A DNA stretch of 64,000 bases from positions 51,274,001 to 51,338,000 of the forward strand of contig OX597817.1 of the NCBI GenBank assembly GCA_951406725.2, given 5' to 3'. Shown one piece after another: positions 1 to 64,000 of this stretch. The notes beneath the pieces were generated by a model. It searched no databases. It was not told where the DNA came from and was given only the letters and a program-made list of their open reading frames with translations. The DNA is from Octopus vulgaris (taxonomy: Eukaryota). How positions within the stretch are numbered: the first letter of the stretch is position 1; each line of letters starts with the position of its first letter. A program made the position numbers and the translations under genes.

Positions 1-228
1 ATATATGCGTGTGTGTGTTTGTGTGTCTGTATTTGTCCCCCTAGCTTTGCTTGACAACCGATGCTGGTGTGTTTATGTCCCCGTTACATTAGCGGTTCGG
101 CAAAGAGGCCGATAGAATAAGTACTGGGCTTACAAAAGAATAAGTCCCGGGGTCGATTTGCTCGATTAAAGGCGGTGCTCCAGCATAGCCGCAGTCAAAT
201 GACTGAAACAAGTAAAAGAGTAAAAGAT
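1..228 (+). mobile_element. SINE-A 3' half
   Basis: TGACAACCGATGCTGG...GGCGGTGCTCCAGCAT...GACTGAAACAAGTAAAAGAG tail shared with many copies. Confidence 0.85.
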
Positions 229-329
229 GATAGATAGATAGATACATACATACATACATAGATACATACAGAGGTAGATAGATACATACATACATACATA
301 CAAAGATGGATAGATACATACATACAGAA

Positions 330-414
<85 letters not shown>

Positions 415-1197
415 AGTTTGAAGTAAGATTTACTTAAATATATTAACTATAATATTTTTTAAAAAAAACGAAAAACAGAACGACACCTAAAGTTTTTGAA
501 ATGGAGTTCTCAAATCACGTGCGTAAGTGGATTCATTGTTGAAGTTTTCGAAAAAATTGAGCAAAGAAAATGCTTACACACAATATGAAATATTCATACC
601 AAAAAGTTAGTGTATGTTGTTTCCCATGTTGGTGGGGTTTTTTTTTCTTTTTATAACAGTAAGTTTTTAAGAAAATCGTTCTTGAAATACAGTGACAGTA
701 TAAGGTATTTTTTACAAAATCTTTTAAATATGTGTTTCTGTGTGTGTGCGTGTATGTGTGTAGATAAATGCATAGATATACATAATATACATATGTGCAT
801 ATATACATAACTTCATGTGTTGTTTTACTCATAGTTGTGTGGTGTGGGACCATGCGATGTATCAGCATTGTCTCTGCGACAACCCTTTCCCAACCCAACG
901 CATGGGTTTGTTTAAATAGTGGTACCTGATGAGGGTTTAACGAGGTGGGAATGCAAGCCCTACTTCATCCACTTTTAGTTGCCTTTTACGACACGCATAT
1001 AAAACGTTGGTTCTGTTCGTTGCCATGCCCGTCCTCACAGAGTACTAGAAAAACGTGAAATGTAGTGTATTGCTCAAGAACTCAACACGCCGTCCAGCCC
1101 GGGGAGCAAGCACACGATCAGGCAATCATGAGTGCAAAACTTTAACCACTAGGCCACGCACTGTTCACAGCACGGCACAATATTGGCAAAGACATAT

Positions 1198-1796
1198 ATT
1201 TCTTTATTTCCCACAACGAGCTAAACATAGAGGGGTCAAACAAGGACAGACATGGGAATTAAGTCGATTACATCGACCCCAGTGCGTAACTGGTACATTA
1301 TATATCGACCCTGAAAGGATGAAAGATAAAGTCGACCTCGGCGGAATTTGAACTCAGAACATAACGGCAGACGAAATACCTATTTCTTTACAACCCACAA
1401 GGGGCTAAAAACAGAGAGGACAAACAAGGACAGACAAAGGGATTAAGTCGATTACTTCGACCCCAGTGCGAAACTGGTACTTTATTTAATCGACCCCGAA
1501 AGGATGAAAGGCAAAGTCGACCTCGGCGGAATTGGAACTCAGAACATAACGGCAGACGAAATACCTATTTCTTTACTACCCACAAGGGGCTAAACACAGA
1601 GAGGACAAACAAGGACAGACAAAGGGATTAAGTCGATTATATCGACCCCAGTGCGAAACTGGTACTTTATTTATCGACCCGGAAAGGATGAAAGGCAAAG
1701 TCGACCTCGGCGGAATTTGAACTCAGAACAACGGCAAACGAAATACGGCTACGCATTTCGCCCGGCGTGCTAACGATTCTGCCAGCTCGCCGCCTT
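1198..1796 (-). mobile_element. SINE-B: head plus three tandem units of about 185 bp
   Basis: GTCGACCTCGG recurs at 1331, 1516 and 1700. Head AAGGCGGCGAGCTGGCAGAA. Degenerate TSD of about 15 bp. Confidence 0.88.
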
Positions 1797-2384
1797 AAAT
1801 TGGCCAAGATATAATGTAGTTATTAAAACGGCTCCCGAAATGTAGTGGGGGGAAAAAAACATTGACGAAATATACAAAATGATTGTGAAAGAGAATAAGT
1901 ATATGTGTCTGGCGCAGATTGGAACCTAAGAAAAAATCTTTAATATCGACTGCTTTCAATGTCTCTGCAAATTAACATCATCGTTAATAATATTGACGAT
2001 AGCAACAACAACAATAGCAACAATAACACCATTGTGTTACTGTGAATGAACTGCCAAATTATGAGATAAGAAACTAAGAAAAAGGAAATAACAAAAAAAA
2101 AATGAAAATTAAATAAAAGAACAAAATACCAAAGCAATTATTGGTTATTTATTCTTAATTATATATTTTGGTAAAGTGTCACGAATACTACCAGTATGTT
2201 CTTTCGCTAATTTGACTGACACGTTCTTGTATTTTTTTTGCTGTTTTTTATTTTGTTTTTTTGTATAAGTTTTTATGGCTGTTTTCGTAGGAAATCGTTA
2301 TTATTATTCTTATTATAAACATGAGTAGTTATTATAACGCTGTTAATACCATTGTTGTGGTCGATGTTCTTGTTGTTGATTATT

Positions 2385-2541
2385 GTGATGATGATGATGA
2401 CGATGGTGATGACGAAGATGATGATGAGGAGGAGGAGGATGAAGATGATGGTGATGATGATGATGGTGATGATGGTGATGATGGTGATGATGGTGATGAT
2501 GATGATGATGAGTATGATAATGATGAGTATGATGGTGATGG

Positions 2542-2572
<31 letters not shown>

Positions 2573-2575
2573 AAT
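2385..2575. repeat. (GAT)n/(GGT)/(GAG) trinucleotide repeat
   Basis: Direct inspection. Confidence 0.95.
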
Positions 2576-3336
2576 GTGCTGCAAAAAGAAAACCCAAGTC
2601 GTGTAGGATTGAATAGACTTGAAAAATTAATATTTTGCTTTCTAACGTAAATATTCTTAGCAGTTTTCTTTCCTTTTGTCCTGTCTTCTCAATTCTTTTA
2701 CCCTACTCGTATCTCCTACCCCTATTAATTCTTCTCCTCTTACCACTGCTATTTTTTTCTAATTCATCAAATCTTCCTGATTCTATTAATATTAGATAAA
2801 CTTCATTCTCATTCTTTCCCTCCTCCCCCACCATCGTTCTGCCCAAAACTAGACTCTTATCAAAACATATGAAAAAAAAAAGCATCACCTTCTTTGAATT
2901 ACCATCAGCCCACACCACGTCTAAGTCCACTACTGTCATTTCGGTCATTCTTCCCTTAATCTACCTTCTTCTCATCACCGGCGTCATTTTCATCCGCATC
3001 ATATTAAATGGAGCCATCTCCCAAGGGCAATGTTTTCACACTTGTATAGAATAGCACCATCACTTTTGTAGGAACGTGCAGAAAATGGGAAAAGTCATAG
3101 AATTAAGTGTTCAAACAGACATAGTTCCAGGCAGGCAGTGTAGTGTATGATCAAGTTGAGACAGAGACAGTCTTCGTATCCGCTGAACATTCAAATATGA
3201 TGCACTGGTTTTGTACCAAAATGTAAAACCTATATTAACTGGATGACGAACATAGTATTATAGGACTTGTTGATTGGTGAAAGGTGTATAAATAATTACG
3301 TATTGAAGTTTAATTTATGTAGAGGCGTAGTTAATA

Positions 3337-3603
3337 TTTATTTCTTTATTGCCCACATGGGGCTAAACATAGAGGGGACAAACAAGGACAGACAAAAGGT
3401 TTAAATCGATTGCATCGACCCCAATGCGTAACTGGCACTTATTTAATTGACTTATGTTCTGAATTCAAAATTCGCCAAGGTCGACTTTGAATTTCATCCT
3501 TTCGGGGTCGATTAAATAAGTACCAGTTGCATACTGGAGTCGATCTAATCGACTGGCCCCTCCCCCAAAATTTCGGGCCTTGTGCCTAGAGTAGAAAAGA
3601 ATA
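3337..3603. mobile_element. SINE-B with 5' inversion
   Basis: 3337-3451 is antisense and 3452-3603 is sense. Confidence 0.75.
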
Positions 3604-4108
3604 TTAAAATGCGGAAGGATTTACTGTAATAGTGAGTGACAAATATTTCAGGTAGAATTTGTTAAATATGACAGCACATCAAAATACCTATTGCCCAGGT
3701 GGGGAGTACACCTTTCATTCGATAAGTGGTACACATTTGCATAAACACCTGATAGTTGGCTACCAAAGACAATTTAGCTGTCTTCTTCATCTAAATAATA
3801 CGCATTTAATCTCCATATAAAATGTTCTTTTCCTACATCCGTGTCTTTAACTTTCCCAGTAAAATTATTCACATTTCCATTGATAAACATTAACCTCTCT
3901 TGATCACATTCATGTATTTTGGGTTCCCATTAAATTGCAACACCTTCAAACTCTTTGTATAATGAGACTTTAATATCAAAATTATGAGGAACAAGCACAA
4001 AGCCACGGAGTATGAGTTCTATATCCTGACTGAAGGGTAATTTTGAGAAAGCTATTTTCTCACTAGGTTCCTCATTTTGTGATACTAATTTCAAGTTATC
4101 ACGGCTAT

Positions 4109-4435
4109 GGTCACCTGACTAATGTTTGTCCGAAAGGTCACCAGACCAATGTTTGTGCGAAAGGTCACCAGACAAATGTTCTCCGAAAGGTTACCAGACC
4201 ATTGTTTGTTCGAAAGTTCACCAGAGCAGTTTTTGTCCGAAAGGTCACAAGACCAACGTTTGTCCGAAAGGTCACCAGACCATTGTCTGTGCGAAAGGTC
4301 ACCAGACCAATGCCTGTCCGAAAGTTCACCCGACCAATGCTTGTCTGAAATGTCACCATACCAATGTTTGTCCGAAAGGTCACCAGACCAATGTTTGTCC
4401 GAAAGGTCACCAGACCAATGTTTGTCCGAAAGGTC
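4109..4435. repeat. 27-bp minisatellite, about 12 copies
   Basis: Unit GGTCACCAGACCAATGTTTGTCCGAAA, head-to-tail with no spacers. Confidence 0.95.
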
Positions 4436-4480
4436 TGTTAACTGTTCTTGCTTTTTTTAAAAAAAATACTTTACTCTATA

Positions 4481-4900
4481 GATGCAGGTGTGGCTTGTAA
4501 GAAGTTTGCTTCCCAACCACATGGTTCCGGGTTCAGTCCCACTGCGTGGCACAATGGGCAATATCTTCTATTATAGCCTCGAGCTAACCAAAGCCTTGTG
4601 AGTGGAACTGAAAGAAGCCAAATTATTTATGTGTGTATGTGTGTGTGTGTGTGTGTGTGTGTTTGAGCGTGTGTGTTTGTGCGTGTGTGATTGTTTGTCC
4701 CCCATCAACATTTGACAACCACTAAATTACGGAGACGTAAACAACTCCTACGTAACTTAGAAGTACGCCAAAAGAGATTGACAGAATAAGTACCAAGCTT
4801 AGAGACAATATGTACCGAGGTCGATTTATTCGACTAAAAATTCTTCAAGGCTGCACTCCAGCACGGTCGCTCTCCAATGACTGAAACCAGTAAAAGATAA
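4481..4900 (+). mobile_element. SINE-A (tRNA head, CORE-like segment, internal microsatellite, LINE-like tail)
   Basis: B box GGTTCAGTCC, internal (TG)n and the family tail. Confidence 0.8.
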
Positions 4901-5052
4901 ATTATCACTTTACCTGTGCTATACATTTTTGACAATGCTGATATTATTTCTAAAGCTTGATGCAGCATTCACACGCTCCTATGTTATACGCTTATACTCT
5001 CATGAGACTTTTCCAACGATCCATGGCATGCATATAAAGCACACGCCATATT

Positions 5053-5285
5053 TATTTCTATACTACCCACAAGGGGCTAAACCCAGAGTGGACAAACAAG
5101 GACAGACAATGTAATTAAGTCGATTACGTCGACCCCAGTGCGTAACTGGTACTTAATTTATCGACCCCGAAAGTATGAAAGGCAAAGTCGACTTCGACGG
5201 AATTTGAACTCGGAACGTAACAACAGACGAAATACGGCTACGCATTTTGCCCGGCGTGTTAACGTTCCTGCCAGATCGCCGCCTT
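5053..5285 (-). mobile_element. SINE-B monomer with 15-bp TSD
   Basis: AGCACACGCCATATT at 5038-5052 and 5286-5300. Confidence 0.9.
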
Positions 5286-6362
5286 AGCACACGCCATATT
5301 ATTATAGTTTCAACATCAAACTCAGATATAACATATTGTAAGCCGCAGCTTCACCGATTCGTGATATATAGATTACCGCGCATATTTTCTCTCAAGATAT
5401 CGCTATAATAGCTCGTGTTCAAGTTATGTGTATTCAAATATGGATTTATAGCCCTTAAACAATTTCATCAGATATATTTCATCCCTATAAATGAACCCTA
5501 TAGCAGGAAACTATACGAGAAAATCTAAGACTAACTGAAATGAATTGCTCTTTTAGACTTAGAAAAGATTTAATTTTGTATGTAATTTTATGCTTTCATA
5601 TCTGAGCTGAAACACGGTAAAATATAAACTAAAAAGTTTAATTAACACATTTTTTTTCAGCCAGAAGTAGAACATTCTAGGAAATAGATACGATACAACA
5701 CAAAACTTAGTCTATAATAAAATCTCACGTAATTACCATAAGAGACACGATGAAATATGTAGCAAAGAAAAAAGAGAGAGAGTAAAGTAGATACTTCGCC
5801 AAACGTTATCATGTATATCCATTAACATTAAGAAAATGTTACTGATGTTAGTCTTATCTATTAAATGCTAGATAATAAAATAATTGAATAATTGCAACAA
5901 AATAAGATGTTTCTAGAACAAAAATATTAATGCTATAAAACCACTGAACAGAGCCTGCCAAGTAGAAACAATAGTCTGAGGTAGAGAGCACTTTTATGAA
6001 AATAATCTATTCGCGAAAACGTTACATAAATATGAGAGAAGAAAAATTTACGCAAAAATGATTTATTGTCATACATATTCCGTTCAGAAAATAAATAACG
6101 AAAGGCAAAAAAAGAAGTCTTTCCTGCTAATTTTTGAAATTATGAGTTCTTCGACAGATAGAATTAAATGTTAAATCCTGCAAAGATCTAGATTCAATCA
6201 AGTTTTTAAAAACTGCGCAACCTCAGCATAGAAAAGAGGGAAAAATTCTCATCAATCTTTACAAACCAAATTCTTATTTAATCACTACAATTGAAGAAAA
6301 TGCAGACGTTATGAAAAGTACATACTGTACAACTCGAAAGCATATCATACATAAAACAAGGA

Positions 6363-6445
<83 letters not shown>

Positions 6446-6824
6446 CTAGCAGTATCGCCCGGCGTTGCTCAGGTTTGTAAGGAAATAACTATAAAGCATT
6501 TTTAGAGAGTTATAGCCAAAAAATAGCAAAAAAATGGAAAAAAATGATGGTAAATTTTTTTGAGAGTGAAAAAGGTGGAGTTGCGTCCCCTAGACGGTCC
6601 GTGGTTTGGGTTTCTGATTCTCGACCCCATGTCGAATTTATCGATTTTTTCAGAACTGGGGGAACTTTTCAAAATTTTCGCTGCGTTAGTTTTGAATTAT
6701 GATATTGGGCTATGTGTGTGTCAAGTTTCATCAGAATCGGTTGAAAGCCGTGGTCAGAGTGAGGGTACGAGAAAACAGACACACAGAAAACGCACAGACA
6801 AACTGCCGTTTATATAGAGAGAGA
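6446..6824 (-). mobile_element. Non-autonomous Helitron inserted in (TA)n
   Basis: Minus strand begins A|TC and ends with a GC-rich hairpin (CCTGAGCAACGCCGGG) about 8 nt before CTAG|T. No TSD. Confidence 0.75.
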
Positions 6825-7362
6825 TATACAATTATTTGATATTGTTTTACAGTACATTTATCTGCTCTTTCCTCTTCTGAATGTCTCTCTTTCAACTACT
6901 TTATTTTTGTAAAGAAAAAAAATGTCCGTCTTTTATCTTCTCTGGTCACGACGCCTACTAACGTTAGGCAACGAAATAGATTAATCTCCCACAAGCTCTC
7001 TTAACTTTTGCAAGGAATTTTTTATACATAAACTTCAAACAATTTGCAGTTTTCTTTTTGACGACGCCATTAATATCACGATTATAGGAAACTCACTCGC
7101 AGCATTCGACGTCTTTATCATTCAATTAGAACAAAGTGTAGTATTGAAATATTTTCTTATGAAATAATCTTCATTATTTTATAGTAAATGATGTATAAAT
7201 GGAGTCCACACGATAATCGAGATCTTTGTGGAATTATAATATATAATAAATGTATAATAATAATATATATAATGATATAATATTACTACTACGGCACCCC
7301 GTCGGTTACGGCGACGAGGGTGTCAGTTGATCCAATCAATGGAACAGCCTGCTCGTAAAATT

Positions 7363-8162
7363 GTTTGCTACTCTAAACACAAGGGTCAAAAATTTTAGGG
7401 AGGGGGCCAGTCGATAAGATTGACCCCAGTGCGTAACTGGTACTTATTTAATCGACCCCGAAAGGATGCAAGGCGAAGTCGACCTTGGCGGAATATGAAC
7501 TCAGAACGTAAACACAGACGAAATATCTATTTCTTTACTACCCACAAGGGGCTAAACACAGAGAGGATAAATAAGGACAGCCAAACGGATTAAGTCGATT
7601 ATATCGACCCGAGTGTGTAACTGGTACTTATTTAATCGACCCCGAAAGGATGACAGGCAAAGTCAACCGCGGCGGAATTTGAACTCAGAACGTTAACGGC
7701 AGACGAAATACCGCTAAGCATTTCGCCCGGAGTGGTAACGTTTCTTATTTCTTTACTGCCCACAAGGGGCTACACACAGAGGGGACAAACAAGGACAGAC
7801 AAACGGATTAAGTCGATTATATCGATCCAAGTGCGTAACTGGTACTTATTTAATCGAACCCGAAAGGATGAAAGGTAAAGTCGACCTCGGTGGAATTTGA
7901 ACTCTGAACGTAAAAGCAGACGAAATACCTATTTTTTACTACCGACAAGGGGCTAACACAGAGAGGACAAACAAGGACAGACAAACGGATCAAGTCGATA
8001 ACATCGACCCCAGTGCTTAACTGGTACTCAATTTATCGACCCCTGAGAGGATGAGAGGCAAAGGTCAACCTCGGCGGAATTTGAACTCAGAACGCAACGG
8101 CGGACGAAATACCACAAAACATTTCGCTCGGCGTGCTAACGATTCTGCCAGCTCGCCCTCTT
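7363..8162 (-). mobile_element. SINE-B multimer nested in another SINE (7290-8445)
   Basis: Four units; 17-bp TSD AGCCTGCTCGT(A/G)AAATT. Confidence 0.88.
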
Positions 8163-8488
8163 AGCCTGCTCGTGAAATTAACGCGCAAGTGGCGGAGCAC
8201 TTCACAGCCACGTATACCCTTACCGTAATTCTCGGGGTAATTCAGCACAGAGTGTGGAAAGGCTGGCACTTTGAAATACAAGAACAGAAACAGGAAGAAA
8301 GAGTGAGACAAAGTTGTGTTGAAAGAGTATTGCAAGCTTCACCACCACCTCCTGCTGAGTCCACGTGGAGCTTTAAGTGTTTTCGTTCAATAATCATTAA
8401 CGACGCCCGGTCTGGGAATCGAAACCGCGAGTCTGCTGCCCTAACTACAGACACAAAGGCACACACGCATAAATATATATACACACAC

Positions 8489-8536
<48 letters not shown>

Positions 8537-8545
8537 GTATGTATA

Positions 8546-8594
<49 letters not shown>

Positions 8595-8600
8595 GTATAT

Positions 8601-8817
8601 ACTCTTACTCTCTTTTACTCTTTTACTTGTTTCAGTCATTTGACTGCGGCCATGCTTAGCACCGCCTTCAGTCGATCAAATCGACCCCGGGACTTATTCT
8701 TTGTAAGCCCAGTACTTATTCTATCGGTCTCTTTTGCCGAACCGCTAAGTGACGGGGACGTAAACACACCAGCATCGGTTGTCAAGCAATGCTAGGGGGA
8801 CAAACACAGACACACAA

Positions 8818-8878
<61 letters not shown>

Positions 8879-9036
8879 TACGACAGGCTTCTTTCAGTTT
8901 CCGTCTACCAAATCCACTCACAAGGCATTGGTCGGCCCGGGGCTATAGCAGAAGACACTTGCCCAAGATGCCACGCAGTGGACTGAACCCGGAACCATGT
9001 GGTTGGTTAGCAAGCTACTTACCACATAGCCACTCC
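8601..9036 (-). mobile_element. SINE-A full length
   Basis: A/B boxes, CTTGGGCAAGTG CORE-like motif, internal (TA)n(TG)n and (GTAAAAGA) tail. Confidence 0.88.
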
Positions 9037-9214
9037 ATATACATATTCACGACGGGTGTCTTTCAGTTTGCATCTACCAAATCCACTCACAAGGCCTTGG
9101 TTGGCGCGAGACTGTAGTAGAAGACACTTGCCCAAAGTGCAACGCAGTGGGACTGAAACTGGAACTATGTGGTTAGGAAGAAAGCTTCTCAACACAGAGC
9201 CACGCCTGTGTTAA

Positions 9215-9725
9215 GTCATTGTTGTCCGTTCTGATGAAAACTTTGTCAAAAAAGAAATGAAGATATTGTCAAAATACAAAAAATCCTCGGAATTGAAGTA
9301 TTCAAAATGTGGTAAAAACAATAGCAATAATAACCAGAGTATTGGGCATGCTAAAATATCATATGAACAAAAATGTAGAAGCTATACATGGAACCTCAAC
9401 ACCACACATTGTCTTAAAAATAGCCCTGCTAGGAACAATCCACATCCTACGTAAGACACTATCAATCCAATAATACAACCTAAACAAAACAACCCTAAAA
9501 TACAAAATACACTGTATACAGTATTTCCCCAGTAAAATAAACTCCCACCAGCAAGCTAGGAAACCAAAGCATCAACACACAATACAAGCAGTAACAAGTT
9601 AAAAGACAGTACCACACATCAAGGAACAAAAAAGACTACCACAATACACTACCGGGAAGGGTTTGCACACTTCTAACAGCAGAAAAGAACTCACAGTTGC
9701 CTACATCTTCCAAATATTGATCAGT

Positions 9726-9728
<3 letters not shown>
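9215..9728 (+). mobile_element. Older R4/Dong-like 3' fragment
   Basis: Degenerate homology to 9840-10090 (KEMKILSKYK..., CACATCCTAC), then a different 3' UTR ending at (AAT)n. Confidence 0.62.
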
Positions 9729-9781
<53 letters not shown>

Positions 9782-9782
9782 T

Positions 9783-10186
9783 GAGGCCCATAGGCCAGAT
9801 ATAGTTGTCAGAGATCATGAAGAAAAATGCTTTCTAATTGCTGTATCAAAACCAGTAGATGACAACGTTTCTCTTAAAGAAATGAAGAAACTTTCAAAAT
9901 ACAAAGACTTGGAAATAGAGGTAACTCGAATGTGGAATCTAAAAACAGAAGCATAGTGGGCGCATTAGGTATGATAAAAAATATTCAGACAAATACATAA
10001 AAACACCAGGACTTACAAACACATATAACATACAGAAAATAGCACTACTCGGCACTGCACACATCCTACCTAAAAGAATTTCAATACAGTAAAAATAAGA
10101 GCATCACAGCAAAACATAGCACATGCCTAAGGCACACAGAGCTGCACTAGGTAGTGCAGTAAAAGCACGTTATAAAACTAAAACTA

Positions 10187-10190
<4 letters not shown>
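9783..10190 (+). mobile_element. R4/Dong-like LINE 3' fragment (restriction-like endonuclease) with (TAA)n tail
   Basis: HRPDIVVRD...KEMKKLSKYKDLEIEVTRMW...GALG REL motifs, flanked by (AAT)n on both sides. Confidence 0.82.
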
Positions 10191-10250
<60 letters not shown>

Positions 10251-12454
10251 CCAACATGAACTTCTAACTTGTCTCTTGGGGTCTCTGGGTGAGACTTGGA
10301 GCCAGCTTGTGCAAATGTAAAGCAAAAGTCAAACAATAATAATAATGATAATAATAATAATGAAGAAGAAGAAAACAAATGCAACTTATCAGAATATTGA
10401 TGATATAGGCTTAAGTTATGTATAAGTCATTTTACTTTTATTATTTATGACTAATAAAAGTAAGATATGTTGTTTGTATAAATATTTCGCAGTATGAAAC
10501 ATTGTAGATTCCACATCGCCAAGATCGAGCAAACTGGTACCTAATCAAAAAAGAGTTGCAGATAAAACATGAAACCAATAAATCGCTTCAACAGAAAGAA
10601 GTAACCATACTGCGTCATAGTTTATAGTAACGTTATTTTGCCAAGAACGAGACTAACCCACCAGTGCATAACTTTGATGTATAAATACATTTGAAGCTAA
10701 GAGTGTAGCTTATTTACAAAAATAACATTTTTAAAACCATGTAGATATATAACATATAAAGAACTTAAAAGAGAAAATGTGAAATGATAATAAATACAAC
10801 GAACAAAGAAAACATACATTACTATGCTAGCAAGTAAGGAAAGTCAACACAAAACAACTAAGCAGGAAAAAATAATACCTTTGAGTATTTACATCAATAG
10901 GGAAAATATACAATGTAAGCAAATGGGAGGGAGGCATGAATCACAATAAAATCCTACCCCAGCATACCTTTACCTACAAAGACATTTAAATATAGATATA
11001 TTCTAAGCAAAGAAATATCAAATGCCAGGAATTTCAGTATGATTATTAATATAAATATGGAAATATTCCAATAATTAAAATTGATATGTCGTCTTATGGA
11101 CTAGCGAAATAAGCCTTCTAAATTTATATAAAGAGTACATATAAAAAAATACTTTGACTGCAATAGAAAGACTGGAAGTTAAAATACGTAAGTATTAATG
11201 TTACCAAAGTAATTCGGCAAAATTATCGAAGTATTTTATTGATAAAGGGAAGAATGCCTCTCCTCGAAATTTCCTTTCAAAGGAATATCGAACAACAGGC
11301 AAAGAACATAGGAATCCTTCACAAAAAGAAAGATTAGCAACAAAAGGAAATTATTCTGAATCTTTAATACACTCCAACAAAAAGAACAAAAGCAGGAAGA
11401 ACGAGAACAATAAACCATCAAAGACAGAAATAGGGCAGTGAAAGTAAACAGGCAGCCACGAAAAGAATATGGTTTCTAAAAGACACAAAAGCATAAATTT
11501 CGTTACATTCGATTAGATCGTTTATAAGTTTTTACCGGTATTTTAGTTCAGAAACAAACAAAAAAATAAATAAAAAAACCGTAAGTCGATTAAGGTTGTG
11601 TAGAAATATATTAAGAAACGGTTCACTACGAAGTACTTCCAGCAAAGAATCTAGAGGAGGGAGTCGATAAAATTCATAAAATATGGAGGAAAACGGAAAC
11701 AATGAAGGCCGTACACAAGATTCATGCACAAAATGTACTCTCTTCCTTCTCTCCTCCACACTTCCATCTTTCTCCCTCGCCATTTTTATTCACAACACAC
11801 ACATACAAACACACATTCTCTTATTCTCTCTCCCTTCTCTTCCTATCTTTCTCTTTCTCCCCCTCTATTTCTCTCTCTCTCTCCCTGTGGTTCACTTTAA
11901 TTGTCTGCATGTTTCTTTTACCACGAGGACTTCTACCGTACAATGATTGAGATGAGAACTAAAATTGAAGCTCTGTTCTTTGCTCTTATGACATCAGAAA
12001 ATATTTTGCATGTGTGTGGTGTGTATATGTGTATGTGTTTTTTGTGTGTATCTATAGATAGATAGATTGATAGATAGATAGAATGAGAGAGAGAGAGAAA
12101 TGGAGCATTAATAAACAATGAGAAGTGGCTCATTGGGGTTTTATGGTGATTATGTAATGTAATTAAATAATGACTTTAAAACACCAATGATCTGCTTCTC
12201 ATTGTTAATTATTGCTCCATTTCTTTTCTTTTCTATATATATTAAACCATGGTTTTACCTTTAAATTACCTCCTACCGTATACCTTATAACAAAGACCAT
12301 ACACACTTAGGTAATACACCAGGAGTGCCTACAGATACGTCTATCCCTTAGATGGTTGCATAACCTCTAACCTATATCTTATACTATATATATATATAAT
12401 CATTTCTATATATATTCATTATATATATATTATGTTTATGTGTGTTAACATATA

Positions 12455-12547
<93 letters not shown>

Positions 12548-12578
12548 AAGACCGTTGTTGAACGCTTGAAGCATTATT

Positions 12579-12771
12579 CTTTTGTACTCTAGACATAAGG
12601 CCCAAAATTTTGAGGGAGGTGTCCAATCGATTACATCGAACCCATAAGCAACTGGTACTTAATTTATCGACCCCGAAAGGATGAAAGGCAAAGTTGTCCT
12701 CGGTGGAATTTGAACTCAGAACATAAAGAAAGACGAAATAAAGCTAAGCATTTTGCCCGGCGTGCTAACGT
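12579..12771 (-). mobile_element. SINE-B, 5'-truncated, 15-bp TSD
   Basis: GCTTGAAGCATTATT at 12564 and 12772. Confidence 0.88.
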
Positions 12772-12927
12772 GCTTGAAGCATTATTGGTGCAGAAGTAGA
12801 AAAGGAAGAAAAAAACAAAAAAATAAGGAAATCTTCTAAAATGGAGGAAATTTTTGTTCATGGATTCATTATAGCAGTCCGCTATAATGAATCCATAAAC
12901 AGATATAAAACATCCAAGGGTATAATT

Positions 12928-13021
12928 TTCACTCTGAAGATATTATGCTTAGGTCATATAAATATAAATTTAATATTTACTTAATATTTACTGGATACTA
13001 ATTGAAACAGCTGTAAGGGAA
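12928..13021 (+). ncRNA. Hammerhead-like motif with large stem II
   Basis: TTCACT-CTGAAGA-(63 nt)-GAAAC-AGCT-GTA-AGGGAA. Stem I is 5/6 paired; palindromic ACAGCTGT. Confidence 0.62.
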
Positions 13022-15024
13022 GATGATTAATTTGCTGTTCATAACAAACAATTATTAACTTCCCAATCTCTATTTTTTTTTCTTCTTATACATGCAATAT
13101 AGGTATGTATATCACCCACAGTTGCCCTTAAGCTGCATAAATATGATATCTGTTATGTATATAACGCGCGTTTCTATACTAAACACCTAATATCCATTCG
13201 TACCTCACGGATATGAACAAAGTACGTTTTAGACGAAGTGTTCTGTTTGAATTCATTTCTAAACGGAAGATGTCACCCGTAATTGAAAACAATAAGGGGT
13301 ATAATAAATTCTAGGCTTTTTTTTTTAATTCCTCCGAATTACATTCTTAAAATACTACAAAAATATCAAATAAAATTTAAGGAATCCTGGAGAAAGATTT
13401 TGCTGTTAATTAAGGCAGAGTCCATCATCTTCAAAGCATGTATTCCCCTCCGGTTCTCAGTCTTCCCTAGTTCGTGTTGAACATCAATCGCATTCATGTA
13501 ATGAAATTGGAATGGAGTAAAATACCCTTAGGCTCTGATATTATTCTTTTGATCAAATAATATAACATTTGGATCGTATTTCCCTCAAGGTTGTGGCATG
13601 TCTTGGTGAGATAATCCTGTTTTCTTGGTAATTGAGATAAAGCAGCATTTGTTTGATGTCAGGTAGATTAAAAATAATACTTAGTGGCTAAACAGTGAAA
13701 GGTTTGTTGACACCGTTTCTGTTGACAAATACATCGGAAAGATGAATGGAGAGAGTAGCCTCTCATTTGCCTTACTGGTACAGGCGTGGCTCTGAGGTAC
13801 CAAGTTTACTTCCTAACCACAAGGTTCCTAGTTCAGTCCCACTGCATGGAACATTCGACAAGTGTCTTCTACTAAAAGACTAAAGCCACGTGCATGCATT
13901 TCGTAGCCAGAAACTGGAAGTCCATCGTATTCGTGTGTGTATACGAGTGTATACGTATGAGATATGAAACACACACACACACACATATATAATAATCACG
14001 TTGGACCTCTAAACATCTACATGTTTCTTTGTTCATTCTCTCTCGGTTTATTACCTCTTGTTACTTTCAGAAACATAGAAGTCTTCATTTTCCCGAGCGT
14101 CAGACTAATACACTTGCTTGTTCTTCGTATTTTGTTTTTCTATAATTTTCAACTACACACACACAGACAGAGTCACACACATACAGGCAGACACACACAC
14201 ACATATATATAGGTGTGTTCGTTTACTCCCCTACCACCGCTCCACAAACGGCGTCAGTTGTTCAAGCTAGCCCGTTCGGCAAAATTAACGGGTAGAATAA
14301 GCACCAGGTTTTAAAACTGCAATCGCTGGGATCGATTCCTTCGACCAAAACTCTTTCAATCGATGCCATAGCATGGCTGTAGTCAAATGACGGAAACAAG
14401 TAAAATACAAGAGAAAATTACATGCTGAATTTCCATAGTTAACCCATAAATGTAATCATGTTATATGGTATGCATTAAAGGAAAATATAAAATTTACGAT
14501 CCAGTCTAATGCATGCTTTTATGTTGTTGATATTTTATCGCTTATTATAAATCATGTAAATGGTTTATAATAAGAGATAAGATATCAGCAATATGGAAGT
14601 ATATATGAGATTTATACGACATAAAGCAAGCAGTTTCCTATGTAAAATCGCTTTTAGTATTTATGATATTCATGGCGGTGAAATGACAGAATCGTTAGCA
14701 TCTCCGACAAAATGGCTAACGGTGTTTTGTCCGTCAACATGTTCTGCGTTCAAATTCCGCGCAGTCGACTCTGCAATTTACCCTCACAGAGCTGATAACA
14801 TGAACACAAGTTGAACACTTGGGTCGATTTTCCCCTTGCTTCAAATTCCAGAGCCAAAATTTTAAGTCATTATATGGGGCCAGTCGATTAGATCGGCCCC
14901 AGTGTGCAACTGGTACTTAATTTATCAACGCCGAAAAAATGAAAGGCAGAGTCGACGTCGGTGTAATTTGAACTCAGAACGATACATATGTATATATATA
15001 CATACATACATATACTGATATATA

Positions 15025-15355
<331 letters not shown>

Positions 15356-15385
15356 CATACATACATACATACATACATACATACA

Positions 15386-15416
<31 letters not shown>

Positions 15417-15948
15417 CCATAATGTATGCGTATTAAGTTCCCTCAGACCAATGACCAGTCGAAACCACGCATTTCAATCTTTTACCCTTTACTTGTTTCA
15501 CTCACTGGACTGCAGCCATACTGAAGCACTTTTTAAAGGATTTAGTCGAACAAATCTACAGTAGTGTATTCTTTAAGTTTGGGTCACTTTTGTAAAAGCT
15601 TAAGTTTTAGGGACGTAAACAAACCAAAACTAGTTGTCAAGCGATTGGTGTGGGACATGAGGTGTATACATACAAGTGATGACGTTATACATACATATAC
15701 AGATAAATGATAGAAAATGAAATGAACGACATACTTTATTCAAAATCCTTACAATTGTTTCGACACGTGTTTCACACTCGTAGTATATTGCTGAGATATT
15801 CTGTTATTATTATCATTATTATCAGATGATTGATTAAATAAATCCTTAGGTAGATCCTGGTGTAATTTCATTCACTATGAGAATGCATAATTTAAGTACA
15901 GTTATTTTCAGTATTTTACAGTTTTACACGTACAAAATATATACATGC

Positions 15949-16372
15949 AGGCGCAGGAGTGGCAGCCTGGTATGAAGCTTGCTTCCCAACCACAATGTTC
16001 TCGAGTCAGTCCCACTGCGTGGCATCTTTGGCAACTGTCTACTATAGAATTGGGCCAACCAAAGCCTTGTGAGTGGATTGGTTGACGGAAACTGAAAGAA
16101 GCCCGTCGTATATATATATATACATACACACATATATGTATGTATATTTGCATATATATATTTGTGTGTGTGTGTCTGTGTGTCTGTGTTTGTCCCTCCA
16201 CCATCGCTTGGTAACCGATGTCGGTGTGTTTACGTTCCCGTAAACTAGCGGTTCGGCAAAAAGCGACCGATAGAATAAGTACTAGGCTTACAAACAATGG
16301 GTCGATTTGTTCAACTAAAGGTACTGCTCCAGTATGGTCGTAGCCAAATGACTGAAACAAGTAAAAGAATAA
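15949..16372 (+). mobile_element. SINE-A full length
   Basis: Same modules as 8601-9036. Confidence 0.85.
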
Positions 16373-18060
16373 CAGAAAGAACATGTACGCTGCGGGCTTC
16401 CACCCAGTTTCTGTCAACCAATTTTACTAACAGAGCATTGGTCGATCCAGTGCTGTAGTTGAAGTCACTTGGCCAAGCTGCTGAACCGGAAGTTACGTCG
16501 TTGCAAAGTAAATGTCTTAACCACACAGCAATGCCTGTGCTTTTAATCGGCTTCCCGATAGTTTTGGAAGGCCAAAGAAGAATGTTTCATGGACAAATAC
16601 TTCAAATTTTATAATATTGGAGGCATTTCAAATATTACATTAGTTCTGCAATATATTCGTTCATGTACAGACCTATGCTTTTGTGTATTAAAACTTATTG
16701 CGGACGCTTTAGACTTTATTCCATTATATTCTGAACGAACGTAAAATTGTACGCTTAAACCAAGCAAACATGCAAATAGTCTCTTATAGATATAGGCGTA
16801 GGCATGGCTCTGCATTTAAGAGATTGGCTTTGTAAGTTGTCGGTTTAGGGTTCAGTCCCACTTCGCTAAATCTTCTACTATATCCCTAGGCCCGACCCAT
16901 TTTTGTGAGTAAATTTGGTAGATTAAAATTATAGTGAAGCATGTCATAATACTTGAAAAGAAAAGCAAACTTGGTTTACCTACTGATCGGAAACGAGAAA
17001 CCCCGAGCACTGCAAACCGGATCCATTCGGTTATAATGTTATAAAAATTACTCTATTACCCTATAATTTAAGGCTTCCGGTGAATCAGCAGAGACTTAGA
17101 TAATAACGTATGCGACTCTAAATAACTGTGTATGTGTTAAGCGCATCTTAACACAAAGAAGAGGTACTTAATATAAAGGAGAGGAACTTCGATGTAGTGT
17201 CAACGAATGTCAGCATTCACCCGCTGACATTTCTTGCTGCTGCATCGAAGAATCCAAACAACAAACACCCATGGAAAAAAGGGGGAAAAACGCACTCAAC
17301 ACTATGGCTGAAGACACCTCCGTAAGTAGGGGGCCCCACCACATAGAAAACAGTAAGGATTGGGGCCGAAACTGGACGAGTTTCTTCTTGATGATATCAT
17401 TACACGCTGGATAATATAAAGGAGCTGTTGAGGTAATGAACCAAAAAAAGTGGTTAAAACAAATAATAAAAAGCATATATCTGCATGCATCCTATTATTC
17501 TTATACTTGTTTCAATTATTTGACTGCGGCCATGCTAGAGCACCGCCTTTGGTCGAACAAATCGATCCGAGGACTTTTTCTTTGTAAGTGTAGTATTTAT
17601 TCTACCTGTATCTATTGCCGAACCGCTACGTAACGGGGACGTAAATATACCAAAATCGGTGGTGAAGCGATGATGGAGGGACAAACACAGATACACAAAT
17701 ACATACATATATACATATATTTGTGCCTGTGTGTGTATGTGTCTGTCTGTGTGTGTGTGTCTGTCTGTGTGTGTGTGTGTCTGTGTGTGTGAAGGCGCGG
17801 TGCTTAGTGGTTAGAGCATTCGGCTCACGATCGTATGGTCGTGAGTTCAATTCCCGGCGACGCGTTGTGTCCTTGAGCAAATCACTTTATTTCACGTTGC
17901 TCCAATTCATCTGTTCCGTTGATCGTATCAGCTGGTACCTTCATCGTCATAACCGACGGGGTGCTCCTTTAACAAATAAATAAATAATAATAAATATGAT
18001 AAATATAATAATAATAAAAATATTAAATATAAGTTCGGCCTGTTATATGCCACGGCACTT

Positions 18061-18460
18061 TGGCGCAGGTGTGGGTGTGTGACAGGAATCTTACTTCCCA
18101 ATCACACGGTTTCGGGTTCAACCCCACTGCTTAGCAACTTGGACAAGATTATTGCACTACACCCTCGGGCAAGCCGAAGCCTTGTGAGTGGATTTGGTAG
18201 ACGGAAATTAAAAGAATCCTCTTGTATGTGTGTATGTGTGTGCGCGCGTGCGTCTTTGCATCTCTCTTTGCTTCCCAACACCGCTTGATAACCGGTGTTG
18301 GTCTTTCTACGTCCCCGTAACTTAGCAGTTCGGTAAAAGGATTCGATACAATAACTACTAGACTTAAAAAGGACAATAATCTATTCATTCGGCTAAAACA
18401 CCTCACGGCGGTACCCCAGCATGGCCACTAACTAATGACTGAAGCAAGTAAGAGATAAAA
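18061..18460 (+). mobile_element. SINE-A, older copy
   Basis: Same modules, diverged. Confidence 0.8.
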
Positions 18461-18913
18461 CCTTAAGGACCAAGGTTTGTTGATGATTTAACACCAGAGA
18501 GTGTATGTATTTATGCATGTATATGGTAAAAGATAAACCCCTGATCATTATCAACCACCTAATATTCTTCTATTTATGCTAAGTTTAATGTACATATAAA
18601 ACAGAAACCATCAGATTGCGATGTATTACTGAATAACATTAAACAAATTACGTACATTCTCAGAGAATTAAATTTCATCAGTGTCTTTCCATGTGTATCA
18701 ATTGGAAAGGTGCATAGCTATCACTAAGCTTATTTGCAAACGAAGCAGTAAAAAACAAATTTGTATTTTATTTGGCCACTTAGGAACAGAGCATGAGATA
18801 TATTTCAAGAAATTACTGTATCCAATTTACATTTGAATATTAATTTATTAACCTAACTTTATTCGGAGCAAACAGAAACCTGAATTTCAATCAGGCACGT
18901 TATAAATTTTACA

Positions 18914-18966
<53 letters not shown>

Positions 18967-21521
18967 CACACACACACGAGACACATACAATACCCGCACA
19001 CGCACACATACTCTTCCTTTCTTTCTATCTCTCTCACTCTCTCTCTATCTCTCTCAAGATGTATATATATATATATATATAATATATATGTGTGTGTATA
19101 AATCTTTGCGTTTGGGTTGAGTTTGTCTGTGTGTATGTGTATATGTATATGTAATTTATTTAAGTGTAGATGTGTCTGTATGTGTGTATCAGTGTATGTA
19201 CGTATGTGTTTGCATGTGTGTTTAAACCGGTTCATCACTCGAAGATGTTCATAATGCTATTATTGAACTGAAACAAATAACAAATATATCCTGCACGAAA
19301 CGAAACAAGAGAGAATAAATATTTTATGTGTACAAACATATGCAACTGTCAATATTCACACTTTCACACCATAAAACCGATTTAAATGAGCGGTTTATGA
19401 AGAACTGAACTCAAACGAAAGAAAATGTAATAAAATATCAATGTCAATAGAAAGAATGATATTTTTATAAAATTCACATCTAGAGAAGCAAGCGAAACAA
19501 AATGAGAAGACATTGCGAATAAAAATTAAAGAAAAAACACTGTAATTGCTATGAGCGCGATTTTATCCTCTCGGAAGCTATGGGTAACCGTCTCAACGTA
19601 TTGACATTTACGGAGCATCTTTCTTGTAAAAAATTGTTCGAGTGATTGCTATGTTAGTTGCCAAAAAGATTGACTCAGTCTTCCATGCTACCAGGTTTCT
19701 TAAGACTGAGAGTATCTTGTGTGTATATAAGGCCACCAGTCAGCTTTTCATTAATTATTACTGTCATCTGGTGCCTCCTCTGGATGTCTTAACCTGCTGA
19801 AATCAGTTCAGAATCAAATTATTAACATAGTGAGCTCTCTTCTTCTTACTAGATAGAAGTCTTTGGCTCATCGTCTAAATGTACCTTCGTTTAGTCCCCT
19901 CTATATTTAGCCCCATTTGGGCATTAAAGAAATAAGAAACGTTAGCAACCGAACGAAATACTTAGCAGTATTTCGCCTGTCATTACGTTCTGAGTTCAAA
20001 TTCCGCAGAGGTCGAGTTTGCTTTTATCCCCTCGGGGGTCGATAAATTAAGTACCAGCTGCGTAGTGTGGTCGATCTAATCGACTGGCTCATTCCCCCAA
20101 AATTCCGTGCCTTGTGCCTCTAGAGTAGAAAAGAATAAAGACTGCTACCCGCTAATGGCTTCTTGCTTTAGACAATCCCCATTCTTTTACGTTTCGAACT
20201 ATTTTGAAGGCATCAACCTCACAACTTAAACTCACTTCTTTACTCGAAAAATAATTGTGTTGCAGATTAATCGAAATATAACTTCTTTTTTTTACCCTGT
20301 TTATGATCCGTAGTGAATACGTTAAGTTTAAACATTATATTTGTCAACTGTCTTCGATATATTGCCAGTTTATCATTGAACTGAAATGCTGGTTGTAACA
20401 TAGACATTGATTCACGGAGGGGAATGTTTTAACTTCCCAAGAATCTCCTTTAGGAGATATATCGTTTGATAATTTTCGCATATCGATAATGCTTTATAAT
20501 TCTCACAAGGGTCACACATAAAAGATAAGTTTTCTGGAAGATGACAACACTTGTCAGTTTTCAAATTCCCAGTTGAAGCTAATCACATTTTCACTCCACA
20601 TTTGTCGATATTGTCCTTAATAAACTTTTGCTCATCTCAATCTTTTATTCATCTCGCTAAAGATCTCTTGTCATTTTACGGATGCAAAAATAAAATTAAT
20701 CTTGAACTTATAGCCGGGCATTCGTGTAGAAGAAACAATAATTCGCCAGTATAAATATATCTAAATATACAGAATACAGCGTTATATTTTAACAAATTCC
20801 ATCGGGATAGACTTCTCTTTGTGGGATATAGATCAATAACTTAAGCGCCATTTTACAGGTAGTCAGATATAGTTCTATTAAATTATAGCAGTTTGTCAAT
20901 ATGAAATATCAATATTAGATTTTCAAAAATATAATCGTGTAAAACAATTGTGAATATTGGACACATGAAGAACAATAAAGCATCAATAATTTATCGGTTG
21001 CCTGTCATGTGCGGTTTAGGTAGTGAACTATCAGTTAAGAAGGCGATGTCTGTTTCAATACGTGATTTGAATCATATTAATAAAAGAACTGATATACCAC
21101 TGTCATGGCGGCAAATGCTGATGGCGTAAACAACATTTGGCTCCTATCTATCTTTGATTCATTCCTCACCCACCAAAACATGGGCCTCAGAGTTAAGCGT
21201 TTTTTCAGCTTCATAAGCTAACGGTTAAATTATTTTCTTTATTTCAGAGGCAATAGTAAAAAAAAAAGAAAAGACCACCATTCTTTCGGTCATGAATGAA
21301 CATGAGATTGCACCTAGAAGGTTACCCTACCGACACAAATCTGGGTAAGGCTGTTTAAGAAAGACCAGCACTTGCCCATGCATATCAGCCTCATCTCACT
21401 ACCTCACTCCACCGATGTTGTCCAAGGAAAACGGAAAGGCCGATACAGCTCGGCACCAGTGACATCGCAACTCATTTCTACAGCTGAGTTAACTGTCACG
21501 ACGTGAAATAAAGTGTCTTGC

Positions 21522-21999
<478 letters not shown>

Positions 22000-22516
22000 A
22001 TCTTACTGAAGAACGCAACACAACCACAACACACATCCCGGTCTAAGAATCGAACTCACAACCTAATGATTGTAAGCCCGACGCTCTACCTACTGAGCCA
22101 TGAGTCTTCAGAGTCAAAAGTAGCTCGGTGCTATTATATACTACATACAAATTCATATGAAACTTAAGTGGTTCAGCCTATTTGCATATTACTGCAATCG
22201 TTGAAATGAGAAGATAGACGTTTTGCACACAAGGAGAAAACGTATGTCTTTCATTTTAGAATATTAAATGAAAGCTAAATTTATGTTGTGTCTTTTCCAC
22301 TAATCACAGGTTTTGAACTCATCTGTGAAATAGATTCTAACAATATGTAACCATTCTTTGTTTCTACACACGAATTCACATCGGAAATCATGCAACCCAA
22401 ATACCAAAACGAAGGGACAGCTATTGTATTCTTGAAAAATACATATGCACCATATATTGTGGCAACGCACGTATCTAAGCAATAAATTGAATACCGTGGA
22501 TTTTATTCTTATACAT

Positions 22517-22977
<461 letters not shown>

Positions 22978-23322
22978 GTGTATATATAGTCAATACACAC
23001 CGCAATTTAAGTATCTCAAGTGGCATGAAATTACATTTAATTTTCAAGTGGAAATTGAGTTTAAATTCACGGCAAATATTTGCGAATTGAAGTAGCTAGA
23101 AAATGGAAAGATAAGAGAAAACTTAAATGTACGGAACTGTAATAAGAAGTGGAAGATTTGTAAGATGCAGAAAGAGATGAAAGTCTTGGTGTTCATGTTA
23201 GTTGAAATTTGGTTATACAGAAAACTTAGCAAAAGAAGCAGGCATAGAAGGGTGGTTAAGAAGTTCGCTTTACAACTACATGGCAGTGCGACCAAACATC
23301 GCAGTCCCATATCACAGCAGGC

Positions 23323-23374
<52 letters not shown>

Positions 23375-23410
23375 CATATGTATATATGCATATTTATGCG
23401 TGTATGTATG

Positions 23411-23464
<54 letters not shown>

Positions 23465-23465
23465 A

Positions 23466-24668
23466 CAGGGTGAGTAAAGTATTTGAGGACATACGTATTT
23501 TGGTTCATTGGTGCATTTTTTGCTAACTCTGTATAATCTTTGTTTCAGAAAATAATAATGGCAGACCCTCAGCTTACACAAGAAATGAAGAGGTATGCTG
23601 TTATTGTGGTTATAAAGTAGCTAAGCGTAGAGATTTTGAAATATCTCGATTTTTAAAAGCTGCCAGATCTTCAAAGTTTATAAAGAGTTGGAGACTGAAG
23701 ATGAAAACGTATCACCAGTATTGAAGCATAAAAAAGCATTATAAACGCCCTGAAATCATTAGAACACTTGAATTTATCCACCAAGTTCAACAGGAAGTCC
23801 ATAAGGTCAATTGCAAATGATCTCCATGTGTCAGGAGGAACAGTGAGAAATGTTGTCCACGAAGATATCAGATATCAGAGGAAAGGTCAATTTGTCAGAA
23901 AAACAAAAGCAATTTACTACATCAGATCTAAAATGTTCTTAAATAAACTGAAAAATCCAGCAGAAGATTTGATTTGATTTTTTCTCAAACGAGAAAAATT
24001 TCGACCAAGATCAAAAAGTGAACAGCCGAAATGACATGATAATGTGCAGACCCTTCTGATGTTCCAAGTGTTATGAATACAAAATTTCCCGCAACTGTCA
24101 TGGGTTTAGGCGTTGTCAGCAATGAAGGACATGTGATGCCTCCTTACTTCTTTCCACAAGGCCTCAGAGTTAACTCTGCCGCCTAAATTGAGGTCCTGGA
24201 AATAATTGTTAAACCCTGGATAGACGGTATATGCAATGGAAGGCCGTATGTGTTTCAGTAAGGCTCTGCGCTATCACCTATGACTCTAGGAACAGAGGAA
24301 TGGATGTCTGAAAAATTTCAAGATCACATAACCCCCAACATCTAGACTCCTAATTTCCCAGATCTCAATCCATTGGACTATTAGCTGCAGGGTGTTGTTC
24401 AGAGAGGTCAATGAACACGCCCATAACACCAACGATATTTTGAAAGCTATCATAGTCAGAATAATGTCCAAAATGAACCAGAACCACTTGATTCGAGCAT
24501 GCAGATGGTTTGAATCTCATAAAGAAACGGTTGTTGATACTGTTATTGAATAACATCATAGAAAAGAAGGTTTATTTTTATCCTCATAGCATTCTTTTTG
24601 TAAATAACGTTATCATGTACCTGTTTTAGATAAACATAAATCTGTCCTGAAATATTTTACGCAGCATA
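23466..24668 (+). mobile_element. Tc1/mariner DD37D (maT) transposon relic
   Basis: TA-CAGGGTGAGTAAAGTATTTGAGGACA left TIR with a degenerate right TIR at 24641-24668. FSNEK, FQ*GSA and PNFPDLNPLDY, with 37 residues between the last two catalytic positions. Confidence 0.88.
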
Positions 24669-24669
24669 T

Positions 24670-24726
<57 letters not shown>

Positions 24727-25699
24727 TATACACGCACACATATAAGTGCATGTGCAAGTCTATGACGGTACATACATAGGTAGAGAAAGTGGAAACAAGT
24801 AGCTATTAAATGAAATGTGTGCTGGTGATTGCAGACAGATTATACATTTATAGTAATATGAATTGGGAATTAAAGAATATATAGGCCAGAAACTTCGGTA
24901 TATACGTTTTGAAAACAAACATTGCAAATGCAGACACAGTTGAAAACTAATAAGTATGTTTACAATTGATTAGATAATTATGTAGTAAGTTAATTACGTA
25001 ATAACATAATGGAGTGTCCATACATGTCCTAGAATCTCATGTGGGTTGAAAAACAAAGGATGTAATTATTGTGGAATTACATATTGAATTCAATTATTAA
25101 AAATTGAGGTATGATTAAATTTAGTCTGGTAACGATTTAGAATATAGAACATGTGATAGGCGCGGCTGTGCGGTTAAGACGCTTGTTTGTCAACCATGTT
25201 GTTTTGGCTTCTGTCTCACAGCGCGGCGTCTTTGGGCAAATGTCTTTTACTGCAGCCTCGCAGCGATCGAATGCTTGTGTGTGGATTTGGCAAACGGATA
25301 CTGAAAGAAACTTGGGGCACTGACACACACGGACACACGAACGTGTGAGTGAGTGTGTGTATCTGTGTATATATGTATCTATACATATATGTATATATAC
25401 ACACACACATATATATATACATATCATCACACCACCACACCGTATCATCCTACACCACCATATCATGCCACACGACACCACATTACACCACCTCACACAC
25501 ACACACTAGCACTGACCACTCATAGCACCCACACCATCATCCACACTCCTACACATGCACACATCCACACGTGATGTCACCAGCTCCAATCCATACGCAG
25601 ACACATACACACTCTCACATACACACATACACTACTTTATCATCTCACCTTCCTCCTAGCTCTCCGGTCTGACCACCTCCGTCGACCCAGCCGCAATGA

Positions 25700-25883
25700 T
25701 CGACCTCTAGCCACTAAAGCTTTTTTTATTCTCTCCATGTTTATTTCCTCGTCCTCCTATCTGTTGAAGAGCGTAGGCTCGAAACGTAAAAGACTTTCTC
25801 AACTTCCCGAGCGTTATGCTAATACACTTGTTTGTTGTTTATACACCTGTCTTTGTCTTTTGTTTCATGGTAAATTGCAACTA
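25700..25883 (+). mobile_element. Short PLE-end-like repeat with a CTGTnGA...GAAACGT hammerhead-like motif
   Basis: Shares GAAGAGCGTAGGCTCGAAACGT and its 3' flank with 52906-53092 and 57256-57407; ends at (TA)n. Confidence 0.6.
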
Positions 25884-25890
25884 TATATAT

Positions 25891-26052
25891 AGGCGTAGGA
25901 GTGACTGTGTGGTAAGTAGCTTGCTTACGAACCACATGGTTCAGGGTTCAGTCCCATGCGTGGCAGCTTAGGCAGGTGTCTTCTACTATAGTCTCGGGCC
26001 GACCAAAGCCTTGTGAGTGGATTTGGTAGACGGAAACTGAAAGAAGCCCGTC

Positions 26053-26087
<35 letters not shown>

Positions 26088-26301
26088 CATATATATGTAT
26101 GTGTGTATATATTTGTGTGTGTGTTTCTGTCCCCAACATCGGTTGACAACCGATGCTGGTGTTTGCTTCCCCTTAACTTAGCGGTTCGGCAAAAGAGACC
26201 GATAGAATAAGTACTAGGCTTACAAAGAATAAGGCGGTGCTCTAGCATGGCCACAGTAAAATGACTAAAACAAAGTAAAAAAGTAAAAGAGAGAGTAAAG
26301 A

Positions 26302-26302
<1 letters not shown>
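25891..26302 (+). mobile_element. SINE-A full length
   Basis: Same modules. Confidence 0.85.
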
Positions 26303-26354
<52 letters not shown>

Positions 26355-28358
26355 TATTGTACGGTATACAGAAAACTCGCTATTACTGAGAAAATTGCGA
26401 AGAAAATAATTTCAAGCTTTTTCAAGCAGTTCCAACTATGGTTAAGACAGCCTCTCATAATTACCGTATAAACGTTCCATAAGTTTATGACGAATAGCTA
26501 AGATTAAACCCGATTGGTTACGCTTACGATAAAAGTAGTCAAGTCATACCCGTCGTGTGTAAATTTATTTGTAGTAACATTGCCGAGAATGCCAATGTCT
26601 TGTGATTAGTGGTGTGTGTTACGAATACAAAGGATTATATTCTCTAATATATACTTGAAGGCGACAAACGTACCGCGGCATTAACACTCCGAACTAAATG
26701 CTTCGGCGCATTTCTTCCGAATTTACATTTTCAGTTGAAATACCACCGCGGCTGATTTTACCTTTCATCCTCCTGGAGTCGAGAAAATAACTACCAGTTG
26801 AGCAGTGGGGGCAATGTAATTAACTTACCAACACGCACGAAAGTGCGGGTCTTGAGTCAAAATGTAGAACAAATACATCCTTCCAGTTTATAAAAAGAAT
26901 GGTGTTATTTAGGAGACAATTTGGGAGTATATTATTTTATTGTTGTCCCTTACTTATTTCAGCCAAAGGTCTGCGGTCATTTTAGGATTTAGTCCAATAA
27001 ATCGACTCTGGCAATTATTTTTAAGTCTATAACTTATCCTATCGGTATCTTTTGAATTATATCCCTCATAACTTTTTCTGTCTTTTTCCGACCACTTGTG
27101 TTCATTCAACCATCATTTACGTTAAACGCATCTTGCTGACGTATCTGACTCGAACAATGGTGACGTAAATTCAATAAGCCGCCCAGGAAACAAGGAGTAG
27201 CTATATTGCATATGGCTATTTATATATTTCTTCCTAATAACGTCTTAATTTTTTAACTGACCGAGAATTTGTTGAAATTCATACCACACATACGTGGTTC
27301 AAGCCGGTTCCTAACAAAGCAACAAGACTTTTGGGGTTAAGAGACTTCCCATGGTTTGTAATTGTGTGGTCGGGTTCAGTTATTTTGCTCTTTTTTCCGT
27401 GAAACCGAGTCTTTCTAGGCCTTTGTGGAAATTTATTGGCACATAACCTTATGCACCTGGGATATTAGGTACAAATAAGAATTTATAGTCTGGGTACAAG
27501 ATATGTAATTTCGACATAAATTCTCTGCAAATGTTCCCTTTTTCCTGGACCTTTGTATGTATGAACATGTGTATGTGTGTATGTATGTATGTATGTAAGT
27601 ATGTATGTATTATGTATATATATATATGTATGTATGTATGTATGAATGTATGTTTGTACGTGTGTATGTATGTACGTGTTTATGTACGTATGTATGTTTG
27701 TACGTATGTATGTACGTTTTGTATGTATTTATGCATGTATGCATGTATGTACGTAGATACATCTCTTATATCTTTAATTATTTTACGTCTCCATGCAAAG
27801 AAGCAGCTGGATTCGAACAATGATACGAAATCCATTGCTGGAATATAGAAAATGAAGTCAAATTCGCAATTTGAATTTCCTAAACTCTTGCATATCTTTA
27901 CTATTCCGTTTACAGATTATATTTGTAATACGCGTGTTCGCCGGTCGATTTACTTCTCTGGAGATCAGAGCTTCTCCAGTTTCTCATTCAGGCATTTACT
28001 CCCAAATCAAAGGGCACCGATTACTATTGTTCTAAAACGGAAATTCATAACCTGGATAGAGAGGTTTAATGTTTCGAAGCGGTTATCTGAACTGTTTCTC
28101 CTGTGATTTCCAATGAGATATTCATATCAACAGGGTTGTTGAAGTCTAAGACAGTACATACAGGAACTTTTACTATACGTTTCCCGCCACCCACCGACAA
28201 AACGATATCAGGTTTGTACTTGGTAGAAGATTGATGGAATGTTCCACAAATATATCTTGTATTCCTGTCTATATATTTTGCCTATTTATTTTTAAACATT
28301 TATGAGAATGTATACATATGCAAAGACTGTGTATTACATACATACGTACCAGAATTTC

Positions 28359-28409
<51 letters not shown>

Positions 28410-28449
28410 GTATATGTCTATATATATATATATTTATATATACGTATAA

Positions 28450-28484
<35 letters not shown>

Positions 28485-28615
28485 ATGTATACGTATAAGT
28501 CTATGTATATATATTTATATATATTTATATATACGTATATGTATATATATATATTTATATATATTTATATATACGTATATGTATATATATATATTTATAT
28601 ATATTTATATATACG

Positions 28616-28647
<32 letters not shown>

Positions 28648-28649
28648 CG

Positions 28650-28734
<85 letters not shown>

Positions 28735-28754
28735 TGTGTATATGTGTATATTCG

Positions 28755-28801
<47 letters not shown>

Positions 28802-28879
28802 ATAGAAATGGTAAGACAACAAAAGAATAAAAGCGACCTAGATATTATGTAAATAGTAACAGGAGATTCTCTACAGATA

Positions 28880-30035
28880 TATCAGAGCAGTCTTTCTTAG
28901 CGATGGCATTGTATATTGCTTTGAGAGACAAGGTCGTCTCGCATTGAGAGGTAGTATGTCGTTGACATTTTTGAGCAGGTGCTAACCACATGTATATCTT
29001 TCACAGAAATGTGACGTAATAGACATTCTCCGTTGTATCTTAGAGAAGCAAGTGCTTCACTACTTCCACTGTTTACCAGATATTTCATGACAATTTCCTG
29101 TTCTTCAATTGCAAATGCACAGCCTTCGAAGTGTCATATGATACAGTGGTCACGAATCAAGCGAAGGTTACACTTCATGGTGAAATTGCTGTCATCGCCA
29201 AGACTTCGGGAAACACAGCTACGCATAGTCTTCCTTTCTCTCTTTTTTTAAATTCTATTTTGACTTGCCAAGCGTTTCATATCTTGGTCTTCTATGAGGC
29301 AGGATAGAACAGCTGTTTTACTATTGTGTGATAGGTCATCGGGAAGAGAGTGTTTCCCGAGAACCCATTGCCGAAAGGTTGGATGTTTCGGCATACACTT
29401 TTCAGCCCTAATTTTATGTATTATTGTTGTTGTTGATGTTCCGTACATAGTATTGGACTGTCAAATGTTATCTGCTCTGATCTCAAGTTTCTTCTTCCAT
29501 CATCTCTCCTCAGGTAGAGCTTGCCGATATTAGTGTCTCTGTGCTCGTTTCCAGTTGATGTCAAGATCTTTCAAGTTTTAACGTGTCTGCATTTACCCTA
29601 CAGATCATTCAAGTGTCCCAGATTTTAGTAACAACACTGGCATTATTGTCTAATAATGTATTACCATAAGAGGAACGTTCTGACTACTACATTTCTCAAA
29701 GTCTGATGTAGTATTCTCAATTCACTCTGTCTTTGTTTTTTCAGAATACCCTCAGATGTTTCCATGCCTAGGAACTTGCCGCATTATTTATGTGGAACAG
29801 AAATTAAAGTTTTGGGTTTGGATGGGGGATGATTTTCCATATTCAATAAGCATATACCTCTTATTTAGTTTCACCAAATTTCATTCTTGTGTCAGCTGAA
29901 AATATTATTAAGTCCAGTTGTTTTGGTTCTTTGTATAAACTTTCCTATAAATTTTCATGTCTTCCACAAAGAAATTACGTGTTACATTGGTATCTCTAGC
30001 AGATGCGGAGCTTAACATGTAGGTATGGATTTTTT
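28880..30035 (-). mobile_element. Decayed R4/Dong-like LINE (RT to CCHC knuckle)
   Basis: Minus-strand relics FFVEDMKIY (F.DD motif), FEGCAFAIEEQEI and HVVSTCSKMS..YYLSMRDD, with many stops and frameshifts. Confidence 0.65.
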
Positions 30036-31096
30036 ATGTATGTATGTATGTATGCATATACGTATGTATATATATTGTCAAATCGCAATTAGCAAGAAAC
30101 CAGAAAATATGAATTCCATCTTTAAGGTTTTTTGTGCACTACCAAAATTAAAATGCTTTCATCTCAGCTACGATGAATCATCAATCATTTAGTTCTGTAA
30201 CTGGTGTAGTGGAATAATACTGTGTTGCTGTTATTTATGAATGTTCACCAAAAAACTTTAGTATTTTTGTTTTACAAACAAGCTGCCCTCAGCAAATAAA
30301 GAAATGGGAAAATACTCAAATAGTTCTATGTCTAAGAAAGAAGAGAATATCTTTTACATCAAAGCAATAGGTTTTTCAAACATGATACCATATACACAGG
30401 GATAGTAATTTGAAACTGGACAGAGATGTTGGCATGCATGAAATGGGATATATGAAATATAACACAAGTATAGGTACATTTGTATGAACGTTTCAATAAA
30501 TACAAATGTTGTCAGGTAAGGAATGGAACGCTTTGTTGTATATATTTTACGTTATAAATAAAATTGTATTCCTTTCTACAATTCATACAAAAGCTTTCTG
30601 TATTATTACAATCTTGAAAAGAACTGGTCATAAAATCAAGACTGGAGAAGGGCATGAGGTAGTTTTTCTCTGTGGAAAGAAGCTTACTACACAACCACAG
30701 GGGTCCAGGTTCTGTCCCACTTCGTGGCATCTTGAGCAAGTGTCTCCTACCATAATCAGGCCGACCACCTTCGAAATGGATTCGGAAGACGGAAATTGAA
30801 AGAAACTTGCCCTATATATGGGTATGTGTGCGTGCGTGCGTGCTTGTGTCCGTGTGTTACTGTATGTGGATGTCTGTGTGTCTATATGTGTGTCGGTATT
30901 TGTTTCTTTGTTTGACAACCGGTGCTGGTCTGTTATCTCCAAGTAACTAAGTTCCAGGTCTAAAAGTAGTACAGCCGATTCATTCGACGAAAATTCTTGG
31001 AGGAGATGCTCTAGCATGGTCTCAATCTAATGACTAAAACATGTAGAAAATTAAAACATATCTGTGTGTGTGCGTGTGTATGTGTGTATGAATGTA

Positions 31097-31166
<70 letters not shown>

Positions 31167-31168
<2 letters not shown>

Positions 31169-31315
31169 GGAGTAAACACATAAATGTGAAACAAGGTGGA
31201 AAAAGAGTACTCAAATACCAGGGGTAGAGTAATATACTTTATTTAAAAGCAGCAGAAAATTCAACAAAACTCAGAGTAACAGGTTTTGTTGAATTTTCTG
31301 CTGCTTTTAAATAAA

Positions 31316-31320
<5 letters not shown>
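31167..31320 (-). mobile_element. Fold-back element in (TA)n: 38-bp perfect inverted arms
   Basis: Arms 31233-31270 and 31283-31320. Same family as 15149-15291 in the opposite orientation. Confidence 0.75.
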
Positions 31321-31405
<85 letters not shown>

Positions 31406-31451
31406 GGTGTGTGTGTGTGTGTATGTATGTATGTATATAGTATATATATGT

Positions 31452-31830
31452 AGGCGCAGGAGTGGCTGTGTAGTAAGTAGCTTGCTTACCAACCACATGA
31501 TTTCGGATTCAGTCCCATTACGTGACACCTTGGGCAAGTGTCTTCTACTAAAGCCTCGAGCCAACCAAAGCTTTGTGAGTGGATTTGATAGATGGAAACT
31601 GAAAGAAAGCCGTTGTATATATACGTGTGTGTGTGTTTCTCCCCCAACACAGCTTGTCAACCGATGCTGGTATGTTTACGTCCCCATAATTTAGGAGTTC
31701 AGTAAAAGAGACCGATAGAATAAGTACTAGGCTTACAAAGAATAAGTCCTGGGGTTGATTTGCTCGACGAAAGGTGGTGCACCAGCATGGCCACAGTCAA
31801 AGGATTGAAACAAGTAAAAGAATAAAAGAA
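31452..31830 (+). mobile_element. SINE-A full length
   Basis: Same modules. Confidence 0.85.
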
Positions 31831-32963
31831 TGTATATATATATATATGTGTGTGTGTGTGTGCGTGTGTGTGTGTGTGGGTATAAATATACATATATTTA
31901 TATACTTTGCGTGCGTGCATGTGTATGTGTGCTACGTGTTTGTCTGTGTGTGTGTGTGTGTGACTGTGTGTATGTGTCTGTGTGTATGTGTGTGTGTGTA
32001 TGTGTGTGTGTGTGTGTGAATATATATCTAGCTATTTCCATATTATCACAGGTCAAATGATCATATAGACGCCCTGTCGTTGTTACTCTGTATAGATTCG
32101 TTAATTTCTTTTTTCCCGAGTAGCTACGTCTGGGAGTATTTATGATATAAAAGACCGACTCATGACTGATGGATTTTTGTTATATAACTAGTAACGTTCC
32201 CAGTCGTGTCGTTCCTTTATGATCAGTAGTCTGAATACAAAGGATGAAAATGTTGCAGCAATATCACTCTTTTGTAAGAAGTTGTGAGGCAAATAATTGA
32301 TAAAGAAAAAACATTCTAGAAAAAGGTAATATACTGACGAAGAACTAATTAGCGCGAATATAAAATGTCAAATCATAGCTAGGTTCTTTGATTGCAACAC
32401 CGTTAGATGTAGCGTAAGATTGTGTTTTACCAGTAACATTTCGTGAGGGATCTGTGGAAATCATAAAACGGCATCAATTAAATTGTTTTCTTCCATACAA
32501 GATATTCAAATATACACGGATTTTCTTTGATCCATTTACTCATACAACTAAAAGCCATGTTGAATGGATGTTCAGTTGTGCAAAAGCACGACATAAATGA
32601 GATTTTGGCATTCATTGCACACGATTAGATTCTCATTTAATAGAGACTTTTGTGGTGTTGTACCATTCCTAATGATGGATTTGAACAATCATTGCAGCAT
32701 TGAATAAAAGTATAAAAAATTAATTTTGTTCAGAAAAACTCTTTTATTGTTGCGTAAGATATTTTCACTTTTCAGATTTATCTTTTTGGGTTTTTTTTTT
32801 TTTTGAATGCCAAAGGTCATTAGGAATGTATTTATTCAATAATTCCGTTTTCTTCAAATCTTGGTCTTAAGGAAAAACGTCATTTCGAGTTTTTTTTTCT
32901 CTCTCTAGTTTCAACTCAGAGCTGCGATCATGCTGATGCACCGCCGTTAAAAAAATTAAAATA

Positions 32964-33037
32964 TAGCCAGTATGGGGCTCGAACCCACGACATTTGTGTT
33001 ATTAACACGATGCTCCAACCAGCTGAGCTAACCGGCC
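32964..33037 (-). tRNA. tRNA-Ile(AAT) gene or young pseudogene
   Basis: GGCCGGTTAGCTCAGCTGGTTGGAGCATCGTGTTAATAACACAAATGTCGTGGGTTCGAGCCCCATACTGGCTA folds as a cloverleaf with one C-A mismatch in the anticodon stem. T4 and T7 Pol III terminators follow directly. Confidence 0.82.
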
Positions 33038-33645
33038 TCTTGGGCCGGAAGAAAAGTTTGAAAAAAAGAAATGTTAGGAAGAAAAATGTAAAAGATAAAG
33101 TTATTAGCGAAATGGAATATAGTAAGTTTACTTTCATACGTTGCTGATTGAATGCAAATTAAAATACAATCAGGTGAAAATATCAATAGTTAAAAATTAC
33201 TTTTTAAGCTATTTTTATTGTTAAAAATTACTAATTAGAATGTCTTCATTATTTTCAAATTTAAGTTTCATTACAATTCCTGATGAGAAAACTCGAAGTG
33301 CAAGATTCACCTACATACTGAAGCACAAATGCGCTAAATTTAATTTTCCAATTTTAGATTTCATTTTATTCTAAAAATTGATGTTTTAAAAAATTTACAA
33401 AATACCTAATTACACACATTAATGTGAAAATGTAAGTTACCTGTAATTTTTAATATAACAAAAGAAAAATACATGGAAAATATTAGCTTTATCATTGGTA
33501 TTATATTTAATTAAAAATATATTGTACCGACTGATTTTTCTTTCAAATCTTTATAAATGAGCTTTTAAGTTAAGAAAATTTTGTCAAGTCCCGGCAGATT
33601 TTGCATGATTCTTTTGATGCTTAATATTTATACATTTCTTTAGAA

Positions 33646-33822
33646 GTAGGAGTGGCTGTGTGGTAAGTAACTTGCTAACGAACCACATGGTTCCAGGTTC
33701 AGACCCACTGCGTGACTCTATGCGCAAACTCTCTTCTACTATAGCCTCGGGCCGACCAAACCCTTGTGAGTGGATTTGGTAGACGGAAACTGAAAGAAGC
33801 TCGTCGCATACATATATATACG

Positions 33823-33855
<33 letters not shown>

Positions 33856-34052
33856 GTATATATATGTATATATGTGTGTATATGTTTGTGTGTCTGTGTT
33901 TGTCGCCCCAACATCGCTTGACAACCGATGCTAGTTGACAACCGATAAGTACTAGGCTTACAAAGAATAAGTCTTGGGGTTGATTTGCTCGACTAAAGGC
34001 GGTGCTCCAGCATGGCCTCAGTCAAATGACTGAAACAAATAAGGAAGTAAAG
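33646..34052 (+). mobile_element. SINE-A
   Basis: Same modules with an internal deletion. Confidence 0.82.
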
Positions 34053-34258
34053 AAGGGACTGAAACAAGTAAGGGACATAAATACACCAGCATCGGTTGTC
34101 AAGCGATGTTATGGGGACACAGACACACAAACGTACAAACACACACACACACACACATATATATGTGTGTATGTGTATGTGTTATATATGTGTGTGTGTT
34201 ATATAAACTTACATACATATGTATAAATACATATATATATATATGCATATATATACAT

Positions 34259-34291
<33 letters not shown>

Positions 34292-34292
34292 C

Positions 34293-34568
34293 AAGAGACA
34301 CATGACCTAGTGGTTAGAGCAGCGTACTCGCAGGTTCGAATCTCTGATGTGAGTGTTTATGCACGAAAAACCTAACCTTCCACGCAGCTCCCGCTGAAGG
34401 TAATGGCAAACTTCTGCTGATTCTTTCGCCACAACTTTCTCTCACTCTTTCCTCCTGCATCTAGCAGCTCACCTCTGACGGACCAGCGTATCATCCAGGT
34501 GGGGAACCTAAGGCCACTGAAACCGAGAAACTGGCCCTTATGAGTCAAGCATGGCTCGAGAAGGAACA
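34293..34568 (+). mobile_element. SINE-D (tRNA-derived)
   Basis: A/B boxes; homologous to 57675-57960. Confidence 0.8.
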
Positions 34569-35540
34569 TATGTATATATATGAATGTATGTACATATGTG
34601 TGTGTATGGGGGTGTTGTATGTATGTAAGTGTATAGGTATTTTGCAGGTGTCCAAACTGCTTAGCAGGTAGTCCTGTGTTATTATATTTTCATTAAGTTT
34701 CCAGTCAACAAATTCACCCACGAGCCATTGGTCGGCTCAGGACTGTAATAGAACACACTTGACCAATGTGCCGTACAGTGAGTTTGAACCCGAATCTACA
34801 TAATTCTAAACGAGCTTCTTAGCAACGCAGCCATGTCCGAGGCTATGCAAAATTAATTACACATTTTGTAAGCAAACGTAATTTCATATTTCTGTTTATA
34901 CTTTTACAGAGGTAAACAATTATTTCTAAAATTAATGTGTTAACTTAGACTAGAATTTCGTCCACTATGTTTTAGGATATTTACGTCCCTAATGTTCCTA
35001 TATAACATTATTTAAATTTAAATTTCACTCCATCTTCCATATTTACTTTTGTTTTTCTTTGTCCCTGTAAATATCGTATTTAAGCATGTTACTTTCTTCT
35101 CAAAGTTTACATTTTCTATTTAAATTTAAATCAATATTCAACCATTAGAATGCTAAAAATTCTCTAAATATCGATCAAAATACACTTAGATTCAGGTTTC
35201 TATCCACCTTGAAAGTAAATGCCTCGTTCTCATATTTGTACTGTATTCCATTTATGGCGTTCTTAGCTTTGCTGCGTTTAATCTTATATTAGGAATGTAG
35301 AAATACGTGTTTTCTTTTTCTACTTAAAACCAAAGAAATCAAAAATGATTGAAATAAACGCGTAACCTTGTTTATAAATATACAAGTCATTATTTAAAAT
35401 TGTATGTGTGTGTATACATCGTGAGAAAGAGAGAGAGAGAGAGAGAGAGAGCGACAAGATATATATATATACATGCATAGCAATTGATAGACAGATAGAC
35501 AGACAGACAGACTGATAGATATATAGATATATATATATAT

Positions 35541-35659
<119 letters not shown>

Positions 35660-36046
35660 CTTTCTTTATTGGCCACACAGGGCTGAAATACAGAGGGGAG
35701 AAATACAAATGTAGAGCTTTTCTTTTCGAAGATGGAAAAAGAAAAAGGAAACAAAAAAGGAAGCAAATGTAAAATTCCGATCAAAAGGGATCAGAAAATA
35801 TAAAAAGGGATCGGATAGACAGATAGATAGAATCATATGTATGTATGTATATATCAACACCAGTGATGTTGCATGAATTCCAATGAAGCGAAATCAGGAT
35901 GTATCTATCGAGTGAAGTACTGAGTAGTTTTTTTGTCTGAAACAATTCTACATGTTCCTTATAATTCGACGTGGTTAGCCAGATGTGGACTACATTAGAA
36001 TGCTAATAAGTTATCTACCTGAATTCCCAAACCCTATTTCTTTACG

Positions 36047-36090
<44 letters not shown>

Positions 36091-36829
36091 GTGTATACGT
36101 GCGTATGTCAGTCTGTATCTGTGTGTATCTATATACATATGAACACACAACTAAACTCACATTTATCGAGGTGCATCCCAGTAGATTCTTCTTTCTTTGC
36201 TCACTATCAACGTGACAATCTATTTGAATACTAAGGGGATTCAATCTCTGATAGATTCCGACAAAATTTGATGCTAGCCATCTATCTGAACCGAAATGCC
36301 TCGAAGATGGATAGATATCACTTTGGTTTACCGTTGAGCATTGGCATTTAAACATACATCATTCTGGTGATATTTCCATAAAAGTCGACGAGCTAATCTA
36401 TTATAGATATGAAGATCGTCTCTAGACCCCTCCAATATATATATATTGGAGAATGGGAATACAAAATAATTATTGATGAAATATAAAATTCATGTAGGTT
36501 GAACATAAATCATACATATTCGGATATGATATACATAAGAAAATACTCACACCGGCAGAATATAGAGACACACGTAGACAATGATAATGCATAGACACAT
36601 ATATGCATGAATATATAAATAATGTCTAAAAGATATATTTCCCTTTTCGGTCATCTTGACATCTGCTACTCATTGATGTATGTCGACGTTTGTTACTGCG
36701 ACTGCTGACATCTTTCACCATACATCTCTTCAATTCTCTTCAGTCAGTGGAGCATTTTAATTTCATTTTCCCATTCTTTCATTGAGTCTATCCCTGCCTG
36801 TTTTATGTAGACCTTATATATATATATAT

Positions 36830-36875
<46 letters not shown>

Positions 36876-37146
36876 TATTTTTTCCTTTCCTATCATTTCT
36901 CAACTTGCGGTTAACACGATCCCCCATTTACTGTCATACATATATATATGTGTGTGTGTGTGTGTATACTCACGCATTTATATACATATACATATATATA
37001 TATACATACTTTCGTCTGAGCCATTTCTGGTTATAAAGATATATATACATAAATACATACATACATACATGTGTGTGTGTGTCTATGCATAGACACACAC
37101 ACATACAGAGAGATATAGGTAAATTGATAGGTGCATATGTAGGCAG

Positions 37147-37198
<52 letters not shown>

Positions 37199-37242
37199 GT
37201 GTGTGTGTGTGTGTGTTTGTGTGTGTAAACATAGTGTATATG

Positions 37243-37281
<39 letters not shown>

Positions 37282-37606
37282 TATGGTGTGAAATTTTGCG
37301 GGGGAGTATCTCTTTATCTGCTCCTCAGAGATATATGTGTAAGCTTATGCGCGTTATTGCAGTGTGTTTCCGTGAGATCGAAACCCTGTGTTCGTGCTTT
37401 CTGTTTTACTTTAAACAGAATATAACATCAATTAAAGGTTAGGAGCAGAGATGAATATCGTTTGACACCAAGCAGACACACGCATACAAATACATACATT
37501 CGCACACACATGCTTAATCGCACACAATGCAACAAACAAAATTGCGATCACTCTCTTTTTCACACAAACATACACACAAGATGTGTTTGTCACTGTAGCC
37601 TAGTAT

Positions 37607-37676
<70 letters not shown>

Positions 37677-37776
37677 GTAGGTATGCAGGCCAGTAGGTAG
37701 ATAGGCAGATAGGCACGTCGGCCAGTACGAAGGGAGGTAAAGACAGATAAACAGACAGACAGACAGACAGACAAAC

Positions 37777-37910
<134 letters not shown>

Positions 37911-38091
37911 GTAGATAGATAGATATGTGATAAATAAGGAGACTGGCATACAGCCTCATAGGGGAAAGTAGATACAGATTGGTAGGTAGGTAGGTAGGTA
38001 GGTAGGGTAGGTAGGTAGGTAGGTAGGTAGGTAGGTACGTACGTACGTACGTGCGTACGTTTGTACGTACGTGTGTACGCACGTAAGTATG

Positions 38092-38183
<92 letters not shown>

Positions 38184-38569
38184 TCCAAAGACGTTTACCT
38201 AAAAACATATATATATTCCATGAAGGAAATTTATATTGTGCTGAAATAAATCACTCTTTTTTTTTCCTAGTCGATGTTTACGACTGTGAATCTCTAGATA
38301 AGGCATAAAATTAATGATGCTGAAAGATCTCTGAAAGAAACTGTATTCGAATAAATATTGTATTTATGAGAAAATGAAACAACGAAAGCTCTTGAGAAGA
38401 CGTGGGAAATGATATAAGAAAACTCAGATATGTTATATACAAACCTACGTTCATACATGCACACATACATATATACATACATGTATGCATACATACACAT
38501 ACACTTACATCAATAAATATATATGTGTGTGTGTATATATATATACATATGTATGTGCATAAATAATTT

Positions 38570-38617
<48 letters not shown>

Positions 38618-38724
38618 GTATGTATGCGTATAAATATATGTGTGTGTATATATATATATATATGTATGTATGTGCATAAATAATTTATACATATATATAT
38701 ATATAGATAGATAGATAGATAGAT

Positions 38725-38767
<43 letters not shown>

Positions 38768-39161
38768 CATGAATATATATATATGAATACGTGTATGTAT
38801 GTATATGTATGTATGTATGTATATACATATATGCACGTAAGTATTTATATTGGAATTTGATGAAAAACGAAAAAAAAATATTGTGAACGAGAATAAAAAT
38901 ATAAATAAATTAAAAGGAAGTATATTTGAGGAATATTTGAAACCTACGAATATAACCCTGTTGTCACCTAAACGAATCCTCGTAAAATATTAATATATAA
39001 AACGAATATTTCGAATATCTTTGTTCGGTGGCTTTTTGTGGTGTTCATCTTTTTTATTGAAGTTATTTTTGTTATCATCATTATTATTATCATTTTTATG
39101 AATATTATCATTATTATCATTATTATTATTATTTTTATGAATATTATTATTTTTTAATGTA

Positions 39162-39201
<40 letters not shown>

Positions 39202-39708
39202 TTTTTATGAATATTATTATTTTTTTATGAATATTATTATTATTATTATCCTCATCATCACTCATTTCGATCCGAAAGAACTGAGCAACGACGCTAATGC
39301 TCACTCGTTCACAAAACACAATAGCAAGAATATGAATGCGAAATATTTTTCATGCAGTTCTAATATCTGCAGCGAATATAGCTTATAGGCAACTGGTAAG
39401 TAACGGTAAAAAGTATGGAAAAACGAAAATTAATGCTAAACTACATAGAATTTCTGCCTTTCCTAATAATCCCTGTGATAAAGGAACAATACGATTACGA
39501 GATAGTAAATGGCATCGATTCATTGACATTTTCATAAGAAATGTAAATTATCCATAATTCATTATTAATGATGGGAACCGGTGCATTTTCTTTGAGTAGC
39601 GGTTAACAAAAAATGAAATGGTCAGTTAGGAGACTCCATCCATCTTTTTGCTGTAAATTATCGGTGTAGCATGATTATGGATACATTCTTATTAACCCAA
39701 TCTGTATA

Positions 39709-39940
39709 TATTTATTTACTACCCACAAGGGGCAAAACATAGAGGGGACAAACAAGGACAGACAAACGGATTAAGTCGATTATATTGACCCCAGTGCGAA
39801 ACTAGTACTTTATTTATCGACCCCGGAAGGATGAAAGCAAAGTCGACCTCGGAGGAATTTGAACTCAGAACGTAACGACAGACAAAATACCGCTAAGCAT
39901 TTCTCCCGGCGCGCTAACGTTTCTGCCAGCTCGCCGCCTT
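39709..39940 (-). mobile_element. SINE-B monomer with 17-bp TSD
   Basis: TTAACCCAATC(T/G)GTATA at 39692 and 39941. Confidence 0.9.
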
Positions 39941-41077
39941 TTAACCCAATCGGTATAATAGTGATACTGACTTCATTTCTACAGATTTACGCTAAATGGT
40001 ACAGAGACAGTGTTTAATTAATATCGAGCATCAAACGCAGAAATATCCATATTATGTCATCCTCCTCGTTGCTGACCTAATTCATAATTTCTTTATTTGC
40101 TATTCATTAGGGAAGTAAGAAGAGGTTTTCTAGTGGTCTCTCGCAAAATGGAAAACAAAATTACTAGAAACACAAACCTTTTCCGCTCATAAGTATTGTA
40201 GAAAAGAATGTGTTTGCATTCTTATTTAGCCCACAGGGAGGCTTTATTTTATTTAAATTTATTTCAGCTGTATTAATATGTTTGTCATTCGAATTATTAT
40301 TGAGTAACAGAAATGATAGCATAATGGAGAAATTCATTTAGATTTGACTTATGGTTTTCTCAAATTCCAGTGGTGTTGGCGTTTAGCTTTTATCTTTCAG
40401 TCGATAATGTGCTGAGGTCAATGAAGATAACGATCACCACTCTCTTTAGTCTCCAGGCGATAATCTATAGTCTTGATTAAAACCACCAGTAGTAATGTCC
40501 CAGACAATGGTAAAACGTCGCATCAAATACTCTCCAGTAATAACTTTGGATCACGTAGCACTGGAGACGATTTAATGTGACATCATTCTGAAACTTATAA
40601 AACGTGAACAATACGCTTCCCATACAATTACGTGATCCTGGACTAACGTGAGGATCATTATTCATTATTACTGTTCCTTAATAGCGAGGCAACACGCCAT
40701 TTCTGTACACCTCAAACCGCAACGACATTGAATTTAGAAGACGCCATCTTCTTTGTTTCCGTTTACAAAGGCAATAATATAACAGCATATCTCACCTTGT
40801 TATATAACTATTTTAAGGGGGAAAACCACCAGAACAGTTTATAGTATCAGAACTGAAGACAGGCAAGCGGTCTTTACAACTAATTGGAATGGGATTCACA
40901 TTTATTATCACGATCCGCTGAAAATAACTTCTCTTTCATAAGTTAATCTTATGAGTTAATCTTTTATATAACTTAATCTTTCACCTTCGTAAGTTAATCT
41001 TTCATAATCTTTAGAAAATGTTTAAATATTGCTGACACTTAATTCTGATATATTCAGCAATATTTCCTAACCATTGT

Positions 41078-41398
41078 GAAGGTGCGTGGCTTAGTGGTTA
41101 GGGCATTTGGCTCACGATTGTAAGGTTGTGAGTTCAATTCCCAACAACGCGTTGTGTCCTTGAGCAAGACACTTTGTTTCACGTTGCTCCAGTCCACTCA
41201 GCTGGCAAAAATGAGTTGTACCTCTATTTCAAAAGGTTAGCCTTGTCATATACTGTGTCACGCTGCATCTCCCTGAGAACTATGTTAGGGGTACGTGTTT
41301 CTGTGGAGTGCTCAGCCACTTGTACGTTAATTTCACGAGCAGCTGTTCCGTTGATCGTATCAGCTGGGACCCTCGTCGTCGTAACCGACGGAGTGCTC
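41078..41398 (+). mobile_element. SINE-C (tRNA-derived)
   Basis: A box TGGCTTAGTGG, B box GTTCAATTCC and GTGTCCTTGAGCAAG. An internally deleted copy lies at 17790-17966. Confidence 0.85.
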
Positions 41399-41776
41399 AC
41401 TTAGTAACCATTACAACTAACATTCAAGTCATTTGCATCAATATAACTTATAGCAGATTCTCTATAACGCCCATTCTACTCATCAAGTCGACCTCGGCCG
41501 AATTTGAACTCAGAATGTATTGAGACGAAATACCGCTAAGCATTTTGTCAGGCGGTCTAAGGTTTCTTATTTCTTTATTGACCACAAGGGGCTAAACAAA
41601 GAATGGACAAACAAGGACAGACAAACGGATTATGTCGATTACATTGACCCCAGTGCTGGTACATAATTTATAAATTAAACAACTGGTACTTAATTTACCG
41701 ACTCCGAAAGGATGAAAGGCAAAGTCGACCTCCACGGAATTTGAACTCAGAACTTAACGGCAGACGAAATACCTAT

Positions 41777-41971
41777 TCTCCTCTGTGATTTTGGTTAATA
41801 GAATAACTATACAAATGAATCCTTTGAATTTAACTAAATTCTATATTTTTATGCAGCTGAGGATTGCTCTACATGTTAAAATTGATGTTATATTTGCATT
41901 GTTCAATTAAATGGAGTCGCACGAAACGATCGTACTGCATTAACTCTGGATATCATTGTTGCTTATTTTGA

Positions 41972-41973
<2 letters not shown>
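41777..41973 (+). mobile_element. About 200-bp hammerhead-bearing non-autonomous element or solo PLE end
   Basis: Homologous to 51294-51480 (minus). Both end in ...GCTTATTTTGAT directly followed by (AT)n. Confidence 0.7.
41851..41940 (+). ncRNA. Type-I hammerhead ribozyme with enlarged stem II
   Basis: ATGCAG-CTGAGGA-(59 nt, TTGCTC...GAGTCGCAC)-GAAAC-GATC-GTA-CTGCAT. Canonical core, perfect 6-bp stem I and palindromic ACGATCGT. Confidence 0.8.
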
Positions 41974-42037
<64 letters not shown>

Positions 42038-42038
<1 letters not shown>

Positions 42039-43837
42039 ACCAACTGAAGGATACAACCTTCTATTGTGAAATACCCGCAAATATAGACCACCACATCATG
42101 AAAAAGATCAACAACCTGATTTCAACACACCACAACTCACTTACGGATAATGAAAAAGACTACATCACCAATTTTGAACCAAAACCCAGCAACTTCTACG
42201 GCTTACCAAAAATACACAAATCAAAAAACATTCAACAGGCAGTAAAAGAACAAGAAAGTGAGTACATAAAATTATTACATCCAAAAGACCTAAAACTTAG
42301 ACCTATTATAGCTGGTCCAGCATGCCCTACACACCGTCTAAGCAATTTTATTGACATTGTTTTGAAACCACTATGTACTTACATACCAAGTTTCATCAGG
42401 GATGACATCGACTTCCTGTCCCATCTTCCCAAAACAACAGAAACAAATTCAGTTTTACTAAGTTTTGATGTGGTAAGCCTCTACACCAATATTCCACACG
42501 ATTTAGGAATAAAGGCGATTAAATACTGGTTAGAAAAACATAGAGAAGTGATTCCCAGCAGATTCACAGTGCCATTTATATTAGACACAGTCAAACTTAT
42601 TCTAGAAAATAACACATTCTTCTTCAATGGAAAGAATTACATCCAAATTAGAGGCACGGCGATGGGAACGAGGTTTGCTCCCGTTTACGCCAACTCTGTA
42701 ATGGGATACTTAGAAGAACAACTCTACCAAGAGGTGGAGGTAAACTATGGCACTGGATTTAGAAAGTATATTGAAAAGGCATGGAAGAGATACCTAGACG
42801 ACTGTTTCATAATCTGGACAGAATCTCTAAATACTCTGGAAGAGTTCAATATCCTCCTGAACAACCTACACCCATCTCTCAAATTTACAAAGGAGATGAG
42901 TAGTACCAAATTACCATTCCTGGATATAATGGTAATTAAAAAAGACACCATCATCACCACAGATATATACTATAAACACACAGACACACATCAATACCTA
43001 AATTTTAAGTCGTGCCATCCACCACATACAAAACGTAACATCCCATACTGCCTAGCCAGAAGAATTTGTACTATTGTAGAAGATGCAAATATCAGGAACA
43101 AACGCCTAATAGAACTAAGAGAATTTTTGCTCAAACAAAAATACCCATCTCTACTTATAGAAAATGGCATACAGCGGGCTATAAAAATACCTATACAACA
43201 ACTTAGGACAACCCAAGGAAGAGGAAAACAAGAACAAGTCATACCATTCATAGTGACACACAACCCATGTCACCAGAATATCTTCAACATTGCCAAAGCA
43301 AACCTACCAATCATTGCCCAAAGTAATGAATTAAAAGACATAATCAAGGATCGAGCTATGGTGCTTAGTAAAAGACAGCCTAAAAACTTGAAAACATTAC
43401 TAACAAAGGCAAAATTTGACCTCAGCAACAAAGACCAAACATTCACGGTATCTAAATGCAATGATAGCCGATGTGGCACATGCCAATTCATACATACCGG
43501 TCAATATATAAACACAAAAACCGGGAAAATATTCACAAACGCGAATATGAACTGCAAAAGCAGAAATTTAATTTACTGCATCAAATGCCCAAATTGTGAA
43601 GAAATATATGTAGGTCAGACGGGAAACGCACTATTAGAACGCTCACGTGTACACCGGCAACAGATTAGAGACCCAGAGGTCCGTCAGATACCTTTGAGTA
43701 ACCACCTAGCAACATGTGGTCGGAAAATATATATAATATTTCCATTCTACAAATTACACAGCCCAAGTGAAATCGAGAGGAAAATCAGAGAAAAGAATTT
43801 TATTGATAAATTCGAACCCAAGCTAAATAAGCAATAA
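42038..43837 (+). CDS. Penelope-like element (Neptune-type) RT + GIY-YIG endonuclease ORF, 5'-truncated
   Basis: Frame is open from DQLKDTTFY (42038). Motifs: FYGLPKIHK, LRPII, SFDVVSLYTNIP, GTAMGT, RYLDDCF, LPFLD, a Cys linker CNDSRCGTC and GIY-YIG LIYCIKCPNCEEIYVGQT. No stops over about 600 codons. Confidence 0.95.
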
Positions 43838-44154
43838 TAATAATACTTAGAGGTATTACTTCCACTGCTACGACCATGACCACTAACAACAACAACAATA
43901 CTAAAGGTGATCAAGACGAAGATAGCAGGAAAATTATCTTATTTAGGGTTAAAAGTTCTATTGCCACCACCATCACCACTAGCAACAATAATTAAGGTGC
44001 TGACAATGATGATGATGACAATTGAAATATAAAAATATAAAAATCTCTGACAAAGGATATTTACAACATTTCTAAAAATAACCCAACAATTGCTGCTTCG
44101 GCCAGGGTCAAGATACAGGACTCTTGACCTGTCCAACAAAGCGTGATGCCTAAA

Positions 44155-44296
44155 CCAATCAGCTCAACCAACCAATCAGCTTAAGTAATTGAGTGATACT
44201 ACACACTGATTGGTCAGAATACAGTTTGCAAAACCTAGCACTCTGGAGCCTACCCAGCTGTATTTATAGCACAGAATCACTCATCTTGCTACAGTC
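44155..44296 (+). promoter_or_regulatory. Putative Pol II promoter in the PLE pseudo-LTR
   Basis: CCAAT at 44155 and 44172, ATTGG at 44209, TATTTATA at 44261 and an Inr-like CAGTC about 31 nt further downstream. Confidence 0.6.
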
Positions 44297-44331
44297 AAAA
44301 ATTGTGAAGCATGACTGTCAACACTACTACA

Positions 44332-44376
44332 TGAACCCGAAGATTGCAGAATTCAATGCATGAAAGTACTAGTTCA
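44332..44376 (+). ncRNA. Minimal type-I hammerhead ribozyme (U4C core variant) in the PLE 3' end
   Basis: TGAAC-CCGAAGA-T[TGCA GAATTCAA TGCA]T-GAAA-GTAC-TA-GTTCA. Perfect 5-bp stem I, 4-bp stem II and palindromic AGTACT stem III. Confidence 0.78.
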
Positions 44377-44553
44377 ATCAGAATGAATATTTAACATTCT
44401 ACTATTTCATTTTATTTTATTCAATTATAATATATTATCTTATAATATATCATTATAAGATTGTAAATAAAACATGAAAATCAGACAAGGTTGGAATTCT
44501 TTTTATTAATATATTCTTCTATACACAATCACACACACCCATATATATATATA

Positions 44554-44586
<33 letters not shown>

Positions 44587-44638
44587 TTATATCTGGAAAA
44601 CTTATACACTGATGGAATACACGAGTATTTATTATTAA

Positions 44639-44742
44639 TCGCAATAGTTGTTTCGATGCATCTAGCATCGATCTCTCACGGGTGGGACACTCAACAACTG
44701 GTTCAGGAGCATCCGGCGGTGCAGATGTATCTTGTCGGGTGA
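44639..44742 (-). ncRNA. Degenerate large-stem-II hammerhead in a short element between (TA)n arrays
   Basis: Minus strand reads TCAC-CCGACAA-GATACATCT...AGATGCATC-GAAAC-AACT-ATT-GCGA. The stem II base is 8/9 paired; the core is decayed. Confidence 0.5.
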
Positions 44743-44832
44743 CAAATAAATACCACTCGTTAAAATAACAGATCCGCGATTCAACTTCTCGTTTTGTAGA
44801 AAGAAAATCACCCCGAAAGATGTATATATGCA

Positions 44833-44914
<82 letters not shown>

Positions 44915-44918
<4 letters not shown>

Positions 44919-45977
44919 ATTGATTTGATTTTGATTTTTCCAGTTTCAGCTTATGAGCTGTGGCCATGCTGGGGCACCGCCATTTGGTGTTGCTACTTGG
45001 TTTCACTTCATGAAGGCTTTCTAGCAGCTGCTATTTGGTGCATGAGAGAGTTCGATGCAGCTGCCCTCATCTGCCCCTCCTGCCGTGAAGTTGGTTCATC
45101 TGGGACACCTGACAGGAAGATATCCAGCTTCATTTTAAAGACATCTGTATCCACCCCATGCAGGTCTCTCAGGTTCTTCGGGAGGATATTGAAGAGCTGT
45201 GAGCCTCGGAAGCCCAGGCTATCACAGAATCTTGTCCTACATCTTGATTGCAAGTTTGGAGTCCTAGGCACCACGCAGTGGCGCCCAGTTCTGGTATTTG
45301 CGTAACTCTCGATGCCAAAGTTCAGGACACTTCCCTCCAGGATCTTCCAGATGTATATTATGGCATATCTTTCCCGCCTACGCTCCAGGGAATATAATTT
45401 TAATTTCCTGAGTCTTTCCCAGTAGCTTACATTCTGCATAGAGGCTATCTTCTTCGTGTAGCTACGTTGGATCGCCTCGAGCTCTGTGATCAACTTGACA
45501 CTGGATGGTGACCATAACTGAGAGCAGTAGTCAAAGTGGCTTAGGACAAGTGTCCTCCAGAGGACCATCATGGTTTCTTGTTCTCTTGTTCTAAAGGTTC
45601 TGAGGATCCATCCGGCCAGTCGTCTACATTTCATTGCCAATTTAGCAACATGTACACGAAAGGTCGCGTCATCACTCGTGTAAATACCTAGGTCATGCAC
45701 TGATTGTGCCTCTGGGATTGCAATCCCTCCGGGTCCAGTGTATTCATTGGGTATTGCATTTAGTTTTGCATGCTGATAGTATAGAGCTTGAAACTTTTCA
45801 GCATTGAACTGCATGCTATTCTTTTCGGCCCACTTGTATATTTTGTCTAGCTCACATTGCAGGTGTTTAGTGTCCTCAGGGTTCTGTATTGCCTGTGAAA
45901 CTTTTGTATCATCTGTATAACTTGTGATCGTGGCTCTCTGCGTGGCTGAGGGCATGTCTGAGAGGGCCATTATGAAC
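44915..45977 (-). mobile_element. CR1/L2-group LINE 3' fragment (RT C-terminus, 3' UTR, (ATCAA)-like tail)
   Basis: 323-aa open frame with YTDDTK, WAEKNSMQFNAEKF, YCSQLWSP and YWERL..L.LYSLERRRERY. Tail AAAATCAAAATCAAATCAATCAAA. 5'-truncated at a TA repeat. Confidence 0.9.
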
Positions 45978-46047
45978 ATATATGTATATATATGTATATA
46001 TATGTATATATATTAATATATATATACATATATATACATATATATAC

Positions 46048-46078
<31 letters not shown>

Positions 46079-46079
46079 C

Positions 46080-46126
<47 letters not shown>

Positions 46127-46147
46127 TATACATATATATATATATAC

Positions 46148-46202
<55 letters not shown>

Positions 46203-46770
46203 TATCTGCATACATACATACTTACATACATACGGTGGGCTTCTTCCAGTTTCGGTCTACCAAATCCACTTACAAGGCTTTCGTTGTGCCAATGTCATAG
46301 TCGAATACATTTGCCCAAGATGGCACGCTTTGGGACTGAATACAGAACCATGTTCCTGGGTGGCAAGCGTATTACTACACAGCCACACCTGCGCCTGTCT
46401 CTACAGAAAATTGTAAACAAATTTATAGATATCTAATTCAGAAATAAGAAACTAATTCATTAGTATTTTGCTATTGTCATTCCACATTGATTCTTTTTTC
46501 TTTTGATTCCGATGTTGCAGTGAGTGCAGTAGAATATGATAAAAGTAATTACAGCAGAAAGACGATTGGTTGTAGAATTTCACGTAAGCACTCAATAACT
46601 CGAAACACATACGCAGTCACGAATTCTTATAAAGGATAGAATGCCAGTACGCAATGCTGTTAAGAAGCCAAGTCATTGTAATAAAAGGCTTTAATGCGCT
46701 CTTACGTAAAAAAAATGCGATTTGATTTTCATCCGTATTTCTATGTATGTATGAATGTATGTATGTATAT

Positions 46771-46810
<40 letters not shown>

Positions 46811-47046
46811 TTACATATATCTGTATGTATGTATATGTATATATATATATATGTGTGTGTGTGTATATATGTATATATATATATATATATATAAATGCAT
46901 TATATATATAAAAATACATATGCATGTATATGCTTGTATGTATGCATACATATTTATATATATATATATAGATATATATGCATTATATGTATGTATTCAT
47001 ATATATATATATATATGCGTGTATAGTATGTATGTATGTATGTATG

Positions 47047-47093
<47 letters not shown>

Positions 47094-47910
47094 GCATCTA
47101 TATGTATGTATACATGTCTATGTTTCTATGGATGTATGTATATGTGTGTGCGTGTGTGTGAAGAAATGCATGTTTGCGCATGTATAAATACGTGTATGTG
47201 TATATTCGACGAAAATTATTTGACTTCGTCCATGTAATGATAAAGCCATTGTAGTATATTGTATAGCTGGCTCAGTATTACAGAAGCAGATGTCTACTTA
47301 ACCTTGGACCAAAGTGCGCGCAGTACACTTTACGACAAGACAAGATTCAAATTATAGCAACACACAGTCAAAGATAGAATCGAGTGAAGGGAACACTCGA
47401 CTGTGAAAGAAATATGTTATGTTCAGAGCCATGCTTACATCGATAGATTTATAAATACAAACAGGCATATTTGCATTTTTATAACATATATGCGACTTTT
47501 TCGCATCTTTATTTGAACATTAGCTTTGAAGATACTATTCGAACGATCAAACATTATAGCATGCATTGTAAGGTATTCAAGCTATCCCGTCTTCGAAACT
47601 CTGACCGATATGTTCGATCCTAAAGCTCTTTCACCAAATTTTCAAAATTCTCCATTTTATCAAATATTGCTATATTGAATAGAAATCCCAGAGAGAGAAA
47701 TCGTCATACTTCACTGCTCGCTCTTCAGCCCAATCAACACTGCATGCAAATGGAAAATTTCGGATTCAGGTCTAAAACATTTCACACTCATATGGCAAGA
47801 GCGCCATCTAGGCAGCCATTCTTTATAGTTTTCCTTCCATTGCCATGAAACACTATAACTCATGGATGAGGCTGATACTCACCTCTCCCCCTTCAACCTC
47901 TCTATCTATC

Positions 47911-47941
<31 letters not shown>

Positions 47942-48029
47942 CTATCTATCTCTCAGGCTTTTTGCTGTTTCCGTCAACGAAATCCACTTACAATTACTTC
48001 GTCGGCTCGAGGACATATTACATGCATAG

Positions 48030-48065
<36 letters not shown>

Positions 48066-48129
48066 ACACACACACACGCACGCACTCTCACACACACATA
48101 TATGTATGTATGTATGTATGTGTGTGTAA

Positions 48130-48306
<177 letters not shown>

Positions 48307-48489
48307 CAAATCATTATAATTATAATTTTAGGGCTTACCAAAATTGTTTCTCCGCATACCGGAATTTAGAAATAGCGGTTAAATACTATTCTACTACCAT
48401 AAGATATCTCCCAGACAGTAATATTCTCAACTCACACAGGCAAAGAGAAAAAAAAATAGTAAGGCTCGCCGCCTTATTATAACACATAT

Positions 48490-48704
48490 ATTCTTTTCTA
48501 CTCTAGGCACAAGGTCCTAAATTTTTGGGAAGAGGCCAGTCGATTAGATCACCCATAGTACACAACTGGTACTTATTTACCGAACTCGAAAGGATGAACT
48601 GCAAAATCGACTTCGGCGGAATTTGAACTCAGAGCGATAAGACAGACAAAATGCCACTAAGCAGTACGCCTGGCGTGCTAACGTTTCTGCCAGCTCACCG
48701 CCTT
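48490..48704 (-). mobile_element. SINE-B monomer (tail type 2)
   Basis: Head plus unit plus CCTTGTGCCTAGAGTAGAAAAGAAT tail. Confidence 0.85.
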
Positions 48705-49386
48705 GCCTTACGTGTTTAAACTTATTTAAATTTAATGCGATTCTACTGAATATTCTTCTAAAACGGTGAATATGTCAGGAAAGCTGAAACAAATATTACG
48801 GATGACAGAAATATCGATCAATATATTTTAATGGTCTCCTGTAATCAGCCGATCTTAGTTTCAAATAATAGACTGTTTCAAATACGACGTTAGCTGAAAT
48901 TAACAGGCAGGGTGATTTTATTAATATATATATATATATTCTCTCCTTTTTCTCGTAATACTAAGACGATCATAATTTTGCCTGTTAATTTATTTTCATA
49001 TTTTGTATTCATCTGAGTTTACAAAATTCCCAAAAAGCAAACGCACGCATTTTGATAAGAAAAAAATAATAAAAGATATTTGTGGAATTTTGTGAATAGT
49101 TGTTCTCATTCTTTATCAATACTGCATCTCTTATCAATAAACACGAAAAAAAAAATCCCAGCATCATCATCGTTATCATAATATTGATCACCGTCTTTAC
49201 TACAGTGTTCTTATCATCATCATCATCATCATCATCATCACCACCATCATGGTCGTCGTCGTCGTCATCATCATCATCAATCCAATTAGAGCCATCGTTA
49301 GTTATATATGCATACACAAACATAAGGACACATACATGCACACATACACACGCGCACAGGCACATACACAAAGACATACACGCACG

Positions 49387-49460
<74 letters not shown>

Positions 49461-49656
49461 CAGAGGGAGAGTGAGAGAGAGAGAGGGAGCTACACATGCA
49501 TATTGATAGTATTAGATATTTCTGGTGCATTTTATAGGTAAGTTATTCAATGCATCATAAAATAATTTATGCTAGCACTACCTTGCTCTATTGATAATTT
49601 TGCATCTGCAGCATACATCGTACATATATATATGCGTGTGTGTGTATGTGTGTATA

Positions 49657-49713
<57 letters not shown>

Positions 49714-50335
49714 GTATGTGTGTATACTGTGTACACACACACTTACACACACACATATATGTATATATATATATACATATGCATATATGTATATTAAGCC
49801 ATACATGCATACATAAGCCTGTATGTATATAATTGTGTAAATGTACATTAGGAAATATATATGTACACATTATATGTTTGTGTCTAATCACATCCATACA
49901 TGTGTGTGCGCGTCCGTTATACATTTAAGTATGCGTGTATGTATGGGTCTTTTGTTGTTATTACTAGCATCTTCAATGCGATCATCAATTTTTTATTTAG
50001 TACATTAGCAAATATGTAGCGTGTTTGCCTTTGCACGATTTAAAAAATCACTTTTAAGCAAAAATTTTATCTGCTTTCTGCACCTACAATATACGTGTAA
50101 ATTCAGTGCGAATCATTCACACCACCAAATTCCCTTCTTCACCGCCATGTTTCATATTCTGTATCAAAATATCTTCTTTGAATCATCTTTGGTTTTTTAG
50201 CATATTATTTCCGTTCGGCATTTTCAACATTCATTTACAGTCATTTAATATTTGATCTGTATTGTATATATAAAAAAAACGAAACTACTCCAAATATCGA
50301 ATTGTCGTTTCTTCATTGCAATTCCTCTCTAAGTT

Positions 50336-50731
50336 AAGGCGGCGAGCTGGCAGAATCGTTAGCATGTCGGGCGAAATGCTTAGCGGTATTTCGTCTGCCG
50401 TTACGTTCTGAATTCAAATTCCGCCGAGGTCGACTTTGCATTTCATCCTTTCAGGGTTCATAAATTAAGTACCAGTTACGCACTGGAGGTCAATCGGCTT
50501 AATCCTTTTGTCTGTCCTTGTTTGTCCTCTCTGTGTTTATCCCCTTGTGGGTAGTAATGAAATCGGTATTTGGTCTGTCTTTATGTTCTGAGTTCAAATT
50601 ACACGAGGTCGTCTTTGCCCTTCATCCTTTCGGGGTCGATAAATTAAATACCAGTTGTGTATTGGGGTCGACCTAATCGACTGGTCCCCTCGCTCAATAT
50701 TTCGGGTCTTGTGCCAAGAGTATAAAAGAAT
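50336..50731 (+). mobile_element. SINE-B dimer (unit-tail1-unit-tail2)
   Basis: Head AAGGCGGCGAGCTGG, two units and both tail types. Confidence 0.88.
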
Positions 50732-51222
50732 ACCTCCATAGGCCTGAATAGCGTATTCATTTTATTTTGCGATTCTTCTTAAAGTTCAAAAGTTATTTTC
50801 TACATGTCTGCAGAGAGTAATCTTAAGAATAATTTACCATTATTCAATTCCATTTGATATTATTGGTCTTCGATCTTACACTGTCTGGAAAAATATACCA
50901 TTGGGATTAGACTTTAAATTGAAAGAAATAAGAAGCATTTTTCGAACGTGTAAGCTCATCTTCCGTTGCATTGACATATAATCTATAAGCGTTTAAATAT
51001 AATTAACAAAATATTGCACACACATACAAACATTTGAATTGCACATGTATGTTTATTTGTGCCTGCATAAATGTATGTATACATAATCACATGCATTAAA
51101 TATTTTATATTATTATTATTATTGTTGTTGTTGTTGTTGTTATTACTTTTGGATAATAAAACAAATGGTTTATACCAAGTTGCTTACTGGTAAAGTATGG
51201 TCACTTTCTCAGTGTTCATTAA

Positions 51223-51288
<66 letters not shown>

Positions 51289-51293
51289 ATATA

Positions 51294-51480
51294 TCAAAAT
51301 AAGCTACAAGGATATCCAGAGGTAATGCAGTATGATCGTTTCATGCGACTCCATTTGAACAATGCAATCATTACATCAATTTAAAATGTAGAGCAATCTT
51401 CAGCTGCACAAAGACATAGAATTTAATTAAATTTGAAGGACACATTAGTATAATTTTATCCAAAGTCTCCAAGAGGATAA
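51294..51480 (-). mobile_element. About 190-bp hammerhead-bearing element, same family as 41777-41973
   Basis: Aligns by eye along its whole length; the 3' end abuts (TA)n. Confidence 0.7.
51325..51409 (-). ncRNA. Second copy of the large-stem-II hammerhead (stem III G>A)
   Basis: Minus strand reads GTGCAG-CTGAAGA-TTGCTCTACA...ATGGAGTCGCAT-GAAAC-GATC-ATA-CTGCAT, homologous to 41851-41940. Confidence 0.72.
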
Positions 51481-51583
51481 GGAGATAGAGAAAAAAAACT
51501 TGTTTTACCAACATCATCACAGTTGTGACTGAAAAGTTTTCAAAGAAGACACTGCTTTTCAGTGATTAATTTCTCTTATTTAG

Positions 51584-51891
<308 letters not shown>

Positions 51892-52371
51892 TGAAACGCA
51901 GATGTATACATACATACATACATACACACATACATACATACACACACACATACATACATTCACACATACATACATACACACATTCAGACATACATACATA
52001 CATGCATACATACATACATTCACGCATACATACGTGCATACATACATACATGCATATATACATACATACATGCATATATACATACATACATACATTCACA
52101 CTTACATACATTCACACATACATACATTCACACATACATACATACATACATACATACATACATACATACATACATACATACATACATAACTAGATTTTGG
52201 TTAGAAACCGACTCTTTATTGACTAGAAAATTTGAAATAAATTTAAACAAGGACATTTCTTCGACTAAAAAGCGGTGCTCCAGCATGGCCGCACTCAAAT
52301 GACTGAAGCAAGTAAACGAATTAAAGAATATGTTTCTACACACACACATACATACACATATATATACACAC

Positions 52372-52406
<35 letters not shown>

Positions 52407-52460
52407 CGTATATATATATATGTATATGTATGTTCGTATGTATGTATGTATGTATGTATG

Positions 52461-52848
52461 GGCATCGCTGTTACACTTCCAGCAAGGAAGGGTCTTCCTT
52501 TGATGCTGACATGCAATGTCTGTGCAAGACCCTGCCTCAGTAAAGCTGAACTCAAGAGTCATCTTCGTAGTCATAAAGCGAGACAGATGAGTGACAACCT
52601 GGCAACTGGTGGTGGTGTAACACACCATACTAATCATAACTGTCGGGCATGTGAAGGAGAGTGTAATTCGGCAGGAGGACTTAAACGGCATGCAAAGGTA
52701 CATGAAGCTCAGTTACATCTACAGCCATCTATTACCGGTAAAGGTTTTAGCTGCCAATTTTGTACAAGACATTTTAGATTTTTAGCTGGGCTAAAGTAAC
52801 AATTAAGCTTCGTCAATGGCCATACTCGATAACGAGGAGGCAGCCATA
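52461..52848 (+). mobile_element. RTE-like LINE 3' end encoding three C2H2-type fingers, within (TATG)n
   Basis: CNVCARPCLSKAELKSHLRSH, CRACEGECNSAGGLKRHAKVH and CQFCTRHFRFLAGLK*, then a short UTR and (ATGT)n. No TGEKP linkers. Confidence 0.6.
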
Positions 52849-52905
52849 ATGTATGTATGTATGTATATGTATGTGTGTGTATATATATATATATATATAT
52901 AAATA

Positions 52906-53092
52906 TAGGGGAGAATTCACGAAAAAAAAAACAAATGACGAAGACAGGTGGTATAGAAAACAAACAGATGTATTATTATAACGCTCAGGAATAGAAAAAG
53001 TCTTTTACGTTTCGAGCCTACGCTCTTCTACAGAAAGGAACACAGAAAGAAACGAGGATGGAAAAAGATGTGTGTAGTGGCTACCGATCTAC
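52906..53092 (-). mobile_element. Same short repeat family as 25700-25883
   Basis: Minus strand reads CTTT-CTGTAGA-AGAGCGTAGGCTC-GAAAC-GTA-AAAG. Flanked by TA repeats. Confidence 0.6.
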
Positions 53093-53399
53093 ATATATAT
53101 ACATGTATATATATGTATGTTTGTATATATATATATATATATACATATATGCATTTGTGAAGAGTGGACGTCAGTGGCGAGCATAACGAGTACAGTTCAG
53201 TTGTAGTTGAGGAAAACTTTTTGAACAGGATAGACTGGAAGCCATATTTTTAAAAAATGTTGCCATTTAAAAAAAAATGTTGATAGCTTCCCAATCGTTG
53301 CTCAGTAATCTGGAAACATTATAAAGACTGCAGACCTTGAAGTAGACATCTCTATCGGAGACTACGAAGCTGTAACCAGCAGAAATAGACAATATAAGG

Positions 53400-53830
53400 A
53401 GGTAGTCTGACTACGTCAGCGCGTAAGATTTCTCCCGCACATCTTCCAACAAGGCCTTAGGTTCCATTTAGCTGACTGTGGTTTATTGCTGTGGGAGAAG
53501 GTTGCTGCTACAGGTCATGTGTGTGACTGCTGTATTCGGATCTTGCCAAAGCTCCGGAAAGAGTTAGAAGTGTTTGTCAGAACCAGCAACAATATCTGGC
53601 CACACACTTCCCTCGATTTTAAGCCCCACACATATTAGTATGTGTGGGGCGCGGTTGAGAAAGACGTCAGCCGCTCTGCTTGCAACACGAAAGTGAAACT
53701 GCTGGCCAAGATGAAGCATGCGTTTGAAATCTTTTCCAGGGACGGAGTGAATGTGAAGAACACATGCGCTACGTTCCGGAGCACCGGAAGGTGATGGTAG
53801 CTTCGTTGAAGAAACTGCTTAGTTGATAAA
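53400..53830 (+). mobile_element. Highly decayed mariner/maT transposase fragment
   Basis: IWPHTSLDFKP...YVWGAVEKD resembles WPPNSPDLNPLDYYVWG. FQQGLRF matches FPQGLRV in the 24-kb copy. Confidence 0.55.
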
Positions 53831-54540
53831 TTTTGACTTTATAAGATCCTATATTTTTGAAGAAACTGTTTAGTTGGTATGTTTTGACTTCATCAGATTC
53901 TTTACTTTTCAATGGGACATTGTGTTTTGTTTTCCTTTTATACAAACTGTCAAATTTAGTAAGAATATGATGGATATAGTCATTTTTCGATAATAAAAAA
54001 ATAATAATCTTATTCGCTGTATCAGCATAATCGAAATATGAGATCAGGAAAGTATTATTGTCTGATAATTTAAACATACTTAACGGAAACATCGAAAGAT
54101 TTTTCGATACGTATATACATACAAGCATAAATATATGTATCCATGCACACACACAAATACACACATACACACACACATTTATATTATGTTTGTATTGTAT
54201 ATCACACTGTGTATTTTCATGCTAAATGTGTTGTTATAATAGTGTTCCTCTTGAACTAATTTCAGCGACAAATATAATTCATTTCTGAAAGCATTATAAT
54301 TATACTGCATTAAATTATTCGCAATTCAGATTCTGCTCTTTTTTTTTCTTTCCCTCTCTCCCTCTCCGTCCCCCTCTCAATTTTGAATACGTAGCGAATT
54401 TACGTACCTGAATATAAACAAACACAGACAGACAGACAGACAGATATACAGATACACCGATGGAGAGTCAGGTAGACAGACATATATAAATACATGTATG
54501 TACGTATGTATGTATGTATGTATGTATGTATGTATGTATG

Positions 54541-54658
<118 letters not shown>

Positions 54659-54867
54659 CAGACTGATGCATAGATAGATATACTCTTTTTTATTTGTTTC
54701 AGTTATTTCACTGTAGCTATGCTGGAGCAACGCCTTTAGTCGAACAAGTCGACCCCAGAACTTGTTCCTTGTAAGCCAAGTACTTATTGTATCGGTATCT
54801 TTTGCATAGATGCACCAAAATCGGTTGTCAATCGATGGTGGGGAGACAACCACAGACACACATACGT

Positions 54868-54923
<56 letters not shown>

Positions 54924-55589
54924 TTAAAGAGAGAGAGATATAATATATATATATATATATATACAAAATAAGAAAATGGAGAAATACATCCAAATCAAAT
55001 ATCAACTACCAGATAATACCCAATTACATACTTTATTAAACCACTACATAAGAAAATTTAAGGTCAAACATAATAATATAGAACAAAACAGTGTACATAA
55101 AGGAATTTACATAAAGGAGTAATATGATACAATAAGTACAATATGTATAAGAGAATATAAATATAAATAAATGTAAATATAAATATAAACTACATCTTAC
55201 AGCTGTTTCGGCCATGCAGATTGCATTTACAACCCCTATCTCAAATTGTGTATATATATATATATATTCGCATCCATCCACTTACCCAAGCATACACATA
55301 TATTTGCATAAGATAGCTGTAAACACGCACGCACTTATATATACATGCATGCATACGCACACAATCCATGCGTAAAAACATATATTCATTCCATCTCCGA
55401 AGCAGGACACTAAATATGTTCTTCTGATCCTTTACTTAGGAGTTTTAATTTCATAGCAAACATTTTCGTTTGTCTTTAACGTTCAATGTTGTTTACAGAG
55501 GCACGCACATGCACACATGCGCGCGCGCTCCAACACAAACGCGCAAACACGCGCGCGCACAGTCATACGCATACATACATATACAAAAA

Positions 55590-56240
55590 TTCAGGCATGT
55601 AGACGCATACTCACACACAGACACACACAGAAAGTCTTACACACAGTCATACACGCTCCCACACACACACTCACACACACTCACGCACACACGCGTGCAC
55701 ATTCACACGCATACAGACATACACAAAAGCAGAGACATGTAGACGCATACTCACACCCAGAGACACATATACAAAGTCACACACGCTCACAGAAACATAC
55801 AAACATGCACCCACGCACAGTCACACACATACAGACATGCACGAAAGCCCACACATGTATACGCATACTCATACACAGACAGACACACACAATGTCTTAC
55901 ACGCTCACACACACATGCGTACACAAATGCGTGCACATTCACACGCATACAGACATACACGAAAACAAAGACATGTAGATGCATACTAACACGTAGACAT
56001 ACACACAAAGTCATACACGCTCCCACACATATACTGACACACACATGCACTCACACACGCGTGCACATTCACAGGCATACAGACATACACAAAAACACAG
56101 ACATATCGACGTATACTCACACACACATACAAGACACACACACAGAAATATACACACGCTAACACACACACACATAAACATATGTGTATGCACACACACA
56201 AACACATACACACACAAACACACACACACATATATACACA
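55590..56240. repeat. CA-rich tandem repeat with units of about 120-140 bp
   Basis: CATGTAGACGCATACTCACA-like anchors near 55597, 55737, 55855, 55972 and 56102. Confidence 0.85.
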
Positions 56241-57255
56241 CATATATTAAAATTGTTTTACGGTTCTCCTCTTTTACACGAAATGAAAAATGGCGCTTGA
56301 TCAATTTTGTATTTGCCCAATGGCGTTTAATATATTATTGTTGTTGTTGTTGTTGTTCGTGGTGGTGTCGTCGTTTTTATTGTTGTTGGTATTTTTGTTG
56401 TGGTTGTTGTTTTTGATGTTCATGTTGTTTCTCAACGTTTTTCTCTCTACTACATGTGTGTGTGTGTGTGTGTGTGTGGCTTTGAATTCCATTACCCAAG
56501 ATATATCTCACTAATTGCACAGTTGACTCCCTGACAACTTCAACGTTACTTTTCTTTGTCTACTTATCTGTTTTGTCGGACAGAAGATTGATTTATACAT
56601 TTCGATTTATATAATTGTACATTGTCTCTCAATATTTTCAATTAATCTCGTTTGATGTTCGTTTTTTTTTTCAAGAACTCCAATGCATTTAATAAACACA
56701 CACATAGCCACTCTCACACAAGTATGTATGTACGTACATACGTACGTACATACATACATACATACATACATACATACATACATACATACATACATACATA
56801 CATACATACATACATACGTACGTACGTACGTACGTACGTATAAGTTTGTGATTTTCGCTGCAACATAAATTCTTGATTCGGTCTAAATACTTTTGTCTCA
56901 AGAGAATGAACATTAATTACCAAATGGCAATTAAAACCAGCACCACTTGCCAAGAGGAAATAATCTTGAAAATCGACAATTGTCTAAATTTGACACGCCA
57001 TTAAAAAAGCGTCTAGACCTATTGTTGAGAGATAAGTCAACAGTCGCGGACTAGTGTTTCGCCCTCAATAGCTGTCATCGGCGCAGCTCTCCTAACCATG
57101 TCCCGCAAACACTTAACACCATTAGGTACCGAAAGGTTACAAGACATCAATAGGCAATGGGCATCGTAAGTTATATCAACTAAGACAAAATGTTATATAT
57201 ATATGTGTGTGTAATACACACGGACGCACCTATTTACTTATTTATATATATATAT

Positions 57256-57407
57256 AGGGAGAATTCACTAAGAAAATAAAAAGACGAAGACAGGTGGTGT
57301 AGAAAACAAACAGATGTATTACTATAACGCTCGAGAATTGAAAATGTCTTTAACGTTTCGAGCCTACGCTCTTCCACATATAGGAACACAGAAACAAACA
57401 AGGAGAG
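57256..57407 (-). mobile_element. Same short repeat family as 25700-25883
   Basis: Near-identical to 52906-53060, with (TA)n on both sides. Confidence 0.6.
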
Positions 57408-57674
57408 TATATATATATATAAGTTGTACTTAAAATTAAAGTTTAGGCAGGATGCTTTCATGTGTAGTATACAAATATTTTTATGGGAATGTTCCTTTTA
57501 GTGCGCCTGTAGAGCACGTTCACCTGCACGATGACTATTATCATAGTGAGCATGCTTTATGCAGAGCCTGACTCCTTCTATAGTCCTTCAAACAATAAAA
57601 GTTTAAAGGACACAAGGTTATATTTTAATCTAGTGTTGTCTGAATTCTGCAGTGCGCCACATTTATTTACAATG

Positions 57675-57960
57675 CTGTTGTTGTTTGTTCCTTCTCCAGC
57701 AACGCCTGGCTCATAAGGGCCGGTTTCCCCACCTGGAAGGGACGCCGGTCCGTCTCAGGGGAGCCGCAAGGTGCGGGAGGAAATAATGAGAGAAAGTTGT
57801 GGCGAAAGAGTCAGCAGAAGTTCGCCATTACCTTCTGACGGAGCCGTGTGGAGCTTAGGTATTTCGCTCATAAACGCACACATCACCCAGTCTGAGATTC
57901 GAACCCGCAATCCCTCGACCGCGAATTCGCTGCTCTAACCACTAGGCCATGTGCTTCTAC
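57675..57960 (-). mobile_element. SINE-D with (CAA)n tail and 11-bp TSD
   Basis: TATTTACAATG on both sides. Confidence 0.85.
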
Positions 57961-58499
57961 TATTTACAATGTATGATTGGTAGAACGGAAACGAGAACCA
58001 ATCTTATCGAATCCTACAGACAAGTTGTTATTTCATGCAATACGCTTCAAGTCAAAAGATATCTTCCAGTCACTACTAGTCGTCAGCATGTTGTGAGACA
58101 CCGTTTTCAATGCCGGATGGATTTATGAAAAACTACCACGAGTTTGGAAGTTGAAATATTCGCCTTAAGCTTAAAATTCTCATCAATAATTTTCAGAAAA
58201 TTGTATTGTAGAAAAAGCGGATGATTTGAGAGACATTCCACCCTCGAGTAAATTTCATTGCCGAGTGACAGCTGAATATATTAATGTGGGGAAAGTTTAA
58301 AACTTCATTTTTAAACTAAAGTCTACTAAACCGACCGGTTATTTGCCTAGAATATTAATGTAATAATATTCTAATGTTACATCAAATTTATTATTAGTTT
58401 TTTTGTTGTTTTTTTTTGCTTAATGAAAATTTAATTTTGTTCATTACGCATCATCTTCAGCAGCGCACCATTTATCATATGCACAGAGACACAACGTGG

Positions 58500-58543
<44 letters not shown>

Positions 58544-58615
58544 TGCTTTAAGTATGATATACATATTGCGAATTTAAACTAAAACTGCTTCCATCGCTTA
58601 TAACGAATACCTATA

Positions 58616-58949
58616 TACGGAGATGTACTTGCATACCAAGTGACCTGATGTGAGATCGTGTGCTGGAACAAAAACAATTGCAGCATGTAAGGTGTTTATA
58701 AGCCATTTAAGAAAAACACAAAACCCGTTAGATTTACTTCAACATTTAATTTTAATTTGCCAAAATATTTTCGTCGCTTTGAGGTAGCGACCTGTTCACT
58801 GACAAAATTGAGATGCAGCACGGAATTTTGTCAGTCGCTGTCTCAAAGCGACGAAAATATTTTGACAAATTAAATTTAAATGTTGAAGTGAATCGAACGG
58901 ATTTGTGTGTTTCTTAAATGGCTTATAAACACCTTTCACGCTGCAATTG

Positions 58950-58951
<2 letters not shown>
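58616..58951. mobile_element. Fold-back element with about 130-bp inverted arms, ending in (TA)n
   Basis: 58673-58809 is the reverse complement of 58824-58951 with scattered mismatches and one short indel. An extra unique segment of about 55 bp lies on the left. Confidence 0.7.
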
Positions 58952-58989
<38 letters not shown>

Positions 58990-59662
58990 ATATATAGAGC
59001 GATAGATTGATATAAACAGAGATAGATAGATAGATAGATATAGATACATACATACATACATGCATGCAAATATACATACATATATACATACATACATACA
59101 TACATACATACATACATACATACATACATACATACATACATACATGATGAACGGTACGTTGAGCAAGCAACTAAACAGAGAACAGTATAAAGTAAACCTA
59201 GATCGAAGTAGACCCAGAGTGTAAGTTCTGTCGGTAGCCTTCGTGGCCGAGCGACATACACCACAGTTCAGGGAAATAAGCTGACCCGGAGTTTTCGGGT
59301 TCCATTACTAGTCACGGTAACATTTCGAAGACTGCAGGAGAGCAACTAGGCGTCATGACCTAGACGGTTGTGCTTCACCTAGAATGGCAGGAACTAACGG
59401 ATCGAAACACTTTCCTGTCGGAAGTAGAAAACACGAGAAGAACAGCAACACCAGCGGTTATGACAACATTTTCAACGACACAGACAGGAACACCAACAGC
59501 AACAACGAAAGCGAAAGCAACATAAAAGTTGCGCGTGAATCTGCAACAACAACAACAACAACAGCAACAACAACAACAAATATCGACAACAAAGCATTTG
59601 AGACGGGATCGATACCAAGTGCAGGTTATGTTTTACAAAATTCGACTCAGTATTCTCGTTCT

Positions 59663-60075
59663 TATTTCTTTATTGCCTTCAAGGGGCTAAACATAGAGGG
59701 GACAAACAAGGACAGACAAACGGATTAAGTCGATTACATTGACCCCAGTGCATAACTGGTACTTAATTTATCGACCCCGAAAGGATGAAAGGTAAAGTCG
59801 ACCTCAGCGGAATTTGAACTCACAACGTAACGGCAGGCGAAATACATATTTCTTTACTACAAACAAGGGGCTAAACACAGAGGGGACAAACAAAGACAGA
59901 CAAACGGATTAAGTCGATTATATCGACCCAGTGTGTAACTGGTACTTATTTAATCGACCCTGAAAGGATGAAAGGTAAATCGACCTCGGCGGAATTTGAA
60001 CTCAGAACGTAGCGGTAGGCGATATACCGCTAAGCAATTCGCCCGGCTGCTAACGTTTCTGCTAGCTCGCCGCCT
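59663..60075 (-). mobile_element. SINE-B dimer with 12-bp TSD
   Basis: TATTCTCGTTCT at 59651 and 60076. Confidence 0.88.
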
Positions 60076-60384
60076 TATTCTCGTTCTACCTAAACGAAAG
60101 GTGTCATGCCTGATACAGGCAAAATAGCTTATGAAATTAAACGGGAGAGTAAAAGTAGCCCTTCCATCGGGATATATGGCAGCAACAGCACTACGGATGG
60201 TGTCTCGGTTAAGCACTAAAGCGTATAAGCAGTGACAGATACTTAGGTGAAAATAGACTGAAAGAAATATGGTAGATAACGTCAGCAGGAAAAGAGAGTG
60301 CGGGAGCATGACCATAGACTTCAAGAGCGAAACCTTTCAACGGACGAACTACATGTTGCACGAGTGCAACTGGGAATTTCTATT

Positions 60385-61302
60385 TTACCCAAGGTAGGAG
60401 AATATTAAAAAGCTGTGGGCCCCCGAAACCCAGGCTGTTGCAAAAACTGGTCCTGAGTCGCGATGGCGTTGCTGGGATTTTTGGCACTATGCAGTGTCGT
60501 CCCGTTCTGGTATTGGTGTTGCTCTCAATGCCAAAGTTTGGCACAGTTCCTTCCAGGATCTTCCAGATATATATTACTGCATACCCCTCCCGTCTTCTCT
60601 CCAGGGAGTAGAGTCTTAGCTGTTTCAACCTTTCCCAGTAGCTGAGCTGTTGCAAAGAGACGATCTTCTTCGTGAATCTTCTCTGGATTGCTTCAAGGTC
60701 TGCTGTTAATTTCATACTGGTGGGTGACCATAGCTGTGAGCAGTAATCCAGGCGGCTGAGAACGAATGTCCGCCAGAGGACCATCATGGTTCTGAATGTT
60801 CTTAGGATCCATCCAGCCAGTCATCTGCACTTTGTCGCCATCCTGGTAATGTGCACTTGGAAAGAGGTATCATCACTCATGTCGATACCCAGGTCCCTCA
60901 CAAACTTAGCCTCTGGGATTGAAATTCCCTGTGGACCGGTGTACCCTGTAAGTTTAATATTCAGTTTTGGATGCTGGTAGCGCCAGGCCTGGAATTTTTC
61001 AGCATTAAACTGCATATTATTATCCTCAGCCCATCTGTAGATTGATACCAACTCCTGCTGCAGGTGTGCAACACCGCTGGGGTTCTGTATTTTCTGCGAG
61101 ACTTTCGTATCGTCTGCATAGCTTGCAAGGGTGACTATCCGGGCACTTGGGGCATATCTGAGAGGGCCACTATAAAAAGCAGCGATCCCAAGACAGTGCC
61201 CTGTGGAACACCGCTTACTACTTCTGTTTTCATAGAGGTGGCTCCATTAGCCACTACTGCCTGACTCCTATCTTTCAGAAAGTCATGTAACCACTCTCCA
61301 AT
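60385..61302 (-). mobile_element. Decayed CR1/L2-group LINE RT fragment related to 44915-45977
   Basis: VVSGVPQGTVLGSLLF, SYADDTK, WAEDNNMQFNAEKF and YCSQLWSP occur across frameshifts. Confidence 0.9.
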
Positions 61303-61335
61303 ATGTATAATATGTATATATATATATATATATAT

Positions 61336-61581
61336 AGGAAATGAAGAAAATGCTGACAAAATAATTTAAGTAATTTAATTAGGTGAAAGTTCTTTTTACC
61401 GGTTGCGCATTTGTTATGCTTATCAAAAGATATTTTTTTAAGAGAGATTAAAGTTCCTTTCTCATAGATTTTTTCCTCTTACCAGATAAATTACTTAAAT
61501 TACTTAAATTATTTTGTCAGCATTTTCTTCATTTCCTTTTTTATATATCACAACTCGTGTTCCACATCCTCTTTTTTAAAT
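61336..61581. mobile_element. Fold-back element with 43-bp perfect inverted arms and a decayed hammerhead, in (TA)n
   Basis: Arms 61336-61378 and 61495-61537. Minus 61391-61430 reads TCTT-TTGATAA-GCAT AACAA ATGC-GCAA-CCGG-TA-AAAAGA. Confidence 0.65.
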
Positions 61582-61604
61582 ATATATATAGATAGATAGA
61601 TAGA

Positions 61605-61637
<33 letters not shown>

Positions 61638-62891
61638 TGGGCGAGAGAGAGAGGGGGGATATATAGATAGACAGATAGATAGATAAATATAGATATAGAT
61701 ATATATTATACATATATGTATCTATGTATGTCTATATACATATATGCGTTGTCATAATACCTACTTATAAATTTATACGCATGTATAGGTAGCTAAGAAT
61801 CTAGCTAGATACAGTTTACATGTTTACAAGAGAGAATAAAGAGCGAAGGCAACAACAAAAGAAGGTAAAAGAAGCGACTATTGTTAATTAACACGAAATA
61901 TGATATGCAAGACAAAAACAGTAAATCGACAATGATTCCCATCGGTGAATCCTATCAATTCAGCTTCTAATTTGCAGTTGTTAACACATTGAGTTAATTA
62001 TAATCTTGCTTTGAATCTTTCTCGTTTTCACTTAGCAATGTAAAATTGAAGATGATCATATAAATATTCATAAAGCGTTACGCTGGGAGATCTGTTGTTC
62101 TACTTATTGTTTACACTAATTGCATTTTATTGCCTGAAACGCCACGAAACGTAATCAAAAATTTGATATTCTATATCACACATACCATTTATTCACTGTA
62201 CAATTTCGATAATTAAAAATTGGTATAATTACATTTAAAGATATCTGCATATTATTAGAAATATTAGTACATTCTTTTCATTGGTAATAGTTTAAATCTT
62301 TTGTAAAAGATTACATAACGGTTGAATAATTCACAAAATTTGATTACTTAGTATTTCAGTAAGTTTCATATAGCAATTACAAGGATGGTGAGATGACAAA
62401 ATCTTTAGCACGCTAAGCAAAAACGATTAGCGGGTCTTCTCCTGTCTTTACGTTCTGAGATCAAATTTCGCTGTGGTCAACTTTGCTTTTAACTATAAAT
62501 TCCAGCAGATCAATGCCTTGTGAGTAAATTTGGTAGACGAAAGCTGAATAAAGTCAGTCTTATGTGTCTGTGTGTGTGTGTTTGTTTGTGTCTGTATTTC
62601 TATCTCTCTTTATTGATATATACATATATATACATATATAGATAGAGAAATGGATGGATCTAGACACCAGACGCACAAACGCATGTTTGTGTATGTGTGG
62701 GTTTTTGTATGTGTGTGTGTGTGTGGGTCTATGTGTGTGTGTGAATAGTCATATATAAAAGTGTGCTGAGAAGGGAACTAACAGATTAACACCGACTGAT
62801 TCACTAGAGTTGAAGACATCAACTTTGTCCTGTATACAGGCCCAGTTCTTTCCTCTTCCCTCTTCACTTTTATTTAATTTTACGCATTTGT

Positions 62892-63007
62892 ATTAACTCT
62901 GATGAAGCTCCATTTACTGGATCGAATGTGTCATGAAGATGACAAATTTTCGGAATGTCTTTCGTAAGCAACAAGCAGCATTGCAAGCGGAAACGACCGT
63001 AAGAAAT
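62892..63007 (+). ncRNA. Degenerate large-stem-II hammerhead
   Basis: CTGATGA-AGCT...(long insert)...AGCG-GAAAC-GACC-GTA-AG. Stem I is poor. Confidence 0.45.
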
Positions 63008-63328
63008 GTTACGTCATGTTTTGTATTAAAAAATAATCAACCGATGTTGGTCAATTTGTTTGTTGATCAAAACTTCTCCATATTCTGATTATTTAAATTT
63101 GATTCCTGATAAACTTTTGCTAGCTAATTCTGTTGTTACCTGTACCCTATGAGCATAGTGTGCCTATATATATATATGCAAATGCATCACATGTATATAG
63201 CTTGCTGTCATTTGCGATTTACGTAATGTGAGGAACGGCCACAAATCGATACAATTTCAGTGATAGAATCCGTAAAAACAGTAGGGTAAAAAGTAATGTA
63301 GACAATAAGCAAAAGAAAACTACATGGA

Positions 63329-63416
<88 letters not shown>

Positions 63417-63711
63417 CGACGGGGTGTTCCTGGTGTTGGGTAAAAGAAAATACATGAGGATCTGTTAAGTATGATTTTATTCAACATATTCCTCTCTGAG
63501 ATTCGCACGTTTATTGCAGTGGTCCATCAACTTTTAAAACACTTTTCTCATAATTTTTCCAAAATTTAATTGTTTTCCATACTTACAGTTGAAAAAGTCT
63601 CAATGACTGAAACGGGTACTGAAATGTTTTTTATAAAATTATTTTAGCATTTTCTATCTTGACGTTTTTTCTATATATATATATATCAACTCGAGTGTTC
63701 CTTTTCAAACT

Positions 63712-63786
<75 letters not shown>

Positions 63787-63907
63787 ATAGTATATTTTAT
63801 ATACACACCTGCAGACACACATCCACAAATCAATAATAATAAAAAAAAAAACAGAATACAAAACAAGTAAAATGAATTAGGCGAACATAGGTAATATATC
63901 AGACCAA

Positions 63908-63938
<31 letters not shown>

Positions 63939-63940
63939 GA

Positions 63941-63976
<36 letters not shown>

Positions 63977-64000
63977 TGTATGCATGCATAGATACATACA

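What the first reader, a model, noticed from the sequence alone, without database searches (positions are those of the whole stretch)
41777..41973. Hammerhead with canonical core and about 59-nt expanded stem II in a 200-bp repeat next to an open PLE
Seen: perfect ATGCAG/CTGCAT stem I, CTGAGGA and GAAAC-GATC-GTA. A second diverged copy (51294-51480, minus) keeps the core and stem ends and varies at N7 and in the stem II loop, the pattern expected from selection on the ribozyme. Its sequence does not match the 3' end of the adjacent PLE, so it is a separate family in the same (TA)n. Inference: an atypical large-domain-II hammerhead class, also at 12928, 44639 and 62892, that standard short-stem descriptors would miss.
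Basis: partly seen in the sequence, partly recalled or inferred. Interest (0 to 1): 0.72.

Follow-up and report, generated by a model that had tools for sequence, protein, structure and literature searches.

The report
Long-armed hammerhead at Penelope-type element end
A short, abundant repeat that is likely the broken-off tail of a Penelope-type jumping element carries a hammerhead motif (a predicted self-cutting RNA) with an intact core and a side arm about three times the usual length, a new variant of a known ribozyme whose cutting is untested.

Summary
The motif is real: 6-bp stem I, intact core, 59-nt domain II, palindromic stem III and GUA site at 41851-41940. It was the only strict hit in the window; 40 shuffles gave none. 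It belongs to a high-copy, multi-subfamily repeat. The family closes stem II with U·U rather than G-C. U·U plus a palindromic stem III also marks hammerheads in the 3' UTRs of the neighbour's PLE clade (4 of 7 relatives), and U·U closure is already published. The unusual feature is the 54-63-nt domain II: none over 20 nt was found in 97 PLE loci. A sequence-unrelated motif at 12934 has the same design. 62899 is borderline and 44639 has no intact core. The repeat does not match the neighbouring, 5'-truncated PLE, which has its own short hammerhead at 44337. Selection on the core is not shown by conservation alone (0 of 11 versus 12 of 121 positions polymorphic, P=0.34), though subfamily changes tend to keep the stems. 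Best reading: 5'-truncated 3' ends of a PLE-type element, likely cleaving as dimers, with a tolerated expansion of domain II. Coding versus non-coding master is unresolved and cleavage is untested.

The parts
41784..41972 (+). Repeat copy 1 (family-matching part); 5' end abuts a cut SINE-like repeat, 3' end runs into (TA)n
   Evidence: contig cover from 41784 to 41972 in 4 runs; junction with the SINE-like repeat compared with 3 other copies
41851..41856 (+). Stem I, 5' strand
41857..41863 (+). Core C3-A9 (N7 at 41861 varies G/A)
   Evidence: N7 other letter 47% of depth in X11
41864..41922 (+). Long domain II, 59 nt: U·C (family U·U) closing mismatch, 3-bp base helix 41865-67/41919-21, then a predicted irregular rod or three-way junction
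41923..41934 (+). G12-A15.1, palindromic stem III (41926-41933) and cleavage triplet; predicted cut between 41934 and 41935
   Evidence: self-duplex -10.0 kcal/mol
41935..41940 (+). Stem I, 3' strand
41974..42036 (.). (TA)n microsatellite between the repeat and the neighbouring PLE
51294..51516 (-). Repeat copy 2; core starts at 51403, domain II 54 nt, private stem III break at 51333; deep family cover to about 51493, a few contigs to about 51570
42038..43837 (+). Neighbouring PLE ORF (RT, Zn-finger-like linker, GIY-YIG with CCHH), 5'-truncated; a different family, given as context
44332..44378 (+). The neighbour's own short hammerhead (U·U-closed, 18-nt domain II, U4C core change in this copy)
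12926..13023 (+). Sequence-unrelated motif of the same design: intact core at 12934, U·U closure, 63-nt domain II, 6-nt palindrome, stem I with one mismatch
   Evidence: (0 hits in 300 shuffles, descriptor loosened after seeing it)

Best explanation
This repeat carries a type I hammerhead motif with an intact core and a 54-63-nt domain II, and is likely the 5'-truncated 3' end of a Penelope-like retroelement family whose ribozyme is predicted to cut as a dimer. Shown: the motif, the family, its variant pattern, the (TA)n at the 3' end of both window copies, inverted joints in other copies, and the same core-proximal design in 3' UTRs of the neighbour's PLE clade. Inferred: a PLE RT/endonuclease nicks (TA)n, starts reverse transcription about 35 nt (or further) downstream of the ribozyme and usually stops soon after passing it, leaving short copies like these two. 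Two RNA copies would pair through the 8-nt palindrome to make a stable stem III and cut after GUA, slowly and probably with protein help. The long domain II is likely a tolerated expansion on a part of the fold that points away from the core; the 3' strand of stem II looks duplicated (41889-41899 versus 41910-41922). That the master element is coding is the least certain step.
For: Descriptor and shuffles and Rfam alignment. U·U closure occurs in 4 of 7 hammerhead-bearing relatives in the neighbour's clade (support 0.989), in the neighbour itself, and in 0 of 17 more distant PLE loci; L002 has the same letters as the family majority on both sides of the base of stem II. Summed contig depth in X11 falls from about 1.1 million over the ribozyme to 115,000 at 40-50 nt upstream, 6,600 at about 85 nt and about 400 beyond, the shape of 5' truncation. 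Four opposite-strand joints in X11 and an inverted, 5'-cut copy in a 412-nt contig of X8 and X18 match the PLE inversion described in PMC8557442 Fig. 2. Two kinds of 3' end, (TA)n at 41972 or 25-54 more letters (loose ends), resemble the PLE tail (PMC11167929). Subfamily loose ends keep the core and mostly the stems: in X17 a different 6-nt palindrome in stem III, and other letters at 41865 and 41921 that could still pair (unphased). Domain II length varies: 54, 58, 59, about 63 and about 40 nt. U·U-closed hammerheads cleave (PMC3088659 passages; axolotl HHR_Amex2, PMC7229834 passages).
Against: No ORF was linked to the family. None of 97 PLE loci had a domain II of 25-150 nt. The depth fall could partly reflect subfamily divergence from the copy used as reference, and summed contig depth is not a copy number. 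Core conservation is not significant (P=0.34). The X8 loose-end consensus at the same place as the X17 palindrome shows a G12 change and a non-palindromic stem III. The best-covered contig in the three runs guessed to be RNA carries changes that weaken the base of stem II (51396, 51344). With flanks, the hammerhead fold is 6-8 kcal/mol above the free minimum in both copies. The tree used a query-anchored alignment and only 24 of 97 loci.
Confidence: 0.5

Rival explanations
1. Same ribozyme and same PLE enzyme, but the master is a non-coding retrozyme-like unit of 270 nt or more, and the window copies are solo fragments of it.
For: No ORF linked. The family continues 25-54 letters past 41972 and at least 110-165 nt upstream of the core. 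Retrozymes are PLE-derived and often occur as monomers (10.64898/2026.07.22.740005 passages). Earlier unchecked notes report a 485-495-nt long-stem-II retrozyme in (TA)n in this genome.
Against: No head-to-tail joint was listed in either laying, although short contigs and a unit longer than the stretch would hide one. Depth is very uneven along the unit. Two sequence look-ups found no match to the earlier retrozyme notes.
Confidence: 0.35
2. Domain II is a selected functional module (a protein-binding or switching arm, or a partner for a loop 1 contact), not a tolerated expansion. This is compatible with either kind of master element.
For: The majority reading folds into a 21-bp rod closed exactly at the hammerhead base helix as its free minimum (-11.7 kcal/mol). 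The hairpin 41870-74/41885-89 is kept, by eye, in the length variants seen. An unrelated motif of the same length class sits at 12934. A 4-5-bp duplex between loop 1 and 41913-41917 is possible (-5.2 and -3.8 kcal/mol).
Against: The rod is only z -1.5 (39 of 500 shuffles fold as well). Copy 2 prefers a different fold. 8 of 59 positions are polymorphic, and 14-nt and larger deletions exist. The 12934 insert barely folds (-0.1 kcal/mol when constrained).
Confidence: 0.15
3. The motif is a dead relic: the long insert, the 3-bp base helix and the U·U closure prevent folding, and the family spreads without cleavage.
For: Alternative folds are more stable. Core conservation is not significant. In an anole PLE, ribozyme mutants did not affect insertion in vitro (PMC11167929, parts 1-2).
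Against: No listed variant at any of 11 conserved core positions (3% and 5% thresholds, 6 different runs) while N7 varies 13-47% in X11. Diverged subfamilies mostly keep the core while changing letters next to it.
Confidence: 0.2
4. The repeat is the upstream pseudo-LTR of the neighbouring PLE (a partial tandem).
For: It lies on the same strand, 65 nt before the open frame; partial tandems are normal for PLEs (L004 has the same hammerhead at 58 and 3757).
Against: No sequence match to the neighbour's 3' UTR. The neighbour has its own different hammerhead and is 5'-truncated at the (TA)n. Copy 2 has no PLE ORF beside it.
Confidence: 0.03

Closest known systems
Type I hammerheads in PLE pseudo-LTRs with palindromic helix III (Cervera & de la Pena 2014, PMC4209133; main text parts 1-2 of 4, supplement parts 1-2 of 3)
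   Same: Type I order, intact core, palindromic stem III for dimer cleavage, mostly solo dispersed copies; Fig. S3 has U·U-closed examples (Hydra, D. willistoni)
   Different: Domain II is 54-63 nt here; by eye none of the 56 Fig. S3 rows exceeds about 24 nt. Most PLE min-HHRs have an extra nucleotide plus G10.1-C11.1. No ORF link is shown here.
Hammerheads of the neighbour's C-terminal-EN PLE clade (Neptune/Nematis-type linker per PMC8557442 passages; loci L002, L006, L007, L081 and window 44337)
   Same: U·U closure, short base helix, palindromic stem III, located in the 3' UTR
   Different: Their domain II is 9-18 nt and the inner palindrome is 4 nt (6 nt here); no DNA similarity to the query
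Metazoan non-LTR retrozymes, e.g. axolotl HHR_Amex2 (PMC7229834 passages; 10.64898/2026.07.22.740005 part 1 of 5 and passages)
   Same: Non-coding-looking repeat with a type I hammerhead, U·U at the base of helix II, dimer-assisted cleavage, PLE link
   Different: No tandem unit or circle shown here; long domain II
Rfam Hammerhead_1 (RF00163)
   Same: Stem I, core and stem III align over 41851-41940
   Different: 20.6 bits, below the gathering score of 34; domain II not aligned

Membership tests
Type I hammerhead ribozyme | Core CUGANGA / GAAA / NUH in type I order | tested here: met
   no core variant listed
Type I hammerhead ribozyme | Three helices around the core | tested here: met
   stem I 6 bp, stem II base 3 bp, stem III 2 bp as monomer or 8 bp as dimer; not the free minimum with flanks
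Type I hammerhead ribozyme | Canonical G10.1-C11.1 pair (typical, not obligatory) | tested here: not met
   U·C in copy 1, U·U in the family; U·U is a published active natural variant (PMC3088659, PMC7229834 passages)
Type I hammerhead ribozyme | Self-cleavage at NUH | not testable with these tools
   only contigs were available; no raw reads
PLE pseudo-LTR hammerhead | Palindromic stem III for dimer formation | tested here: met
   41926-41933; majority restores it in copy 2; self-duplex -10.0 kcal/mol
PLE pseudo-LTR hammerhead | Lies downstream of an RT/GIY-YIG ORF of its own family | tested here: inconclusive
   no ORF within 165 nt upstream in copy 2; family not followed further; no genome held
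PLE pseudo-LTR hammerhead | Insertion marks: microsatellite target, 5' truncation, inverted 5'-cut copies, tail | tested here: met
   (TA)n after 2 of 2 window copies; depth gradient; 4 opposite-strand joints and one inverted copy; the tail is inferred only
Non-LTR retrozyme | Head-to-tail tandem units each with a hammerhead | tested here: inconclusive
   both window copies are solo; no go-back joint listed, but contigs are short
Non-LTR retrozyme | Monomeric linear and circular RNAs | not testable with these tools
   no raw RNA reads
Rearranged (non-circularly permuted) hammerheads | Strand order outside types I-III | tested here: not met
   the query reads in plain type I order

The most novel reading that the evidence does not exclude
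Several unrelated PLE-mobilised families in this genome have independently grown a 55-65-nt structured arm on stem II that acts as a natural control module, a docking site for the element's RT or a partner for loop 1, switching a weak U·U-closed dimer hammerhead on or off. Such long-armed forms would be a widespread hammerhead variant missed by descriptors that cap the stem II spacer near 20 nt.
Probability: 0.12. Interest if true: 0.65.

Novelty: new variant of a known kind. Interest (0 to 1): 0.33.

Why it matters
It shows that PLE-type hammerheads can carry a domain II three times the usual size in a high-copy family, so published descriptors (spacer 7-17 nt for the core search in PMC8557442) and Rfam cut-offs undercount them. 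The subfamilies and length variants form a natural series for asking whether PLE hammerheads cut as dimers, need protein, or matter for transposition, which is still open (PMC4209133, PMC11167929). If the arm is only tolerated, the finding is an annotation gain rather than new biology.

Tried and rejected
No whole genome is held, so no genome-wide consensus or phased covariation test was possible. Run search: no RNA holder listed; runs marked RNA are guesses and all are contigs, so expression and cut ends were not assessed. Pattern scans found nothing in metagenome contigs or viral contigs; the PLE protein had no relative in viral contigs. blastn of both copies against 97 PLE loci gave no meaningful match. 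I considered whether the reading frame upstream of copy 2 (ending near 51573) was a PLE C-terminus; I rejected it because 51585-51637 is a separate repeat found twice more in the window and with its own loose ends. A splice-acceptor or coding-exon reading of 41845-41890 was dropped by eye (stops in the frames). The whole-window Rfam run showed only 150 of 283 matches, none a hammerhead, so narrow runs were done: a hit for copy 1, none for copy 2, none for L002, L006, L007, L081. No covariance model was built because only two full copies were in hand. Sequence look-ups in earlier findings returned nothing, nor did the word and near look-ups. Lünse et al. 2017 on PLE hammerhead dimers was not held; I saw only its title and a summary in PMC6765202, and it may list long-stem variants. 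bioRxiv supplements were closed, and most of the PMC8557442 supplement was only term-searched. Searches for a natural 50-60-nt domain II found none; the 'long helix II' in PMC13725137 means 6-8 bp.

Full report
Observation. The window is microsatellite-rich animal DNA (octopus-like by my recall of its repeats and by earlier notes; no call names the organism, and no genome is held). At 41851-41940 there is a type I hammerhead: 6-bp stem I, core at 41857-41863, 59 nt, GAAA, an 8-nt palindrome forming stem III, and GUA. It was the only perfect-core hit of a structure descriptor allowing up to 130 nt in domain II; 40 block-wise dinucleotide shuffles gave 1 loose and 0 strict hits. Rfam Hammerhead_1 aligns to the same span at 20.6 bits, below gathering. 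Copy 2 (51294-51516, minus) is 86% identical. It has a 54-nt insert, a G·U at the outer stem I pair, and a change at 16.2 that breaks stem III and makes AUA.

The family. I laid public contigs on both copies (6 different runs of one coded organism; contigs only). 2,903 and 4,485 contigs of run X11 fit. Summed depth is about 1.1-1.3 million over the ribozyme against 15 for a contig spanning copy 2's own upstream junction. This is not a copy number, but it implies a high-copy repeat (inference). Majority letters give U at 11.1 (over 99%), restore GUA and the palindrome in copy 2 (91-96%), and give a 58-nt domain II. No variant was listed at the 11 conserved core positions; N7 varies 13-47% in X11. 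That pattern is not significant: 0 of 11 core versus 12 of 121 other positions polymorphic, P=0.34, and the 3' flank is 0 of 32. Better, though unphased, hints come from subfamilies. The outer stem I pair appears as G·U, A-U and possibly G-C. Positions 41865 and 41921 show letters that could pair as U-A, A-U or G·U. In X17, 4 contigs show a different 6-nt palindrome in stem III. Against this, the X8 consensus at that place has a G12 change and no palindrome, and the best-covered contig in X8, X17 and X18 weakens the base of stem II.

Domain II. Copy 1 folds no better than shuffles (z +0.39). Copy 2 forms a three-way junction on the 3-bp base helix (z -1.37). The majority reading forms an irregular 21-bp rod closed by the same base helix as its free minimum (z -1.48; 39 of 500 shuffles as good). 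Lengths of 54, 58, 59, about 63 and about 40 nt occur; one short form also lacks the cleavage site. The end of the insert resembles an internal stretch, suggesting a duplication (by eye). With flanks the hammerhead fold lies 6-8 kcal/mol above the minimum in both copies; the palindrome adds -10.0 kcal/mol as a dimer duplex.

Context. The neighbour ORF 42038-43837 has RT and GIY-YIG domains, a Zn-finger-like linker and CCHH, the layout given for Neptune/Nematis in PMC8557442 (passages). It lacks at least 129 N-terminal residues. Its 3' UTR has its own hammerhead at 44332-44378, U·U-closed, with an 18-nt domain II and a U4C change, and does not match the query. Of 97 PLE loci fetched (many end before the 3' UTR; L088-L090 are one contig), 26 gave a hammerhead with domain II of 8-20 nt, and none had 25-150 nt. 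In a tree of 24 of these loci plus the neighbour (query-anchored alignment; L089 and L090 dropped as duplicates; loci without a hammerhead left out), the neighbour's clade (support 0.989) holds all 4 U·U-closed cases and 3 G-C cases. The 17 others are of the extra-nucleotide type. So the query's core-proximal design is that of this PLE lineage.

Insertion marks. Both window copies end at the same point before (TA)n. Other copies run on for 25-54 letters (loose ends). Depth falls over 1000-fold within 100 nt upstream of the core. Four opposite-strand joints and one inverted 5'-cut copy were listed, and no head-to-tail joint. These fit PLE-type copying (PMC8557442 Fig. 2 legend; the tail and internal RT starts in PMC11167929 parts 1-2). 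They do not tell a coding from a non-coding master.

12934 has an intact core, U·U closure, a 4-bp base helix, 63 nt, a perfect 6-nt palindrome, and stem I with one mismatch. A descriptor that admits it, loosened after I saw it, gave 0 hits in 300 shuffles. It shares no sequence with the query and has no second copy in the window. 62899 needs the loosest settings (14 hits in 300 shuffles). At 44639 I found no intact core on either strand.

Mechanism. Shown: motif, family, variants, insertion marks, design shared with a PLE clade. Inferred: PLE-primed insertion into (TA)n with early termination; dimer cleavage through the palindrome; low activity, possibly protein-assisted, as reported for PLE hammerheads (PMC4209133 parts 1-2; PMC11167929); a tolerated long arm. 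That stem II accepts large engineered inserts is recalled, not from a call.

Novelty. U·U closure is published (PMC3088659 and PMC7229834 passages; Hydra and D. willistoni rows in PMC4209133 Fig. S3). A natural 55-65-nt domain II in a PLE-type hammerhead was not found in my eight searches. PMC8557442 does note half-cores 35-50 nt apart in some Naiads, and Lünse et al. 2017 could not be read. Earlier unchecked notes report long-stem-II hammerheads elsewhere in this genome; I could not match them by sequence. Verdict: real, a new variant of a known kind, interest 0.33.

Noticed in passing
window 42038-44545 (+): 5'-truncated Neptune/Nematis-type PLE with an open 599-aa frame and its own short U·U-closed hammerhead at 44332-44378 carrying U4C; L077 shows the same U4C core.
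   Followed up: yes
window 12855-13023 (+): Second long-domain-II hammerhead design at 12934, with a long inverted repeat (12855-12901) just upstream; single copy in the window.
   Followed up: partly
window 62880-63015 (+): Intact core halves 84 nt apart with a near-palindromic stem III but a weak stem I; near chance level under a loosened descriptor.
   Followed up: partly
window 44576-44800: Insert between (TA)n runs whose ends pair with each other (44621-44760 minus folds at z -2.9); it has GAAAC and a hairpin on the minus strand but no intact first core half.
   Followed up: partly
window 52906-53085 (-), also 57257-57404 and 25708-25865: A three-copy repeat; the 53033 copy lies between (TA)n runs and has a short extra-nucleotide min-HHR with an A6U change.
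   Followed up: partly
runs X8, X17, X18 on window 51314-51516: One family copy with an inverted 5'-cut partner has depth 157-197 in three runs guessed to be RNA, while most of its private variants are under 1% of depth in X11; possibly a copy inside a host transcript, but run type is a guess.
   Followed up: no
window 32964-33037 (-): Rfam tRNA match above the gathering score (49.9 bits).
   Followed up: no
window 12085-12234: Long imperfect hairpin (sub-threshold MIR840 match on both strands).
   Followed up: no
window 51585-51637, 51838-51890, 27297-27330: A separate short repeat just upstream of copy 2.
   Followed up: partly
L004, L088-L090, L039, L062: PLE contigs, some filed inside bacterial MAGs: partial tandems with the same hammerhead 3,699 nt (L004) or 3,083 nt (L089) apart, and hammerheads on both strands (L039, L062).
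   Followed up: no
window 45008-46012 (-) and 52269-52799 (+): Open frames that look by eye like LINE RT C-terminal and zinc-finger pieces (recalled resemblance); no Pfam hit.
   Followed up: no
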